Of a DNA stretch of 64,000 nucleotides, positions 1 through 64,000 are shown in pieces. The DNA is taken from positions 1 to 64,000 of the forward strand of contig PRDH01000026.1 in NCBI GenBank assembly GCA_003345545.1. Reading direction: 5' to 3'. Under the pieces are notes generated by a model. The model ran no database searches. It was not told the DNA's origin and was given only the letters and a program-made list of their open reading frames with translations. The position numbers and the translations under genes are program-made. Each line of letters begins with the position of its first letter. Positions within the stretch are counted from its first letter, which is position 1. The DNA comes from Candidatus Thorarchaeota archaeon. GTDB lineage: Archaea > Asgardarchaeota > Thorarchaeia > Thorarchaeales > Thorarchaeaceae.

Positions 1-231
1 GAGCTGGAATTCTCGTGGGTTCACGGCGATGAGCCCGAAACCCTCGTGAATGTCCGTTTTGAAGAGGTCAATGACCATACCCTGGTCACCCTCCATCATC
101 ACGGCTTCAAGTCGCCCTCTGCTGTCATTGGCTATGATGTTGGATGGTCTGGTATACTTGCAGAACTCAAGCTAGTTTGTGAGCTTGGCGAGTCAGGCAT
201 AGAGCGTATCAGTGATTGGGGTCAGATCTGA
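1..231 (+). CDS. SRPBCC/AHSA1-like domain protein, 5'-truncated by window edge
   Basis: Frame open from base 1 (ELEFSWVHGDEPETLVNVRFEE...TLVTLHHHGF...GWSGILAELK), the typical AHSA1 C-terminal pattern. Confidence 0.7.
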   Translation, partial: ELEFSWVHGDEPETLVNVRFEEVNDHTLVTLHHHGFKSPSAVIGYDVGWSGILAELKLVCELGESGIERISDWGQI

Positions 232-237
232 GCCGCT

Positions 238-978
238 CTAAAGCGGAAGAAGAATTATTCCTGGAAAAACAAAGTACCACATGGCGATAGCTGTCACCAT
301 AGGGATAAAGAAGTTGTCAGTCCATCCAATGCTGAGGACTTCAGCGACTGTGGCACAAGCCGCCACTATGATGATTTGGGGAAACACGCAGGAAATGCAG
401 GTATCCGGAGAATAGGCAATCAACGATGCCAGGATTGAGAGGATGGTGAATATGCATACTCCAATACTCCCTTCAACTGTTTTGTTTCGGAATTTACGTT
501 TGAAGATCCTACCTCCATAGGGCCTCCCTATCACCTCTCCAGCTGCATCTCCCCATGCAACAGCGAGGATGGCCGCCACGAAGATCTCCGGTCTGGAGAA
601 AAACAAAAGGAAAACGGTACCAAAGGAAATCATGCTCATCAAACCAGCCATAAATGTATTTGCGCGAGATTCTCCCTCGCGACTGCCTGCGAGCAGCAAG
701 TCCCAGATGAGCTCACTCTTATGGGCCCATGCGTAAAAGAGAATAGACAAGAAGATTCCTGCCGCTAAGGTCGGCCCGCTCAAATTCGAGTATCCTACTA
801 GGGTAAGACCCACAACAGTACCCATTGAAGCATGAACAAGTTTTCTTGCCTTCCATCTAGGTTTCCCTGATGACGCCATGTAGTATGCAACTGTGAGAAC
901 CAGTGAAGCGCATGCTCCAGTTGCAACTGCCATTATGACATCTGGAAGGGTCAAGTCCCCAAAGAATAGATCTACCAT
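238..978 (-). CDS. CTP-dependent polyprenol/diacylglycerol kinase family (dolichol/phytol kinase-like) membrane protein
   Basis: RKLVH, GDAAGEVIG, KTVEGS and DNFFIP motifs; multiple TM helices. Confidence 0.8.
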   Translation of the reverse strand: MVDLFFGDLTLPDVIMAVATGACASLVLTVAYYMASSGKPRWKARKLVHASMGTVVGLTLVGYSNLSGPTLAAGIFLSILFYAWAHKSELIWDLLLAGSREGESRANTFMAGLMSMISFGTVFLLFFSRPEIFVAAILAVAWGDAAGEVIGRPYGGRIFKRKFRNKTVEGSIGVCIFTILSILASLIAYSPDTCISCVFPQIIIVAACATVAEVLSIGWTDNFFIPMVTAIAMWYFVFPGIILLPL

Positions 979-1063
979 TTCACGACGCTCAAAAGGAGAG
1001 GTAGAGGACTATTTTTCTATTGCTAGTCTGCCTCATTCTGTTTTTCTAAGCCCTCGAGTTTCT

Positions 1064-1906
1064 TCACTTCTGGCAATTAGGACAGAAGTAGACCTGACCG
1101 CCTCCATGAGCTATCATCTCAATTCTTGCCCCACATTGAGGGCAGTTCTTGTCCTTCATGTTGGGACCCATTACTGGTATATGACGCCCTGGTTCCCCAT
1201 AGAGGTCAAGCCAGTTTTCTTTCCCACCTGAAGAAACGCGTGCATTGAGAATCTCCATCATAGCATCGAAGAGGTCGCGTTTCTGACTATCTGACAGTGT
1301 TGAGGTGTTTCTCTTCGGATGGATTCCTGCTTTGTAGATTATCTCTTGAAATGCAGCATTGCTTAGACCCACAACAACTGCAGTCCTCCCGACGATAGCT
1401 GCCTTGATATTCTGACCCCTTCTGTCAAGTAGTTCAGAGAATTTATCGAAGGTGAACTGATTCTCTCCTATAGGGGATGGAGTTTCTGAGAAGTCCCGTT
1501 TGACGACATATAGATTATTGACCTCATTGTCTGCTGCACAGTATACCATTCCCATGCCTGTTTGCCTGATTGTGAGATATGAGCCATCTGCAAAGCCAAC
1601 TTTCAGATGATGCTTCTTTGGCAGTGATTCCTCAGATGAATGGTAGAGAATGTCTGCACCGTAATCAGGGCCCAACACGAGGTTCAGCTTTTTGTTCAGT
1701 TGAACACGAATCACATTTCCGCGCTGATGAATTGATATTATCTTACAACCTATGAGACGATCGAATTCTCTGATGTCCTTGTTGATGAACCCGATTTTCT
1801 GAAGCTTCACATAGTCCCGCATTTCACACGCTTTGATCTGTTTGCCGAGTAATGTCTTTGTCATTTGTTCGGCAAGAATCATAGCTTCAGGTAGTTCAAC
1901 ACTCAT
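1064..1906 (-). CDS. Fpg/Nei-family DNA glycosylase-like protein (H2TH + zinc finger)
   Basis: Start re-called at ATG 1906 (MSVELPEA); RGN for RGK, GLSNAAFQEIIYKAGIHP H2TH motif, C-terminal CPQC...CPNCQ zinc finger. Confidence 0.85.
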   Translation of the reverse strand: MSVELPEAMILAEQMTKTLLGKQIKACEMRDYVKLQKIGFINKDIREFDRLIGCKIISIHQRGNVIRVQLNKKLNLVLGPDYGADILYHSSEESLPKKHHLKVGFADGSYLTIRQTGMGMVYCAADNEVNNLYVVKRDFSETPSPIGENQFTFDKFSELLDRRGQNIKAAIVGRTAVVVGLSNAAFQEIIYKAGIHPKRNTSTLSDSQKRDLFDAMMEILNARVSSGGKENWLDLYGEPGRHIPVMGPNMKDKNCPQCGARIEMIAHGGGQVYFCPNCQK

Positions 1907-2173
1907 TCTATTTGTCTCCACGCCATAAATTTGGTTGGCAGTTCTTGTTCTTCTGAGCCAGTAAGTTGAAGAAGATTTCGAAATCATGCAACGCTGATAT
2001 TCCACCATGGAATCACCGGCCACGGATTCTCTGCTTTGTTTTTCATGACGCACGAATACAATAATCCCATCTTCCATGTAGCTAGTTGGAACTCATACCC
2101 ATGCATTGCTCTTTATTAGGAGAGAGTTCACTACGCTCTTCCAAGCGTCAAGAAGAACCGAGATGTTAGGATT

Positions 2174-3220
2174 ATGAGGCCAGTGATTAGCAAGTGTGGA
2201 AATTTGTGCTCGATATGTCCGTGGGGCCATTGGATTCGGAAAAATCAAAGCCCTGCAGAGTGGGAGTCCTATGTTGAAGACGCGAAGAAGTATGTGGGAT
2301 TCACGCCAACAGAGAATCCTTGCCAAGGCTGTCAGACAGCAAATGAGCGACTGGCTAAAGATGTCGGCATCCATAATTTCATCCGAGGGTGCTACGCTCG
2401 CAAGTGCGCTTTGCATAATCGATTCGAGAACTGCGCATTCTGCTCAAGATATCCATGTGCCAAGATTAGAGAAATGAATCGTTCTGATAGGGTAGAAGAA
2501 ACTGAAAAACGTCTAGGTGAATCTATCCCTGATGACAAGTATGAGTCGTTCATTAGGCCTTTTGAAGGAAAGAAGACACTTGACGAAATACGAACCGGTC
2601 TTGGTTCTGACCAAATTCGAGAAGTAGAAACGGTTGATTTGATAGCACCAAAAACAACTGAGTTCCCCCAGGTGAAGAGGAACAAGATGAACACAACGTA
2701 TATGGCTCTTCATGATGCTCTCTCTAAAGTCATTACATCATCACTTGGCCTAAGTGATATTGACACGATTGCGGGGCAGGAGTTGTTTATTGCTCGTCGC
2801 GAAGTTCTGCTACGCCTCTTGTGGATCATAGCGAGGTATGGGACATTTAAAGATTCGAAGATATCAGTTGATTCGATAACGATTAATGCGAACAAAGGTG
2901 GAACGTCCGGTTTTCCAACAACTGAAGCTGCCTGGGGAAGATGGATTGACATTCTGTCCAGAACAGGCATTGTCGCTGAGATCGAATTTTCCACTCAGGA
3001 GCGGAGTAAGATCACCACTCCCACCGGTTGGTTGCGGGAGCGGATTCCGGATACCGGCATGCCAGCCTGGTTCCTGAAGGTCTCGTTTGATGATACCCTG
3101 GGCGGCATAGCATCTCTTAAGACTCTCCAGTCATATGCCCAAACGCTCGACGAAAAGAAAGGCAAGAGTGCGTTTGCCACTTTCAAGAAGGCGGACATGC
3201 TGTTCCTCCAGGACGCTTGA
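2174..3220 (+). CDS. DUF3795-like Cys-rich protein with long C-terminal extension
   Basis: CGNLCSICP, CQGC and CYARKC...CAFCSRYPC pattern. Confidence 0.65.
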   Translation: MRPVISKCGNLCSICPWGHWIRKNQSPAEWESYVEDAKKYVGFTPTENPCQGCQTANERLAKDVGIHNFIRGCYARKCALHNRFENCAFCSRYPCAKIREMNRSDRVEETEKRLGESIPDDKYESFIRPFEGKKTLDEIRTGLGSDQIREVETVDLIAPKTTEFPQVKRNKMNTTYMALHDALSKVITSSLGLSDIDTIAGQELFIARREVLLRLLWIIARYGTFKDSKISVDSITINANKGGTSGFPTTEAAWGRWIDILSRTGIVAEIEFSTQERSKITTPTGWLRERIPDTGMPAWFLKVSFDDTLGGIASLKTLQSYAQTLDEKKGKSAFATFKKADMLFLQDA

Positions 3221-3304
3221 ATCTCACAGGAACATGTCTGAAGTTCTCGAAAGGGTGTTTCAACATCAAGCAGAGTTATATCAAAGTCACGCTCTTCGAA
3301 AATT

Positions 3305-3988
3305 ATGATAGAGCAGGTATGCAGGCGTATTCACTCCGAACTGGAAACGAATAGTAACTCGGAAAGAAGAGAAAGGTCAGCGAATTATCTGAAGACGTCA
3401 AGACTTGATTTCATTGGAGTAGAGCTTCCGGACATCCATCGGATTGTCACGACGAACATCAAAAACCTGACGACCGATGATTTGCCTATTCTCATGAAGC
3501 TGCTTTGGAGTATCAAGACATTCGAAACTCGTGTAGCTGCGACTGATGTCATGAAGGAATACGCCAAGAGAGGCGATGTCTTCATGGCTTTGGAGATAGC
3601 TGACTTCTGGGTTGATGAAGCTGACACGTGGGGGATAACCGACCCTCTCTGTTCTCCTACTATTGGAATCCTCTTACTTCGCGATCCTAAGGTTGAGAAT
3701 GTGATCAAGTCATGGCGCAAGTCTGAGAATTTCTGGAGGCGCCGCTGTTCAGTACTGCCCTATCTTTACCTGTCACTGAAGAGCCAATACAGAGAGGAAT
3801 ATAGCCAGAGGATACTTGATGCAGTCACGCCTCACATCTCAGATGAGGAGTTCTTTGTTGGGAAGGCTGCTGGGTGGGTTCTGCGTGAGTTGAGTAAGAG
3901 GGAACCCGAGTTAGTCGCCAGATACTTCGAGAACTACCATGACAAAATGACGGAACTTGTATTCAGAGAAGGAAGAATGAAACTCTAG
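3305..3988 (+). CDS. AlkD-family DNA alkylation repair glycosylase (HEAT-like repeat)
   Basis: FIGV, WGITD, FWRRR and EFFVGKAAGWVLRE motifs. Confidence 0.85.
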   Translation: MIEQVCRRIHSELETNSNSERRERSANYLKTSRLDFIGVELPDIHRIVTTNIKNLTTDDLPILMKLLWSIKTFETRVAATDVMKEYAKRGDVFMALEIADFWVDEADTWGITDPLCSPTIGILLLRDPKVENVIKSWRKSENFWRRRCSVLPYLYLSLKSQYREEYSQRILDAVTPHISDEEFFVGKAAGWVLRELSKREPELVARYFENYHDKMTELVFREGRMKL

Positions 3989-4157
3989 AACTTGAGCAGG
4001 CTGGTTCCAAAATACCATCTCCTCGTGCGAAGATGAGTGAGAAGATATGAGGACTAGTCCGGAAACTATGATGGATTCACGGAACCAACTTGGCGTTCAT
4101 AGTCCACTCGGGTTCGCTGAGCAAAACGACCTTAAGACAGATAGCCAGAGGACAATT

Positions 4158-5393
4158 ATGATAGAGATCTCGGCTCAGCAGGCGAGAGACTTTATTCTTG
4201 AGGTTCAGGGTCTCAGAACCAAGACACCATGCAAATCTGTCTTGGAGGTAGCGCGGAGAATCTACAACATTCAGATAGACACAATCTCTGTCGTTTCTCG
4301 CAGCCATGACCTGATAGCGTTCAATCGATATCCTCACTACAAGGAAGGATCAATTTGGGACTATCAGAAGGAAGGCAGAATTTTCGAATACTGGTCTCAT
4401 GCCATGTGCCTGATGCCCATGGAAGCATATCCGTTGACAGCATGGAGAAAGAGCCACTATCATGAGGAGATGTGGAGCTCCTTCAGGAGTTGGGGCATTA
4501 AAAACAAAGAGGTAGTAGAGCAAGTCTACAACAAGGTGAAAGAGGAAGGCGTGACGAACAGCGCTTCACTCGGTGATAAGAAGAGTCGCCCATCTACAGG
4601 TTGGTGGGACTGGAAGGTTGAGAAGCGTGCACTGGAATATCTCTTCTATTTGGGAGACCTGATGGTTGCCTACCGGAGAGGTTTTCAGAAATACTATGAC
4701 CTCCCTGAGAGAGTAATCCCTGCAGGCATCGATGCAGAACCTCCATCTGATGAGGAGGCTGCTCGTCTAATCGTGGAGAGTACTCTAGGGTCTCTAGGTC
4801 TCGGTACGCAGCAGGATGTGCGAACATATCATGGTAGCATGCCTGGCAAGAAGCTCTGGGGCGGCAAGAAGGAGAGAGTTGAGGCTTTCTTAGATATTCT
4901 GATGCACGAGGGGCTTATTGAGGAGGTCAGGATAATCGGGCAAAAAGAACGCTACTTCACTCTCTCCCTACATGCTGAGAAGCTGCGGTCCAGCCTCGAA
5001 TCAGTTGGTGAAGACGCAACTGTGAAAATCCTGAGCCCTTTCGACAATATCCTGCGAGAACGTCACTTTCCGAGGAGGCATTGGGATTTTGATTACGTGG
5101 TTGAGTGCTATGTCCCCCCTGCAAAGAGGGTGTATGGCTACTTTGTCCTCCCCATTCTTGACCAAAGTAATTTAGCAGGGAGATTGGATGCCAAGGTCCA
5201 TAGAGAGAAAGGTATGCTTGAAATCAAATCGTTGTATATCGAAAATGATGAACTCAAGACCAGCGAGGGAGTTGAACGCCTGAAGGCAGGACTCCAGGAA
5301 TTTGCAGTCTTTCACAACTGTAGCTCAATCTCAATCGCAAAAGTCAATCCGCGGAATATGACAAGAAGCGTTCGCGCTCTTCTAGAGAGCTAG
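4158..5393 (+). CDS. YcaQ/AlkZ-family (HTH_42) interstrand-crosslink DNA glycosylase
   Basis: QID catalytic motif (IQIDTISVVSRSH), FEYWSH, LSPFD, ECYVPPAKRVYGYFVLPIL; start re-called at ATG 4158. Confidence 0.88.
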   Translation: MIEISAQQARDFILEVQGLRTKTPCKSVLEVARRIYNIQIDTISVVSRSHDLIAFNRYPHYKEGSIWDYQKEGRIFEYWSHAMCLMPMEAYPLTAWRKSHYHEEMWSSFRSWGIKNKEVVEQVYNKVKEEGVTNSASLGDKKSRPSTGWWDWKVEKRALEYLFYLGDLMVAYRRGFQKYYDLPERVIPAGIDAEPPSDEEAARLIVESTLGSLGLGTQQDVRTYHGSMPGKKLWGGKKERVEAFLDILMHEGLIEEVRIIGQKERYFTLSLHAEKLRSSLESVGEDATVKILSPFDNILRERHFPRRHWDFDYVVECYVPPAKRVYGYFVLPILDQSNLAGRLDAKVHREKGMLEIKSLYIENDELKTSEGVERLKAGLQEFAVFHNCSSISIAKVNPRNMTRSVRALLES

Positions 5394-5531
5394 AACAATA
5401 TTTGCCGTTGTTGCGTATCGCTAAACTTATTTGCGTGAGACCATGACATATTGTACCGCGTCGAGTTAAGAGCTTGTTACCAATCCTTAGTAATGAAAGC
5501 CCGCGACCTAGGGATGCGAGGATGCCGTATA

Positions 5532-6119
5532 GTGAAGGACCAAGATGATGGCAGCAGAATTCTGAAGGCAGTACTCATAGGGGACGGAGGGGTCGGCAAG
5601 ACAAGTATTCGCCGCAATTACCTTGGTGAGGAGTTCACAGAAGGTCACATAGCGACGATTGGCGTTGACTTGGCCACTAAACGAGTCCTTTTCAACCAAG
5701 ACATTGTGAAATTCATCATCTGGGACCTTGCTGGTCAGCCTACATTCGAGAAGGTCAGAGGCCATTACTATTCAGGCTGCAATGGTATTCTGTTGGTATA
5801 CTCAGTAGTGAGTCGATCATCGTTTGAGAATGCCTCCAAGTGGCTTGTCGAGGCTTTCAAGAACATGGGCCCATTGCCACCAACTGTCATTATCGGTAAC
5901 AAGACGGACCTGAGATATTCACTTGATAAGTCGAAGTATGTGACGCCAGAGGAGGGCCAGGAGTTCACTAAGTACTTCATCAACAAGCTTGGAGTACCTG
6001 CCATTTTCCGTGAGACCAGTGCCAAGACGGGAAATGGAATCCAAGATGCTTTCACAGAGCTGCTGCGTTTGATGGATGAGGCCGAGGGAGAGAAAAAGAG
6101 CGACTACTTCATCGGATAG
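5532..6119 (+). CDS. Rab-like small GTPase
   Basis: G1 GDGGVGKT, G2 TIGVD, G3 WDLAGQ, G4 NKTD, G5 SAK; start probably GTG 5532 (frame open from 5451). Confidence 0.9.
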   Translation: MKDQDDGSRILKAVLIGDGGVGKTSIRRNYLGEEFTEGHIATIGVDLATKRVLFNQDIVKFIIWDLAGQPTFEKVRGHYYSGCNGILLVYSVVSRSSFENASKWLVEAFKNMGPLPPTVIIGNKTDLRYSLDKSKYVTPEEGQEFTKYFINKLGVPAIFRETSAKTGNGIQDAFTELLRLMDEAEGEKKSDYFIG

Positions 6120-6211
6120 ATACCTAGAATCTCGTGGCGACATCCTAGAGTTTATAAAGTTCTCAGAGTATTAACTATTGTTCATTTGATATGCAACACG
6201 GAGACGATATC

Positions 6212-8845
6212 ATGAGTGCGCAGACCACAGTCGGTGAAGGCAAACAACGCATATCCATGAAGATAGAGGGAATGCATTGTGCATCCTGCGTGGCTACCAT
6301 TGAGAAATCACTGTTGAGCCAGGATGGGGTCATAAATGCAACAGTCAACCTGTTGGATGAGAAGGCTGTGGTTGAGTTTGAATCAGGGAAGGTGAATAGA
6401 TCTGTCCTAGAGAAAGCCGTCGAATCCAGTGGCTACCGTGCAAAACGCTCCGTAATGACACTCGCCCTTGAGCCTGCTCCCAGAGATGACCAATGGAATG
6501 AGATTGTTGAGTCCATAGAATCTCTTACTGGTGCAATATCAGCGAGTGCATACTCAGAGTCGGGCCGTGTCCTTGTTGAGTATGATGAAGACCTATTGAC
6601 TCCCAAGATTGTGCGACGCCAACTGCAATCATTAGGATTCGAAATCGGAGAAAGCACGGTTTCGGGTGTTGATAGGGAAACCCTTGCAAGGGAAGAAGAA
6701 ATCAAGTATTTCGAATACCGATTTGTCTTCGCGCTCATTCTCACTATTCCGGTCATGTTCATAACTTTCGGAATCGCACTCCTTCCACCCGGATTTCCTT
6801 CGGACCTGACCATGTTCATTCTTACAACACCGATTCAATTCATTGCAGGCTATCCATTCTACAGATCTAGCTTCAGAGCACTAGTTCACGGCAAGACGAA
6901 TATGGACACATTGATTATGCTCGGAACAAGTGTTGCATACTTCTATTCAGTTGCTGCAACATTCTTTCTCACGGGCTACATGTCGTTCTATGATACGTCA
7001 GCTGCACTAGTCACATTCATACTTCTCGGCAGATGGCTCGAAGCGTATGCAAAGGGAAGAACCTCAACTGCAATACGGAGTCTGATGGATCTTCAGGCAA
7101 CAGTTGCTGTGGTCATTCGGAAGGGGGAGGAGGTTGCCATCCCTGCAGAAGATGTGGAAGTCGGAGACCTACTGGTCATCAAGCCTGGTGACAAAATCCC
7201 CGTTGATGGTCAAGTCTACGAAGGCAGGTCATCCGTTGACGAGTCGATGATCACCGGTGAATCAGTTCCTGTGGAGAAGAATGTTGGTGACCAGGTGATT
7301 GGAGCCACGATTAACAAGAACGGATTGCTCCGGATTAGAGCCACGAAGGTCGGACAAGACACTGCTCTCTCGCAGATAGTCCGTCTAGTTGAGAATGCCC
7401 AGACACAAAAACCTCCAATTCAGAGGAAAGCTGACGCAATAGCAGAGTACTTTGTGCCAATGGTTCTCATAATCGGGTTGGCTACATTTCTTGCATGGAT
7501 ATTCTTGGGCGGTGTACCTTGGGATGTCGCCCTCAATTACACAACTGCTGTCATTGTTGCAGCATGTCCTTGTGCATTGGGTCTTGCGACACCAACAGCA
7601 ATCATGGTTGGCCTTGGGAAGGGCGCTCAGAATGGCATTCTCATCAAGAACGGAGCTGGACTAGAGACAATTCCTAACATTGATACGATTGTCTTCGATA
7701 AGACAGGAACTCTGACCATTGGACGACCCGCTGTGACTGACTTCATCACGGCACCGAATGTGAAGACGGAGAACGCGCTCGCGCTCATGGCCTCTGTTGA
7801 AAAAGGGAGTGAGCATCCCCTTGCTGAGGCAATTGTGCGTTATGCAGAGGAGATGGGTGTCCATTTCACAAAGCCGACGGAATTCCAATCGCAATCTGGC
7901 CGCGGCGTGACTTCTATAATCAATGGAATAACAGTACTTGTGGGCAGCAGTCGCTTCATGAACGAAAACGGAGTCGATATCACCCAGCTTGAGACTCACG
8001 CAGAGGAGCTAGAGACACAAGCCAAGACGACGGTCTTTGCTGCGGCAGATTCGAGCGCATTGGCTCTTGCAGCAATATCTGATCCGCTCAAGTCAAGCTC
8101 AATATATGCCATTGATACTCTGAAGCAACTTGGCATAGAGATATGGATGATAACAGGGGACAAGGAGCGAACAGCGAATGCAATTGCTGAGAAACTAGGC
8201 ATTTCCAACGTCCTCTTCGAGGTCCTTCCAGGGGAGAAAGCCGAGAATGTCAAAAGACTTCAAGAAGAGGGTAAGACTGTGGCTTTTGTAGGAGATGGTG
8301 TCAATGACGCTCCTGCTCTTGCTCAGGCAGATGTCGGAATAGCTCTTGGTTCAGGGACTGATGTTTCGGTCGAAACCGGTGACATAGTCCTGGTTCGAGA
8401 TGAGCTGACCGATGTAGTATCAGGTATCGAATTGGGCCGTAGAACTGTATCAAAAATCCGCCAAGGTTTCTTCTGGGCGCTCATCTACAACATGATTCTG
8501 GTGCCCATAGCCGCAGGAGTGTTCTATCCATTCACTGGACTTGTGCTTCGACCTGAGTTCGCGGGTCTAGCAATGGCGCTGTCAAGTGTGAGCGTCGTAT
8601 CTAATGCTCTACTACTGGGGCGATTTGAACCGAAAAAGATCGCAGGTCTTCCATCCGAGGAACAGACTTTGTCGTTAGCGCCCGAGGCGGCAATAGACCC
8701 AGTATGCAAGATGGACGTGGAGATTGCCGGCGCATCACTGACTAGTGAGTACAAAGGGAAGAAGTACTACTTCTGCAGCCCGTACTGCAAGACAACCTTT
8801 GATGCCAATCCGAAGGAATATGAGAATCGAGATATCAGGGACTAA
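6212..8845 (+). CDS. copA: Cu(I)-translocating P1B-type ATPase with C-terminal YHS/TRASH domain
   Basis: HMA GMHCASC, TGES, CPCALG, DKTGT, HP, GDGVND, YN and MALSS; C-terminal DPVCKM...YYFCSPYC. Confidence 0.93.
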
Positions 8846-9264
8846 TACCGAGACGCATTTCGCCCTGTCGTCATCTCTCTTATCCTTCTCTCTAGAGTGT
8901 CCTCTGCAGCTGACTGGGAGCCCCAGTCCATGCCGAGCAAACCCTGTCCTCCTCCACTGGCGATTACAGTAATCCTGCTCTTTTGTTGGCTGATTGCAGA
9001 CTCGTAGATGACTGTAATTGTCTGATTACTGCTGGTTCTGAAAACAAACTCCTCATGTACAAAGACAGCTACAATGGTGTCACCGACGGTCCACCGCTTG
9101 GAATATGACTTGCTGTAGTTCTTCTCCAGGTAGTCATGAACTCTGTAATCAAACTCTCTGTCGAACTCGATGTACCTCAAATGTCTCACCCTTGCTAGCA
9201 CAATCTTAATGACTTGTTCCAGCGACGCCTTATAGTCTTTTTTTAATCTGATACGCAAGATCAC
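8842..9264 (-). CDS. hypothetical protein (DUF6054-like)
   Basis: 140-aa ORF filling the gap; [14 protein letters not shown] pattern resembles DUF6054. Confidence 0.5.
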
Positions 9265-9280
9265 TGAGCAAGTAGAGCTC

Positions 9281-10057
9281 TCAATCTGTGCTAGACTCTA
9301 TTGGAAAGCCCTGAGGACTCCTCATCTTGTGTTTCTCGATATAGGGGATGAGTACGAACATCATGAGATAGAGGATTGGTGCTCCAGTGTTGAACTCAAA
9401 GACGCTGTTGAAGATGATGTCAAAGACGCTTGATGCCCTCATTCCAGCTAAGAAGAGAGTTATCTCCATGGAGAAGTGAACAAAGATGCCGACGAGGAAG
9501 ATATACAATATCCGCCTAGGACTGAGTTCGAATTTGTTCTTGAGCGCTAGTAATGCCAATAGAGCGTATTCAGCTATGACCGCATAGACCTCGGTAATCC
9601 GCTGATCTGTCATGACTCGTGCTACTGTCACTTTAGAATCATTGATTGGGAAAATGTTCGACAGGAGACCTATGGCAAGCCAACCTGAGAAGAGGAATAG
9701 TGACCACTTTATCCGATTGCCCCTCTCAGTCCTTGGTTGGTCTGGTCTACGCATGAACATGACCTGAACATATGAGTACTGTATCATACCATAAGTGATT
9801 GAGAAGTACACGAAGAAGCCCAAAGGCGACATCCAGATTGGCAACCCCTCAACTGTTCGAATTCCAAGAATGCTATACCAGTAGCAATAGTCAACGATGA
9901 AGTTCACCAAGATTCCAAAAAGGCCGAATACCAGCGGTATCACGAGACGCTTCTTGTAGAGTAGCAGAATCCAGAGCCCGGCCAAGACAAGATCGAAGAG
10001 CATGAAGTCAACATCAAACACTCTGATGACGATACTCTCGAATTGCATAGAATGCAT
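9281..10057 (-). CDS. multi-pass membrane protein, unknown function
   Basis: About 7 hydrophobic segments; start may be ATG 10048. Confidence 0.65.
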   Translation of the reverse strand: MHSMQFESIVIRVFDVDFMLFDLVLAGLWILLLYKKRLVIPLVFGLFGILVNFIVDYCYWYSILGIRTVEGLPIWMSPLGFFVYFSITYGMIQYSYVQVMFMRRPDQPRTERGNRIKWSLFLFSGWLAIGLLSNIFPINDSKVTVARVMTDQRITEVYAVIAEYALLALLALKNKFELSPRRILYIFLVGIFVHFSMEITLFLAGMRASSVFDIIFNSVFEFNTGAPILYLMMFVLIPYIEKHKMRSPQGFPIESSTD

Positions 10058-10160
10058 ATTACCCGTGTTCGAGTAGAAATATGTTTGTTTCTAGAATTCC
10101 CTGGAAGATGAGTGTCAAGCTGTTTAGGGCATAGCAGCTAGAATGGCAAAGTGCTTCGCA

Positions 10161-11582
10161 CTAGTATCTGTCAAGTCTGCCGGTAATCGACAACCAGAGG
10201 ACTGCGAAAGGAATTGCCACCAATGCATATCCAGGATCTCCAAATTGGATATCGGCCAGAAGAAAGGCGACCCTGATTATCAAGAATAGCAATAATCCCA
10301 TCGACATCCCGAGTGGTCTCATTCTTCCAGCGGTCCCAGCTTTTTTCATTCTCCTCCAGGCTCCTGCAAAGAGGAAGACTGGTACGAAGAAGACTAGCAT
10401 CGATGGAACTGCGAGATAGGCATAATCCATGAACGCTTGGCTGATTGGAGCTGGATATCGTTGAGTCATAAGCAACGCTGTTGGCACATAGAGGAGCAGG
10501 GGTAGTGACGCCAAGGTGCGGTATCCTGCTGCAAGAATTCCCACAGATGTGAAGACAGCCAGCGCAAAGGAAGTCGCGACGAAATCAAAGTATATCGACC
10601 ATATGTTTGGCAGAGCTTCAAAAGTACCTAGCAGACCAATCATCTGTCCTGCCGCCATAGCTGCGAAGATGACCATCAGCAATGCTGTGGGTAGCTGGCG
10701 AGTATCTCTCCACCTGCCGTAGGTGTATGAAGCTGTTCCAGTCGCTAAGGCCATAGCTATCGCTCCAAATACTGCTATAATGACAATAGAGAGATTAGAA
10801 ACGAGTTCTGCCGAAATGAGACTGGCAATGATGACAACCGGTCCTGCAAAGGTGGCACCGTAGCCCAAGAGTTCAACCGATATCTTTTGGTCGGGCCGCA
10901 AGAATGCGAATGCTATCATTGCCGGACCCATAAGTGCGAAGACAGTAATTGCGAAAATCAGCTCTATTGGCAGTATTGCATAGAGGCGTGGGACTGCCAG
11001 GACTTGCACAATCATTGCATATCCCAATGCCATGCTAGTGCTTCTTCTTGTATCATATGCTATCCATGAGAATAGAGCGGCATTTGCAGATAGAAGAATA
11101 ACACTCAATACGTTACCAAAATTGATGTAGAATTCCGCCACATTGCTTGTTCTCACGTCTTCGACGATCAGAATAGCATAGAAGACTAGAAGAAACGCAA
11201 TAAGAATCATAATGGCCATGAATACGGAGATCAAACGCTGTTTGAGAATCATCCCAGCTGCGATAGTAAGGAAGAACAACTCGACAAGAGTGAAGACGTA
11301 GAATATCGTGTAATCCCTCAGATAGGGATTGTGCAACCTGACGAAAGATTCACGAGCCCAAGGGAAATCCTCATTGTTGAGCACGAAGAATAAGAATGTA
11401 AGCAGAGCCCCAATTCCGAACACAAGTAGACCTATAGAGAAGAGATAGAGCGGTCTGAAGGCTGCCTTGATATCGGGGTCAGGGGACGCTGCCGATCGCT
11501 TGCGGCTGTAATTGATAATAGTTCCAGCGGCCACCAGCGTCGCAAGTCCAAGAAACACATATGCTATCTCGTATACTTCCAT
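10161..11582 (-). CDS. ~15-TM membrane protein, unknown function (possible duplicated 7TM unit)
   Basis: 473 aa almost entirely hydrophobic helices; GGAGGA RBS; starts 12 bp after the longin-like gene. Confidence 0.75.
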   Translation of the reverse strand: MEVYEIAYVFLGLATLVAAGTIINYSRKRSAASPDPDIKAAFRPLYLFSIGLLVFGIGALLTFLFFVLNNEDFPWARESFVRLHNPYLRDYTIFYVFTLVELFFLTIAAGMILKQRLISVFMAIMILIAFLLVFYAILIVEDVRTSNVAEFYINFGNVLSVILLSANAALFSWIAYDTRRSTSMALGYAMIVQVLAVPRLYAILPIELIFAITVFALMGPAMIAFAFLRPDQKISVELLGYGATFAGPVVIIASLISAELVSNLSIVIIAVFGAIAMALATGTASYTYGRWRDTRQLPTALLMVIFAAMAAGQMIGLLGTFEALPNIWSIYFDFVATSFALAVFTSVGILAAGYRTLASLPLLLYVPTALLMTQRYPAPISQAFMDYAYLAVPSMLVFFVPVFLFAGAWRRMKKAGTAGRMRPLGMSMGLLLFLIIRVAFLLADIQFGDPGYALVAIPFAVLWLSITGRLDRY

Positions 11583-11594
11583 TAACTTGTCCTC

Positions 11595-12029
11595 CTAGAA
11601 CACCTTCTTTCCCCACTCTTTTGCTGCGGTACCTGCTCCGCTTGTCCATTCCCGTACGCCGCGACGCACTTTCTCTTCTTCCTCAGGAGTAGTTTCACCA
11701 GATATCATCTCATTGACCAAGATGAGAACACCGTCATCTATCTCGTCGCCGCGATCTGTGATGAATTTGATGACCTCTTGATTGTGAGCATTGGCTTCCT
11801 TGTCATCGACCGAGTGCAGTGTCACAATATAGTTGTTTCCAGCTTTCCCGATAAGCAGCTTGAGTTCGCCAAAAAGGAGTTCGTTCATCTCGTTTCCGGA
11901 GATCTTCTTGATGAACATCTGTAGTGCTGAAACAAATCCACCAATAAGCGCTGTATCGCCTTCCAAGTTCTCCCATCCTACGGAAGCGATTGTTTCACCC
12001 GCATCATTGATGACGAAGATTCCATACAT
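11595..12029 (-). CDS. longin/roadblock-like domain protein
   Basis: beta-beta-alpha pattern GIFVINDAGETI...LIGGFVSALQMFIKKI followed by three beta strands, typical of Asgard longin-like proteins. Confidence 0.7.
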   Translation of the reverse strand: MYGIFVINDAGETIASVGWENLEGDTALIGGFVSALQMFIKKISGNEMNELLFGELKLLIGKAGNNYIVTLHSVDDKEANAHNQEVIKFITDRGDEIDDGVLILVNEMISGETTPEEEEKVRRGVREWTSGAGTAAKEWGKKVF

Positions 12030-12141
12030 CGTGTTAAGTCCCCGTTACCATATGCTGTCCACGTCTGCGCCGTTGAGCTTCGTGTTCAAGTCCCAGCGCA
12101 ACACCAGACTTCCATTCGTAAGCAAACTGATGCCCACGTAG

Positions 12142-12153
12142 TGGCATATGCCA
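12142..12153. promoter_or_regulatory. perfect 12-bp palindrome TGGCATATGCCA upstream of the longin gene
   Basis: Read directly in the 165-bp intergenic gap; function inferred. Confidence 0.35.
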
Positions 12154-12194
12154 TTTGTTTTCTAATGCCTCTTGAACCGCGTAGCATCTCACGA

Positions 12195-12455
12195 CTAGAA
12201 TGACTCGAACCAGCCTTTTGTCTTCTCGACTGCGTCTTTTTCTTCTTCTGTTGCAATAGCTGAAACTTCAACATCTCGAACTTGAAAGTTCGCATCAACA
12301 AAGACAACTAGAGGATGGCCTTTTCCACACTTGGCTTGTACGATGGTTGGATACCGCTTCGCTCGAGTGATAGTCAATTCATCGACTTCCACGTAGACCA
12401 GTTTACCTTCTCCACACGAGGGGCAAGCAAACGGTCTGAGTTTCACTTTCGCCAA
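12195..12455 (-). CDS. small zinc-ribbon protein (CxxC...CxxxH)
   Basis: CPSC...CGKGH..VFVDANFQVRD; TTG start after GGAG. Confidence 0.7.
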   Translation of the reverse strand: MAKVKLRPFACPSCGEGKLVYVEVDELTITRAKRYPTIVQAKCGKGHPLVVFVDANFQVRDVEVSAIATEEEKDAVEKTKGWFESF

Positions 12456-12551
12456 GCCTAGGTCTCCGTCTTGCGATTTGCTTGTGGTCCTTGATTAACA
12501 GATACTAGGCAATATTTAATGATACTGCGTACAAATCGATTCAGAAGTGAC

Positions 12552-13112
12552 TCAGTGTTGGGCTCCAGAGCTAGTCCTTGCGCTTTGCTCCGAGAGGAAT
12601 TTGCCTGCTGCCTCGAACATCTCGCGGACACCCTCCCCTGTCTTCGCAGATACTTCGAAGACTTGAGCATGGTATTGATCCGCGAATCTCTGAGCCTCCT
12701 CCTTTGTCACACCCATCCCTGGAAGACGTTCATCGATCTTGTTGCCTACAAGAAAGACATCGCAGTTGGGGACGCTGTTGTGAAGCTTCGCAATCCAATT
12801 GTCCAGCCTGTACATGGTGAACGACCTGCTGACCTCGTAGACTGCAATTCCTAGTTTTGACCCCCTGAAGTAGTCCATGACGACATCCTGGAATCTAGGT
12901 TGTCCGCCCAAGTCCCAAATCAGGAGGGTCAAGTCAGTACCTGCGACATTGACTCTCTTGGTGGCAAAGTTCACACCAATCGTCATTTTCATCTGCTGGT
13001 CGAATCGATCTTCAGTGTAACGCACAGCCAGACTTGTCTTTCCGACGCCCCCTTCTCCAATCAATGCCACCTTAAAGATTGGATTGCGTGTAATCAAGTC
13101 CTGCAGCTCCAA
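12552..13112 (-). CDS. Rab-like small GTPase
   Basis: GEGGVGKT, TIGVNF, WDLGGQ, YFRGS, NKID, SAK; start uncertain (TTG 13112 or 13097; frame open to 13169). Confidence 0.9.
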   Translation of the reverse strand: MELQDLITRNPIFKVALIGEGGVGKTSLAVRYTEDRFDQQMKMTIGVNFATKRVNVAGTDLTLLIWDLGGQPRFQDVVMDYFRGSKLGIAVYEVSRSFTMYRLDNWIAKLHNSVPNCDVFLVGNKIDERLPGMGVTKEEAQRFADQYHAQVFEVSAKTGEGVREMFEAAGKFLSEQSARTSSGAQH

Positions 13113-13165
13113 TTTGAAAGGCGTGAACCAGCATATGAAGGTTGTTCGGAGGGAGGCAGTGTATT

Positions 13166-14071
13166 TCACGAAACGTACAATGTTCCTTCCGCTACCAGCC
13201 TGACTTTGCCCGAAACAAGAACCTCCTCCATGTCTTCATGGGGTACCGTTACCGTCAGTCTGCTGGGTTTCCTGACCTCATAGCCCTGCTCAATCTGGAT
13301 AGGTTCCCCGAAGGTATGTTTCTTTAGAACACTATATCTCTCCAGGTATGCTCCCAGTGGTCCTGCAGCACTTCCTGTCGCTGGATCTTCAAGAACGCCG
13401 ACATCAGGTGCGAACATTCTGGCGTGTACATCGTTATTCGGATGTACGGTTTCAGTTGAGAATATGAGAATCTCCGAGGTGGACAGGTCCTTCAGGTTGT
13501 CCATTATCAGCTGGGCACTTGGCGTTGCTCTTTGTACGGCCGAGAGATTCCTTAATGGAACGATGACATACGGAAATCCGGTCGAAACAACCTGTATTGG
13601 GAATGCATCGGAAATATCTTCAGAATTGAGTCCTAGAGCATATGTAAAAGGTGACGTGTCCTTCACCCTTTCTGAGAATGTTGGCGAAGGTTGGGTCATC
13701 CTGACATGATTGTCTGGCTGAAAGTCAACACGAATCGGACCGATCCCGAGCTGCACGACTGCGCTGTTCTGCGAGGCAGCCACAATTCCTTTGTGTTTCA
13801 TTACAAAAGAAGATCCCAAAGTTGGATGCCCTGCGAATTCAAGTTCTCTGCCCGGAGTGAAGATCCGGATCCTTGAATCGCACCCCTTGACTGTCGGTTC
13901 CTCTAGGAATGTGGTTTCCGAGAAATTGAGCTCGAGCGCAATCCCCTGCATCGTTTCACGAGTTAGTCGCTTGTTGAGAATAGTATCCCAGAATGTGGCC
14001 AGTTGATTCCCACCAAAGGGATACTTATCATCCACGAACACACTTGTCTGAACATAGGGCGTTTTTTGCAT
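13166..14071 (-). CDS. PhzF-family isomerase/epimerase
   Basis: GGNQLA, SETTF, RIFTPGRELEFAGHPT, EDPATGSA, EQG. Confidence 0.9.
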   Translation of the reverse strand: MQKTPYVQTSVFVDDKYPFGGNQLATFWDTILNKRLTRETMQGIALELNFSETTFLEEPTVKGCDSRIRIFTPGRELEFAGHPTLGSSFVMKHKGIVAASQNSAVVQLGIGPIRVDFQPDNHVRMTQPSPTFSERVKDTSPFTYALGLNSEDISDAFPIQVVSTGFPYVIVPLRNLSAVQRATPSAQLIMDNLKDLSTSEILIFSTETVHPNNDVHARMFAPDVGVLEDPATGSAAGPLGAYLERYSVLKKHTFGEPIQIEQGYEVRKPSRLTVTVPHEDMEEVLVSGKVRLVAEGTLYVS

Positions 14072-14125
14072 GATGGATTTGGCACAAGACGGCCTTATGA
14101 AAACTTCGCAATGTAGTTCTCACGT

Positions 14126-14590
14126 CTAGTTGCATTTGATCTTATCAAGCTCAGCTTGGCAAATCTTGCGGTCCTCTTCATTCTTTACTGCATCTGTGGC
14201 TTTCTGTGTGAGGGCTCGGTACTTCTTGCACTTTGATTTCTCTCCATTTGCCGCATATGCCCGTGTCATTACTTCGTATGCAAACGCTAGATCGAAGTCA
14301 CCAATGCCTATCTCCTCAGTGAGCCTGAGACATCTCTGAGCGTGATAGAGCGCTGGTTCTGCCCATGAGAAAGCACTGTAGACGCGTGAAACCATATACT
14401 CTGCTCGCGCAATATTTATTGGCTGACCCACCTTGCTCCAATGATAGAGAGATGTGTGCGCCATATGAAGCGCCTCTTCGAGCTCGTCCTTTGTAGGCTC
14501 TGCTTTGTCGAGAATGGGCCAAATGCTATTATTCGTCAAGACAGCAATTCTATTATGGAACTCTTCAATTGTCATCTTTTCTTCTGACAA
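14126..14590 (-). CDS. conserved alpha-helical (TPR-like) hypothetical protein
   Basis: AHTSLYHW...RAEYMVSRVY...FDLAFAYE; TTG 14590 follows GGAGGAG RBS (ATG 14575 is an alternative). Confidence 0.65.
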   Translation of the reverse strand: MSEEKMTIEEFHNRIAVLTNNSIWPILDKAEPTKDELEEALHMAHTSLYHWSKVGQPINIARAEYMVSRVYSAFSWAEPALYHAQRCLRLTEEIGIGDFDLAFAYEVMTRAYAANGEKSKCKKYRALTQKATDAVKNEEDRKICQAELDKIKCN

Positions 14591-14744
14591 CTTATGCTCC
14601 TCCTGGGTCCTTGTTGTCCCGAAAGAAATATATTTAACTATCGTTATGTACCAAATATCATTGTTGTGGGATTCTCTGCTGGTACAAAGCGATTTAAGGG
14701 GCTCGTGCTTACAGGGATTCCAGACAGGTTGGAGAGTTGAACGT

Positions 14745-15818
14745 ATGAAGTCCAATAATGAAGATGATGCTCCTTCAGCTGAGCCATCAAAAGATGCTGA
14801 GAAGGAGCCATTTGATCTCGAAGACGAGATAAAGAAGAAATCAGGGAAGAAACATGGCCACAAAAAGCCTACACTTAAGGCCTACGCGTCTATGGTCAGC
14901 TTCATTGTGTGGATGGCATTCCTCATTCTGTGGCTGTTCTTTTTCGCTGGCAATTACGGCATCTTTGAGAATATTGCAGTCGTAATTGTGGCCTTACTGG
15001 TTGTCGTTGCTCTGAATGCACTTCTCTGGATTCCATCAGATCGAGAGGGCATCAAGGCAAAGACTAGTGCAGTCGGAGCACTAATCTGGCTAGTGTTTCT
15101 CGCCATATGGATTATCTTCTTCTCTGCTGGTTTTGGTATCTATGAGAACATTGGCATTGCTCTTGCATCGCTTCTGATCGTAGGAGCTTTCAATGTACTG
15201 CTATGGGTCCCAGGCCATGGCGACGCTTGGGGCGCCCGTGTGAGCGCGATTGGAGGCATTGGGTGGCTTACGTTCATAGTTCTGTTCATCCCCTTTGCGA
15301 ACGACCTCGGACTTGACGCATACCATGCTGTTGCAGTAATCCTGACATCCTTCCTTTTGATGGTAGGAGTAGTTGCTTTGCCATGGCGCAAAGAAATGAG
15401 AATTGAGGTTGACGCAGGAGAAGGTGCTGAAAAGAGAGTAAAGCTCTCAATCGTCGGATTCATTCTTTGGGTTGTGTTCATCATCATCTGGATGTGGTTC
15501 TTTGCTGGGATGTTCTCAGGAAACCAGAATGTTGGAACAATCCTTCTCTCTTTCGTGATCTTCGGATTGGCCGCTCTAGGTCTGTGGCTTCCATGGGCAC
15601 GCGTGAGAGGAGAAGGCCCAGAGAGCTGGTTCTCGATTAGCATAGGTTTCGCATGGCTAGTCGTCCTGACGCTCTGGTTCTGGTTCTTCGCTGACAGCTT
15701 CAACGCCTATCAGAATTTTGCAGTGTTCTTGATTTCTCTCTTGATTGTTGCTGCAATTGCTGGTGCTGCTCAGTGGAAGAAGCTGCAGGATTTTGAAGTT
15801 CTGGACTGGAAAGACTAG
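14745..15818 (+). CDS. 10-TM membrane protein made of five tandem helical-hairpin repeats
   Basis: Repeated W..FFA......(E/Q)N......LL......W unit; start re-called at ATG 14745. Confidence 0.75.
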   Translation: MKSNNEDDAPSAEPSKDAEKEPFDLEDEIKKKSGKKHGHKKPTLKAYASMVSFIVWMAFLILWLFFFAGNYGIFENIAVVIVALLVVVALNALLWIPSDREGIKAKTSAVGALIWLVFLAIWIIFFSAGFGIYENIGIALASLLIVGAFNVLLWVPGHGDAWGARVSAIGGIGWLTFIVLFIPFANDLGLDAYHAVAVILTSFLLMVGVVALPWRKEMRIEVDAGEGAEKRVKLSIVGFILWVVFIIIWMWFFAGMFSGNQNVGTILLSFVIFGLAALGLWLPWARVRGEGPESWFSISIGFAWLVVLTLWFWFFADSFNAYQNFAVFLISLLIVAAIAGAAQWKKLQDFEVLDWKD

Positions 15819-15828
15819 ATTCAAGGAG

Positions 15829-15854
15829 TGATGGTAGATACGGGACTACCATCA
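15829..15854. terminator. hairpin between convergent genes
   Basis: TGATGGTAG-N8-CTACCATCA perfect 9-bp inverted repeat followed by a pyrimidine run. Confidence 0.55.
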
Positions 15855-15869
15855 TCTCTCCCTTTTCCT

Positions 15870-16634
15870 CTAGAATGCCAGCCAGCCGCCATCGACTGCT
15901 AGGACATGTCCCGTGATGTACTTCGCGTCTTCACTAGCCAGGAAGCACGCAGCACCACGTATCCATTCATTCTTTGCAAGCATTGGAAGTGCTGTTCTTG
16001 GCTCTATTAGCCTCTTTCTTATTGCATCATCCTCGATTGCACCCTTCGACATGGCAGTAGGGAAGAAACCTGGCGCAATGGCATTCACTCGAATGTTCTT
16101 CTTTCCAAGCTCGACCGCTAGCGCCTTCGTCATGGATACTAGCCCTCCCTTGGAGGTGTAGTAGCTTAATTCGGTGAATTCGGTGCCTCCGTATGCGAAA
16201 GTCGATGAGATGTTGATGATCGAACCGGCCTTCTTTGGAATCATCACTTTTGCAGCCTCTCTGCTTGCGAGAAACGCTGACGTGAGATTGACATTCATAA
16301 CCAAGTTCCAGTCAGCAAGGGTCTGCTCAACGAGTGGCTTAACGATATACATCCCTGCGTTGTTCACCAGTATGTCTATAGTGCCGAGTTCTTTCACAGT
16401 CCTCTCAATCAGGCGTATGATATCCGCCTCTTTTGTCACATCTATCTTGAGTGGGACTGTCTTAACTCCGTACTTATGCGAGACCTCGTCAGCGATTTTC
16501 GTTAGAAGGTCCATACGTCTTGCAGCAAGAACGACGTGGGCCCCTGATTCCGCGAATCCATTAACGAACTGCTCTCCAAGGCCTGCGGATGCACCAGTAA
16601 TAATCGCGACTTTTCCGTCAAGATTGTATTTCAT
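15870..16634 (-). CDS. short-chain dehydrogenase/reductase (classical SDR)
   Basis: TGASAGLG, NNAG, YYTSK, APGFF, DGG. Confidence 0.92.
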   Translation of the reverse strand: MKYNLDGKVAIITGASAGLGEQFVNGFAESGAHVVLAARRMDLLTKIADEVSHKYGVKTVPLKIDVTKEADIIRLIERTVKELGTIDILVNNAGMYIVKPLVEQTLADWNLVMNVNLTSAFLASREAAKVMIPKKAGSIINISSTFAYGGTEFTELSYYTSKGGLVSMTKALAVELGKKNIRVNAIAPGFFPTAMSKGAIEDDAIRKRLIEPRTALPMLAKNEWIRGAACFLASEDAKYITGHVLAVDGGWLAF

Positions 16635-16720
16635 TGTTATCCTCTCCGAATTGACCAAAATGCAACTCTAATTGCAGAACCCCCTAATAAAAACAGGCAC
16701 CTGAACAAAATCGTGCTTAT

Positions 16721-17173
16721 TCAGTCTTCGATGATTCTGGTGTAGTAGTTTTCGGAGCGTATGAAGCCCTCTCTCTCGTAGATGCCCTTGCTCATCTTTG
16801 TGTCATGAAGTGTCATTTTTTCGATTCCTCTCTCTCGACAGATTTGAGTAATATGCCTAACAAGAGAAGTAGCGACGCCTCTTCCACGATATTCTGGTTC
16901 AACAAACATGTTGAAGAGATAGACAAACTTGCCGCTTGGATTCTTTGCAGATGGAAATGCGATGCAGAAGCTCACTGCGCACCCACCTATGACTCTGTCA
17001 TCTTCAACTGCCAGATAAGACTCGACGCTTGGATTCCATGGTTCCATAAGAAACCTTTGTGTGGCCTCTCTCGTTGCTGACACCTGATTCTCAGAAAGCC
17101 CCATCGACTTCACCATCTCGACGCGATGATGAAGAATTACCTGAATGTCATCTGGGGCGGCTCTTCTAATCAT
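16721..17173 (-). CDS. GNAT acetyltransferase
   Basis: MFVEPEYRGRGVA, IYEREGF; start re-called at MIRRA. Confidence 0.85.
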   Translation of the reverse strand: MIRRAAPDDIQVILHHRVEMVKSMGLSENQVSATREATQRFLMEPWNPSVESYLAVEDDRVIGGCAVSFCIAFPSAKNPSGKFVYLFNMFVEPEYRGRGVATSLVRHITQICRERGIEKMTLHDTKMSKGIYEREGFIRSENYYTRIIED

Positions 17174-17246
17174 GACCAAGGCTACTTCACTCGAGATTGA
17201 CACACCATAGCCGGGATTTGTCTGTTCTGAAATCAGCATGAACTTA

Positions 17247-18239
17247 TCATTCAGGGCCAGGCAAATTGCAGGGTTCCACGGGCTCCAATGTGCTGGTCGC
17301 CCTGCGCAGTTGGTAGAGCCTTAGAAGACCGACTGGAACAACTACGACTAGCCAGATAATCACATCACCCAGAGTTGACAAAAGACCTCTATTGCCCGTG
17401 GGCTCCAACCACATTTGTCCCAGCTTCATCATTGTAATAAGAGGAAGGACCAAGAGCACCCCAAAGATTTGCTTCAATTGAACGGCATTGACGCGACAAG
17501 AAAGTCTGGATCCGATTTGACCCCCAACAAGCATTCCAATGCCTAGTGCAATTGCGAAGTAGATATTCACATCTCCGACATAGAAGTTGAGTGCAGTGCC
17601 TGCTGTTGTTGTGAATATCATGATGAACATTGAAGTGGCGACTGCTGCGTGCATGGGCACACCCATGAACATGCAAAGCACAGGGACCAGAATCGCCCCT
17701 CCACCTAGCCCAAGCAGGCCTGCGGCAACGCCTCCGATGAAAGCTCCAAACAACGAGATAATCCATCGCCTTGTCGTTATCTGGGAGATGTTCCAGCTTG
17801 ACAATTCGGAGGTCAAGTCTCCTTTTCCCTGTTTCTTGGCAAAGAGCATTTTCAGTGCTAGTGGCATAAGTGAGAGTCCGAAAATGATTCTCAGTGCATA
17901 TGGCGCTGCTATCAATGTTCTAAGTATGACACCGCCAAGAGAGCCTGGGACTGTTAATATAGCAAGGATTACTCCAGCCTGAAGAAGCACGGGCCTTGGA
18001 CTCTGCCGCCAATATGTGATTGTAGCAGCTAGTGATACGAATAGCGCTCCAACAAGTGCTGTTGCTGGTGCTGATTGCTCGTCGAAGAACTCAAAGAAGA
18101 CAATAAGCAGCAAGGGTGTGTTCAGGACCCCTCCGCCTATTCCAATCATGGACGACAGTGTTCCCACACCTATGGCAAATACCGCCACGAACACAATGTA
18201 GAGCGAAATGATCTCCTGCAACAGAGCACCTTCTATCAA
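17247..18239 (-). CDS. TauE/SafE (TSUP) sulfite-exporter family
   Basis: Two GIGGG/GLGGG motifs, AVATS. Confidence 0.88.
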   Translation of the reverse strand: MIEGALLQEIISLYIVFVAVFAIGVGTLSSMIGIGGGVLNTPLLLIVFFEFFDEQSAPATALVGALFVSLAATITYWRQSPRPVLLQAGVILAILTVPGSLGGVILRTLIAAPYALRIIFGLSLMPLALKMLFAKKQGKGDLTSELSSWNISQITTRRWIISLFGAFIGGVAAGLLGLGGGAILVPVLCMFMGVPMHAAVATSMFIMIFTTTAGTALNFYVGDVNIYFAIALGIGMLVGGQIGSRLSCRVNAVQLKQIFGVLLVLPLITMMKLGQMWLEPTGNRGLLSTLGDVIIWLVVVVPVGLLRLYQLRRATSTLEPVEPCNLPGPE

Positions 18240-18296
18240 TGACGAGCGCCACTGTCCCCTACTTAAGGAGTTAGTTGAGGCTGAGTTCTACTCTGT

Positions 18297-18728
18297 TTAG
18301 CTCGGCGAGCCTCTTCGGGCGATGAAATAGAGACCGAGTAAGAGCAGAACCAGTCCAATGAGTATGAGGAGCACTGCGAAGTTCTGTTCCACTAAATCAG
18401 TGGCGAGAATAGTGACTATCCCCCCAGAAGCAAGAATCAGAAGACCGACAATGGCTGTCACCTTTCCGGGCTTCGTATTGTAAGATAGAAACGCTGGTAG
18501 CTTCTCTTCCCTGGGAATGACTCGTGCATCAGAAACCTTTACACTACTCTTGAAGAACCGCGAGCCATCTTCTGTTAACGTGCCCTTTAGCCTCCCCTTA
18601 CTCATGAGTTCGTTTATCATATCAACTACATCGTCTGTTTTCAGGCCAGTCCTCTCACTCAGGATCACAATTGCGCTGATGTTCTCCTGCAGAATGAGCA
18701 TTGTGAGCAGTTCACTCTTGTCTTCCAT
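18297..18728 (-). CDS. winged-helix (PCI-like) domain with two C-terminal TM helices
   Basis: LSERTGL..DDVVDMINELMSKGRLKGTL pattern plus two hydrophobic helices. Confidence 0.55.
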   Translation of the reverse strand: MEDKSELLTMLILQENISAIVILSERTGLKTDDVVDMINELMSKGRLKGTLTEDGSRFFKSSVKVSDARVIPREEKLPAFLSYNTKPGKVTAIVGLLILASGGIVTILATDLVEQNFAVLLILIGLVLLLLGLYFIARRGSPS

Positions 18729-18893
18729 TGTAATTCCCCAGTTGCATGCTGAATTCGATGCAGCCCAAACTATTCTCTACTCCGAGGATATCCCCTTTGC
18801 AGGTCAATATCTATCTTTCTCTATAAGTAGGCCTTGGCCTACTAGAACCGCACACTTTATACATCGCTTTGCTGGCCTCGCCATCGATTCGAA

Positions 18894-19553
18894 ATGACAT
18901 TGAGCGACAACATCGAAGTAGCAGCTCCCAAGAAGTGGATGGATGCATGGGATAAGATCTACAGTCAGATGCTCTCTGCAACTGATGAAGAACTCGCCCG
19001 CATCGACGTTGGACATCGAACCCAGCAATTGGAACATGCACTTGCAATAACCGGAACAAACACCAATGGTCTCAAGATTCTTGAGCTTGGTAGTGGAGAA
19101 GGAAATGTCGCATGCTATCTAGCCAGGCTCGGATGCCGCATTGTTGCAGTTGACGCTCTTGCTAGTGCGATAGCTGTTGCTCAGAGGAAGGCCAGGATAC
19201 TCAACTTGAGTGAGCGTGTTGAGTTTCGTTTGGATGATATTGATGGGTGGCCCATAGAACGCGAGTCATATGATGTCGTTATAGCAATACAGTGTCTCCA
19301 GTACCTCTTCGACCGCACGGTTCCTCGAATGAGAGAGGCAATGGCGGCAGTAAAACCTGGCGGATTCTTTGTCTATAGTGGCAATGTCCTACCTCATTAC
19401 GCTACGGATCCGCCAATCCGATTTGTGACGGCGAATGAACTCCGGAAAGAACTGAAAGGATGGACACTTCATGCATTTGGTACTGAAGAGCGAATTATCA
19501 AGCCGAATGACCTTAGAGGCTACGTCTGGGCAGTTGCTAGAAAGCCAATATAA
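18894..19553 (+). CDS. class I SAM-dependent methyltransferase
   Basis: ILELGSGEG, AVD, YDVV, VKPGG. Confidence 0.88.
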   Translation: MTLSDNIEVAAPKKWMDAWDKIYSQMLSATDEELARIDVGHRTQQLEHALAITGTNTNGLKILELGSGEGNVACYLARLGCRIVAVDALASAIAVAQRKARILNLSERVEFRLDDIDGWPIERESYDVVIAIQCLQYLFDRTVPRMREAMAAVKPGGFFVYSGNVLPHYATDPPIRFVTANELRKELKGWTLHAFGTEERIIKPNDLRGYVWAVARKPI

Positions 19554-19563
19554 GAAGTCATAG

Positions 19564-20412
19564 TTAGTGTTTTACACCCCAGAATACGACTTCTCCCTGC
19601 TGCGTTTCATAAGCTCCACTTGTTGAGAATTCTGTTTCAAAAATATTCCGGACGATATTTCCATCTATGACGCCCAACTCTGGGAATAGCGAGGCTGCAG
19701 TCCTCTCGATGAAGTTTTCAAGTTCGGGGCTATCTGACTCTTCAAAGAACACAAAAGGAGCAGTGATTTGCAGCAATCCCTTTCGTGTGAGGACTCTCCT
19801 GCACTCTTCTATGGCAGGCGACAATTCATTCGGAGGAGGAACGCCGTGGAGGTGAACCTCGGATACAGACTCATTCGGAGCATCGATGCTTGTTATTCTC
19901 ATTCCCATGTTCTGATAGGGGATCCCTGTCTTGGTCAGGATATCGGCTGAGCCCACCACTGCCACTGATACTCCTTCCGATGCAGTCAGCAACTCCCGTA
20001 TCGTTCTCAAATCATCGACAGTCAGATTTGGAAAAGAAGCGAAAAGGATCACTCCTGATGCTTGTACTTGCTCAGGTCTCTTATTGAGGTTGTAGAGCCT
20101 TCTGGGATTCTCACGCCTGAAGACTCTGTAGAAATGAAGCAGAGTCTGAATTCCATCTCTCAGGTTCTCGTTCAAGTAATCCTGAGCTTTTGGTCCAAGC
20201 TCATACATCCGCCTGTATGGACCAAGAGGTCCCGGTTGCAGCGCACTACGAACTAGATTGTCATCTTCCATTGCCTTGAGCAACTTGGGCAGCCTGTTCC
20301 TTGTCGGATCCGAAGCCTCAAGTAATGAATACTGGATATCATAGATCGAAGAAGGATTCTGATCTATTGTGAGCAGGATCTTTCTCACCAAGTCCGATCT
20401 AGGTTCCTTCAC
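19564..20412 (-). CDS. PadR-like wHTH regulator fused to a degenerate methyltransferase-like domain
   Basis: GPYRRMYELG wing motif; C-terminal PNESV...EECRRVLTRKG resembles MTase motifs II/III. Confidence 0.6.
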   Translation of the reverse strand: MKEPRSDLVRKILLTIDQNPSSIYDIQYSLLEASDPTRNRLPKLLKAMEDDNLVRSALQPGPLGPYRRMYELGPKAQDYLNENLRDGIQTLLHFYRVFRRENPRRLYNLNKRPEQVQASGVILFASFPNLTVDDLRTIRELLTASEGVSVAVVGSADILTKTGIPYQNMGMRITSIDAPNESVSEVHLHGVPPPNELSPAIEECRRVLTRKGLLQITAPFVFFEESDSPELENFIERTAASLFPELGVIDGNIVRNIFETEFSTSGAYETQQGEVVFWGVKH

Positions 20413-20541
20413 AGACTGCCACCTAATGCAATATCCTAGAGTAATGAGTGCTTAATACTCACACGTTCAACGCCGACAGTGTTTCGCTGGTATCATCCTG
20501 CGAGTTGATAACAAGCGACTGGCTTGCGACTCAGTTCCGAA

Positions 20542-21444
20542 TCACACTGCGAGCACTACCAGTATCACACCCAGAACAGTGAGCACCGCTCCGACTAGCG
20601 ATTTTGGACTGAACTTCTCTTTTAGGAAAAACACTGAAATCGGTATTGCGAATAGTGGTGACATTGAACCAAGAAGTGCGGCAATTGGTGCGCCTATGAG
20701 TTTCACGGTGAACGTGTACAGAAGTGAGCCTATTGTCATTCCGAGAAATCCGGCAACCAGAACAATCTTGGCCGCTTTGCGAGTTGGCAATGGCATTCCA
20801 CGCTTGACCAACCCGAGGAAGACGGGAATGAATATCGCACCACCAAAAAGCATTCTCACAAAGTTAGCATCGATGGGATCAATGTTCGTAACCCCCATCT
20901 GGAGGAGTACACTTCCAAATGCCCAACAGGTAGCGGCAAGAAAGGAGACTCCTATTCCCAGTGCATCGAACTTGATGGCCTTGTCTGATTCCATATTTGC
21001 AGCTTGTGCTCTTGATATCAGTGCGATACCAGTGACTGCGACGATAATCCCCAAGAATCGGCTGAGGAGAACCGTTTCGTTCACAAGAAAAATGGCTACG
21101 ATGTATGTCAATATTGGATAGGTATTCGCGATGGGATATGCGTACGAAACACCGATCCTCTCTTGACTGATGAGATAGATGGTATCGCCTATGACCAGTC
21201 CGATCGTCACAGATGAGATAAGAAAGATGAGCGAATCCAGAGGCATGTAGAATGGAGTTGTCCGAAAAGGCAGGATGACAATGACAGACATGACAGCTAA
21301 GGCAGCCCACATCTTAAGAGCTGAGATTGCTATCACAGTGGCTTCCTTGCTCTGAGACTTGTATATATTCGTGGATATCGCCCAAAGGAGCGACGTGAAG
21401 AGGCCAATCAGGATTCCAATCGAGAGTTCTGGTGTCACCTGCAT
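20542..21444 (-). CDS. DMT/EamA family transporter
   Basis: Two 5-TM repeats ending FLVNE and FLKE..S...GAVL. Confidence 0.9.
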   Translation of the reverse strand: MQVTPELSIGILIGLFTSLLWAISTNIYKSQSKEATVIAISALKMWAALAVMSVIVILPFRTTPFYMPLDSLIFLISSVTIGLVIGDTIYLISQERIGVSYAYPIANTYPILTYIVAIFLVNETVLLSRFLGIIVAVTGIALISRAQAANMESDKAIKFDALGIGVSFLAATCWAFGSVLLQMGVTNIDPIDANFVRMLFGGAIFIPVFLGLVKRGMPLPTRKAAKIVLVAGFLGMTIGSLLYTFTVKLIGAPIAALLGSMSPLFAIPISVFFLKEKFSPKSLVGAVLTVLGVILVVLAV

Positions 21445-21519
21445 AGAGAGATCGATGGTGGAACTTTGAAAGGTACTATTGAAGCTATTCCATTGCACAA
21501 TCTGCGAATTCCAGGCAAT

Positions 21520-23253
21520 TCAAGCATTGGCAGTTTCAATCGAATCAACTTGAGGCTTAGAGCTATATACCTTCGGTATGATTAGAGGATGGATTAGCCA
21601 AAAGATGACAGCCACTATGGAGAAAAAGGGGCCCATCTCAAGCATCAGACCAATATAGCCGTAGGTCTGAAAGAGATATGCAAGATAGAGAAACTCAATG
21701 CAACAACAAATGACTATTCCTAATCCCGCAGCTTTTTCTTTCATCTTTGATTCAAATCCTTCAAGCTGACCAGTGGTCACTACGAAGACCAAGAATATAA
21801 TCATCCACAGCAAAATGGCGATCCCAATACCTCTCTCTGATTGTGCCATGAGGACGGCATTCGAATCACTGTTGTAAACTATCGTACTGAAGAATGGACT
21901 GCCAGTCCGATAGGTAATATAGTTCATAATTGGAGTTGATTCCACATAGGGCGACTCATCAAACGAGCTTAGCCAGGGGATAATGAGGCTAAGATTCAGA
22001 AAACCCCAGGGTATGAAAGCTCTGCTTTTCACTGTCTTTGACTTGTAGTAAACTGGTGCTATCAGAACTATCATTGCAAACGAGAGAAGTGATATGAGTT
22101 TCCCCGGAGGAATCAATAGGTTACCAATCTGAATCCAATTAGGATGAATGACTAGCGTCATGTTTCTATTGAAACCCGTGTTAACTGCAGTCAAGAATGT
22201 TCGAACCCGAACTGTTGAACCAAGAATCCGAAAAGACGAATCAAATGATCCAACTTCGATATCGAGAGTTCTATTAGACGGAGTGTAGAAGTAGGGAGAG
22301 GAGTAGGCGAGAATATGCTCGTATTCACCGGAGCCGTAATAGTACGCAACGCTGATTCCGAGTTCAGGTATGCGCTGGCTACACTCGACATCGAGACGCA
22401 CGAATTGAGCACTGAAACGAAGGAACATGGATTGATTCGTCTGAGTGGTGAAGTTGTGGATCAATAGATCCCGATAGGGCCATTGGAATCTAGCAGACAG
22501 ATTTCCAGCAGGGACTAAGAGAGTATCGTTGACACGAGTTGGACTGAACACTGTGTATGAATTATTATAGACTAGAACCACCTTTGGAGCATATATGCTC
22601 TGGTAGATTTGATAAATGAAAGGACTCGAGTAAAGGCTCTCGCCATTTGTCCTCCTGATGTCCACTACGAGTGGACACACGCTCTCTGAAACAGCCACTT
22701 GGAGCCAGTATCTGATTAGCTGTACAGAATCCTCTTGACAATCTTTCACTGAAAGCCGGACGAATAATTGGTCTGCCCATCCATGATAGGTACTGCCAGA
22801 ACCACTCCATGGAAGTGTAAGGGTGAGCGAATGGGCACCTATTCCTAAGGCTGATGAATTGGTTATGTAATGGGCTTCACCATAATTCCAATCTTCAGCT
22901 GCCGCTGTCACCGTAGCTGTATCGTTAATGATAGAAAAAGAAAATCCCATTCGTATTTCAGTCACTTTCAGTAGAGGGATATTGATCTCAGACTCAATAG
23001 AATAAGTGCCCGCAGAAAACTCATACCTGCGCCAGTAATCGAAGGATGTGATGTTAGCAATAGTAATCAGTGTCTTGGGAATAATGGGAGTCGAGATAAT
23101 CTCTGAGCCTGCAGAGGTTTCAATCTCTGGTCCATAGACAACATCAACAGTGGGATTGGGATTTGGCCAATTGACAATCGCTCCAGTCACTGTGACAAGC
23201 ATTACGAGAATGAGCACTCCTGTATGACATGTGCTCTCTCCTTCTGTCTTCAA
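21520..23253 (-). CDS. surface glycoprotein-like protein with N-terminal anchor and C-terminal multi-TM region
   Basis: N-terminal hydrophobic helix, beta-rich region with many NxS/T sequons, about 5 C-terminal TM helices. Confidence 0.6.
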   Translation of the reverse strand: MKTEGESTCHTGVLILVMLVTVTGAIVNWPNPNPTVDVVYGPEIETSAGSEIISTPIIPKTLITIANITSFDYWRRYEFSAGTYSIESEINIPLLKVTEIRMGFSFSIINDTATVTAAAEDWNYGEAHYITNSSALGIGAHSLTLTLPWSGSGSTYHGWADQLFVRLSVKDCQEDSVQLIRYWLQVAVSESVCPLVVDIRRTNGESLYSSPFIYQIYQSIYAPKVVLVYNNSYTVFSPTRVNDTLLVPAGNLSARFQWPYRDLLIHNFTTQTNQSMFLRFSAQFVRLDVECSQRIPELGISVAYYYGSGEYEHILAYSSPYFYTPSNRTLDIEVGSFDSSFRILGSTVRVRTFLTAVNTGFNRNMTLVIHPNWIQIGNLLIPPGKLISLLSFAMIVLIAPVYYKSKTVKSRAFIPWGFLNLSLIIPWLSSFDESPYVESTPIMNYITYRTGSPFFSTIVYNSDSNAVLMAQSERGIGIAILLWMIIFLVFVVTTGQLEGFESKMKEKAAGLGIVICCCIEFLYLAYLFQTYGYIGLMLEMGPFFSIVAVIFWLIHPLIIPKVYSSKPQVDSIETANA

Positions 23254-23463
23254 TTGCGACTTTCCCCTTCTGTGTATATGTCAGGTGGTTAGCAGATGAA
23301 GTTTTCCATTCATTCTGGGGCAACTTGCTTCATTCTTGACCCTAATAAGGACATCAGGTTTAGGTCACAAAAGGTGTCCCCATAATGTGTCCCCCTATAG
23401 TGCCTTTTCATTATATGCATATGATTCTCAGCAATGAGGAGTCCTCTTTGGGAGACACAAGAG

Positions 23464-24969
23464 ATGAGTAGAACATCGAGTTTCATGGGCTTTTCAGAGG
23501 CTGACGATAAGGCAATTCACCTTGGCCGGGTCCTGATGATCCTCTTGCCGACAGCTAGTATCATCTTCACACTAAGCACCACGTTCTATACCATCTTTGT
23601 TGCAGAGGCTCTGGGAGGGTCTGGAGGATATATCGCAGGCTTGGGTCTCTTGGGAGTGCTCGTTGCAATAGAAATGGTGACTCAGACCATTCTCGATTAT
23701 CCAAGCGGCGCGCTCGGAGATGCAATTGGGCAGAGGTGGGTAATCGCTATAGGGAACTCCTTGTACGGTGTCGCTTTCTTGCTGGTTTCGTTCGTGACTT
23801 CAACAACCCCATTCCCCTATCTAGTCCTGATCTTTGTAGTTCAGGGCTTGGCGCAGTCCCAGATCAGTGGAGCTTGGAACGCATGGTTTGACAACAACTA
23901 CAGGGTCGCTATGCCACAAGACAAAGAGAGGAAACAGTATGGCGTGTTCTGGGGCAGGATGGGTATGATATCGCAAATAGCTGCCACCGCCGCACTCATC
24001 CCAGGCAGCATCCTTGCCGTTGTCTTCCGACGTACATTTGTTTTCCAACTTGAGGCTATTGGTGCCTTTGTCTTTGCCTTACTTGTCTTGAGGTATATCA
24101 GAGACTTTCCCGAAGTGGAAGCGATGCGGGAGAAGCGCCCATCTATGCATGAATATACTTCGCTGCTCCGTGAAGGAGTCAGTTACATGTGGCACACACC
24201 ATTTGTAAAGTACCTCGTTCTGGGCTCCATGCTGGCTGCAAGTGCAATCTCAGTCTGGGGCCAGTTGATTCTATTCCCTCTCTACTTCAGCTACTTGATT
24301 ACTGATGTTGCTGTAGCCTCATACCGGACTCTCGCTTTCATACCGGGCGTTGCTTCAAATGAGAGATCAGGCGTGTGGTCTCAGAAGTTCGAGCCAAGGA
24401 AATGGATTCCTCGATTTCGACTTCTACAGGGCTGTGGTTTTGTTTTCTTCTTAATACTGGCAATCATTATGTTTGTATTCCCGCCAGTCGCTGACACTAC
24501 TCAAATGCTCAGAGTCATGTGGCCATTTACGAGTTTGGTTCTGATTGAGTTTCCCATCCAACATGTGATTCCCATTGTGGTCCTCTTCAGTCTATTCACA
24601 GTAACTTTCTTTTTTGGCGGGTTTGCGGAGATCCTCACGCAGAGAATCTTGCTTGATGCCATACCAAACAGAAATCGAAACTCAATATATTCCTTGCAGC
24701 CAACGATTCTCCTGCTTCTGTCAACGCCTCAGATAGCAATACTCGGTTGGGTCATACCCCTCTGGGGCTTTCCTGTAACACTCCTCATATGTGCAGCAGT
24801 ATCATTCTCTGGCGTCCTGATAATCAGATATGCTATGACTTTGGAGAAACCTATTGCCGAGAGAATTGAGACAAAGGCTGTTCCGGCCGAAAAAGAACTT
24901 CCTGGTGTGTTAGGCTCGGAGCCTCCCAGCGAGAAGATAGAGAGCATTGTTGAAGCGATCTCAGACTGA
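23464..24969 (+). CDS. MFS transporter
   Basis: Motif A (PSGALGDAIGQR); about 12 TM helices. Confidence 0.85.
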   Translation: MSRTSSFMGFSEADDKAIHLGRVLMILLPTASIIFTLSTTFYTIFVAEALGGSGGYIAGLGLLGVLVAIEMVTQTILDYPSGALGDAIGQRWVIAIGNSLYGVAFLLVSFVTSTTPFPYLVLIFVVQGLAQSQISGAWNAWFDNNYRVAMPQDKERKQYGVFWGRMGMISQIAATAALIPGSILAVVFRRTFVFQLEAIGAFVFALLVLRYIRDFPEVEAMREKRPSMHEYTSLLREGVSYMWHTPFVKYLVLGSMLAASAISVWGQLILFPLYFSYLITDVAVASYRTLAFIPGVASNERSGVWSQKFEPRKWIPRFRLLQGCGFVFFLILAIIMFVFPPVADTTQMLRVMWPFTSLVLIEFPIQHVIPIVVLFSLFTVTFFFGGFAEILTQRILLDAIPNRNRNSIYSLQPTILLLLSTPQIAILGWVIPLWGFPVTLLICAAVSFSGVLIIRYAMTLEKPIAERIETKAVPAEKELPGVLGSEPPSEKIESIVEAISD

Positions 24970-25076
24970 TTGAGTATTCTCCCGTCGCTTTGGCTCATAG
25001 CGGAAAAACTGCACTAGACCTGACTGGGGAACGCCTCCACGAACTACTTTGAAAACAAGGATATGAAGCGCTCAAT

Positions 25077-26150
25077 TCACTTCTTTGTTCTCTCGTAGAA
25101 GTACTTGCCCTTGCTGTAGATCAATTCATCTCCAGCGTGAATCTCGCCCTTATGCATTGACTTGATCATATCCACATGAACTGCTGACTCATTTACGCCA
25201 TTGCACTCTTTGTAGGCCCTTCCTAGAGCGCAATGAACTGTATCTCCGATCTTTTCGTCGAATAGCATGTTGAGCGTGTATTGTTTGATTCCTCTGTTCG
25301 TTCCTATGGCGATCTCACCGAGTCTGCGGGAACCCTCATCGGTTTCGATGATTTGTTTGAGCGTCGCTTCTTCCTTTTCAGCTGAGAAATCGGTGACCTT
25401 GCCTTTCTCAAAGGTGAGCTTGACTCCCTCGATAACCTTCCCCAGCTGAAGGAATGGAATATCGAAGTAGATCTTTCCCTCGACACTATCATCGACTGGT
25501 GCTGTGAATACTTCTCCGCTAGGCATGTTGTGCTTTCCGATGCTCGCTACCCAGATTCTGCCTTTAGTAGAGGCGAAGAGGTCAGTCTTCGGCCCGATGT
25601 ATCTGACATCATTGTGTTTCTCAAGGTGCTCTTTCATGACATACATCATCTTGCTCTCTTCTGCCCAGTTGACAAGTGTTGCTCCATAGACAAAGTCCCG
25701 ATATTCCTCGAGGCTCATATTCGCCTGTTGTGCCAATGTCTGACATGGATGAACTGACAGGGTCCATCGTTTTCCGAGACGTATGTCTTGAATTTCCTGT
25801 TGTGATTTGCTATCTAGCAGGACCCGCTTCGGGTCAACATTCGCCAATGCTTTCGTGTTGACGGGCGAGCGCAGTGCAATGTAGACATCACAGTTCTCAG
25901 TTATTGCCTTGAGATGTTTCGGGACTAGCTGTAGTGTTTCCTCTGAAGCTCCATCAAAGTACGCTCGAAGAGCCTCCTCACTGCTCATCAGAGTGACGAC
26001 TCTCCCGCCAGCTTTGGCAATCTCCTTGTGAAGCGCGACAACGAGTTCATGGGCATCTGGTGTTGCATTGATGACGACCATGTCTCCTGGTTTCACTTCA
26101 GTACTCCATTCAACGAGTATTCTTGCATGCTCTTCGATTCTGGGATCCAT
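25077..26150 (-). CDS. aminopeptidase, M29 family (AmpS/AmpT-like)
   Basis: NMPSGEVFTAP, LGEIAIG, LFDEK, HCALG.AY, SAVHVDM. Confidence 0.93.
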   Translation of the reverse strand: MDPRIEEHARILVEWSTEVKPGDMVVINATPDAHELVVALHKEIAKAGGRVVTLMSSEEALRAYFDGASEETLQLVPKHLKAITENCDVYIALRSPVNTKALANVDPKRVLLDSKSQQEIQDIRLGKRWTLSVHPCQTLAQQANMSLEEYRDFVYGATLVNWAEESKMMYVMKEHLEKHNDVRYIGPKTDLFASTKGRIWVASIGKHNMPSGEVFTAPVDDSVEGKIYFDIPFLQLGKVIEGVKLTFEKGKVTDFSAEKEEATLKQIIETDEGSRRLGEIAIGTNRGIKQYTLNMLFDEKIGDTVHCALGRAYKECNGVNESAVHVDMIKSMHKGEIHAGDELIYSKGKYFYERTKK

Positions 26151-26238
26151 ATCAATACCTCTGATTCTGGAAATGTGATTCATTTCATATAGATTGTGGA
26201 TTGCGCTCCCAGTACGTTGCCTGCGCATTATTAGAAGG

Positions 26239-26649
26239 CTAGACTTCGCGTTTCTCAGTTGGATGGGTAGCTCCGCAGTATGGACATTTCACAGTGAGCG
26301 GTCCCACCCACTCGACTTCCCTAGCAGTGAGCGTTGCGCCGCAGTCTTTGCAGAACCGGGGAGGTTCATGAACGTATGATTTTTCCTTCGCAACGTTTCC
26401 CACTTGACGAGCTGCAGCCAGCCCTGCCAATCCGAAATGCCCTAGAGAGTCCCGGATCCCATAGAGGATTATGCCAGTCCCGACAAGGGCACTGACCATT
26501 GGGACAACTAGAACATAGAGCAGAATTGTTCCCACATCATGGGTATCCGTCCAAAAGAATTGCATGAATCCTCCAAAGAAACCGCCAACTATGACTATCA
26601 TGCCTACGACCATGGTGGCGATTCTTTTTCCGCCAGAGCCTTCTGTCAT
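26239..26649 (-). CDS. 2-TM protein with C-terminal zinc ribbon
   Basis: Two TM helices, then CKDC...CPYC. Confidence 0.7.
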   Translation of the reverse strand: MTEGSGGKRIATMVVGMIVIVGGFFGGFMQFFWTDTHDVGTILLYVLVVPMVSALVGTGIILYGIRDSLGHFGLAGLAAARQVGNVAKEKSYVHEPPRFCKDCGATLTAREVEWVGPLTVKCPYCGATHPTEKREV

Positions 26650-26797
26650 GTTTCATCAACCACTATATGATGTAGCGTCTATTTCTTGCGACGAGTTATA
26701 GGTTTCTCTCGGATGGACTACCTCCTGCAATATCAAGCCCTCTACTTGAACTACTCAATCACTAAGGTTCATCAGGAAGTTATGCTAAGGTATTTGC

Positions 26798-27286
26798 ATG
26801 TTCGAGATGTTGGAAGGTGCGCTCAAGAGAGGACTCAGAGGAAAGTACATCCATATCGACCCAATGAAAGCAATTGAAGGTCTGACTGCGGACACAGCCT
26901 ACAGGGTACCCAAACCGGGAACTCATTCGTGCTGGAATATCCTTCATCACATCGTGTATTGGCAGGAATTGATGCTGAAAGCACTGAGGGGCGAGGCCGT
27001 TGACTGGCCCAAGAACAACGAGAAGAGCTGGCAATCTGACACCATGTCAAAGAACGCTGATGACTGGTTGAAGCTTGTTCAGAAGTTTGACCAAGGTCTT
27101 ATCGAGGCAGATGCACAGGCTAGCCGAATAGAATCAATGGAAGGACTTCCTGCATGGCCAAAGGTTCCACCTTTTGCAGCAATCATGTCTATTGCTCAAC
27201 ACAACACTTACCACATTGGTGAGATTGTGGCAACCCGTCAGGCTCTGGGACTATGGCCACCTCCAGCATACAGAGAAACGTTTTGA
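26798..27286 (+). CDS. DinB/YfiT-family protein
   Basis: HSCWNILHHIVYWQ and HNTYHIGEI His motifs. Confidence 0.85.
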   Translation: MFEMLEGALKRGLRGKYIHIDPMKAIEGLTADTAYRVPKPGTHSCWNILHHIVYWQELMLKALRGEAVDWPKNNEKSWQSDTMSKNADDWLKLVQKFDQGLIEADAQASRIESMEGLPAWPKVPPFAAIMSIAQHNTYHIGEIVATRQALGLWPPPAYRETF

Positions 27287-27291
27287 ATAGT

Positions 27292-29670
27292 CTAAGGAGC
27301 AGATCGTCTGACTCGCACCAGAATCGAGTTGAATCCAGGTGTATGCCCGAATGCCGTGTGCCTGTCATCGGTCAGTTGATTGATGTTGCCATCTACGTCC
27401 CACCAACCGTCTGATGCCCACACGACTCGTGGATCGATATCCTCAGTGAGTTCAAGTCTGGCATCTGCAACGCTCCCTCTCTGTGATTCTATGGTGACCC
27501 TGTCGCAGTCACGAAGGCCGAGGTCCATTGCGGTGCTTGGATGCATTCGCAGGAAAGCACGGTGTTCGCCAGCATCTTTCCTTGTTGGCATCCGTATTGG
27601 ATCTGTGACGACATCAAAAGGACACACATCAATCTGGCATTCCCTACAGCCGATGCAGCGGGATGAATCCCATAGTGGCACTAAGAGTGCTGTCATTGCT
27701 ACAGGGATATCGATTCTGTCATCTGAAAGACTGATTGCCAAGCGGCCGATGACGGAGCTCAATTCGCGACGAAGCTTGGCTGGGCTTGTGGTTGCCAGCT
27801 CTCCATCCTGCTGAATCATGTGTGGACTCGGTTGAACAAGTGATATGGCTTCATCAGGGCATTCTGTTATGCATTTCTTACAGGAGGTACAATGAGAGAA
27901 GCTCTTCACAGTTGCCCCAACTTCAACAGTAGTGTACTGGGAGTGTAACCTAGTTCCGGTTCTCCCTGTAATCATTATGAGTGGGTATTCTTCGAAACTC
28001 CTAGGCTGCGAGAGAGGGCTTTCTGCGGGCTCTACATGGAATGGGAGGGGATTATAGCCATAGCGTGCAACATCTGCAGAATAGAGCTCCACTTTGCCCG
28101 ATGGCGTCTTGAAGATGTGGTCAGCGAATGGAATGCCTGAGCTAGTTGTCCGTATCCCTTCCGGATGCTCCTTCAAATCCTGCAATGTGATATGTCTGCA
28201 CTCCTCACTATCGAGAGCAATCCGAATCGCATCAGTCTCTGTCAGTTGGAAATATTCACCAAGACCAATTCGCTCTGCAATGCCACGCCAGATGTCCAGT
28301 TCACATCTGGCCTCTCCCTGCGGCTCGACAATCTTCGGGGCATACTGAACGATTCGATGGAGTTCCGAATGGACCAAGTTGTCGTGCTCAAAGATGAAGG
28401 TGGCAGGCAGCACTAGATTGCAGAGCCTTGCCGTATCTGTCATCTCAAGATCGATGCAGACCTTGAATGGTATCTTCTGAAGCGCCCTCTTGGTCTTCCG
28501 TGTGTTAGGCCACTGAGTGATTGGATTGGCAGCTTGAACGATGAGAACTCTGATGGGGCTTTTCTCGTGGCTCAAGATGAATTCTGGAATATGTGTCGCG
28601 GAGGGAACAATAGGTCTGACATCGTCATCAAGGAGACGACTAAGTGTTACTGCCCCACCGTTGAAAGGACTGCAGTCCGAAGATAAGTACTGAAAACCGC
28701 CTCCAGAAACTCCAAGGTACCCGCAGATGGCGAGCAGGCTATGGACCGCTCTCGCTGCCCACGTTCCATTGGTATAGTGGTTCATTCCTGCTGGTGCTGT
28801 CATTATTAGTGATGGTCCATGTGTTGCGAATGTCTTGGCAATCTTCTCAATGGTGTTTTCGGAAACCCAAGTGACCTCGCTCACTTTCTTCTTCGTATAA
28901 TGGGATACCGCTTCTCTGAACTCCTCAAAACCTAAGACGTAATTCTCGACAAATCTATGGTCGTAGAGACCTTTGTTGATGATTTCATTCGCCAATCCCA
29001 GTGCAAGCGCTCCATCAGTGCCTGGCCTTATTGTACTATAGATGTCTGCGACCTTTGCGTATGGCGTCTTTCGAGGATCGATGACAATCAGTTTAGCACC
29101 CTTGTCAATGGCTTCCTGTATGACTCGCTTCGAGTGAATACTCGACTCATGCTTATTCGTACCCCAGATGACAATACATCGCGAGTTCGCCCAATCACTC
29201 AATTCATGTGGCGAGAAGGGACCGACATTGAATCTTGCTCCTTCGTACGCTCCTTCAAAGCATATCTCTGCAATACCGGGTATCATTCTGCATCCGAAGG
29301 CATTAGCGAAGCGCGCTGCATATCTTGGAGCCATTCCATCATTTCCAGATCCTGAGTAGACCGCAACACTGCTCGGCCCTTGTGTCTTCCTTACTTGCTC
29401 CATCTTAACCGCAATACCGTCAAGTGCCCTTTCCCAGCTAATTCTCTTGAAGGATCCATCAGGTTGTTTCTTCATTGGATAGAGAAGTCTGTCTTCTGAG
29501 TACATTCTCAGAACATGGGCGTATCCCTTGGGGCAACATCTACCCAGAGTGTATGGATGATTGGGATTGCCTTCCAATCTAGTGATTCTACCTTCTTCAA
29601 CGTGGATGACATAGGAACATAAATCAGGACAGTTCAGAGCACAAGCTGAATGATAATTCTCGACAACCAT
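27292..29670 (-). CDS. molybdopterin (DMSO reductase superfamily) oxidoreductase with inserted 2x[4Fe-4S] ferredoxin
   Basis: N-terminal CALNCPDLC...CPKG, IDPR, RPGTDGALALG, TDTA...LPA, TPSGK, RLHSQ; extra CxxCxxCxxxCP-type motifs. Confidence 0.88.
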   Translation of the reverse strand: MVVENYHSACALNCPDLCSYVIHVEEGRITRLEGNPNHPYTLGRCCPKGYAHVLRMYSEDRLLYPMKKQPDGSFKRISWERALDGIAVKMEQVRKTQGPSSVAVYSGSGNDGMAPRYAARFANAFGCRMIPGIAEICFEGAYEGARFNVGPFSPHELSDWANSRCIVIWGTNKHESSIHSKRVIQEAIDKGAKLIVIDPRKTPYAKVADIYSTIRPGTDGALALGLANEIINKGLYDHRFVENYVLGFEEFREAVSHYTKKKVSEVTWVSENTIEKIAKTFATHGPSLIMTAPAGMNHYTNGTWAARAVHSLLAICGYLGVSGGGFQYLSSDCSPFNGGAVTLSRLLDDDVRPIVPSATHIPEFILSHEKSPIRVLIVQAANPITQWPNTRKTKRALQKIPFKVCIDLEMTDTARLCNLVLPATFIFEHDNLVHSELHRIVQYAPKIVEPQGEARCELDIWRGIAERIGLGEYFQLTETDAIRIALDSEECRHITLQDLKEHPEGIRTTSSGIPFADHIFKTPSGKVELYSADVARYGYNPLPFHVEPAESPLSQPRSFEEYPLIMITGRTGTRLHSQYTTVEVGATVKSFSHCTSCKKCITECPDEAISLVQPSPHMIQQDGELATTSPAKLRRELSSVIGRLAISLSDDRIDIPVAMTALLVPLWDSSRCIGCRECQIDVCPFDVVTDPIRMPTRKDAGEHRAFLRMHPSTAMDLGLRDCDRVTIESQRGSVADARLELTEDIDPRVVWASDGWWDVDGNINQLTDDRHTAFGHTPGFNSILVRVRRSAP

Positions 29671-29707
29671 TGACCTTCACAATGACTGGCGCGTGATTAA
29701 TATTTCT

Positions 29708-29899
29708 GACATCAAGGGTCGGGGTAGCAATCACCATGCAATCTCAATACTCCGGTTTCCCTTGAAGTCGACTTGAATCCTGTCTGACTGTGTGGCCTGA
29801 TTCTAGCTGAAAACCTGAAAGTACCAAGTGACTGCATTCTTGGCTGCGAGCAGCCGCGGAAACATGTCGCACTTGGCATGTCCGGGGGCCATGCCCGGA
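29708..29899. other. intergenic element with several stem-loops (candidate structured RNA)
   Basis: Inverted repeats TCAAGGG/CCCTTGA, CGGGGTA/TACTCCG, CCAAGTG/CACTTGG, GGCTGC/GCAGCC, TCCGGG/CCCGGA. Confidence 0.35.
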
Positions 29900-29960
29900 G
29901 GAATATACTAATCAACCTATATTCTTCTTTTTCACAAGCAGCCTCTTGGATTGATGTGAC

Positions 29961-32900
29961 ATGTCCGATATGATGTCAATAGAAATACGGAAGTATGATG
30001 AGTCTCTAGCCGAAGCCATAGCGCAAATGTGGAACACCTGGGATGACCTATGGCCAGGAGGTTTCACACAGGGAGTTCCCTATACTGCTGATCGTGTTAA
30101 GAAGCAATATGGCAAGATGAGTGCAATTGCTCTCCTTGTTGCAGTCGACAAGAAGACTGACAAGCCCGTGGGTTCCTGCACAGTTCATCGTCACTGGAGG
30201 GATACCGAAGCTGCTTATGTTGGAACACTTGGGGTATCCCCGGAAGCCCTTAGCAAGAAGGTCGGCAAACAACTCCTCCTGGAATCAGTCCGAATAGCAT
30301 CTGCAGGGGGCTACACACGTGTTGATCTTAATACGTGGCCGGGCAACATGCGGGCAGTCCCCCTCTACAAGAAAGTTGGGATGATGTGGGACCCCGAAGG
30401 TCAAGGCTTGAGCATGTATGATTATATTCCTGGAATTCTCAAGCACCCCCTCTGCGCTCCATTCTTCAATCTGCTTCATGGAGTTCACGAATGGTATGAC
30501 GTTCATATTCGAAATCCAAACCAAGCTCCAGATGATTTCAAGAAGCATGGAATGGCTATCTACCCGTATGAGTTCCGTATGGGCAATTCAGCTCTCTCTG
30601 TTACAGTGGACCGATATGCTCGCGGTATCACCGCTGTAGAGCGCACATTGAACGGTCAGAAGATTAGTGTTGCAGCTCTGGTAGACTCTCAGGAAGTTAT
30701 CTACGGTCTGCCCTACGTCTATTCCCTTGAGATTGAGAACCTCTCTGGTGAGCATTTGACGGTGAGCATCAATCTGAGAGAGTTTCCTGGCTTGCAGTTC
30801 GATGCAGATACAACAAGAAAGACAGTTGTCAAACCCGGTGAAAAATCAGTGTGGCATGTGCCATTTCATTTGACTTCCTCCGCGCCTCTCTTTAGGGACA
30901 ACATAAAGGCTTCATCGATTTCCGCAGAAATCGAGATGAACGGAGAGATTTCAATGCTGCATACGGGATTGAAGGTGCAGTCTCCTGCTGAGATTAGAAC
31001 GCGTTGGGGTGAGTGTCGAATAGCTGCAGGCGGCAGGAGTACGATTCCTGTAACAGTCATCAGCAATCTGAACCAAGAGGCACTGGCAAATGTCAGTGTG
31101 CGAAGCAGTTCCGGTTCTGTGCAAATCAAGGTGACGCCCAATGACATTGTGCTGAAGCCAAAGGAGCAAGGCGGCACTATGCTTGAAATATCCTCATCCG
31201 CAGATCTTGCAGATGGAACCCACGACATCCGGTTGACTCTGACCCTCGATATCGAGAAAGGTATCAGGGTAGTAACTCGAGATTTTCGTATCCCAATCTT
31301 CTGCCTTGGAAAGAAGGATGTTGCGGTGGGCGAGGATGATCGCAGGCTGGAAGCAGTGATTGTTTCACCGCATTATACTGCACGATTTGCCAGAGAAGGA
31401 GCTATTCTCACAGTGCAAGACGCGAATTCAGAAACATCTCAAAGCATAACACAGAGTTCTGAGATAGGTCCGCCATTTGGCCTCAGTCCTTTTCGGTTTG
31501 CAGAGCGCAAATTGATTACGAGTTCCTCAGATTCTGCGATGGTTGTTTCTATGCAGGCCAGACACCTGGACAAGCCCCTCATTGTGGAAGATAGGGCAGT
31601 ATTCGAGTTCGGCACAGGAGTCATAAAACACGAGCAATGGGTAGAGAATATGAGTAGTGAGAACCAGACATTTCAAGGCCGTTTAGTGGGCAGAGGTGGA
31701 GGAATCAGTTTTGCGGCAGGTCAGGTCTATGTGCCATTCTCATCCGGCGTTGTTAGTGAACCCCTAGGCAACACACTCTTTTCCTTTCCAGCTATTCCCA
31801 GTGAACCCAAGGCCTACAGTGAAGGATGGATTGCTATAGAAAATGAGGACTCTGTCCAGGCTCAGATGTGGTGTCTGGATAAAGTAGAGGAGATACGCAT
31901 AACTCTAGGTCAGGTGAATGCGCTCGGATTCCCTGTCGTGACTCTTGAACCTCGAGAGAAACGCAAGATTACTGACTCATGGTTGGTCTTTGGCAAGCGA
32001 AGCTGGAGAGATATTCAGCGACTTTGGAGATCCCGAGTTGCTCACTACTATGAAGAGAGACTGTCAGCTTCAAAGGAACAGGCTGCCCAGCATCTACTAA
32101 CAATCTCATCTGATCCTATTGTGATTCCACATGCCGGTGAAGCACATACAAAGATACACATCCACAGCCCATTGCATACGCCCCATGGGGGTGTTCTCGA
32201 AGTGACGCCGCCAAGGGGATGGAAAGCTTTCTTGAAGTCCCATTCTCATGAACTGGATGGACTCAAGACAGAAATCAACTTCGCTGAGGACTCATCACTC
32301 GAATTGGTTCTTACCCCGGGTCCAAGAATCAGGGACGAGTTTGCGGTTCACAAAGGACAATGTAATCTAAGAATGGAGTACGATACAGCGGAGCCAATCT
32401 CCATAGTTCAACTTGGAAGTTCTGGCAAGTCCGTTGAAGTATCAAAAACAGAAGAACAGGGATGCATTGTTCACCGAGTGCGAAATGCATCCATTGAGTT
32501 TGCAGTTTCTAAGGACTACGGCGGCTGTCTGTTCTCACTAAAGAACAAGAGGGGAGTTGAGTTTCTGACAAGTTCCTTCCCGAAGGCGACTCCGCGCTCA
32601 GGGGCATTCTTTGAAAACTATCATGGCGGAGTACAACCTATTATCTTTGATGATGAAATGGGTGAGTCTCTGACAAAAGCCCGAACGAATAGTGAGAAGA
32701 TGTCAGCAAAGAACTACAGTCGCGGAATCTGGTCAGGAGTAGAAATAAGCTGGAAGGGAAAGATCCAACAGACTACAAGAGGGCTTCAGTTTAATTTGAG
32801 GTACTTGACAGCTCCTGCTTGTCCCATTGTTGTAATCGAGTGGCAGATTGTCAATCGGACAACTGCGCCTGTTCGCTTCTACCCCTCCATTCTCATCGAC

Positions 32901-33266
32901 CCAAAACTTGACGAAGAACTATCAGGTGGAAAGATACGTGCGAAGTGGTCTGGAAGAATGTATGATATTCGAGGAGGACACGTTCCCATGGCTGTATCGC
33001 CTTCTGACAATCTCGTATGGATAAAACCCGAGAAGAGCAGGAGAAGAACCAGCGGCCTCTGTTACATGGTCAATGGAACTGACGCCGATATGCTCTCGGT
33101 GTACTTGGGTGACATGTTGATTCTGACTGCAGTGGATAGTCTCTCAGCAATCATGCCCAGGGAGGAGCGTGTTATGACATCCTGCTTATTTGTCGACCCG
33201 CCCGATATGGAGACTCTTGAAGTCATACGAAGGCTACTAGGTTCATTGCTTCCAAAACGCGACTAG
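29961..33266 (+). CDS. large protein with N-terminal GNAT domain and beta-rich C-terminal domains
   Basis: LGVSPEALSKKVGKQL, TWPGNMRAVPLYKKVG in the first 150 aa; 1101 aa in total. Confidence 0.75.
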   Translation: MSDMMSIEIRKYDESLAEAIAQMWNTWDDLWPGGFTQGVPYTADRVKKQYGKMSAIALLVAVDKKTDKPVGSCTVHRHWRDTEAAYVGTLGVSPEALSKKVGKQLLLESVRIASAGGYTRVDLNTWPGNMRAVPLYKKVGMMWDPEGQGLSMYDYIPGILKHPLCAPFFNLLHGVHEWYDVHIRNPNQAPDDFKKHGMAIYPYEFRMGNSALSVTVDRYARGITAVERTLNGQKISVAALVDSQEVIYGLPYVYSLEIENLSGEHLTVSINLREFPGLQFDADTTRKTVVKPGEKSVWHVPFHLTSSAPLFRDNIKASSISAEIEMNGEISMLHTGLKVQSPAEIRTRWGECRIAAGGRSTIPVTVISNLNQEALANVSVRSSSGSVQIKVTPNDIVLKPKEQGGTMLEISSSADLADGTHDIRLTLTLDIEKGIRVVTRDFRIPIFCLGKKDVAVGEDDRRLEAVIVSPHYTARFAREGAILTVQDANSETSQSITQSSEIGPPFGLSPFRFAERKLITSSSDSAMVVSMQARHLDKPLIVEDRAVFEFGTGVIKHEQWVENMSSENQTFQGRLVGRGGGISFAAGQVYVPFSSGVVSEPLGNTLFSFPAIPSEPKAYSEGWIAIENEDSVQAQMWCLDKVEEIRITLGQVNALGFPVVTLEPREKRKITDSWLVFGKRSWRDIQRLWRSRVAHYYEERLSASKEQAAQHLLTISSDPIVIPHAGEAHTKIHIHSPLHTPHGGVLEVTPPRGWKAFLKSHSHELDGLKTEINFAEDSSLELVLTPGPRIRDEFAVHKGQCNLRMEYDTAEPISIVQLGSSGKSVEVSKTEEQGCIVHRVRNASIEFAVSKDYGGCLFSLKNKRGVEFLTSSFPKATPRSGAFFENYHGGVQPIIFDDEMGESLTKARTNSEKMSAKNYSRGIWSGVEISWKGKIQQTTRGLQFNLRYLTAPACPIVVIEWQIVNRTTAPVRFYPSILIDPKLDEELSGGKIRAKWSGRMYDIRGGHVPMAVSPSDNLVWIKPEKSRRRTSGLCYMVNGTDADMLSVYLGDMLILTAVDSLSAIMPREERVMTSCLFVDPPDMETLEVIRRLLGSLLPKRD

Positions 33267-33342
33267 TATACACCCATCAACGTTGATACGCATCAGACAA
33301 TATCCCGCAAGGATGTAACAAAGAATGATCAAGAAGTAGATG

Positions 33343-35592
33343 CTAGGCTCTTCTTAGAAGTATAGTGAAGACTGTGCCCTCATGATAATCGCCAGGGACC
33401 CGTTCTTCCACTTTGATTGAGCCTCCGAATGCATGTATGATTGTCCCTGCCACACTCATTCCTAAGCCTGTTCCTGATGCATCCTTCATGTATCGCTCGA
33501 ACATTCGGGCTCTTCGTTCGGGTTCAATCCCTTCTCCGTGATCACTCACACGAATGCTCCACCATGGTTCGTGATTCAGGGCAGTTTCGGTGACTGCCAC
33601 CTCTATCTCAGGTATACCTTTGGAGTACTTTATTGCATTGTCAAATATGTTCAGGAAGACATCAATCAAGAGGCTGTTCGCCAAGACCAGACAGGTTTCA
33701 AACTCATAATCGATCTTGAATCTAACTTCCTGCAGGGGGCTCTTCCTAGATGTTAGCTGGAACGCTTCCTGGAGGATTGGAATCAGATCCACCGATGATA
33801 ACCGTTCTGGAGTAAGCTGATCTGCCATTCCCAACTGACGAACATTCCGGATCAGATGGTCCGCTCGTTGAAGTTCGTTCTTGGAGTCTCTGATGGCTTG
33901 CTCTTTCACGAGAGGCCCTGCATCCTCCATTTCAAGCAGGCCGATGCTGAGTGCAAGTGCTTGGTGATAATTGGATATGTCATGAACCAAGAGGTCCGCA
34001 AAAAGTGTTGCACGTTTCTGAGATGCTTCTGCTCGGCTCATCTCTTTGAGATACATCAGTCCTAGAAAGGACGGTCCCATCAAGATAGCTAATAGCAATA
34101 TGAGCTCCGATGACCACCAGCCTAATGTCCATTCTTGGAAATTGGCCTTGATTAGTGAAGGAACAATCCATAGTGCGAGGAAGCCTGTTGCCAACAAATC
34201 TACGGTGATTCTTCCTTTTCCGTCCTTTATCTGGACTGAAGTGTAGTAGAAGAACAGAAACATACTCAGTAGAGTTGACGCTAACAATAGTGCCCGACAG
34301 AGTGGCTGAAATCCCCAATAACCTCCAGAGCCCCACATAGTGATCTGTGTGTACTCCGAAAACAGGATGGCTGCAAAAACAGCTGGCACTATTAGCAGGT
34401 CGCTTTTTGAGAATGTTGGTTGCACTTCCGGCGTGCTGCCTGTCATTTTGATAGCCTTCGGCAGCTCGAGCAGCAAGAGAACTGAACCGACGAGATATGG
34501 AATTATGGAGAGTTCTAGTGTATTGGGAGGAGTGAGGACCGCTTTAATCACCTGATATGATTCGATTGTCGCCCATGTGATGAAGAGTAAAATGACGGGC
34601 CGTCTCTGCGGAGCTGGTCGGTGAGTATTGTAGAGATTCATCAAAAATGCCATTGAGAGTGCAATCAGTGAGGCTCCAAGATGGAGCACAATGAACAGGG
34701 CGACGTTTGGCGTTGGCGGAGTCGGCATGTATGTTACGACTGTTAAGGTAGTACCTGTTGGTACGATGACCAAAAGAGAAAGGGCTAGTGGTATCAGATA
34801 GGCACGAGACAATTTCATACCTATACGGACCTGAAAAGCAACAGAGGGTGCTAGTCCCAGTATGACCAGTCCCATGGACCAGAGTATATATGATATAGTC
34901 CATGCATTCGATGGGAAATACAACGTCACGAGAAAAGGAATATACGAAAGGCCATAGATAGCAAAACCCGCAACAAACAGATTCGCTTCATAGGTAGTGG
35001 AGCCTCCTGGAGTCGTTGACCACATGAACCCACACATGGGCAGAACAATTCCGCTGTAGATCCCCAATATCGTCCCTACAATGATGAAGCTATCTTCAGG
35101 AAGGGTCGGAATGATGACAAAAGATAGGAACAGGTGAATTAGTACAGATGAGAGTATGAGTATCACAGCACTTTGTCTTCTATTCTCCAACCATCCCTTC
35201 TTCTTCATGACCATTCCAATGAATACAAGCGATGAGAAAATCGCAAGGAAGACTAGATCAATCAAGAGATGAATCCTGCTGTATTCATATACCGGGTTGT
35301 TTTCGTAGATGATTATGATTGCTCGTCCCATGCTTATTATGGCGGCAAAAAATAGGGCGGCATGGAAGACTGTTTGTTCCGCATGTTCTCGTACTCGATA
35401 TTGAACAAGGATAGCTGCTGAGCAAGTGATAGCCAGAAACGCGAGCATAGAATCATATGCAATGATTGTTTGTGAAGAGCTCCAAGCATTGAGAAGTAAG
35501 AAGAATCCAAGGCATGTGGCAAGTAGTGCGCCTACTATGATTGTCAGCAGTCTTGAAAGCCTTAATGGCGAATTGGAACTGCGCCCTAGCAT
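33343..35592 (-). CDS. membrane-bound sensor histidine kinase (~16 TM)
   Basis: H-box LVHDISN, N-box NIFDNAIKYS, DHGEGI, GTGLGM; long polytopic N-terminus; start uncertain. Confidence 0.9.
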   Translation of the reverse strand: MLGRSSNSPLRLSRLLTIIVGALLATCLGFFLLLNAWSSSQTIIAYDSMLAFLAITCSAAILVQYRVREHAEQTVFHAALFFAAIISMGRAIIIIYENNPVYEYSRIHLLIDLVFLAIFSSLVFIGMVMKKKGWLENRRQSAVILILSSVLIHLFLSFVIIPTLPEDSFIIVGTILGIYSGIVLPMCGFMWSTTPGGSTTYEANLFVAGFAIYGLSYIPFLVTLYFPSNAWTISYILWSMGLVILGLAPSVAFQVRIGMKLSRAYLIPLALSLLVIVPTGTTLTVVTYMPTPPTPNVALFIVLHLGASLIALSMAFLMNLYNTHRPAPQRRPVILLFITWATIESYQVIKAVLTPPNTLELSIIPYLVGSVLLLLELPKAIKMTGSTPEVQPTFSKSDLLIVPAVFAAILFSEYTQITMWGSGGYWGFQPLCRALLLASTLLSMFLFFYYTSVQIKDGKGRITVDLLATGFLALWIVPSLIKANFQEWTLGWWSSELILLLAILMGPSFLGLMYLKEMSRAEASQKRATLFADLLVHDISNYHQALALSIGLLEMEDAGPLVKEQAIRDSKNELQRADHLIRNVRQLGMADQLTPERLSSVDLIPILQEAFQLTSRKSPLQEVRFKIDYEFETCLVLANSLLIDVFLNIFDNAIKYSKGIPEIEVAVTETALNHEPWWSIRVSDHGEGIEPERRARMFERYMKDASGTGLGMSVAGTIIHAFGGSIKVEERVPGDYHEGTVFTILLRRA

Positions 35593-35765
35593 TGTTCTCA
35601 CGATACATCCCAAAATATCTCTTTATACCAATTGTTGGTATTGTGTTGTCATTGAGGCCTCTTGAAAGAGGTTCTAGGACTATTGATGCCCCCTCCTATC
35701 CGCTGTTTCGGGCTCAAGAGAATGAGCAACTTCAAGAGGTGGTTTGTGGTCAACGCTGATCGAGT

Positions 35766-36134
35766 TTGGTTCCAATGCTTCATGAGCCAGATGACTTCAT
35801 TGGCAACATTCTTGGAAAGCTCCTGAATCGCCAATTAGAGAATCAACCGATGCGAGGCAAGGTTGGAAGATGGAGAATGTCCGTTGTTCTGGACACTGAC
35901 TACTACCCCATCTCAATAATCTTCAGTTATCACATTGAGATTGTTGCCGACTACGTTGATGACCCGACTATTGTACTCTCTATGAAGTTCAATACGATCA
36001 TTCGACTCTTTAGGGGCGAAACCTCAATGATAAGAGCTGTTCTCGGGGGTGCAATCAAGACTCGTGGTTTGCTGAAACACCCACTCTCGATGATCAGGTT
36101 CTACCGATTGATGACGTCGATATTGGGAGGATAG
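35766..36134 (+). CDS. SCP2 (sterol carrier protein-2)-like domain protein
   Basis: PTIVLSM....RLFRGE....AVLGGAIKTRG, the SCP2 C-terminal pattern. Confidence 0.65.
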   Translation: MVPMLHEPDDFIGNILGKLLNRQLENQPMRGKVGRWRMSVVLDTDYYPISIIFSYHIEIVADYVDDPTIVLSMKFNTIIRLFRGETSMIRAVLGGAIKTRGLLKHPLSMIRFYRLMTSILGG

Positions 36135-36138
36135 TCCA

Positions 36139-37563
36139 ATGGATCTGAAATCGCAGTTTCAACAGATTGTTGGGGAACAACATGTTGCTGATGGAGCTGG
36201 GGAACGGTACGTCTATTCATTTGACATGACAGAGAATCCCTCCAAAGAACCCCTGATGGTCGTGATGCCTTCTACTGTTGAGGAAGTTCAGAATATAATC
36301 AGGCTCGCCAATGAAACCCGGACACCTCTGGTTCCCTTTGTAACAGGTCAGAACGTTGGGGGTCTGACAATACCACAGGTCGAGGGAGCTGTCATCGTAG
36401 ATCTCAAACGCATGGATAGAATCCTTGAAGTGGATGAGGAAGCGATGTACATGCTTGTTGAACCAGGCGTTACCTTTGGTGACGTCAAGAAATATCTTGA
36501 GAAACACTTTCCATCGCTGCGGTACACGTACCCACTCGCACCTCCCTTCACTTCGGTCATGGCGAATGCGCTACTCCAAGGACTCTGCGATCTCTCAACA
36601 ATGCATGGCTCGATGTCTGATTTCATCAATGGACTGGAGGCAGTCCTGCCGAATGGTGACATAGTCCGTGTTGGTTCTGGAATCATGGGAGAAGAGAATT
36701 GGTTCGGAAGATACCCTCTTCCAGATCTGGTTGGTCTCTTTTCTGGCTGGCAAGGAATGACTGGCATTGTAACAAAGATCTCGCTAAAGCTCTGGCCAAA
36801 GAAGAAGGCAATGACGCATGCAGCTCTATTCACATTTGGGGAGCAGCAGACGACTGACCTGCTCAAGAGAATTGTTCGAGAGGGTATCATTGAAGATGCT
36901 GATTGCCAGTCGCTCTCTATAGTAAAGATGCTGATGGGTGTTGCACCTCCAGTGACGCCTCACAGGGGAGAACCAGACTACGGTACCGTCCTCATTCTAT
37001 CTGCGAATTCGGAAATCGAGCTGAATGAGAAGTATAGACAACTAGAGAATCTTGTTGAGCTATCCAAGAAGGATGAGCCACGGAATCTCCTCATCGATTG
37101 GGGTACGGTCACGAAACTTATGGGTGAACAGGCGAATGCGTGGATCGATTTTCCTTCGGATGCGTTCAAAGTACTGGCTCAATATGATGGGCTCACATGG
37201 GTGGGAACCTATATTCATCCCAAATATTGGGGAGCAGCTCTGGAGGGCGGGAGGAGGATTGTTGAGAAGTATGGTTTCGAGTTGATGGCCTTTCTCAAAC
37301 CCATGCATATGCTCCATTTTGCAGAGTTCAAATTCATCATCAGATTTCCGAAGGACCCTGCGACTCTCGAACGTGTACGTCGATGCAACGAGGAACTGCT
37401 GGATCTTGCCCTAGGGCTCAAGGCAATCCCCTACAAGACTCCAGTGTGGTCCGCCAGACGACTGCAGCAGTTCGCTGATCCCGCTTTCTTCAAACTACTG
37501 AGAGACCTGAAGAAACTACTGGACCCTAACAACATCATGAATCCTGGGAGGCTTGACCTGTGA
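36139..37563 (+). CDS. FAD-binding oxidoreductase (VAO/PCMH superfamily)
   Basis: PSTVEEV, VDLKRMDRI, VEPGVT, GLEAVLPNG, GMTGIVTK, DPNNIMNPG. Confidence 0.9.
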   Translation: MDLKSQFQQIVGEQHVADGAGERYVYSFDMTENPSKEPLMVVMPSTVEEVQNIIRLANETRTPLVPFVTGQNVGGLTIPQVEGAVIVDLKRMDRILEVDEEAMYMLVEPGVTFGDVKKYLEKHFPSLRYTYPLAPPFTSVMANALLQGLCDLSTMHGSMSDFINGLEAVLPNGDIVRVGSGIMGEENWFGRYPLPDLVGLFSGWQGMTGIVTKISLKLWPKKKAMTHAALFTFGEQQTTDLLKRIVREGIIEDADCQSLSIVKMLMGVAPPVTPHRGEPDYGTVLILSANSEIELNEKYRQLENLVELSKKDEPRNLLIDWGTVTKLMGEQANAWIDFPSDAFKVLAQYDGLTWVGTYIHPKYWGAALEGGRRIVEKYGFELMAFLKPMHMLHFAEFKFIIRFPKDPATLERVRRCNEELLDLALGLKAIPYKTPVWSARRLQQFADPAFFKLLRDLKKLLDPNNIMNPGRLDL

Positions 37564-38705
37564 CCCCAGTGCCAAGCGCAATTGAGGAGTGGCTCCACAG
37601 CTGCATCCGATGTGGCAACTGTAAGTATGTCTTCAAGGAATACAGCCCTTCGTGTCCTTCAGGCGAATCCTTCAACTTCGAAACCTACTTCGCATCTGGT
37701 AGATTGTGGATAGCACATGGAATTCGGAATGGCGAGCTAGATTGGGATTCCTCGCTGATTGATCCCATCTTTGCCTGTACGACATGCGGCGCCTGTGAAG
37801 TACAATGTCTGGCACCTCACCGAGAAAACATCTTAGAGGTCATTGAGGAGCTGAGAGCGCTTGCTGTGAAGGAATTGGGTCCACTCCCTGAACACAGGAA
37901 GTTTGCCGAGCGAATCGGCGAAAACCACAATCCCTACGGGGCACCTCATCATTCACGAGAATTGGCAAAGGCTCACAATCTTCCTCTGAGTGCATCGGTA
38001 GTCTACTTCATTGGCTGCACATCCAATTATCGTGAAGAAGAAATACGTGACTCAACAATCTCTCTTCTCAAAAAGGCCGGGGTCGACTTTACCATCGTAG
38101 ACGAGTATTGCTGCGGGTCGCCCTTGCTCCGAACTGGGCAGCTCTCGTTGACCAGTGCGCTGGCTGAACACAACCAAAAAGTAATCGAAGCGACGGGTGC
38201 ACAAAGGGTTGTCACATCCTGCTCGGGATGTTATAGAACGCTCGCCCGGGACTATTCCAGGATGGGCATCAAATTGAATGCGGAGATCATGCACATCTCG
38301 CAGTATATTCGGGAACTTCTTCGGAGTGGTCGATTGGCAGCTCATTCCATCCCTCACCGCATACAAGTGACATATCATGATCCGTGTCACCTTGGAAGGC
38401 ATATGAATGAATATGATGCTCCCAGAGATGTCTTACAACAACTCCCTATTACATTCACGGAAATCAGTACCGAAGATGGAATTCGCGAGAATGCTTGGTG
38501 TTGCGGGGCTGGAGGTGGCTGCAAGTCTGCCTATCCTGATTGGAGTCGCGAAACCGCAAGAATACGCCTCAATCATGCACAGCGCACTGGAGCTGGAGTT
38601 CTGGTTTCATCATGTCCATTTTGCAAACGAGTGCTTAGTGATGCCCAAGAGAATGATTCTGTGGAGATATTGGACCTCAGCGAACTAGTCGACCGACTGA
38701 CCTGA
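37560..38705 (+). CDS. HdrD/GlcF-like Fe-S oxidoreductase with two CCG domains
   Basis: CIRCGNC, CTTCGACEVQC, CCGSP, CSGC, YHDPCHLGR, CCGAGGG, CPFC; GTGA overlap with upstream gene. Confidence 0.9.
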   Translation: MTPVPSAIEEWLHSCIRCGNCKYVFKEYSPSCPSGESFNFETYFASGRLWIAHGIRNGELDWDSSLIDPIFACTTCGACEVQCLAPHRENILEVIEELRALAVKELGPLPEHRKFAERIGENHNPYGAPHHSRELAKAHNLPLSASVVYFIGCTSNYREEEIRDSTISLLKKAGVDFTIVDEYCCGSPLLRTGQLSLTSALAEHNQKVIEATGAQRVVTSCSGCYRTLARDYSRMGIKLNAEIMHISQYIRELLRSGRLAAHSIPHRIQVTYHDPCHLGRHMNEYDAPRDVLQQLPITFTEISTEDGIRENAWCCGAGGGCKSAYPDWSRETARIRLNHAQRTGAGVLVSSCPFCKRVLSDAQENDSVEILDLSELVDRLT

Positions 38706-38983
38706 ATAGCGCGGGAAGCAAGAGCTGCTGACCTTTTCTCTCTAGACTCTAGGACCCCTGAGGTGTTCATAAACATGGATCAATATCAATGAGATGAAAC
38801 TGACCAGGACTAGGGATATATGATCGCAACCATGGGGTATACTTGGAGTGCTATGTACGTATGTGCTCTCTACGTATGAAAGCCTTGAGGAATGAAACAG
38901 AAAGCGACTCATCCCTCGTAGAGGTATGATTAGAGTGAGCAGAAAATGAAACCTAGGTCTTCCAAAGGAGAATAAAAGCAGAG

Positions 38984-39009
38984 AAAAACTCCGCAAGATT
39001 CGCAGGAGT
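38984..39009 (-). terminator. hairpin plus T-run downstream of ABC operon
   Basis: Minus strand ACTCCTGC-GAATCTT-GCGGAGTTTTT. Confidence 0.45.
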
Positions 39010-39029
39010 GCGTTTGTTCCTTTTTTCGT

Positions 39030-39794
39030 CTAAGTCCCAGGGATTTTCGCACGCTCATAGATATAGTTCACAATCCAGGAAATAGCGGTAATCAAGACAA
39101 GGAAAATAATGGCAATAACAGCATAGACTTGTAGAGCTTCGTACGTGCGCGCTACTATCATTTTCGCAGCGCCAAAGATATCAGCTACTCCAACAAAATA
39201 CGCAACAGTAGTGTATTTCGGAAGATAGACTGCTTCATTTGACCAGGCAGGTATTGCTCGCCTAAGGCTTTGCGGGAGCACAATATATCTGATTTCTTGA
39301 CGTCTTGTCATTCCTATTGACTGAGCTGCTAGCGTTTGTCCTGCCGAAATGGATGCCATCGAACCGCGGAAGAATTCTGCTTGGTATGCTCCGCTGTTTA
39401 AGCCTAATGTAATCGCACATAGAAGAATTGTGGTGTTAAGAATCGTCCGTGGAACCCCCACAATGTCTGGAAAGATAACTCGCCACGAGGTGTCAAACGG
39501 AGCCATGCCTTGTGCCACTAGCCACGCATTCAACACAGCGGGTAGGATTGTGACTGCCAGAATCTGCGCCAGTAGAGGTGTACCTCTCATAAACTCAATA
39601 TAAGCAGTGGAGATTCTGGATGTGATTGGACCTCCATAATGTCGACCAACAGCTAAAAGAATTCCAAGGCCGAGTCCGAGGAACAGAGCGAAGAGATACA
39701 ATCCCATCGTCATAAAGAATCCGCTAACCAGATCAGGATAGTACTCTTCAATCCAAAGAATCCCGAAGAGTCCAGTTGGTGATACAGCTGTCAG
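39030..39794 (-). CDS. polar amino-acid ABC transporter permease
   Basis: RGTPLL, AYQAEFFRG, GQ.LAA.SIG, LPQS; frame extends to a CTG at 39794 behind a GGAGGT RBS. Confidence 0.9.
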   Translation of the reverse strand: MTAVSPTGLFGILWIEEYYPDLVSGFFMTMGLYLFALFLGLGLGILLAVGRHYGGPITSRISTAYIEFMRGTPLLAQILAVTILPAVLNAWLVAQGMAPFDTSWRVIFPDIVGVPRTILNTTILLCAITLGLNSGAYQAEFFRGSMASISAGQTLAAQSIGMTRRQEIRYIVLPQSLRRAIPAWSNEAVYLPKYTTVAYFVGVADIFGAAKMIVARTYEALQVYAVIAIIFLVLITAISWIVNYIYERAKIPGT

Positions 39795-39808
39795 TAGAAT
39801 ACCTCCGA

Positions 39809-40579
39809 CTACACTAATTGTTGATCAGATTCTGCTTTTCCATATAAGACCTCCAATTTATGGAGGAAATCGATTGCTCGCTTGGATTGAGGATTCTCAA
39901 AGAAATGCTCAGGAGTTCCTGTTTCTACTATCACGCCTTGATCCATGAAAATCATCTCACTAGAAACAGCGCGAGCGAATCCCATTTCATGTGTTACAAC
40001 AATCATTGTCGTTCCTTCTTTCGCTATGTCAAGCATGACTTGGAGAACCTCTCCTATCAATTCGGGATCAAGTGCACTGGTAGGCTCGTCAAATAGAATA
40101 ACATCGGGTTCCATTGCTATAGACCGCGCAATTCCAACACGTTGTTGTTGACCTCCGCTTAGCTGTGCAGGATAATGATGACTCCACTCAGCCATTCGAA
40201 CTTTCTCAAGTGCCTTGTATGCAATGTTTTGTGCTTCCTCCTTTGTCTTACCAAGCACGAGACGAAGCCCAATACTGACGTTGTCTATTGCTCTGAGATG
40301 TGCAAAGAGATTGAAGTTCTGGAAAACAAAACCAATACGTGTTCGCAATCGGCTTAGTTCTGCTTTGTGTTCCATTAGGCTTTCGCCGCAAAGAAGTACC
40401 TCACCTTTGTCAGGAGGCGTTAGCATGTTTATTACTCTGAGCAAAGTGCTTTTTCCTGATCCACTTGGTCCAAAAACAACTTTTACTTCTCCCTCATTCA
40501 CATCGAAAGATATTCCTTTTAGCACCTGTAGTTTATCGTATGCTTTCCATACATCTCTTACCTCAATGACTTTCGTTAT
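39809..40579 (-). CDS. polar amino-acid ABC transporter ATP-binding protein (GlnQ-like)
   Basis: [36 protein letters not shown]; N-terminal strand needs the ATA at 40579. Confidence 0.93.
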
Positions 40580-41271
40580 TGTTTTCCACCTCCAAGTCCG
40601 AGTTGTCTAAGTTTCGCGGTCATACTCTCTCCTACATACTTTGTAATGGGATAAGTAAAGATAAAATAGATGATTGAAATTACCAGAATAATCCCCAAGA
40701 ATAGGGCGGGATAGGTGTTTGTAAACGCCTGAGCTTGATATAACATCTCAGTCACGCCAATTGCACTTGCCAAGGATGAATCCTTGATAACTACCGCATA
40801 TTCATTTGTCCACCCTGGTAAAGAGAGTCGAAATGCCTGAGGTAGGATAATATGTCGAGTAGCCTGCATTTCAGTCATTCCTATCGACCGAGCAGCCATC
40901 ATCTGACCAACGTCCACAGACAATATCGATCCTCGAAATAACTCCGATTGATATGCTGCACTTCTTAATGCGAGTGCAAACACAGCCGCTACGAATAATG
41001 CAGCGATAACGGAACCAGCCCACATGAACCAACCCAGCAATGCAGCTCCAAAAATAAAGAGAAGAACAAGTAATGGAATTCCTCTGAATATCTTTTCATA
41101 TCCCTTGGCAATCAATTGTAATTCAAATGGTCCGTAAACGCGCATTAGGGCAAGTGCAGTCCCTACAACAAAACCAAATGCTAAAGAAATAAGGGTGAGA
41201 GCAAGAGTTGTTGAGAGTCCTCTTATAGTAATCAAATAGAGAATGTCTAGAAGTCCCTCAACCTCTTGCAC
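40576..41271 (-). CDS. polar amino-acid ABC transporter permease
   Basis: [34 protein letters not shown]; GTG start. Confidence 0.92.
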
Positions 41272-41277
41272 TCATTA

Positions 41278-42072
41278 TCACCCAAACCACTTTGCAATTA
41301 GTGCGTCTACCGTTCCATCTGCAAATCCTTCAGCGATGGCACTGTTTATTGCCGCAGAGAGTCTATCGCTACCATATCTGATGTAGAATGCTGTTGGTGG
41401 TGCAGTCACTGTGAAGATTATTTTGACACTATAGACTGTGCTGTAGAGACCGACAATTGGTTCATCGACGTATATAGCGTCAAGAGTACCTGTATCTAGT
41501 GCTTGAAACATTGTTTCAACAACAGGATATCTGGTTAGTGTGGCTTCCATGTTAGTGATATCTGATAGTTCTTCATCTTCAACTGTTCCAGTTTGAACTC
41601 CAACGTCCAATCCAACAAGATCTGCTAGCTCATCAATTACAAGAGTCGAATTGGCTTTGGTAACGACGACCTCGTTCGTTCTAATGTACCAGGTCAATGG
41701 CTGAAGAACTGCACATCGTGCAGCAGTAATGAATGTGGCTGAAGCAATCATATCGATTGTTCCGGCTTGACATGCACCGATTAAATTGTCAAAGTCCATA
41801 TCAATCCATTGAGTGGTTACATTAAGATAATCGGCAACCAATTCTGCAAGATCAATATCAAACCCTTCTATTTGGTTAGAGGTTGTATTGAATATTTCGA
41901 ATGGCGGCCAATTTGTGTTAGTTCCCACAATGATTGAACCTCGCGCCTTGATCACATCGTAATCATCAGATGCAACCAACGACGGTGTAAAGTATCCAAT
42001 CCCAAAGCCGATAATTATGCCAACTATCAGCATTGCTGCTATTATTACGGTTTTTCCACCTGATTCTGCCAG
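41278..42072 (-). CDS. polar amino-acid ABC transporter substrate-binding protein (family 3), membrane-anchored
   Basis: WPPFE, GFDIDL, GVQTGT; N-terminal TM helix; frame extends to CTG 42072 behind GGAGGT. Confidence 0.9.
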   Translation of the reverse strand: MAESGGKTVIIAAMLIVGIIIGFGIGYFTPSLVASDDYDVIKARGSIIVGTNTNWPPFEIFNTTSNQIEGFDIDLAELVADYLNVTTQWIDMDFDNLIGACQAGTIDMIASATFITAARCAVLQPLTWYIRTNEVVVTKANSTLVIDELADLVGLDVGVQTGTVEDEELSDITNMEATLTRYPVVETMFQALDTGTLDAIYVDEPIVGLYSTVYSVKIIFTVTAPPTAFYIRYGSDRLSAAINSAIAEGFADGTVDALIAKWFG

Positions 42073-42253
42073 TTTCTTTACCTCCGTTGATGTGAATCCT
42101 AAGATTCAAGGATTCCGTACGTTAAACTCACTGAAATAGATTCGCTTTTTTGTTTCAGCGGTATCAAACTGAATGTCAGGGCTGGTGACGACAAGGTCCT
42201 ATTACTCTGTATCATAGAGCCGGATGCCCAACAACGTGCTGTAAGAATGTACG

Positions 42254-42475
42254 CTACTTAATTGTAATGGCATCTAGAGGGCAGATGTCTACACATTGAT
42301 TGCACCTCGTGCAGAGGTCCGTGAATGCCACATCTACTCTCCAGTCAGTGGGGTCATTGTTGATGTAGTCTGGAGAGTACAGGATGAAGATGGCTGGAGG
42401 ACAGATTTGAAGGCACTTCTTGCATATTCGGGGGTCCTTGCATTTATCGTAGTCGACTACAATCTTGGTCTTCAT
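42254..42475 (-). CDS. 2x[4Fe-4S] ferredoxin
   Basis: CKDPRICKKCLQICP and CTRCNQCVDICP. Confidence 0.88.
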   Translation of the reverse strand: MKTKIVVDYDKCKDPRICKKCLQICPPAIFILYSPDYINNDPTDWRVDVAFTDLCTRCNQCVDICPLDAITIK

Positions 42476-43339
42476 CTACCACACATCCTTTAGGACAGGA
42501 TTCTCATTTCTGTCCACCATCTGAATGGCGTTCTCAGGACACGCAGTAGCGCAGAGACTGCATCCGAAGCATCGCTTGGCATCGATATATGGCGCATTCA
42601 TCAGACTGTCAAATGTTAGAGCACCAAACTGACATCGAGAATTGCAGACTGCGCATCCGTTGCATTTCTCAAAATAGACTTGGGCGACATATTCGCCCTT
42701 GTACAAAAACTTGAGGCCGTATTCCATTCTGATTCTAGCTGCAGCGCACTCCGGTCTTTCGCAGCTGCAGAGAGCCGCAATATAGGGAATAGGTCCAAAC
42801 CAGACTGTGTTTACACGACCAGATTCGTTCATGGTTTCAACGAAGTCTTGAGCCTCATCCACATGAAGCCACTCCGCACCCCGTTCTGGAATGAATCTTG
42901 GCAGCTTCGGAATCATCTCGGCAAGAGCTCCAAATGTGAGACAGCATGGATCTTGGATTCCACGGCTCATCTGTCGACATGCGCAATTGACCTTCAAGAC
43001 TGGACTGGCGATTTCAAGTATCTTCTTGGCATCTTCAAGAGTCACCACTTGACCGGGATGCCCTTCGCCACGACGAGGGTTGCGTTTTCCCTTCTCCTTG
43101 CGGAACCATGAATTCACGTAGCCTTTCAATGCTCTGCCAACAATGGGTGTGCTGAACTTGTAGCCCGGCCCTTTCATTGAGATCCCATAGATCTTCTGGA
43201 GATAGATCTTCTCGAATTGTTTCCAGAGCTCGAAAATGTATTCGTGAGCATTTGTTTCCAGTGCTGTCTGCTCCAGGTAATTCTTGGAGTTAAGATACCA
43301 TCTCTTTCCAGCCCCGTGTTTGAAACACCACTCGCACAT
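42476..43339 (-). CDS. 4Fe-4S binding protein with additional Cys-rich N-terminal domain
   Basis: MCEWC, CACR, CSC...C and two C-terminal CxxCxxCxxxC; stop abuts the ferredoxin ATG. Confidence 0.82.
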   Translation of the reverse strand: MCEWCFKHGAGKRWYLNSKNYLEQTALETNAHEYIFELWKQFEKIYLQKIYGISMKGPGYKFSTPIVGRALKGYVNSWFRKEKGKRNPRRGEGHPGQVVTLEDAKKILEIASPVLKVNCACRQMSRGIQDPCCLTFGALAEMIPKLPRFIPERGAEWLHVDEAQDFVETMNESGRVNTVWFGPIPYIAALCSCERPECAAARIRMEYGLKFLYKGEYVAQVYFEKCNGCAVCNSRCQFGALTFDSLMNAPYIDAKRCFGCSLCATACPENAIQMVDRNENPVLKDVW

Positions 43340-43509
43340 CTTCTAATGCCACCAGAGTAGATACTGTTTTGTTCTTGCTAAGCAAACGGGCTATATTGTC
43401 TTTCGACTTTGAACTAGAGCGCGAATAATGCGGGGTATGCTTCAGGAGTTTGAGTCTCTTCAGAGGTTGACCTTAGCCTATGATAGAAGAACCCGCCATA
43501 GCAATGAAA

Positions 43510-44931
43510 CTAGTGATGATGATGTTCATGTACATGGTCCAGCGGTGCCAATCTTCCGAAGGTTCTCTGAACGACCTCACTGAGTGATGGGTGTATATGC
43601 ATTGCCTGAAGCATTGGATAGAAGCTGCCATCTTGAGTGTACATAAGGTTCGCAATCTCTTGGATCAGGACTGGCGCGTCAGGCCCGACGATGCTTGCTC
43701 CAAGGATTTTCTTATTCTCAGCATCCACAATGACCCTGACGAGACTTGGCGGATTTCCCATGGCGAATCCCTTTGCTGCTGTAGAGTAGTCCCCCTGTCC
43801 AACTAATAATTGATGTCCCGACTCCTTGGCCTCTTTTAGTGTCATGCCCACGGTCGCAATTGGAGGATATGAGAACACAGCTCTCGGGACGGCATGATAG
43901 TCCATTGTAAGAAGTTCTGCGTCTTTGCTGTTGCTCATGACTTCTGACAGATTGGACCATACAATGTCTGACTCAGTGTTCGCAACATGCCGGAACTGAT
44001 AGCGTCCTATGGCATCCCCAAATGCCCAGATACCCTTCTTACTTGTTCTGAAGTAGTCATCAACAATGACCCACCCCTGCTCGTCTACCTTCACTCCTGT
44101 CTTCTCAGGCTTGAAAAGGTCTGCATTGGAGTGTCTGCCTGTGGCAATTAGGAGCGCTTCTCCTCTAGACTCCTTGACCTCGCCGGTATCACGATCGCGT
44201 GCCCAGACTATCTTTTGTTGTCCATCTTGCTTGACTTCTATGACCTCGTGATTCACAAGGATGTTCATCCTCTTTGAGAGCTCTTCCCGTAAGACCTCAG
44301 AAACATCACTGTCTTCATTCTTGACCAAGTAGGGATTTCTGCCTATGATGGTGACAGCTACTCCAACGGCTGAAAAGAAGTGCCCGAATTCAGTGGCTAT
44401 GTACCCTCCACCGACGATAATCATGGACTCTGGCTTTTCCATGAGATGAAGTGCATCATCTTCCACGAGGTACTGCAGCTCATTAAGACCTTTGATTCTG
44501 GGAATGTTCGGTCTCGCGCCAGCAGCAATCACAATTGTGGGGGACCTTATTTTTCGACCATTGATTTCCATGGTGTAGTCACCTACGAATTGTCCTGTGC
44601 CTTTGTACCAATCGATTCCCTCAGCTTCATCAACAGACTGTCCCTGTTGACGGCTTGAATTGTCGACCTCTTCTCTCATTCGCTTCATGATCCAAGGATA
44701 GTCGATGCTCTCAACCTGAAGCTTGACGCCAAGTGACTCAAGATGTTTCGCCTCCGTAATGACGTCAGCAACATACGTGAGGATCTTCGTAGGTATGCAC
44801 CCTCGATTAAGACAGGTTCCGCCCATCGGCCCATTCTCAACGACTGCAACTCGCATGCCTTTTTCATAGGCTGCAGAGGCGACGTTCATTCCAGCTCCTG
44901 AGCCAATGACAATCAGGTCATATTTCTCCAT
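43510..44931 (-). CDS. dihydrolipoamide dehydrogenase-family flavoprotein disulfide reductase
   Basis: GSGAG, GGTCLNRGCIPTK, GGGYI, HPSLSE; C-terminal HVHEHHHH. Confidence 0.88.
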   Translation of the reverse strand: MEKYDLIVIGSGAGMNVASAAYEKGMRVAVVENGPMGGTCLNRGCIPTKILTYVADVITEAKHLESLGVKLQVESIDYPWIMKRMREEVDNSSRQQGQSVDEAEGIDWYKGTGQFVGDYTMEINGRKIRSPTIVIAAGARPNIPRIKGLNELQYLVEDDALHLMEKPESMIIVGGGYIATEFGHFFSAVGVAVTIIGRNPYLVKNEDSDVSEVLREELSKRMNILVNHEVIEVKQDGQQKIVWARDRDTGEVKESRGEALLIATGRHSNADLFKPEKTGVKVDEQGWVIVDDYFRTSKKGIWAFGDAIGRYQFRHVANTESDIVWSNLSEVMSNSKDAELLTMDYHAVPRAVFSYPPIATVGMTLKEAKESGHQLLVGQGDYSTAAKGFAMGNPPSLVRVIVDAENKKILGASIVGPDAPVLIQEIANLMYTQDGSFYPMLQAMHIHPSLSEVVQRTFGRLAPLDHVHEHHHH

Positions 44932-45018
44932 GTTATTAACAATAGTGAATTACTTAATAAAGATAGTGTTGGAGTTTAACGTGCTGCGTATCCTGGATAG
45001 CTTTTCAGAAGCCATTGG

Positions 45019-46230
45019 CTAAACGATTTCCCAAGAAGTTGCCATACTGACACCTCCGCCGCCGCAGAGAGTAGCCATGCCCTTAGTGAGCCCTCTTCTT
45101 CTCAGGGCATGTATGAGCGTAATGACAATCCGTGCTCCCGCGCATCCGACTGGGTGACCCAACCCAATTCCAGATCCATTCACATTGACCCTATCCCTGT
45201 CAAAGCCCAGAGGTTTGAGACCCTTCTCGACAGCAAGAAACTGACTTGCAAAAGCTTCGTTCAGTTCCACGAGGTCCCAATCAGAGAATCCCTGTCCTGT
45301 TCTCCTGATGAGATCCTGGACGGCTGCAATTGGTGACTCTCCCATGAGATGTGGTTCACTGCAACCCATCCCGTATCCCGTCAACTTCGCCAATGGCTTG
45401 AGTCCTAGTTCACCTGCTTTTTTCTTTGACATGATGACCATTGCAGCTGCTCCATCATTGATTCCACTGGAGTTGCCTGCAGTGACCGTGCCGTCGCTTT
45501 TGAAGGCGGGTCGTAGTTGTGCCAGACCTTCCATAGTCAGATTCGGCCTGAAGTGCTCATCTTTCTCGACAAGTGTCGTACCTTTCTTTCCCTTGATCTC
45601 AATGGGGACTGTTTCTTCTTTGAAATCGCCCTCCCTTGTTGCACGTTCCGCGTTGTTATGTGACTTTAGTGCAACAACGTCTTGCTCCTCCCGTGTAAAT
45701 CCATACTTTGCATTCAGAAACTCAGCCGTTTCACCCATGATGTACTGCTTGCCTGTTTCGGGGTGAGGATAGAAATGACTCCCGGCGTGAAGCCCTGTTG
45801 TAAGTGCATCCATGAAGACGCCGTCGAAAAGTCGCACTCCCCATCTTGCATTCTCAACACAATATGGAACATTAGACATTGATTCGACACCACCAGCAAG
45901 AACAATGTCAGTAAATCCTGTCTGAATTTGCATCGCTCCACTGACAATGGCTTCCATTGCAGATGTGCACACTCTATTGATTGTGACTGCCGGGACTGTA
46001 TAGGGGACTCCAGCCAAGAGCGCTGAGATTCTTGCAATATTGAGTGCTTTCGGCGGCTCAAAGCAGTTGCCAAGCCTTACATCGCCAATGCGTGATGGGT
46101 CTATGCCAGCACGTTTCACAGCCGCCTTGATAACCTGCGCGGCCAGTTCTGGCGCTTGAAGCTCTTTCAGTGAACCTCCAAAGGTGCCAATAGGACTCCG
46201 GCATGCTGATATGACAACTATCTCTTTCAT
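45019..46230 (-). CDS. acetyl-CoA C-acetyltransferase (thiolase)
   Basis: NRVCTS, GGVESMS, NEAF, GHPVG, CGGGG. Confidence 0.94.
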   Translation of the reverse strand: MKEIVVISACRSPIGTFGGSLKELQAPELAAQVIKAAVKRAGIDPSRIGDVRLGNCFEPPKALNIARISALLAGVPYTVPAVTINRVCTSAMEAIVSGAMQIQTGFTDIVLAGGVESMSNVPYCVENARWGVRLFDGVFMDALTTGLHAGSHFYPHPETGKQYIMGETAEFLNAKYGFTREEQDVVALKSHNNAERATREGDFKEETVPIEIKGKKGTTLVEKDEHFRPNLTMEGLAQLRPAFKSDGTVTAGNSSGINDGAAAMVIMSKKKAGELGLKPLAKLTGYGMGCSEPHLMGESPIAAVQDLIRRTGQGFSDWDLVELNEAFASQFLAVEKGLKPLGFDRDRVNVNGSGIGLGHPVGCAGARIVITLIHALRRRGLTKGMATLCGGGGVSMATSWEIV

Positions 46231-46603
46231 AGCATCGGCATCGACATCTGCTCCTTATATTGAGCTTGGTTTTAGAATCTCAGTGCGATCTCAGAACTCA
46301 ATGTGTATCAAGAACTACAAGTCAGTTTAATATGAGATCTAGGGCCATGTATGATGTCAGGTCAGGTATTGGTTCTGAACTACACCAGGAGATAAGAACT
46401 ACAGTTCATCTATATCGTTTCAGGACTTCCTCGTGATTCAAATCACGCTGATAGGACCCACAAAACGCGATTAGAAACCTGACTAGGGGCAGGCAATTAG
46501 AGGCTTTTCTTTGGCCTGCCCTGACACCTGATTTGAAAGTGACCCATGTCATCAAGCTTAAGTGGCAAATGGGTCCCTCTAAACCAATACTGAGGTCTTT
46601 AGA

Positions 46604-48496
46604 ATGAGAATGCTTCAGATACATACCGACGGATTCAGCTACGAGGTTAAGAGGAAGGCTCTCAAGACAGCTGAAGATGTCAAAGAGAAAGTATATGCAA
46701 CCGAAGACTCTTGCTTGGTGAATTTCATTGCCGTCGAGAAGAGTGACGAGAGTAATGTAGCAGCATCTGCCAAGCAAACCGCAGATATGATTGCATCTGC
46801 TGCTGATGAAGTCAAAGAAACGAACGTTGTTGTCTATCCTTGGGTCCATCTCTCAGAGAACCCTTCAAAACCTAGTACTGGAATGCAGTTCCTGAAGGCA
46901 GTGGCATCTAATCTTGAGAAACGCAGCTATCATGTTGTGCGTGCCCCATTTGGATGGTACAAGGCATTCTCGATTCACTGTAAAGGCCATCCACTTGCTG
47001 AGCGATCGAAGGTCCTTGACATTTCCAAGGAACTGGCAAAGACAGCTGAGGTTGAGGTAGCTGAGGGAGAGGACCTCACTGCACTTCACGCTGAGGAAAA
47101 GGCCAGTTCGCAATTCTTTGTCGTCGAACCAAATGGCAGGATGACGGATGTCAAGAAGTTCAACTACGCCAAGTACAATGAACTAGAGATTTACATCAAC
47201 TACGAAACTGCTAAGGACCGTACTGTAATGGAACCGCCTCCGCATATCGAGATAATGAAGAACCTTGAACTTGTTGACTACGAGCCCGGTTCAGATGCTG
47301 GGAACTTCAGATGGCCACCAAGAGGGCTCACCCTGAAGAGGACTGTTGAAGAAAGGGTTACTGCCGAAATGATTGAGTATGGAGCTAATGTGGTGCAGAC
47401 TCCTTTGATCTATGACTATGCCCATCCTTCATTGAAGTCGTATCTGCAGAGATTTCCATCCAGACAGTATGTGGTGCGCTCCGGAGACCGCGATTACTTT
47501 GCACGCTTCTCAGCGTGCTTTGGACAATTCCTACTGATCTCTCAGGCACAAGTGTCATACAAGCAGCTGCCTCTGAAGCTCTTCGAGATTGCCCCTTCCT
47601 ATAGACGAGAACAGAGTGGAGAGCTGGCTGGAATGCGGCGGCCACGGGCATTCACCATGCCGGACATACACGAGATAGTTGCTGATACTGAAATGGCAAA
47701 AGCTTCTGTCAAGAATCAACTAGTGTTTGTTGAGAAACTGATGAATGAGCTAGAGGTTTCCTATGAGGTTTCATTCCGGATTCTCCGTTCATTCTTTGAA
47801 GAGAACAAGGACTTTGTCTTCGGCGTTATAGCCAGGGTAGGCAAACCTGTCATGGTCGAGCTATTCGAAGAGCGTTATGCGTACTTCATCTTTAAGGGTG
47901 AATGGAATGTCGTCGATCAACAGCTGAAAGCTGCGTGCCTTGCGACTATTCAGATAGATGTGGAAAACGGTGAGCGCTTCAACATCAAATACGTGGATGA
48001 GGAAGGCAAGGAACATTATCCTCTGATTCTTCATACTTCTCCCTCAGGATCAATTGAGAGAATTGTCTATGGTGTCCTAGAGCAGGCGAGCAAGGACATG
48101 AGAGATGGTAAGGTGCCTCATTTGCCTCTCTGGATGACGCCGGTTCAGGTAAGATTGGTCCCCCTGAATGAGAATATGCTGGACTATTGTCTGGATATCG
48201 GCAGAGTCCTAGGAAAACACGGTATTCGTTATGAAGTCGATGATCGTCAGCAGACTCTGAACAAGAAGATTCGGTCTGCTGAAAAGCTCTGGATACCCTA
48301 CATCTGCGTAGTGGGCGACAAGGAGAGAGAAAGCCACCAATTATCTGTAAGACGACGAGAACTCAAAGATCAGACCACAATGACAACTGAGGAGCTGGCT
48401 GAGCAAATATTAGAGAAGACTAAGTTCGCTCCCAAGCAGAAACTCATGATGCCATTTCTCGTGTCCAAGCAACCTATCTTCTCACGAGAAGTGTAA
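46604..48496 (+). CDS. thrS: threonine--tRNA ligase, archaeal type
   Basis: Archaeal editing domain (YPWVHLS, APFGWYKAF..CKGHPLAE), ACFGQF, YRREQSGE, HTSPSGSIER, anticodon-binding domain. Confidence 0.96.
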   Translation: MRMLQIHTDGFSYEVKRKALKTAEDVKEKVYATEDSCLVNFIAVEKSDESNVAASAKQTADMIASAADEVKETNVVVYPWVHLSENPSKPSTGMQFLKAVASNLEKRSYHVVRAPFGWYKAFSIHCKGHPLAERSKVLDISKELAKTAEVEVAEGEDLTALHAEEKASSQFFVVEPNGRMTDVKKFNYAKYNELEIYINYETAKDRTVMEPPPHIEIMKNLELVDYEPGSDAGNFRWPPRGLTLKRTVEERVTAEMIEYGANVVQTPLIYDYAHPSLKSYLQRFPSRQYVVRSGDRDYFARFSACFGQFLLISQAQVSYKQLPLKLFEIAPSYRREQSGELAGMRRPRAFTMPDIHEIVADTEMAKASVKNQLVFVEKLMNELEVSYEVSFRILRSFFEENKDFVFGVIARVGKPVMVELFEERYAYFIFKGEWNVVDQQLKAACLATIQIDVENGERFNIKYVDEEGKEHYPLILHTSPSGSIERIVYGVLEQASKDMRDGKVPHLPLWMTPVQVRLVPLNENMLDYCLDIGRVLGKHGIRYEVDDRQQTLNKKIRSAEKLWIPYICVVGDKERESHQLSVRRRELKDQTTMTTEELAEQILEKTKFAPKQKLMMPFLVSKQPIFSREV

Positions 48497-48767
48497 GAAG
48501 AGACTGAGATTGTCTAGTATAGATACATCTCGTCTGGATGCCCAGGACTAGCTGGCAATGTGAGGATTCGGTCCACATCTTAGGATATTATCATGACTAG
48601 TCTGCTTGACACCAGTTATGAGTGATTCCTCATACTTCCCTTGAACCCATGGATTTCCGGCAATCAGAGGATGCTATCGCATCTTAACTCAATATGTCGT
48701 GAGTCGATACTGTTTTTACCTACCCTGCCTCTATTCTACGTTGTCACCTATTTGAGGAACGCGTGAG

Positions 48768-49910
48768 ATGAAGATAGGTATTCTCGGAAGCGGTCAAATG
48801 GGCAGAGGTGCAGCGTTTGACCTAGCTCGACAAGACGCAGTGGAACAACTTCTGCTAGCGGATATCAATCTGAAATGTGCAGAGTCACTTGCCAAGGAAA
48901 CTGGCTCAAAGGCAAAAGCCGTGAAGGTCGATGCTAGGAATCGAGAGCAGCTTGAGGGTTTCTTTGGAGGTGTAGACGCAGTCATCAGTGCGGTGAGTTA
49001 CACAGTCAATGTGCTTCATACTGAGGTCGCGATAGAAACTGGCACCCATATGTGCGACTTGGGAGGCGGCTGGACGATTGTGCAGAAGCAGATTGAGATG
49101 AATAATCAGGCGAGAGATGCCGGCATCACCGTCGTGCCAGATTGCGGGCTTGCGCCCGGAATGGTCAGTGTTCTTGCAAGGCATGGAATCGAGTATCTAG
49201 ACCGTGTTGAGAGCGTGAAGATTCGAGTGGGAGGTCTCCAACAAGAACCTCGTCCCCCGCTGAACTACTCCCTAATCTTTTCCGTTGAAGGACTGATCAA
49301 TGAGTATGTGGAACCATGTGTTGCTCTGAGAGATGGCAAAGTAGTTCTCGAGGACCCATTGGTCGGATTTGAAGAGATATATTTCCCCGAGCCTTTTGGA
49401 AAATTAGAGGCGTTCAACACGAGCGGAGGTACCTCAACACTTCCATATACCTATCAAGGAAAAGTAGGCAACATGGACTACAAGACGATACGCTATCCCG
49501 GACATGGCCATAAGGTCTGGTGCTTGATGAAACTTGGACTCATGAGTAGCAATCCAATAGACGTTGAAGGAAAGAAAGTACGTCCACGGAAAATGCTTGA
49601 AACCCTACTGGAAAAGAATCTGCCGCCTGCTGGCAAGGATGTCACACTCATCCGAATAATGGTTGAAGGTTGGAAGGGTACAGAATCACGAAATATCGAA
49701 TACGAGATCATAGACTACTTCGATGAAACTACTGGTCTCACTTCCATGATGCGGACGACCTCTTTCCCTGCTGCAGTGACTGCAATGATGATGGCTGATG
49801 GCCGCATAAGTGAGCGGGGAGTATTGACACCTGAAAGATGCATTCCCCCTGAGCTCTTCATGAAGGAGCTACGGTCCCGTGGCATTGATATCAAACACAG
49901 GATTTTCTAA
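48768..49910 (+). CDS. saccharopine dehydrogenase / lysine 6-dehydrogenase family
   Basis: LGSGQMG, DLGG, CGLAPG, FSVEGLINEY, YKTIRYPGH, MMRTT. Confidence 0.88.
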   Translation: MKIGILGSGQMGRGAAFDLARQDAVEQLLLADINLKCAESLAKETGSKAKAVKVDARNREQLEGFFGGVDAVISAVSYTVNVLHTEVAIETGTHMCDLGGGWTIVQKQIEMNNQARDAGITVVPDCGLAPGMVSVLARHGIEYLDRVESVKIRVGGLQQEPRPPLNYSLIFSVEGLINEYVEPCVALRDGKVVLEDPLVGFEEIYFPEPFGKLEAFNTSGGTSTLPYTYQGKVGNMDYKTIRYPGHGHKVWCLMKLGLMSSNPIDVEGKKVRPRKMLETLLEKNLPPAGKDVTLIRIMVEGWKGTESRNIEYEIIDYFDETTGLTSMMRTTSFPAAVTAMMMADGRISERGVLTPERCIPPELFMKELRSRGIDIKHRIF

Positions 49911-50019
49911 ATGCTGATTAGGTCGGCCGAAGTCGATAAGTGCTCAATCCCTGCAATTCGCGCTGACTGATTGACTCTTGCATGGATATTAGGCTCATAG
50001 TAACTGATGATTACCAAAT

Positions 50020-50061
50020 GTGTACATTATTAAGTGAACATAATAACGTGTACATAATAAT
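50020..50061 (+). repeat. three 14-bp tandem repeats GTG(T/A)ACAT(A/T)AT.. upstream of a wHTH gene (putative operator)
   Basis: GTGTACATTATTAA / GTGAACATAATAAC / GTGTACATAATAAT, followed by TATATAA. Confidence 0.7.
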
Positions 50062-50100
50062 GTATATAAGTGGACGTGCCCAAATGAAGAACGATTCAAT

Positions 50101-50385
50101 ATGATGCTCCCTCTATCCACTCCACGTGTCGACCTTGGACGGGCAATGGCTGCAGTACTGCAGGCGCTAAAGGAATCTCCATCGATGTCGATTGCTGGCC
50201 TGTCAAAGGCGACAGGTATTGATCGTCGTACTGTCAAGAAGGCTGTTGACCTTATTCTGAAGGTGCAAGATAGTCTGACTGCTCAGAAGTTGCGAAGGGA
50301 GAAAGTGGGGAAGACTTGGATTATCTCCATCGCTAGGAAAACCTCTGACCTGATTGAAAGTGCGAAGACGAGAATGCATCGGTGA
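50101..50385 (+). CDS. small winged helix-turn-helix protein
   Basis: MSIAGLSKATGIDRRTVKKAVDLI HTH followed by a beta wing. Confidence 0.75.
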   Translation: MMLPLSTPRVDLGRAMAAVLQALKESPSMSIAGLSKATGIDRRTVKKAVDLILKVQDSLTAQKLRREKVGKTWIISIARKTSDLIESAKTRMHR

Positions 50386-50391
50386 GGTGTT

Positions 50392-50925
50392 TTGATGATT
50401 TCGAGGCTAGAGAGTTTCGTACTTCTAGTACTATTCGGAGGGCTTGCAAGTATCACGTCTCAACTAATGTGGAGCATTTTTGAATGGCTAGTGCTTCTCC
50501 AGCTGCTACTGATATTCACAATCGCTTCAGCTGGTGAGAGTTTCGTTTCCTCCCAAGGCTACTATCACTACACAAAACAGGAGAGGAATGGTCCATTTGT
50601 GAAGAATGTCCCCATTTGGATTGTCTTCCTTTGGGTCTTCTTCATACAAAGCAGTTTCCTCTTCTCACTGTCACTTGGTTTCACTGGGATTCAGGCTGCC
50701 ACAATGTCTGGTATGATTGCCTGTTTGATAGACTTCCTGCTGCTTGAACCTCTCTTGAGCCGAAACATGGAGTTGTGGAGATGGACATGCGTGAAGAAAG
50801 GATACTTCGCCTTCATACCAGCCAGATTCAACAGATTCACCGCGCCGCCTGGCAATTATATTGCATGGATGCTATTTCCGCTGATTGCGAATAGTATCCT
50901 TGTTTCTCTGATTGTTGCAGTCTAA
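50392..50925 (+). CDS. CruF/DUF422-like (carotenoid biosynthesis protein family) membrane protein
   Basis: VPIWIVFLW, D...EP, LWRW, P.GNYIAW pattern. Confidence 0.55.
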   Translation: MMISRLESFVLLVLFGGLASITSQLMWSIFEWLVLLQLLLIFTIASAGESFVSSQGYYHYTKQERNGPFVKNVPIWIVFLWVFFIQSSFLFSLSLGFTGIQAATMSGMIACLIDFLLLEPLLSRNMELWRWTCVKKGYFAFIPARFNRFTAPPGNYIAWMLFPLIANSILVSLIVAV

Positions 50926-50941
50926 ACCGTTTCGCATTGCA

Positions 50942-50982
50942 AGGGAGGAGTCATCATTCCTTTCTTCGAGTGACTCCTCCCT
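50942..50982. terminator. strong hairpin after wHTH/CruF-like pair
   Basis: AGGGAGGAGTCA-N17-TGACTCCTCCCT perfect 12-bp inverted repeat followed by a pyrimidine tract. Confidence 0.6.
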
Positions 50983-51049
50983 GCTCTCTTCTTGATTGCC
51001 TAGGAATCCTTAATCTAGTTGTAAGCTCTATGAAGAGCCGTGGTCTATC

Positions 51050-52273
51050 ATGAGCAAGTATAGTTCGATCTACTCGAAGATGCTGGATGCTCGCGAGATA
51101 ATCAAGGGCATTGCACATAGAACCCGCATGGAATACTCAACAACTTTCAGCAATGCAACGCAGGGAGAGGTATACCTCAAGCTCGAGAATCTGCAGAAGA
51201 CTGGTTCATTCAAGGTCCGTGGTGCAACCTACGCAATGTCACAATTCTCGGATTCAGAAAAGAGAGCTGGAGTCATTGCAGCATCAGCAGGTAACCATGC
51301 ACAAGGAGTCGCCTATGCAGCCGCTAGATTGGGTATCAAGTCCACCATAGTTATGCCCACATACTCCTCTGTTGCGAAGATTCAAGCGACTGAGGGATAT
51401 GGAGCTACTGTCATCCCGCACGGGGACACCTTCGACGATGCACTTACTTTTGCAGAAGAAACCTCAGAAAAAACAGGTGCGACATTCCTGCACCCATTCA
51501 ATGATGAGAATGTAGTTGCCGGACAAGGTACCATTGGACTTGAGATACTTGAAGAATGTCCAGATGTTGATGTGATTTCCGTTCCGATAGGCGGCGGAGG
51601 TCTGATCTCAGGCATCTCTATTGCAGTCAAAGAGCAGCGTCCTGAGGTGGATGTATACGGAGTGGAAGCTGCGGGTGCTCCATCGATGCAGGCGTCTCTA
51701 AAGGCAGGAAAAATCATCCGTGTTGAGAATCTGGACACAATCTGCGACGGAATCGCTGTCAAAACGCCCGGCAATCTAACATTCAGAATCTCTCGAGACC
51801 TGGTTTCAGGAGTAGCAACCGTAGATGAGCTAGAGGTAACCCGAACGATTTTCATGCTCCTTGAGAGAGCTAAGCTTGTTGTTGAGCCATCCGGCAGTGT
51901 TGGGCTTGCCGCGTACTACAATGGCAAAATCAACATAAAAGGAAAGACTGCTGTTGCAGTTATCTCTGGAGGCAATATAGACATGTCACTTCTCGCTAGG
52001 ATTGTCGAGAAAGAGCTATTCAGACTAGGTCGCTCAGTAAGAGTAAGGGGCTCGATACTGGACAAGGTTGGAAGCATGAACAGACTACTCAGCTTGGTCG
52101 CTGAATCCGGAGTGAGTGTGATTGAGATTAATCAGGATCGCTTTGACCCTGGGATACCACCCAACAGAGCCGAGGTCGAGCTGATTCTCGAAGTGCCTGA
52201 TGAGAGGGCACTAAAGAAGATGCTGAAGCTTATGGCCGAACAGGGGCTGGACTTTGAAGTTCGTGAGAATTAA
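51050..52273 (+). CDS. ilvA: threonine ammonia-lyase (single C-terminal ACT domain)
   Basis: KLENLQKTGSFKVRGA, SAGNHAQG, HPF, GQGT, IGGGGL, SGGN, ACT tail. Confidence 0.92.
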   Translation: MSKYSSIYSKMLDAREIIKGIAHRTRMEYSTTFSNATQGEVYLKLENLQKTGSFKVRGATYAMSQFSDSEKRAGVIAASAGNHAQGVAYAAARLGIKSTIVMPTYSSVAKIQATEGYGATVIPHGDTFDDALTFAEETSEKTGATFLHPFNDENVVAGQGTIGLEILEECPDVDVISVPIGGGGLISGISIAVKEQRPEVDVYGVEAAGAPSMQASLKAGKIIRVENLDTICDGIAVKTPGNLTFRISRDLVSGVATVDELEVTRTIFMLLERAKLVVEPSGSVGLAAYYNGKINIKGKTAVAVISGGNIDMSLLARIVEKELFRLGRSVRVRGSILDKVGSMNRLLSLVAESGVSVIEINQDRFDPGIPPNRAEVELILEVPDERALKKMLKLMAEQGLDFEVREN

Positions 52274-52354
52274 TAAACTCCGCCTGTGCCATAATTCCCC
52301 CCTTAATGGCAGAAAGTGTACCACAGAGAGCATACATGCACACCTGCATTCGTT

Positions 52355-54109
52355 CTAGATTAACGGAAGACTTGATACTGCAACAATGGATAGCATGAAA
52401 GCACTGACGAGTATTGCAGGCCATGTATTCTGGAACTTGAGGGCAGTCCACGCAGTCAATACTGTCGTTAGGAGCGAAACAACCAGCACCAATAAGAGCA
52501 GGAGGCCCAGCAGTACCATTTTACCACCGATGAATCCAAGCGCAGTTGTGCCGAACACAACGACTACTGCCAGTAGACCTGAAACCGCGAACTTCGATGC
52601 AAATGCAAAGACCATAGTCTTGATCTCCTTCTGACTCTCGCTCCAGTTTCGGTCACTCAAGAGAAGTCCCCGTAGCCAAGCTGCATCAACCACGAGATAG
52701 GGAATGGCAAAGGCCGTCACTATGACCGTATTGATACCACGAATGCCGACGGGCCACTTCACCAGTGCCAAGAGAATCCATGGTTGCATTTGTTCAGGCA
52801 AGCCGCTTATGGCCAACCAGAAGAGAAGCCAGATTATACATACTCCCGCTACAGCGATGCACTTGAGGAAATCAACGATATGCTCCTTAACGGGAATTCT
52901 CTGTATGCCAATTGATGCAAATGCCAACTTTGTATTTGGTATCCCCATCAGGCCGCACATTGCTGCAGTCAAACACAAAACCGAGAGTGTGTAGAAGAGT
53001 ATCAGACCTGTAGCAAACATTGAGTTCGGCCAGGCAAGCCCTAGGTTCTCAAGATGGAATCCGCCTGCTGTTGTCGCAGTGAAGATTGTCACCATTATTG
53101 CTCCTAGAATTGAGCTGATGGCGAATGTCCTCTTGTAGCTGAGTGCTTTGGTCTGAAGAGGTATCTTCCGTGGTTTCATCGTTTCAGGAAGGTGACTGTA
53201 AACAAGTAGCATGACCGGGACAACACTGACAAGGAGCGAGAAGGCACCTGAGAAAGTAGCAATGACCTTGCTGAAGTAGATTTGATCTGCTGGGTCAAGA
53301 GTCTGGGAAAGCTGTTCTTCGCCCTGAACGGCCTGAATAAGCCAGGAAGCAGATTCTCGAACGATTGTACCATCAAGGGCCTCAAAGACATGATCTGTCG
53401 GTGCAAATAGTAAACGATAGGCTGTCTGGTTTTCAAGTGACCCATAAGTTATCCCTGGCTCTGCACTGCTGTTTCCAGTGGCAGTCCTGATCGCATTAAT
53501 GGCATCTTCCTCTGAGATCATCTCATCGTACGCGCCAATGGCTATTAGGAGGTTGCCTGGAAAGTCGACGTATGATCCGAGACTCATTTGCCCGATATCA
53601 CCAACAGTTGCATATGCCAACGGGGCGACAGGCATGTCCTTCATCTCAATCGCCACACGAAAGCCGAGGGAATGTGACAGAACACCATAGCTTTCATTAT
53701 CGACGTCAGCCCAGCTATCCTGAACGTAGCGAAGCGCTGCATACGCATCCTGAGCCATCTCCTCATAATCTTCAACGATAAACGGCAGACTAGAATCGCC
53801 GTGTCCTGCAAGGTCAACGGAGACAACAGTGAAATTGCGTCTTGCCAGCTCTATGTTGAAAGCATACATACCTTCCTTAGACCCTGCCAGACCATGAAGT
53901 GTCAGAGCAATTGGCATGGGTTCGAGATGAATACCTGTTCGCGGCGCATAGACTATGAAATCCACAGGCCGTCCTGGGGCACGTTCGATTCGTAACCGCT
54001 CGACAGTGAGTTCTCCCATTCCTCTATCGACACTCCAAGACAAGTAGAACGAAGAAGCAATCAAGATAGACAAGATGAAGACAGAAAGATAGAGTGGGTC
54101 TCGATTCAT
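52355..54109 (-). CDS. alpha/beta hydrolase fused to a polytopic membrane domain
   Basis: HG, DLAGHGDS, SHSLG nucleophile elbow, YDE, DH; about 8-9 C-terminal TM helices; ATG 54109 after AGGTGA. Confidence 0.8.
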   Translation of the reverse strand: MNRDPLYLSVFILSILIASSFYLSWSVDRGMGELTVERLRIERAPGRPVDFIVYAPRTGIHLEPMPIALTLHGLAGSKEGMYAFNIELARRNFTVVSVDLAGHGDSSLPFIVEDYEEMAQDAYAALRYVQDSWADVDNESYGVLSHSLGFRVAIEMKDMPVAPLAYATVGDIGQMSLGSYVDFPGNLLIAIGAYDEMISEEDAINAIRTATGNSSAEPGITYGSLENQTAYRLLFAPTDHVFEALDGTIVRESASWLIQAVQGEEQLSQTLDPADQIYFSKVIATFSGAFSLLVSVVPVMLLVYSHLPETMKPRKIPLQTKALSYKRTFAISSILGAIMVTIFTATTAGGFHLENLGLAWPNSMFATGLILFYTLSVLCLTAAMCGLMGIPNTKLAFASIGIQRIPVKEHIVDFLKCIAVAGVCIIWLLFWLAISGLPEQMQPWILLALVKWPVGIRGINTVIVTAFAIPYLVVDAAWLRGLLLSDRNWSESQKEIKTMVFAFASKFAVSGLLAVVVVFGTTALGFIGGKMVLLGLLLLLVLVVSLLTTVLTAWTALKFQNTWPAILVSAFMLSIVAVSSLPLI

Positions 54110-54227
54110 TAGGCTCACCTTTTGAATGGCTGATGGAAACCTGCAATTGACATAAAGATGCTGTTTCATGCCTTCAAGCAGGCGGCAAGCGGGACAGCAA
54201 TTGCCTTTGCTGTCCATCCAAGTGCTC

Positions 54228-55181
54228 CTAGTAACGTATCCCGAGTTTCTTGGATAACGTTTCAAGCATATCCCTGGTCATTGCAGCCAAGTCATACTGC
54301 GCCTTCCAGCCCCACTCTTGCCGGGCGACACTATCATCAAGTGACGCGGGCCAAGATTCTGCAATCGCCTGTCGGAAATCGGGTGCATAGCTTATCTTGA
54401 ATGTTGGAATGTGCTTCTTGATCTCTGCAGCCAGTTCTTCAGGAGCAAATGACATTGCTGTGATATTGAAGCTTCTATGTTTCAGCTTCTTCGCGTCAGC
54501 TTCCATCAAATCGATTGTGCATTTGATGCAGTCAGGCATGTACATCATCGGAAGATACGTGCCTTTGTTGAGAAACGAAGTGTACTTTTTGTTCTTTAGA
54601 GCCTCGTAGAAGATCTCGACAGCATAATCTGTTGTTCCTCCACCTGGGAGCGCTTCAGCACTGATGATGCCGGGATATCTCAGGGAACGGAAGTCAAGGC
54701 CATATCGATTCGTATAGTATTCTCCCCACAGCTCTATGAAGACCTTCGTAATACCATATGCACTCGTCGGCCGCATAATCACGTCGTTAGGCGTATTGTC
54801 ACGAGGCGTACTTGGACCGAAGGCAGCAATCGAACTCGGTATTATGACTTGGTCGAGTTCTAGGATTCTGGCAGCCTCAAGTATGTTGTATGCACCTTGG
54901 ACATTCGTAGCGAACGCAAGCTGAGGATCCTTTTCGCCGACGCCGGATAAGACAGAGGCATTGTGAATTATGATATTGATGTCATTGTCAACAAGCATCG
55001 AATGGATTTGATTAGTATCGAGAATATCGAGATGGAGATAGGGCCCATGCTCAGTGAGTATCTTTGGTGGTTTCTTTCTGCCCGATGCAATGACATTATC
55101 GCCACCATACTTGCTGCGTAGAGCTCCGACCAGCTCCGTACCTATTTGCCCATATGAACCAGTCACCAATATTCGCTTCAT
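54228..55181 (-). CDS. tdh: L-threonine 3-dehydrogenase (SDR/epimerase-type)
   Basis: GSYGQIG, LSGVGE, PSSIAAFG, YGITK, GGGTTDYAV, LPMMYMPD, IAESWP. Confidence 0.88.
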   Translation of the reverse strand: MKRILVTGSYGQIGTELVGALRSKYGGDNVIASGRKKPPKILTEHGPYLHLDILDTNQIHSMLVDNDINIIIHNASVLSGVGEKDPQLAFATNVQGAYNILEAARILELDQVIIPSSIAAFGPSTPRDNTPNDVIMRPTSAYGITKVFIELWGEYYTNRYGLDFRSLRYPGIISAEALPGGGTTDYAVEIFYEALKNKKYTSFLNKGTYLPMMYMPDCIKCTIDLMEADAKKLKHRSFNITAMSFAPEELAAEIKKHIPTFKISYAPDFRQAIAESWPASLDDSVARQEWGWKAQYDLAAMTRDMLETLSKKLGIRY

Positions 55182-55443
55182 GTTTCCTCAGTCCAAGATA
55201 CTCTGTTATTGGAAAAAGGGCCAAGAACTCCCCGTTTTAAAGATTGAGCTTCGCACAGAAATGTGGTTATGTATCTCAAGAAATGGTTGGACGTTTGAGT
55301 GGATGTATCTATGTTCAGCAAATCGAAACGGCTTCACCCCTTACTCGAATAGAAGCAACTAAATCACAATTCTTGAGTAGAAGAAAGGTGAGAGGATTCC
55401 GTATTTTTCTTGAGGCCTGCGGGTGGAACTTCATCCGAACTCA

Positions 55444-56073
55444 ATGGTGATGGTACGTTTGCCATTATTGATTTTTATCCTTGTAGTATCTTCTTCAGCT
55501 ATTGCCATTCCAATGTTCCTGTTACTATCGTACTTCTACTTGCGTGTTCTTCCCCTCTCAGTCGCTATTCTGTTCCTCTGTATAGCAGCATATATGAAGG
55601 TCAACAAAACGTATCGAAGTTCGATTTTGGTCTTTCTGATTTCGTTCTTCTTTTCAGGATTGTTTTGGACTCCCAGGCCCACATACCCATTCATAATCGA
55701 CTACATACTTGCAGCGCACGGACTTCCCCCTACAAGGCTTTTCATGGCGCTACAATACGGTGTGAATTTGCATGACCCATCCTATGCAGCCGAGCTTGTT
55801 GTCTTGGTTTTGTTTACGTTAACGAGCGTAGTGACATCTGAGATAGTTGCTGTCCACTCTGCAAAGCACCTGAAAATCTCAGAAGCTCTATTCTTCCTGC
55901 TTCTTATTCTAATACTCTGGTGTCTACTGCCCATTATCATGTTGGCTAATCATTCGACATTCTGGCAAATAGTGCCTCTCCCTCTTGGACCATTGATTGC
56001 CCTTGGCATCCTTCTATCCAGAAGGACGAGAGAAACCGACGTTCCACATCCTGATTCGACTCCATCATTGTGA
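55444..56073 (+). CDS. multi-pass membrane protein, unknown function
   Basis: About 6 hydrophobic helices; fills the gap between tdh and ppdK. Confidence 0.55.
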   Translation: MVMVRLPLLIFILVVSSSAIAIPMFLLLSYFYLRVLPLSVAILFLCIAAYMKVNKTYRSSILVFLISFFFSGLFWTPRPTYPFIIDYILAAHGLPPTRLFMALQYGVNLHDPSYAAELVVLVLFTLTSVVTSEIVAVHSAKHLKISEALFFLLLILILWCLLPIIMLANHSTFWQIVPLPLGPLIALGILLSRRTRETDVPHPDSTPSL

Positions 56074-56076
56074 AGA

Positions 56077-56112
56077 GAGGAAGGGAAGGAGGCGATATCT
56101 GCCTGTTTCCTC
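56077..56112. terminator. imperfect hairpin between convergent genes
   Basis: GAGGAA...AGGC-GATATCT-GCCT..TTCCTC. Confidence 0.35.
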
Positions 56113-56146
56113 GTAAATGGTCCGCTTCGCATTCTGCAACTATGAT

Positions 56147-58882
56147 TCACTTCAGATGCTTCGCCTGCTTCTCCTTTATTGCTGCCTGTGCAGCCGCAAG
56201 ACGGGCGATTGGCAATCGATATGGAGAGCATGAGACATAGTCAAGACCAATCTCGTGGAAGAACTCTACAGACCTCGGGTCGCCACCATGTTCACCGCAG
56301 ACACCCAGCTTCAGGTCAGGTCTGGTCTTTCTGCCTCGCTCAATGGCGATTTCCATCAGTTGCCCGACACCGCGCTTGTCTATGCTCTTGAAAGGGTCAT
56401 TTCTCAAGATATGAAGCTCGAGATACTGTGGTAAGAATGACTCGATGTCATCTCTGCTAAAACCAAAAGCCATCTGCGAGAGATCATTCGTCCCAAAGGA
56501 GAAGAACTCAGCACTCTGGGCCATGTCTCCGGCACGCATACATGCGCGTGGAGTCTCTATCATTGTGCCATACAGGTATGGGATATTAAAACCCACTTCG
56601 CTCTTGACATCTTCGTATACCCTGTCAACAATGAGCTCCATGGTTGTCAGTTCTGCCGCTCCGATTGTGACTGGAATCATGATTTCAAGGTGGACCTTCT
56701 TTCCCTTCTTGATGAGTTCGGCACCGGCCTCAAGCATCGCTCGGACTTGCATCTCATAGACCTCAGGATATGTGATGCCCAGACGCACACCACGGTGCCC
56801 CATCATAGGGTTATTCTCATGTATCTGTTCCCCTCTCTTGCGGACCTCTTCAGGGGTGATTCCAAGCGCCAGCGCAAGTTTCTCCTGGCCGAACTTGCTC
56901 TGTGGGACGAACTCGTGCAGTGGCGGGTCGAGAAGCCTAATAGTGACTGGCAGTCCATTCATGACCTCGAGGGTCGACTTGATGTCCTGCTTCACATAAG
57001 GAGCAAGTTCCTTTAGAGCATGAGCTCGTTCTGAATGAGTCTTGCTCAGAATCATCTTGCGAAGCAGAAACAGTGGCTCATCGCTTCCCTCTCCATAGAA
57101 CATGTGCTCGGTCCTGAAGAGCCCTATGCCTTCAGCTCCGAAACCTAATGCGACTTTTGCATCGTGTGGTGTATCCGCGTTTGCTCGCACTCCGAGCCTT
57201 CTATACTTATCAATGAGCCCCATGAACTCCTTCAACCTTGGATTCTCTGTGGCCTCTATCATGGGCAGCTCACCATCGTAGACAAGACCTTGCGTGCCAT
57301 TCAGGGTGAGTATGTCGCCTTCTTTGAAGTGTTTCCCACCTATACTGACAGTCTTCTCAAAGGTATTGATATCAAGTCCCGATGCTCCCACGATACAGCA
57401 CTTGCCCCACCCTCGCGTGACTAGTGCTGCATGGCTTGTCATGCCGCCACGGGCTGTCAACACTGCATTTGCTGCTCGCATTCCCTCGATGTCTTCGGGG
57501 GAGGTTTCTTCACGAATGAGCACTACCTTCTTCCCGCGCTTGCTCCATTCCAAGGCATCTTCTGAACTGAAGACAATCTGCCCAAATGCGCCGCCGGGAC
57601 CAGCCGGAAGCCCTCGTGCGATGGGCGTGGCTCTTGCTTCTGCTTCGGGATCTAGAATCGGGTATAGTAGCTGCCCCAATTGCTCGGGAGCTACACGAAG
57701 GATTGCAGTGGGCTCGTCAATGAAGCCACTGTGGAACATATCCATAGCAATGTTCAGCGCCGCAGTGGCAGTTCTCTTACCAACACGGTGTTGGACGAGA
57801 AACAGCTTGTTCTCTTGAATTGTGAACTCAAGGTCTATCATGTCCTTGGTGTCTCTCTCAAGGGTATCTCGAATCCCCGAGAGCTCGTTGTAGACTTCAG
57901 GCATTACTTCTTCTAGAGTTGGCAATACTTTACTCTGCTCATTCTTGCTGTCCTCATTCATGGCATTGGGAGTGCGCGTTCCTGCGACAACATCCTCTCC
58001 TTGGGCATTGATCAAGAACTCACCGTAGAACTTGTTAGCTCCAGTTGCTGGGTTTCTTGAGAAAGCCACACCTGTGGCACTGTGGTCCCCCATATTGCCA
58101 AAGACCATGGATTGCACTGTGCATGCAGTGCCCCAATCATCGGGTATATTCTCGATGCGTCGGTATGCAACTGCTCGTGCACCTCCCCAAGACTTGAATA
58201 CGGCACCCACTGCACCCCAGAGCTGCTCGTATGGATCATCGGGGAACTCCTTCCCGAGTGTCTTCTTCACTGCATCCTTGAACTCATCACAGAGCTCTCT
58301 TAGCTGTTCAGCGTTTAAGCAGGTGTCAGTTAGGCAACCGACCTTCTTCTTCTTCGCTTCAAGCAGCCGTTCCATCTGTCGTCTGATTTCATGCCCTTCC
58401 TCTGGCTCAATTCCTGCAGCTTTCTCCATGACGACATCACTGTACATCATGATGAGTCTGCGGTAGGAATCATATACGAACCTCTCGTTACTTGTTATTT
58501 CAACAAGACCAGGAATTGTCGACGCGGTTAGGCCGACATTCAAGACGGTTTCCATCATCCCTGGCATGCTCTGCCGGGCACCTGAGCGACATGAAACCAA
58601 AAGAGGATTCGTAGAACCTCCAAATTCCTTCTCCATGGCTTTTTCAAGGAAGCGTAGAGCATCCTTCACCTCACGCTTTACTTCCTCGCTGAAGCCACCT
58701 GTCTTAAGGTAGAGATTACAGACTTCTGTTGAGATGGTGAAACCAGGAGGTACTGGCAGCCCAAGAAGCGTAGCACCTGCAAGGGAGGCTCCTTTTCCTC
58801 CAAGTAGGTTCTTCATCGTGTCGTTCCCATCGGCTCGACCTGCGCCGAATTTGAAGACATATTTACTCTTCGTCTTTGTCAT
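56147..58882 (-). CDS. ppdK: pyruvate, phosphate dikinase
   Basis: LGGKG, SMPGMM, GEDVVAG, GGMTSHAA phospho-His, RTEHMF, GTNDL, CGEHGG. Confidence 0.96.
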   Translation of the reverse strand: MTKTKSKYVFKFGAGRADGNDTMKNLLGGKGASLAGATLLGLPVPPGFTISTEVCNLYLKTGGFSEEVKREVKDALRFLEKAMEKEFGGSTNPLLVSCRSGARQSMPGMMETVLNVGLTASTIPGLVEITSNERFVYDSYRRLIMMYSDVVMEKAAGIEPEEGHEIRRQMERLLEAKKKKVGCLTDTCLNAEQLRELCDEFKDAVKKTLGKEFPDDPYEQLWGAVGAVFKSWGGARAVAYRRIENIPDDWGTACTVQSMVFGNMGDHSATGVAFSRNPATGANKFYGEFLINAQGEDVVAGTRTPNAMNEDSKNEQSKVLPTLEEVMPEVYNELSGIRDTLERDTKDMIDLEFTIQENKLFLVQHRVGKRTATAALNIAMDMFHSGFIDEPTAILRVAPEQLGQLLYPILDPEAEARATPIARGLPAGPGGAFGQIVFSSEDALEWSKRGKKVVLIREETSPEDIEGMRAANAVLTARGGMTSHAALVTRGWGKCCIVGASGLDINTFEKTVSIGGKHFKEGDILTLNGTQGLVYDGELPMIEATENPRLKEFMGLIDKYRRLGVRANADTPHDAKVALGFGAEGIGLFRTEHMFYGEGSDEPLFLLRKMILSKTHSERAHALKELAPYVKQDIKSTLEVMNGLPVTIRLLDPPLHEFVPQSKFGQEKLALALGITPEEVRKRGEQIHENNPMMGHRGVRLGITYPEVYEMQVRAMLEAGAELIKKGKKVHLEIMIPVTIGAAELTTMELIVDRVYEDVKSEVGFNIPYLYGTMIETPRACMRAGDMAQSAEFFSFGTNDLSQMAFGFSRDDIESFLPQYLELHILRNDPFKSIDKRGVGQLMEIAIERGRKTRPDLKLGVCGEHGGDPRSVEFFHEIGLDYVSCSPYRLPIARLAAAQAAIKEKQAKHLK

Positions 58883-59165
58883 GAAACGTCAACTCACCTT
58901 TGCTGACATTCAGATGTGGCCGAGGCGAATGCCTACTATCCAGACCAGACCAATTGAATGAAATGCAATAGCCAATTCAATGAGGTCAGAGAGCATCTGA
59001 CACTGCTGTAACATCATTGCTCACGTATTAATAACCTGTCTGTAGTGGCGTGTTCCTTAACTCATCACCAATCCGAAAGCCTTTTCCCAACTTCCACGGT
59101 TCATGTGCCGCATCTTCGGCCAAAGTCAGTTGTCATTCATATGTCAGGGCTCTGAGGAAAGTAGC

Positions 59166-60632
59166 ATGATCGACCTCACAAAGAACGAAAATCAGCTCAT
59201 GAGAACAGTTGAGCGTTGTCGCGAACGGAACATTGTGATACCCACCTTTGAGCAGATGAAGAATCCAAAAAAGGCTCCAAAGAGAATCAGAGACGAACTC
59301 AAAGGCATAGGCCTCTGGGACGTGGTTCCACAGAATCTATTTCGAATCACTTGGAAGAATGAGCCTGTTGAAAAGGGTGGTCAGTTTCAACAGCTGGCAA
59401 ACTACATGGAGATGCCACCTGAGCTCACAGGTGTTGAAGCAAGAATCATCGCACTTGTTGGCAAATGGTTCCCCACCGGAGCGCACAAGGTTGGAGCCTC
59501 ATTTGGTTGCCTAGTGCCTCGCCTTGTCACCGGGCAGTTCGATCCTACCCACCACAAAGCAGTCTGGCCTTCGACAGGGAATTATTGCCGTGGTGGTGCA
59601 TACGACGCAGCGCTTCTTGGTTGTGAGAGCATAGCCATCTTGCCTGAGGAAATGAGTCAGGAACGCTTCGATTGGCTCAAGACTGTCGCTGGAGAGATCA
59701 TCAAGACGCGGGGTTCGGAGAGCAATGTCAAGGAGATCTATGATAAGGTCGCAGAGCTTAAGGCGACTCGAGAGAACGTCTTCATCTTCAATCAGTTCGC
59801 AGAGTTTGGCAACTACCTCTTCCACTATGAGGTGACAGGACATGCGATGAAGGAAATTCTGAGCCATGAACTTGGAAATGATACGTATCGTGGTGTCTGT
59901 TTGACCACTGGGTCTGCTGGCACTGTTGCCTGCGGTGACCAATTGAAACAGGCCTATCCCGCCTCAAAGATTGCTGCAGGAGAGGCTGTTCAGTGCCCTA
60001 CTCTTTGGCTCAATGGCTATGGTGCTCATCGAATCGAAGGTATCGGGGACAAGCATGTTCCTTGGATACACAATGTTCGCAATACAGACCTGATCATCGC
60101 AATTGATGATGCTGATTCGATGAACTTGATGCGGCTCTTCAATGAACCTGAAGGTCGCAAATATCTCATTAACGAAATTGGCGCGCCAGAAAAGATAGTA
60201 GCGCAACTTGGACTGCTGGGCATCTCCAGCATAGCGAATCTGCTTATGGCCATAAAATTCGCCAAGTACTATGAACTAACTGAGAATGACGTGGTGCTTA
60301 CAGTCTTCACAGATTCAATGGATATGTACAGGTCGAGGATGCTCGAGGCACAGTCAGCCTCTGGACCATATTCATCCAAGCAGAGCACAAGAGATTACTA
60401 TGGGCACTTGAAGGCTCAGAAGACAGATGCCATGATTGAGCTGGGTCACTACGATAGAAAGAGAATCCATCACCTCAAGTACTATACCTGGATTGAACAG
60501 CAGGGGATGGAACTAGATGAGCTCAATGCTCAATGGTATGACTATCCAGCATACTGGGAACGAATCCAACATCTGATGCCAAAGATTGACAAGTTGATCA
60601 TTGAGTTCAATGAAAAGGTCGGCTTGATATAG
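59166..60632 (+). CDS. fold-type II PLP-dependent enzyme (cysteine synthase/TrpB superfamily), uncharacterised
   Basis: PTGAHKVGA PLP lysine, STGNY, TGSAGT, HRIEGIG. Confidence 0.82.
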   Translation: MIDLTKNENQLMRTVERCRERNIVIPTFEQMKNPKKAPKRIRDELKGIGLWDVVPQNLFRITWKNEPVEKGGQFQQLANYMEMPPELTGVEARIIALVGKWFPTGAHKVGASFGCLVPRLVTGQFDPTHHKAVWPSTGNYCRGGAYDAALLGCESIAILPEEMSQERFDWLKTVAGEIIKTRGSESNVKEIYDKVAELKATRENVFIFNQFAEFGNYLFHYEVTGHAMKEILSHELGNDTYRGVCLTTGSAGTVACGDQLKQAYPASKIAAGEAVQCPTLWLNGYGAHRIEGIGDKHVPWIHNVRNTDLIIAIDDADSMNLMRLFNEPEGRKYLINEIGAPEKIVAQLGLLGISSIANLLMAIKFAKYYELTENDVVLTVFTDSMDMYRSRMLEAQSASGPYSSKQSTRDYYGHLKAQKTDAMIELGHYDRKRIHHLKYYTWIEQQGMELDELNAQWYDYPAYWERIQHLMPKIDKLIIEFNEKVGLI

Positions 60633-60880
60633 TCACTATGCCCATTTGATTCTCCCTGCTTCTCAGAAAGCGTCGCTCTTGAGCGTGGTGTACGCAGTTT
60701 ACTAGTAGAAACATTCGCAATTAGCTTGGAAGGTCTAACCAGCATTATCTGAAATACCCGTGCAGGCATGCTAATCGCACGCAAATTAGTCCTATCGGGA
60801 AGAGTGGTAAGTTGGATTGCTCGCTGTTTCCTGTAGTATTACACTAGCAGTTTAGCTTACATAATCGAGGAGGCTAGCTC

Positions 60881-63800
60881 TTGAAACGCAACATCATACT
60901 GGTATTTCCTCTGATGTGCATCGTGCTAATCCTCATTCCATCGATATATGATCTCCCCCAGAATGCTCGCATGCTAGAAGGTCTAGATTACAGGCAAAAC
61001 GGGAACCTTCCCGTTGAGAATTATGCCGTGGTAGATAGGCAAACAGGCGTCTTTGATCCCGTTGTAGTTGAGCATATAGGGTCATCTGCCTGGGCGTCGA
61101 CATACACATCTGCGCGTACTGATGTATCACCTTCCCCAGGTTCTGCTGTGTTCATGCCTGCAGGTCCCACAGGCAATCAATACTCCTCGGATTGCGTTGC
61201 GGGTCACTTCCTAGTCGGGTCTGGAGGAAGTACTGATTTTGGATCATCTGAAGGGACACTCTCTCTTTGGTTGAAATGGGACCTCACAGCCCCCAATGGC
61301 CGCTTTTGGGGCCAACACGCCAACTTCGAAACAAGATGGACTACCAACAGACTGACTCTTGACTGGGGGAGTGATAACACACTCTTCGGGACGAAATCCA
61401 ACTGGTCAATAGATCATTGGTATTTCATCGCAATAACCTGGGATCAGACAATCAACTCTCTAGTAGCCTATTGGGGTGATGAGGAAACAGAGCCCATAGA
61501 GGATGCTTCGCTATCATGGACCGGTTCTGTTTCGGATCTACTTACTCAGAACAACATAATGAGTTCGCGAGGATCGGCAAGCTATCGTGTTGATGGACAT
61601 GTCGACGAGTTCAGATACTATTCAGTTGAAAGAAGTCTGGATGAATTGAGAATTGACTACAGGACAACTCTCACAGGCTCTGAACTTGGTCTCGTACACT
61701 ATTACCAGTTTGAAAACGACCTAGCGGATTCCGCCAGTGACACTGCTCTTGTTCAGGCAGGCAGTCACGTTTTCAGCCAAGATGTAGCCTCAGGGATTGG
61801 AGGATGGAGAGCAGAGCAAATCGAAATCGGCATTCGTGATTTGGAGCTGCTCAGTGTTCTGAACGGCTCCCTTGAGAGCGGAGTTCCAGGTACTGTGGTA
61901 GATTGGTCTGGTGACGCTAGTTGTTATCCATATGGTTGGCGAGCGCGCAGAGAGATTCTTGATACCCATGGCTACCAGCGAGTTTCATACAGCAATTCCG
62001 ACCCGAAATACTTGGTTCTTGAGAACGAGGGCTATGAAGATTCTGCTGCACCCAGCACACACCGCCACTATAATGGCACCAAGATCTACTGGTACCAAAT
62101 CGTGAATAATAGCAAGCACAATACTCAGTTTCAGTTCAGTATGAACTACCTCTATCAGAGAGGTCCAATCGGAGAGAATCATAGTGGCAATTTCAAGTTC
62201 AGTTTTCAGATCATGAATGGTTCATCTACTCTATGGAACTGGTCTGTAGACCCTACCAACATAACACAGCGCGGGATTTGGAATGAGATCGATTCCGTGG
62301 TAGTGAATTTGCCGGAGGTGCTTTCTACTTTTGAGGTAAGAGTTTGTTTTGCAGTCGACACGAACTCGAGCTATGTCGAGATCTCAGACTCAGATCCTGA
62401 TTTGGATGGCGACCCAGCAAATGGGAGGTATATCACGTTTCTAGTGGACGACATATCTCTCACAGTACTAGAAAATCTCAGTCCACAAAATGTTAATCTG
62501 CATGTCAATGTTGAACTAGTCGGCGACAATCCGATACTCGGCGACTCGGAATCTGGAACGATTTCGTTGAATCATACTTACTGGGAAAAAGCTGCAATCC
62601 CTTTCACATTCACATCAAATGCGAGTGTGTCATTTGAATACTCAGTTTGTGTTAGTCGGATGACGAAGTTCTACAACTCATCATTCTCGACGAACCTTAG
62701 TGACTTGGGCGTCGCATATGAGATTGACCTCAACCAAGATGCAGACCTATTCATCTTCACTTATATTCAATCCTACTCGGAGGCAAGAGACCTAGGCCTT
62801 ATCGTACACTATCGCGATGATTGGCGCAGCCCAACTGTGGAAGACCCCTTTGGCAACGACCTCACTGCTCAGGCATTAGTCGAATCTGATCGCTTGGAGA
62901 TTCCATCTGGTCTGGCCAGCGTCGTTGGTTGGTGGAAAATCAATCTGAAAGCACCAAACTATCTAGCGTCGATGTCGACTCAGGTACTTAGAAGCTCTGA
63001 ATCGACTTGGAAGACTGAAGCAGTTTTTCGTAGTGGCGATCAAATTCGCTGCAATGCCCTCATTGGTACTGAGTCTGAATTGACTTCTCCCATATTCGAT
63101 GTCAAGGCTGACTGGTATCTGCCAACAGGAGCTCTGTGGTCCAGCGAGACTATCGCCGAATCAAATAGCTCCTCTATTGTGAGTAATGGAACCACATTGG
63201 GACCTTACAATGCGACAATTGGAGAATGGATGGTTTCCGTATCTTGGTTCAATGGAACGGAGGTGGCATTTGGCTCGATCACATTTGAGGTACATCATAG
63301 ACTGACAATATTCGCTCAGACTCCGAGCATCGATGTTGCGCCTGGAGAACAATTCACAGCAACCATCTCGCTCTATGATCAAGACAATGGCAATCCTATT
63401 CTCGGTGATGCTCGCGTAGTTGGAAATTGGTCTTCCCTTGATATTCAATTCAATCCTAATCTTGCAAGAAGTTGGTGGGAGGCCGATTTCAACTCTTCAG
63501 TAGTGGGAACAGGTAGTTTTGTTCTCCTAGTTTCTGTCAGCATGCCCTATTATGTTGCGAACAACTGCACAATCAACGTGAACATCCCCGTTGCCGAGTC
63601 GCTATTCATGATTACCGTTAGAGCCACTCTTGTTGGAGCTCTAGCCGTGTTCGCTCTGTTCCTTGTTACTGCAATCAGTCGCCGTATCTATGTGCAAACA
63701 ATGACACGCAGGAACCTGGAACTCCTGGCCCTAAGAGGACGTTTCGAGGATGCAAGAAATCTAATCGGTATTCTAGTCATCCACCGCTCGATTGGTCTTC

Positions 63801-64000
63801 CCATTTACTCCCGAATCCTCAAGGGCGGCTTTCAAGAGTCCCTTCTAAGTTCGTTCATAACTGCGCTGTCACAATTCAGAGCGGAGTTCTCGTGGGATGA
63901 ACCAAGATGGACAGCGATACCCATTACAGAAGTAATTACCGCTGTTCAGACCGAGGTCCTCATCTGTGCCATGATAAGCGTCGAACCTGCTACGCCAAGG
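60881..64000 (+). CDS. large single-pass surface protein: signal peptide, LamG-like domain, TM helix, cytoplasmic longin-like domain; 3'-truncated and absent from the ORF track
   Basis: GAGGAGG RBS then TTG 60881 (KRNIILVFPLMCIVLILIP); GTLSLWLKW...WYFIAITWD...GHVDEFRYY LamG pattern; TM ATLVGALAVFALFLVTAI; the same frame reads through to base 64000. Confidence 0.85.
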   Translation, partial: MKRNIILVFPLMCIVLILIPSIYDLPQNARMLEGLDYRQNGNLPVENYAVVDRQTGVFDPVVVEHIGSSAWASTYTSARTDVSPSPGSAVFMPAGPTGNQYSSDCVAGHFLVGSGGSTDFGSSEGTLSLWLKWDLTAPNGRFWGQHANFETRWTTNRLTLDWGSDNTLFGTKSNWSIDHWYFIAITWDQTINSLVAYWGDEETEPIEDASLSWTGSVSDLLTQNNIMSSRGSASYRVDGHVDEFRYYSVERSLDELRIDYRTTLTGSELGLVHYYQFENDLADSASDTALVQAGSHVFSQDVASGIGGWRAEQIEIGIRDLELLSVLNGSLESGVPGTVVDWSGDASCYPYGWRARREILDTHGYQRVSYSNSDPKYLVLENEGYEDSAAPSTHRHYNGTKIYWYQIVNNSKHNTQFQFSMNYLYQRGPIGENHSGNFKFSFQIMNGSSTLWNWSVDPTNITQRGIWNEIDSVVVNLPEVLSTFEVRVCFAVDTNSSYVEISDSDPDLDGDPANGRYITFLVDDISLTVLENLSPQNVNLHVNVELVGDNPILGDSESGTISLNHTYWEKAAIPFTFTSNASVSFEYSVCVSRMTKFYNSSFSTNLSDLGVAYEIDLNQDADLFIFTYIQSYSEARDLGLIVHYRDDWRSPTVEDPFGNDLTAQALVESDRLEIPSGLASVVGWWKINLKAPNYLASMSTQVLRSSESTWKTEAVFRSGDQIRCNALIGTESELTSPIFDVKADWYLPTGALWSSETIAESNSSSIVSNGTTLGPYNATIGEWMVSVSWFNGTEVAFGSITFEVHHRLTIFAQTPSIDVAPGEQFTATISLYDQDNGNPILGDARVVGNWSSLDIQFNPNLARSWWEADFNSSVVGTGSFVLLVSVSMPYYVANNCTINVNIPVAESLFMITVRATLVGALAVFALFLVTAISRRIYVQTMTRRNLELLALRGRFEDARNLIGILVIHRSIGLPIYSRILKGGFQESLLSSFITALSQFRAEFSWDEPRWTAIPITEVITAVQTEVLICAMISVEPATPR

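Follow-up and report, generated by a model that had tools for sequence, protein, structure and literature searches.

The window analysed here is a 64,000-nucleotide stretch of Candidatus Thorarchaeota contig PRDH01000026.1. Within it, four co-oriented minus-strand genes span positions 10161-13112 and encode, in order, a Rab-like small GTPase, a small zinc-ribbon-type protein (ZnR), a protein modelled as a longin and an orphan membrane protein; the set is called the cassette below. The ORF listing and the sequence give gaps of 96, 165 and 12 bp between successive genes (GTPase-ZnR, ZnR-longin and longin-membrane gene), the same arrangement and values as in an earlier note on this DNA. The features of the locus are:

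12552-13097, minus strand: Rab-like small GTPase, 181 aa from TTG 13097 (Pfam, PDB relatives, alignment A4)
12511-12524, minus strand: TATA/BRE-like element TATCATTAAATATT, lying some 57 nt ahead of the ZnR start within the GTPase-ZnR gap
12195-12455, minus strand: small zinc-ribbon-type protein, 86 aa, TTG start with GGAG upstream (alignment A3)
12030-12194, minus strand: non-coding ZnR-longin spacer, 165 bp (orthologous-spacer alignment and three-frame translation)
11595-12029, minus strand: predicted longin-fold protein, 144 aa (AF2 model m29f2b2c7ccb7, pLDDT 72.6)
11591-11596, minus strand: Shine-Dalgarno sequence AGGAGG, read from the sequence
10161-11582, minus strand: orphan 15-TM membrane protein, 473 aa (AF2 model m5881d87663bb, pLDDT 93.1, pTM 0.89)
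about 10899-11576, minus strand: first 7TM unit, aa 3-228 (AF2 model)
10812-10874, minus strand: linker helix TM8, aa 237-257, with invariant E237 and Y241
10167-10793, minus strand: second 7TM unit, aa 264-472 (AF2 model)

The GTPase frame is open over 12552-13169, from GTG 13169. The start proposed in the earlier note, TTG 13112, is in frame, but the most likely start is instead TTG 13097, because GGAG lies 9 nt upstream of it and because it aligns with the ATG of an orthologue (L038:6953-7486). The strong ribosome-binding site claimed for the 12-bp gap is present as AGGAGG, which overlaps the TAG stop of the longin gene 8 nt before the ATG of the membrane gene and thereby suggests translational coupling of the two genes.

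The two wider gaps had been thought able to hold separate promoters. For the 96-bp gap this idea gains weight from a TATA-like ATCATTAAATATT element kept in orthologues: TATCATTAAATATT is a candidate internal promoter, and the motif (A)ATATCATTAAAT is retained at the equivalent position of the orthologous gaps in genera g1 and g12. In the ZnR-longin spacer, a promoter-like motif (gaaaYgcttaWta) is conserved in most orthologues with the GTPase gene first and is degenerate in the window's copy; where the ZnR gene comes first, the spacer is 0-14 bp. A 52-aa ORF filling the 165-bp gap (12034-12192) was rejected as a fifth gene, since it is not conserved and orthologous spacers carry stops in all frames. 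With gaps of this size and a promoter-like element between the genes, a single transcript of all four may not form in the window. Base composition gives no sign of foreign DNA.

The four protein families

By its motifs the GTPase is catalytically complete. All five G motifs are intact (G1 GEGGVGKTS, G2 the Thr of TIGVNF, G3 WDLGGQ with the catalytic Gln, G4 NKID and G5 SAK), and GxxxxGKT, the switch-I Thr, DxxGQ, NKxD and SAK are invariant in alignment A4. Together with a Pfam Ras match of 2.8e-39 (134.7 bits against a cutoff of 21.6; Roc matches at 2.3e-28), these motifs place it in the Ras superfamily, and its closest solved relatives are Rabs: Rab18 (8.7e-34), then Rab14, Rab21 and Thor-Rab 7ezb (4.7e-30). 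Within its own genome it belongs to a distinct subfamily: among 20 Ras-like matches, the runner-up reaches 149 bits to its 308. The geranylgeranylation Cys motif of Rabs is absent, the C-terminus being ...SSGAQH with no C-terminal Cys, and no prenylation or myristoylation signal was found. The other cassette GTPases in A4 likewise have no terminal Cys motif; in one of them (L044) a lone Cys lies close to the end. Thor-Rab is likewise reported to lack the C-terminal Cys motif (PMC10933270).

ZnR is a putative zinc-binding protein. Cys11, Cys14, Cys43 and His47 are invariant among 25 cassette copies (A3) and form two predicted metal-binding knuckles, C11-x2-C14 and C43-x3-H47. These are followed by an acidic linker and a conserved C-terminal tail, K-x-x-x-W-F-x-S-F/L, which occurs in all cassette types. 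Searches of Pfam, NCBIfam and the PDB sequences yielded no relative (the nearest PDB row, 6zxw_H, has E 0.17), weak Pfam matches go only to OapC and a zinc finger, the ESM Atlas has no model for the protein, and the JGI label ‘Elf1’ has no family match behind it. A weak ZnR paralogue elsewhere (G000:C44, L101:6830-7066) lies 2.7 kb from another small GTPase, but is not counted as a cassette because ABC-transporter genes intervene and the Trp tail is missing.

The product of 11595-12029 models as a longin fold, one of the two folds, longin or roadblock, on which the earlier note had staked its interpretation. The AF2 topology is beta1-beta2-alpha1-beta3-beta4-beta5-alpha2-alpha3 (E3-8, E13-17, H26-43, E50-53, E56-63, E66-73, H79-93, H99-109), thus strand first with the beta2-alpha1-beta3-alpha2-alpha3 order of longins, and a long C-terminal helix after the domain ends in a conserved EWGKKVF. 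In VIA-align the top 20 rows are all longins (Z 7.8-10.1 over 100-113 residues), including VAMP7, AP3 sigma, Sec22, CPLANE, TRAPP and BLOC-3, and the top Foldseek rows are the longins of COPI, Mon1-Ccz1 and AP sigma (E 3e-4); these structural matches rest on a model with a pLDDT of only 72.6. Roadblocks score lower in VIA-align (Z about 7-7.8 over ~90 residues), and the helix that precedes the first strand in roadblocks is absent, the model beginning with a strand at residue 3. Pfam has no significant longin match, Fuz_longin_1 being sub-threshold (best E 0.022, 4 of 22 members), and the roadblock family of MglB type, Robl_LC7, appears only at E 0.051 (3 of 22 members), with MAPKK1_Int a further sub-threshold match within the family. 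The longin protein has no invariant Arg or other obvious catalytic residue that would mark a GAP.

The hydropathy scan and the AF2 model agree on 15 helices in the membrane protein, about the number put forward earlier, with the N-terminus outside, the C-terminus inside, a positive-inside pattern and cytoplasmic loops that are short, conserved and basic. An internal repeat links its two halves (hhalign E 1e-5, probability 82%, 178 columns), and the protein is predicted to consist of two 7TM bundles, homologous to each other, with a single linker helix between them. The family is tiny (67 clusters among 1.84 billion representatives) and has no Pfam or NCBIfam relative, 7tm included, at E <= 0.1. 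For the second unit (aa 257-472), 47 of the top 50 VIA-align rows are GPCRs, with Z 9.8-14.6 over ~200 residues at rmsd 3.5-4.8 A, a range that can be reached without common ancestry, Z below about 13 being common for helical bundles. The best match is ADGRL3 (8jmt_A, Z 14.6, rmsd 3.7 A, 198 residues), and the three other rows are two designed GPCR-like folds and an untitled membrane protein. The N-terminal unit is likened to known folds only through its similarity to the C-terminal one. Foldseek of the whole model against the PDB gives nothing at E <= 0.001; its best row, LYCHOS/GPR155 (E 0.017, TM 0.30), is a lead only, and MATE and MFS rows have TM-scores of 0.12-0.16. In the ESM Atlas, the neighbours of the second unit are PAQR and the 7TM modules that serve as input to histidine kinases and GGDEF proteins, with a TM by row of 0.69 for TrhA and a TM by query of 0.31-0.40, i.e. 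below 0.5. A PAQR-type hydrolase is unlikely, as the residues conserved at 90% or more include no His.

Neither Pfam nor the AF2 model gives the membrane protein a soluble or enzymatic domain, in keeping with the proposal that it has no enzymatic output of its own. Taken with its receptor-like 7TM architecture in the model, this makes it reasonable to regard it as a sensor without output of its own.

Linkage and co-inheritance of the cassette

The synteny of the four genes, one of the checks proposed in the earlier note, is conserved across genera and Asgard classes. In 54 loci with the membrane gene, the longin gene lies directly upstream of it wherever the DNA is present, the ZnR gene lies upstream of the longin gene except in the second unit of two tandem pairs, and a cassette-type GTPase gene adjoins in all uncut loci but one. 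Clustering is far beyond chance, since the four families stay adjacent in dozens of loci while the flanking genes differ from locus to locus. The GTPase-first order of the window is confined to Thorarchaeia; Atabeyarchaeia and one other Asgard family have a compact order, ZnR-longin-TM-GTPase, in which genes abut or overlap. The cassette is thus present in at least three Asgard families, and rearrangements of its gene order have left all four members in place. Genes for a ligand, an effector or an output do not travel with it, and no published description of it was found.

The four families also share their history. Their tree distances correlate (Mantel r 0.64-0.91), and in eight genomes with two or three cassettes each, the nearest relative of a copy is in another genome rather than a co-resident paralogue in 18 of 18 cases for every family. 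Duplicated cassettes are inherited as whole units. A further bond is a C-terminal tail, K-A-x-x-W-x-x-x-hydrophobic, carried by both the longin protein and ZnR in every cassette type and absent from longin paralogues outside cassettes.

A proposed membrane-coupled GTPase switch and its alternatives

The four genes may encode one membrane-coupled small-GTPase switch, a reading to which we give a probability of about 0.55. It starts from the observed folds, GTPase motifs, linkage and co-inheritance; association of the products, the direction of signalling and GEF or GAP activity would follow from it. The 15-TM protein, with two GPCR-shaped 7TM bundles in the same orientation and a linker helix, would be the membrane input or docking element. 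Lacking a lipid anchor, the GTPase would act at the membrane only through protein partners. The longin protein and ZnR would be its dedicated regulators or adaptors, forming a GEF or GAP platform with its cofactor, and GEFs and GAPs of small GTPases are usually built on longin or roadblock domains (PMC3747258). Their Trp-containing C-terminal tails may dock onto the membrane protein, perhaps one on each 7TM unit. The nucleotide (GTP or GDP) bound by the GTPase, or its location, would depend on changes in the state of the membrane protein, and the GTPase would hand the signal on to effectors. A complex prediction of the longin protein and ZnR with the GTPase as partner scored 0.23 against a mark of 0.32, without controls, and speaks neither for nor against binding.

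A close architectural parallel comes from the actinobacterial conservons, multi-copy operons in which a Ras-like GTPase is encoded together with a membrane sensor, a roadblock protein and a small GEF-like protein (PMC13343842, PMC13621833, PMC4316618). In the conservon (CvnA-CvnB-CvnC-CvnD; Mfp operon; PMC11343762), as in the cassette, a sensor-type membrane protein is joined to a roadblock/longin-superfamily protein, a small accessory protein and a Ras-superfamily GTPase, and both systems have several paralogous copies per genome. A response regulator is absent from both, and the output is therefore assigned to the GTPase. The four part types and the multiple copies are therefore shared, but the parts differ. 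CvnA is a histidine-kinase-like sensor, whereas the cassette membrane protein is a predicted double 7TM protein of GPCR-like shape without HisKA or HATPase; the conservon platform is an MglB-type roadblock, whereas that of the cassette is a longin without the N-terminal helix; CvnC is a DUF742 protein, whereas ZnR is a C3H zinc protein with no DUF742 match; and the conservon GTPase is MglA-like in an actinobacterial host, whereas that of the cassette is Rab-like in an Asgard host. The cassette is best read as an analogue of the conservon and not as a member.

In MglA-MglB of Myxococcus and Thermus (PMC9481161), a small Ras-like GTPase is regulated by the product of an adjoining roadblock-superfamily gene, but MglB is a roadblock homodimer acting as a GAP, MglA lacks the Rab arrangement of the catalytic Gln, and the pair has no membrane or zinc protein; against the cassette longin model, roadblocks of this kind reach Z about 7.4-7.5, compared with 8-10 for longins. 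An Asgard operon predicted to be a GEF module combines a LAMTOR1-like roadblock, a Rab-like GTPase and a DENN protein (Liu et al., bioRxiv 10.1101/2020.10.19.343400); it too joins a Rab-like GTPase to a roadblock/longin-superfamily protein, but as described its partners are DENN and LAMTOR1-like, with no polytopic membrane or zinc protein. The eukaryotic longin platforms that regulate Rab, Rag and Arf GTPases, namely Mon1-Ccz1, the TRAPP core, DENN and GATOR1/FLCN (PMC3747258, PMC12290439), also pair a longin fold with a Rab-like GTPase, but the cassette longin is a single 144-aa domain with its own C-terminal tail, no same-fold heterodimer partner and no significant Pfam longin match. Among prokaryotic proteins, HisKA_7TM kinases, 7TM-GGDEF proteins (DgcT/CdgI) and PAQR/TrhA (PMC10760455) are structural neighbours that have membrane-embedded sensor modules without large ectodomains. 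The prokaryotic 7TM modules are fused to a kinase or cyclase output, whereas the cassette protein has no fused output and has the GTPase, longin and zinc proteins as partners.

The resemblance to GPCRs could be taken further. The second unit is modelled as an N-out/C-in seven-helix bundle and superposes on adhesion and class C 7TM domains (Z 12-14.6), partly within the Z range common for helical bundles. LYCHOS/GPR155 couples a GPCR-like domain to the longin-containing GATOR1-Rag system, and the membrane gene of the cassette is similarly coupled, in its genetics, to a Ras-superfamily G protein and a longin protein. In contrast to GPCRs, the cassette protein has two 7TM units per chain and an extra helix, lacks sequence similarity to them and is partnered by a small monomeric GTPase rather than a heterotrimeric G protein; likeness of helical-bundle folds is, moreover, no proof of homology. 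That the double-7TM protein is a true GPCR homologue, which together with the longin protein and ZnR would catalyse nucleotide exchange on a Ras-superfamily GTPase under the control of a ligand, is a long shot.

The earlier note had the membrane sensor signal through a longin adaptor to the GTPase, and as a whole that interpretation is partly supported: two of the three outcomes named there as refuting it, a gene order that is not kept and a product of 11595-12029 with some other fold, did not occur. Its comparison with a ‘fused receptor’ at 60881, of which the cassette would be a split counterpart, is unsupported. The ORF there encodes a protein of 1166 aa that crosses the membrane once, between a large ectodomain and a ~230-aa cytoplasmic tail; a GTPase domain, a polytopic membrane domain and a significant longin match are all absent from it. 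The tail was aligned by hhalign to two longin-family profiles (E 0.098 and 0.064) and rejected as a demonstrated longin relative, because E-values of 0.06-0.1 came at a probability below 1%.

The linkage data are silent on the direction of control, and the membrane protein could instead be the target: a transporter, channel or lipid-handling protein whose activity or position is controlled by the GTPase with the longin protein and ZnR, as a split analogue of FeoB, which is a G-protein-coupled transporter. Many membrane spans, an internal repeat and the lack of a soluble domain are also typical of transporters, and the invariant Glu and Tyr of TM8 would suit such a role. However, the folds matched by the second unit are receptor-type 7TM bundles and not transporters (the MATE and MFS scores given above), no Pfam or NCBIfam transporter family is matched, and the two repeats run in parallel, whereas known transporters have 7+7 repeats that are inverted. 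A gated target is therefore unlikely, if a serious contender. The lack of a lipid signal on the GTPase, the conserved basic cytoplasmic loops of the membrane protein and the conserved tails of its soluble partners would also suit a passive anchor that tethers the GTPase and the longin/ZnR platform while the real input lies elsewhere, as Ragulator/LAMTOR1 does for Rags and the SRX longin domain of SR-alpha for SR-beta. Yet a duplicated and highly conserved bundle of 15 helices far exceeds what an anchor needs, and two or three divergent cassettes per genome, each with its own membrane protein, fit different inputs better than anchors, so that simple tethering appears improbable.

Finally, the genes might be neighbours with no joint function, or be kept together only by vertical inheritance of a chromosome segment. 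The 96- and 165-bp gaps of the window, which may carry separate promoters, lean that way. The synteny survey contradicts it, in that the families stay together while their flanks change, the order is permuted without loss, and the cassette occurs in three Asgard families and is duplicated as a unit; this explanation is very improbable.

Significance for Asgard GTPase biology

Rab-, Arf- and Rag-like GTPases number in the dozens in Asgard genomes, alongside many proteins of the longin and roadblock types. To our knowledge, partners are known for almost none of these, and without partners their cell biology cannot be tested. The cassette names a one-to-one set in which a GTPase subfamily goes with a single longin, a single zinc protein and a single membrane protein, each small enough to express, so that a switch, its likely regulators and its likely membrane partner become nameable and testable in close relatives of eukaryotes.

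Should the more distant proposal of GPCR homology be true, receptor-to-G-protein coupling at the membrane would already have existed in Asgard archaea, and the cassette would be a surviving relative of the machinery ancestral to eukaryotic 7TM-G protein or LYCHOS/GATOR-Rag-type systems. If the membrane protein is an anchor or a GTPase-gated protein, the cassette would even so provide the first membrane partner defined for a Rab-like GTPase of Asgard archaea. If the cassette is a receptor-coupled switch, membrane-to-GTPase signalling through a longin platform would predate eukaryotes, and the origin of the coupling of 7TM receptors to G proteins would gain a directly testable prokaryotic system.

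Gene layout and spacers

The window belongs to a Thorarchaeia (Asgard) genome bin, where it forms contig C26 of a 93% complete, 2.69-Mb assembly; its base composition is unremarkable. The ORF listing and the sequence place the genes and signals of the cassette as follows:

10161-11582, minus strand, gene for a membrane protein with 15 transmembrane helices (TM protein, 473 aa)
11591-11596, minus strand, AGGAGG, overlapping the stop codon of the longin-fold gene, 8 nt before the ATG of the TM gene
11595-12029, minus strand, gene for a longin-fold protein (144 aa)
12195-12455, minus strand, gene for a zinc protein (ZnR, 86 aa)
12511-12524, minus strand, TATCATTAAATATT in the 96-bp gap, ~57 nt before the ZnR start
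12552-13169, minus strand, GTPase gene, open from 13169 with its stop at 12552

The description in the earlier note of four co-oriented genes with gaps of 96, 165 and 12 bp agrees exactly with the ORFs and the sequence. Its GTPase start, TTG 13112, is in frame, as is GTG 13169, but TTG 13097 is preferred, since GGAG precedes it by 9 nt and a close orthologue has its ATG at the aligned position. The AGGAGG over the longin stop codon suggests translational coupling of the longin and TM genes, and, judged from the sequence, clear coupling in the window appears limited to this pair.

The motif TATCATTAAATATT is kept in the orthologous 96-bp-type gaps of two genera. The 165-bp gap is filled by a 52-aa ORF, which was rejected as a gene, and the gap is regarded as non-coding because this ORF is not conserved in orthologues. 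Most orthologues of the gap carry a conserved motif, gaaaYgcttaWta, the longer form of which, ctacNagaaaYgcttaWta, precedes the longin start by ~95 nt in most cassettes with the gene order of the window; it is degenerate in the window (12030-12194) and in the window's closest relative. The caution that these two gaps could hold separate promoters is thus justified, because conserved, promoter-like elements occur in the 96-bp gap and in most orthologous 165-bp gaps.

Folds of the four products

The GTPase matches Pfam Ras at 2.8e-39; among solved structures it comes closest to Rab18, Rab14, Rab21 and 7ezb, a Thorarchaeota Rab that has been crystallised. An alignment of 21 cassette copies shows each of the five G motifs to be invariant, the catalytic Gln of WDLGGQ among them. 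Lacking a C-terminal cysteine, the protein cannot undergo prenylation, a point made before for Thor-Rab (PMC10933270). Among the ~20 Ras-like genes of its own genome it stands out with 308 bits, the runner-up scoring 149. Another, unrelated Ras-like GTPase (5553-6080, plus strand; 120 bits to the cassette profile) sits just upstream of a copper P-type ATPase gene (6191-8845), an adjacency repeated in the fetched loci L038 and L042.

No family was found for ZnR in Pfam, NCBIfam or PDB. Its C11-x2-C14...C43-x3-H47 set is invariant among cassette copies, a pattern that would be expected for a zinc ribbon or knuckle. A weak ZnR paralogue of 78 aa (E 6.8e-10) without the Trp tail is encoded elsewhere in the same genome (L101:6830-7066, contig C44), where ABC-transporter genes separate it from another small GTPase gene at a distance of 2.7 kb.

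The longin-fold protein has no significant sequence-family match. Its AF2 model, based on 33 relatives (pLDDT 72.6), runs beta-beta-alpha-beta-beta-beta-alpha-alpha and then a long C-terminal helix, which is the longin order. In Foldseek the leading matches are the longins of COPI zeta/delta, Mon1-Ccz1 and AP sigma/mu (E about 3e-4), and exhaustive VIA-align comparison places ~20 longin domains on top (VAMP7, AP-3 sigma, Sec22, CPLANE, TRAPP, BLOC-3, Ykt6 and Mon1-Ccz1; Z 7.8-10.1 over 100-113 residues), followed by roadblock proteins (Z about 7-7.8 over ~90 residues). Sub-threshold Pfam matches of family members to Fuz_longin_1, Robl_LC7 and MAPKK1_Int point in the same direction. The model and the two rankings thus support the longin fold proposed for 11595-12029. 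A third longin-like subfamily (G000:C1:357-749 in L055, of the same genome, and L057; 34-36% identity) lacks the C-terminal Trp tail and does not adjoin ZnR, TM or cassette-type GTPase genes.

The AF2 model of the TM protein has 15 helices (pLDDT 93.1, pTM 0.89), and, by the positive-inside pattern, the chain starts outside and ends inside. The halves of the protein are homologous (12-218 against 274-462; hhalign E 1e-5, probability 82%), and it therefore consists of two 7TM units in the same orientation, joined by a linker helix, TM8. When residues 257-472 were compared with 48,161 solved chains by VIA-align, essentially only GPCR 7TM domains matched, the best being ADGRL3 (Z 14.6, rmsd 3.7 A over 198 residues), followed by a designed GPCR-like fold (Z 14.2), CD97, the sweet-taste receptor, mGlu1 and GPR156; according to the tool's own warning, such Z values lie in a range that unrelated helical bundles can reach. 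Foldseek with the whole protein gave no significant match in PDB (best LYCHOS/GPR155, E 0.017), and in sequence it resembles no 7tm family of Pfam. In the ESM Atlas the structural neighbours of the second unit are PAQR/TrhA and the 7TM inputs of histidine kinases and of GGDEF proteins. The TM protein belongs to a tiny family: at E <= 0.001, 1.84 billion representative proteins yield 67 clusters, whose members are all about 450-500 aa or fragments, none of them fused to another domain.

Two other kinds of membrane protein were met alongside this family. Proteins of ~280 aa, L079 (G143:C153:22876-23247) and its relatives in family f19, weakly match one 7TM unit only (E about 1e-4 to 1e-8 against the 15-TM family) and may be single-unit relatives of the duplicated protein. 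A polytopic protein of 258 aa with no family is encoded 103 bp downstream of the TM gene on the same strand (9281-10057, minus strand). Homologues occupy the same position in L042 and L043, and in another genus one with 46% identity immediately follows the second cassette of L053; the protein is absent from most cassettes and may be an occasional fifth component.

The two small proteins of the cassettes end in similar conserved tails: ...K-E-W-G-K-K-V-F in the longin protein (DWASKML or DWAKIGL in other cassette types) and ...K-G-W-F-E-S-F in ZnR (variants KWMDSF and KWISEL). Longin-family paralogues outside cassettes lack the tail. The two homologous units of the TM protein have short, basic, highly conserved cytoplasmic loops, and the tails may dock the longin and ZnR proteins on it.

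Gene order and inheritance

Synteny was followed by profile searches of whole genomes, after which the matching regions were fetched. Among the 87 Thorarchaeia genomes searched, ~20 encode full-length longin orthologues; the longin profile has some match in 62 genomes, most of which encode more distant paralogues. The TM profile matches 39 of 77 genomes of the same family (the window's own included) and, in two other Asgard families, all three genomes of Atabeyarchaeia (f13) and 3 of 19 of f12, which is labelled only Promethearchaeota. Homologues of the studied genes carry the labels Thorarchaeota or Promethearchaeota.

Gene order proved to be conserved, mostly in two forms, in the 54 surveyed loci that hold a TM gene, which come from Thorarchaeia, Atabeyarchaeia and f12. 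The order of the window, GTPase-ZnR-longin-TM, is found in 20, all from Thorarchaeia; ZnR-longin-TM-GTPase is found in ~27, from all three groups; in two the GTPase gene follows the TM gene on the opposite strand, and in one there is no GTPase gene within 2.6 kb. The remaining cassettes are cut by contig ends. Flanking genes vary from locus to locus, and it is practically excluded that the four genes are neighbours by chance. The ZnR-first form is probably ancestral, because its genes abut or overlap; the form in the window is probably a Thorarchaeial permutation in which the GTPase gene came to stand first and the spacers lengthened.

Two or three cassettes occur in some genomes. Here 18 of 18 cases in each of the four families place a component nearer to the counterpart from a different genome than to the paralogue in its own, a result independent of genome relatedness. 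Tree distances also correlate between the families (Mantel r 0.64-0.91, values inflated by genome relatedness). The cassettes were duplicated long ago and then inherited as units.

Unusual arrangements were also seen. L059 (G024:C3) and L060 (G022:C36) carry a tandem ZnR-longin-TM-GTPase-longin-TM, the second unit of which has its own longin and TM genes without its own ZnR or GTPase gene, suggesting that ZnR and GTPase are shared between two receptors. L053 (G009:C119) has two divergent cassettes head to head, one of them with the GTPase gene after the TM gene on the opposite strand, and more small GTPase genes nearby.

A proposed membrane-coupled switch and comparable systems

The reading with the best support takes the cassette as a membrane-coupled small-GTPase switch. 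Its input or docking element would be the double 7TM protein and the switch itself the lipid-less Rab-like GTPase, while the longin protein, with the zinc protein, would form the GEF/GAP platform of the GTPase; longin and roadblock domains are the usual platforms of GTPase regulators (PMC3747258). The physical association of the products, the direction of signalling and the partner that drives exchange or hydrolysis are what we infer. Rival explanations would make the TM protein the regulated target, such as a transporter or channel, or an anchor only.

The signalling module proposed in the earlier note is partly supported. The folds, catalytic motifs that are intact, linkage that is conserved though permuted, and co-inheritance speak for it, but the fused receptor to which it was likened does not:

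60881-64000 and beyond (L080:382-3882, contig C26), single-pass membrane protein, 1166 aa

From the N-terminus, this protein consists of a signal or anchor, an ectodomain of ~890 aa, a TM helix at 915-938 and a cytoplasmic tail of ~230 aa, with no GTPase domain, no Pfam domain and no significant match to the longin profiles, so that its role as a fused counterpart is not supported. Over its first 45 residues the tail bears a loose resemblance to beta1-beta2-alpha1 of the longin family (hhalign E 0.06-0.1, not significant), which is a lead only. An LRR protein (L080:3957-5078) is encoded next.

By analogy, the nearest known system is the actinobacterial conservon, or actinobacterial G protein system, in which a membrane histidine-kinase-like sensor, an MglB-type roadblock protein, a DUF742 protein (a GEF in Mycobacterium) and a Ras-like GTPase are encoded in many paralogous operons (PMC13343842, PMC13621833, PMC4316618, PMC11343762). 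The logic is alike, but every part of the Asgard cassette comes from another family, and thus it would work like a conservon without being a member. The cassette is likewise distinct from the Asgard operon of Liu et al. (10.1101/2020.10.19.343400), which is of the LAMTOR1-like/Rab-like/DENN type. Among structural clusters common to Asgard archaea and eukaryotes, a recent preprint names '7TM proteins' and 'a class C GPCR', and it does not describe the four-gene cassette (10.64898/2026.10.28.762692). A literature search of incomplete coverage, which does not prove novelty, found no description of the four-gene module. As a probable sensor-coupled small-GTPase module that differs from known systems of its kind, the cassette matters greatly to Asgard cell biology and to the question of how eukaryotic GTPase signalling arose.
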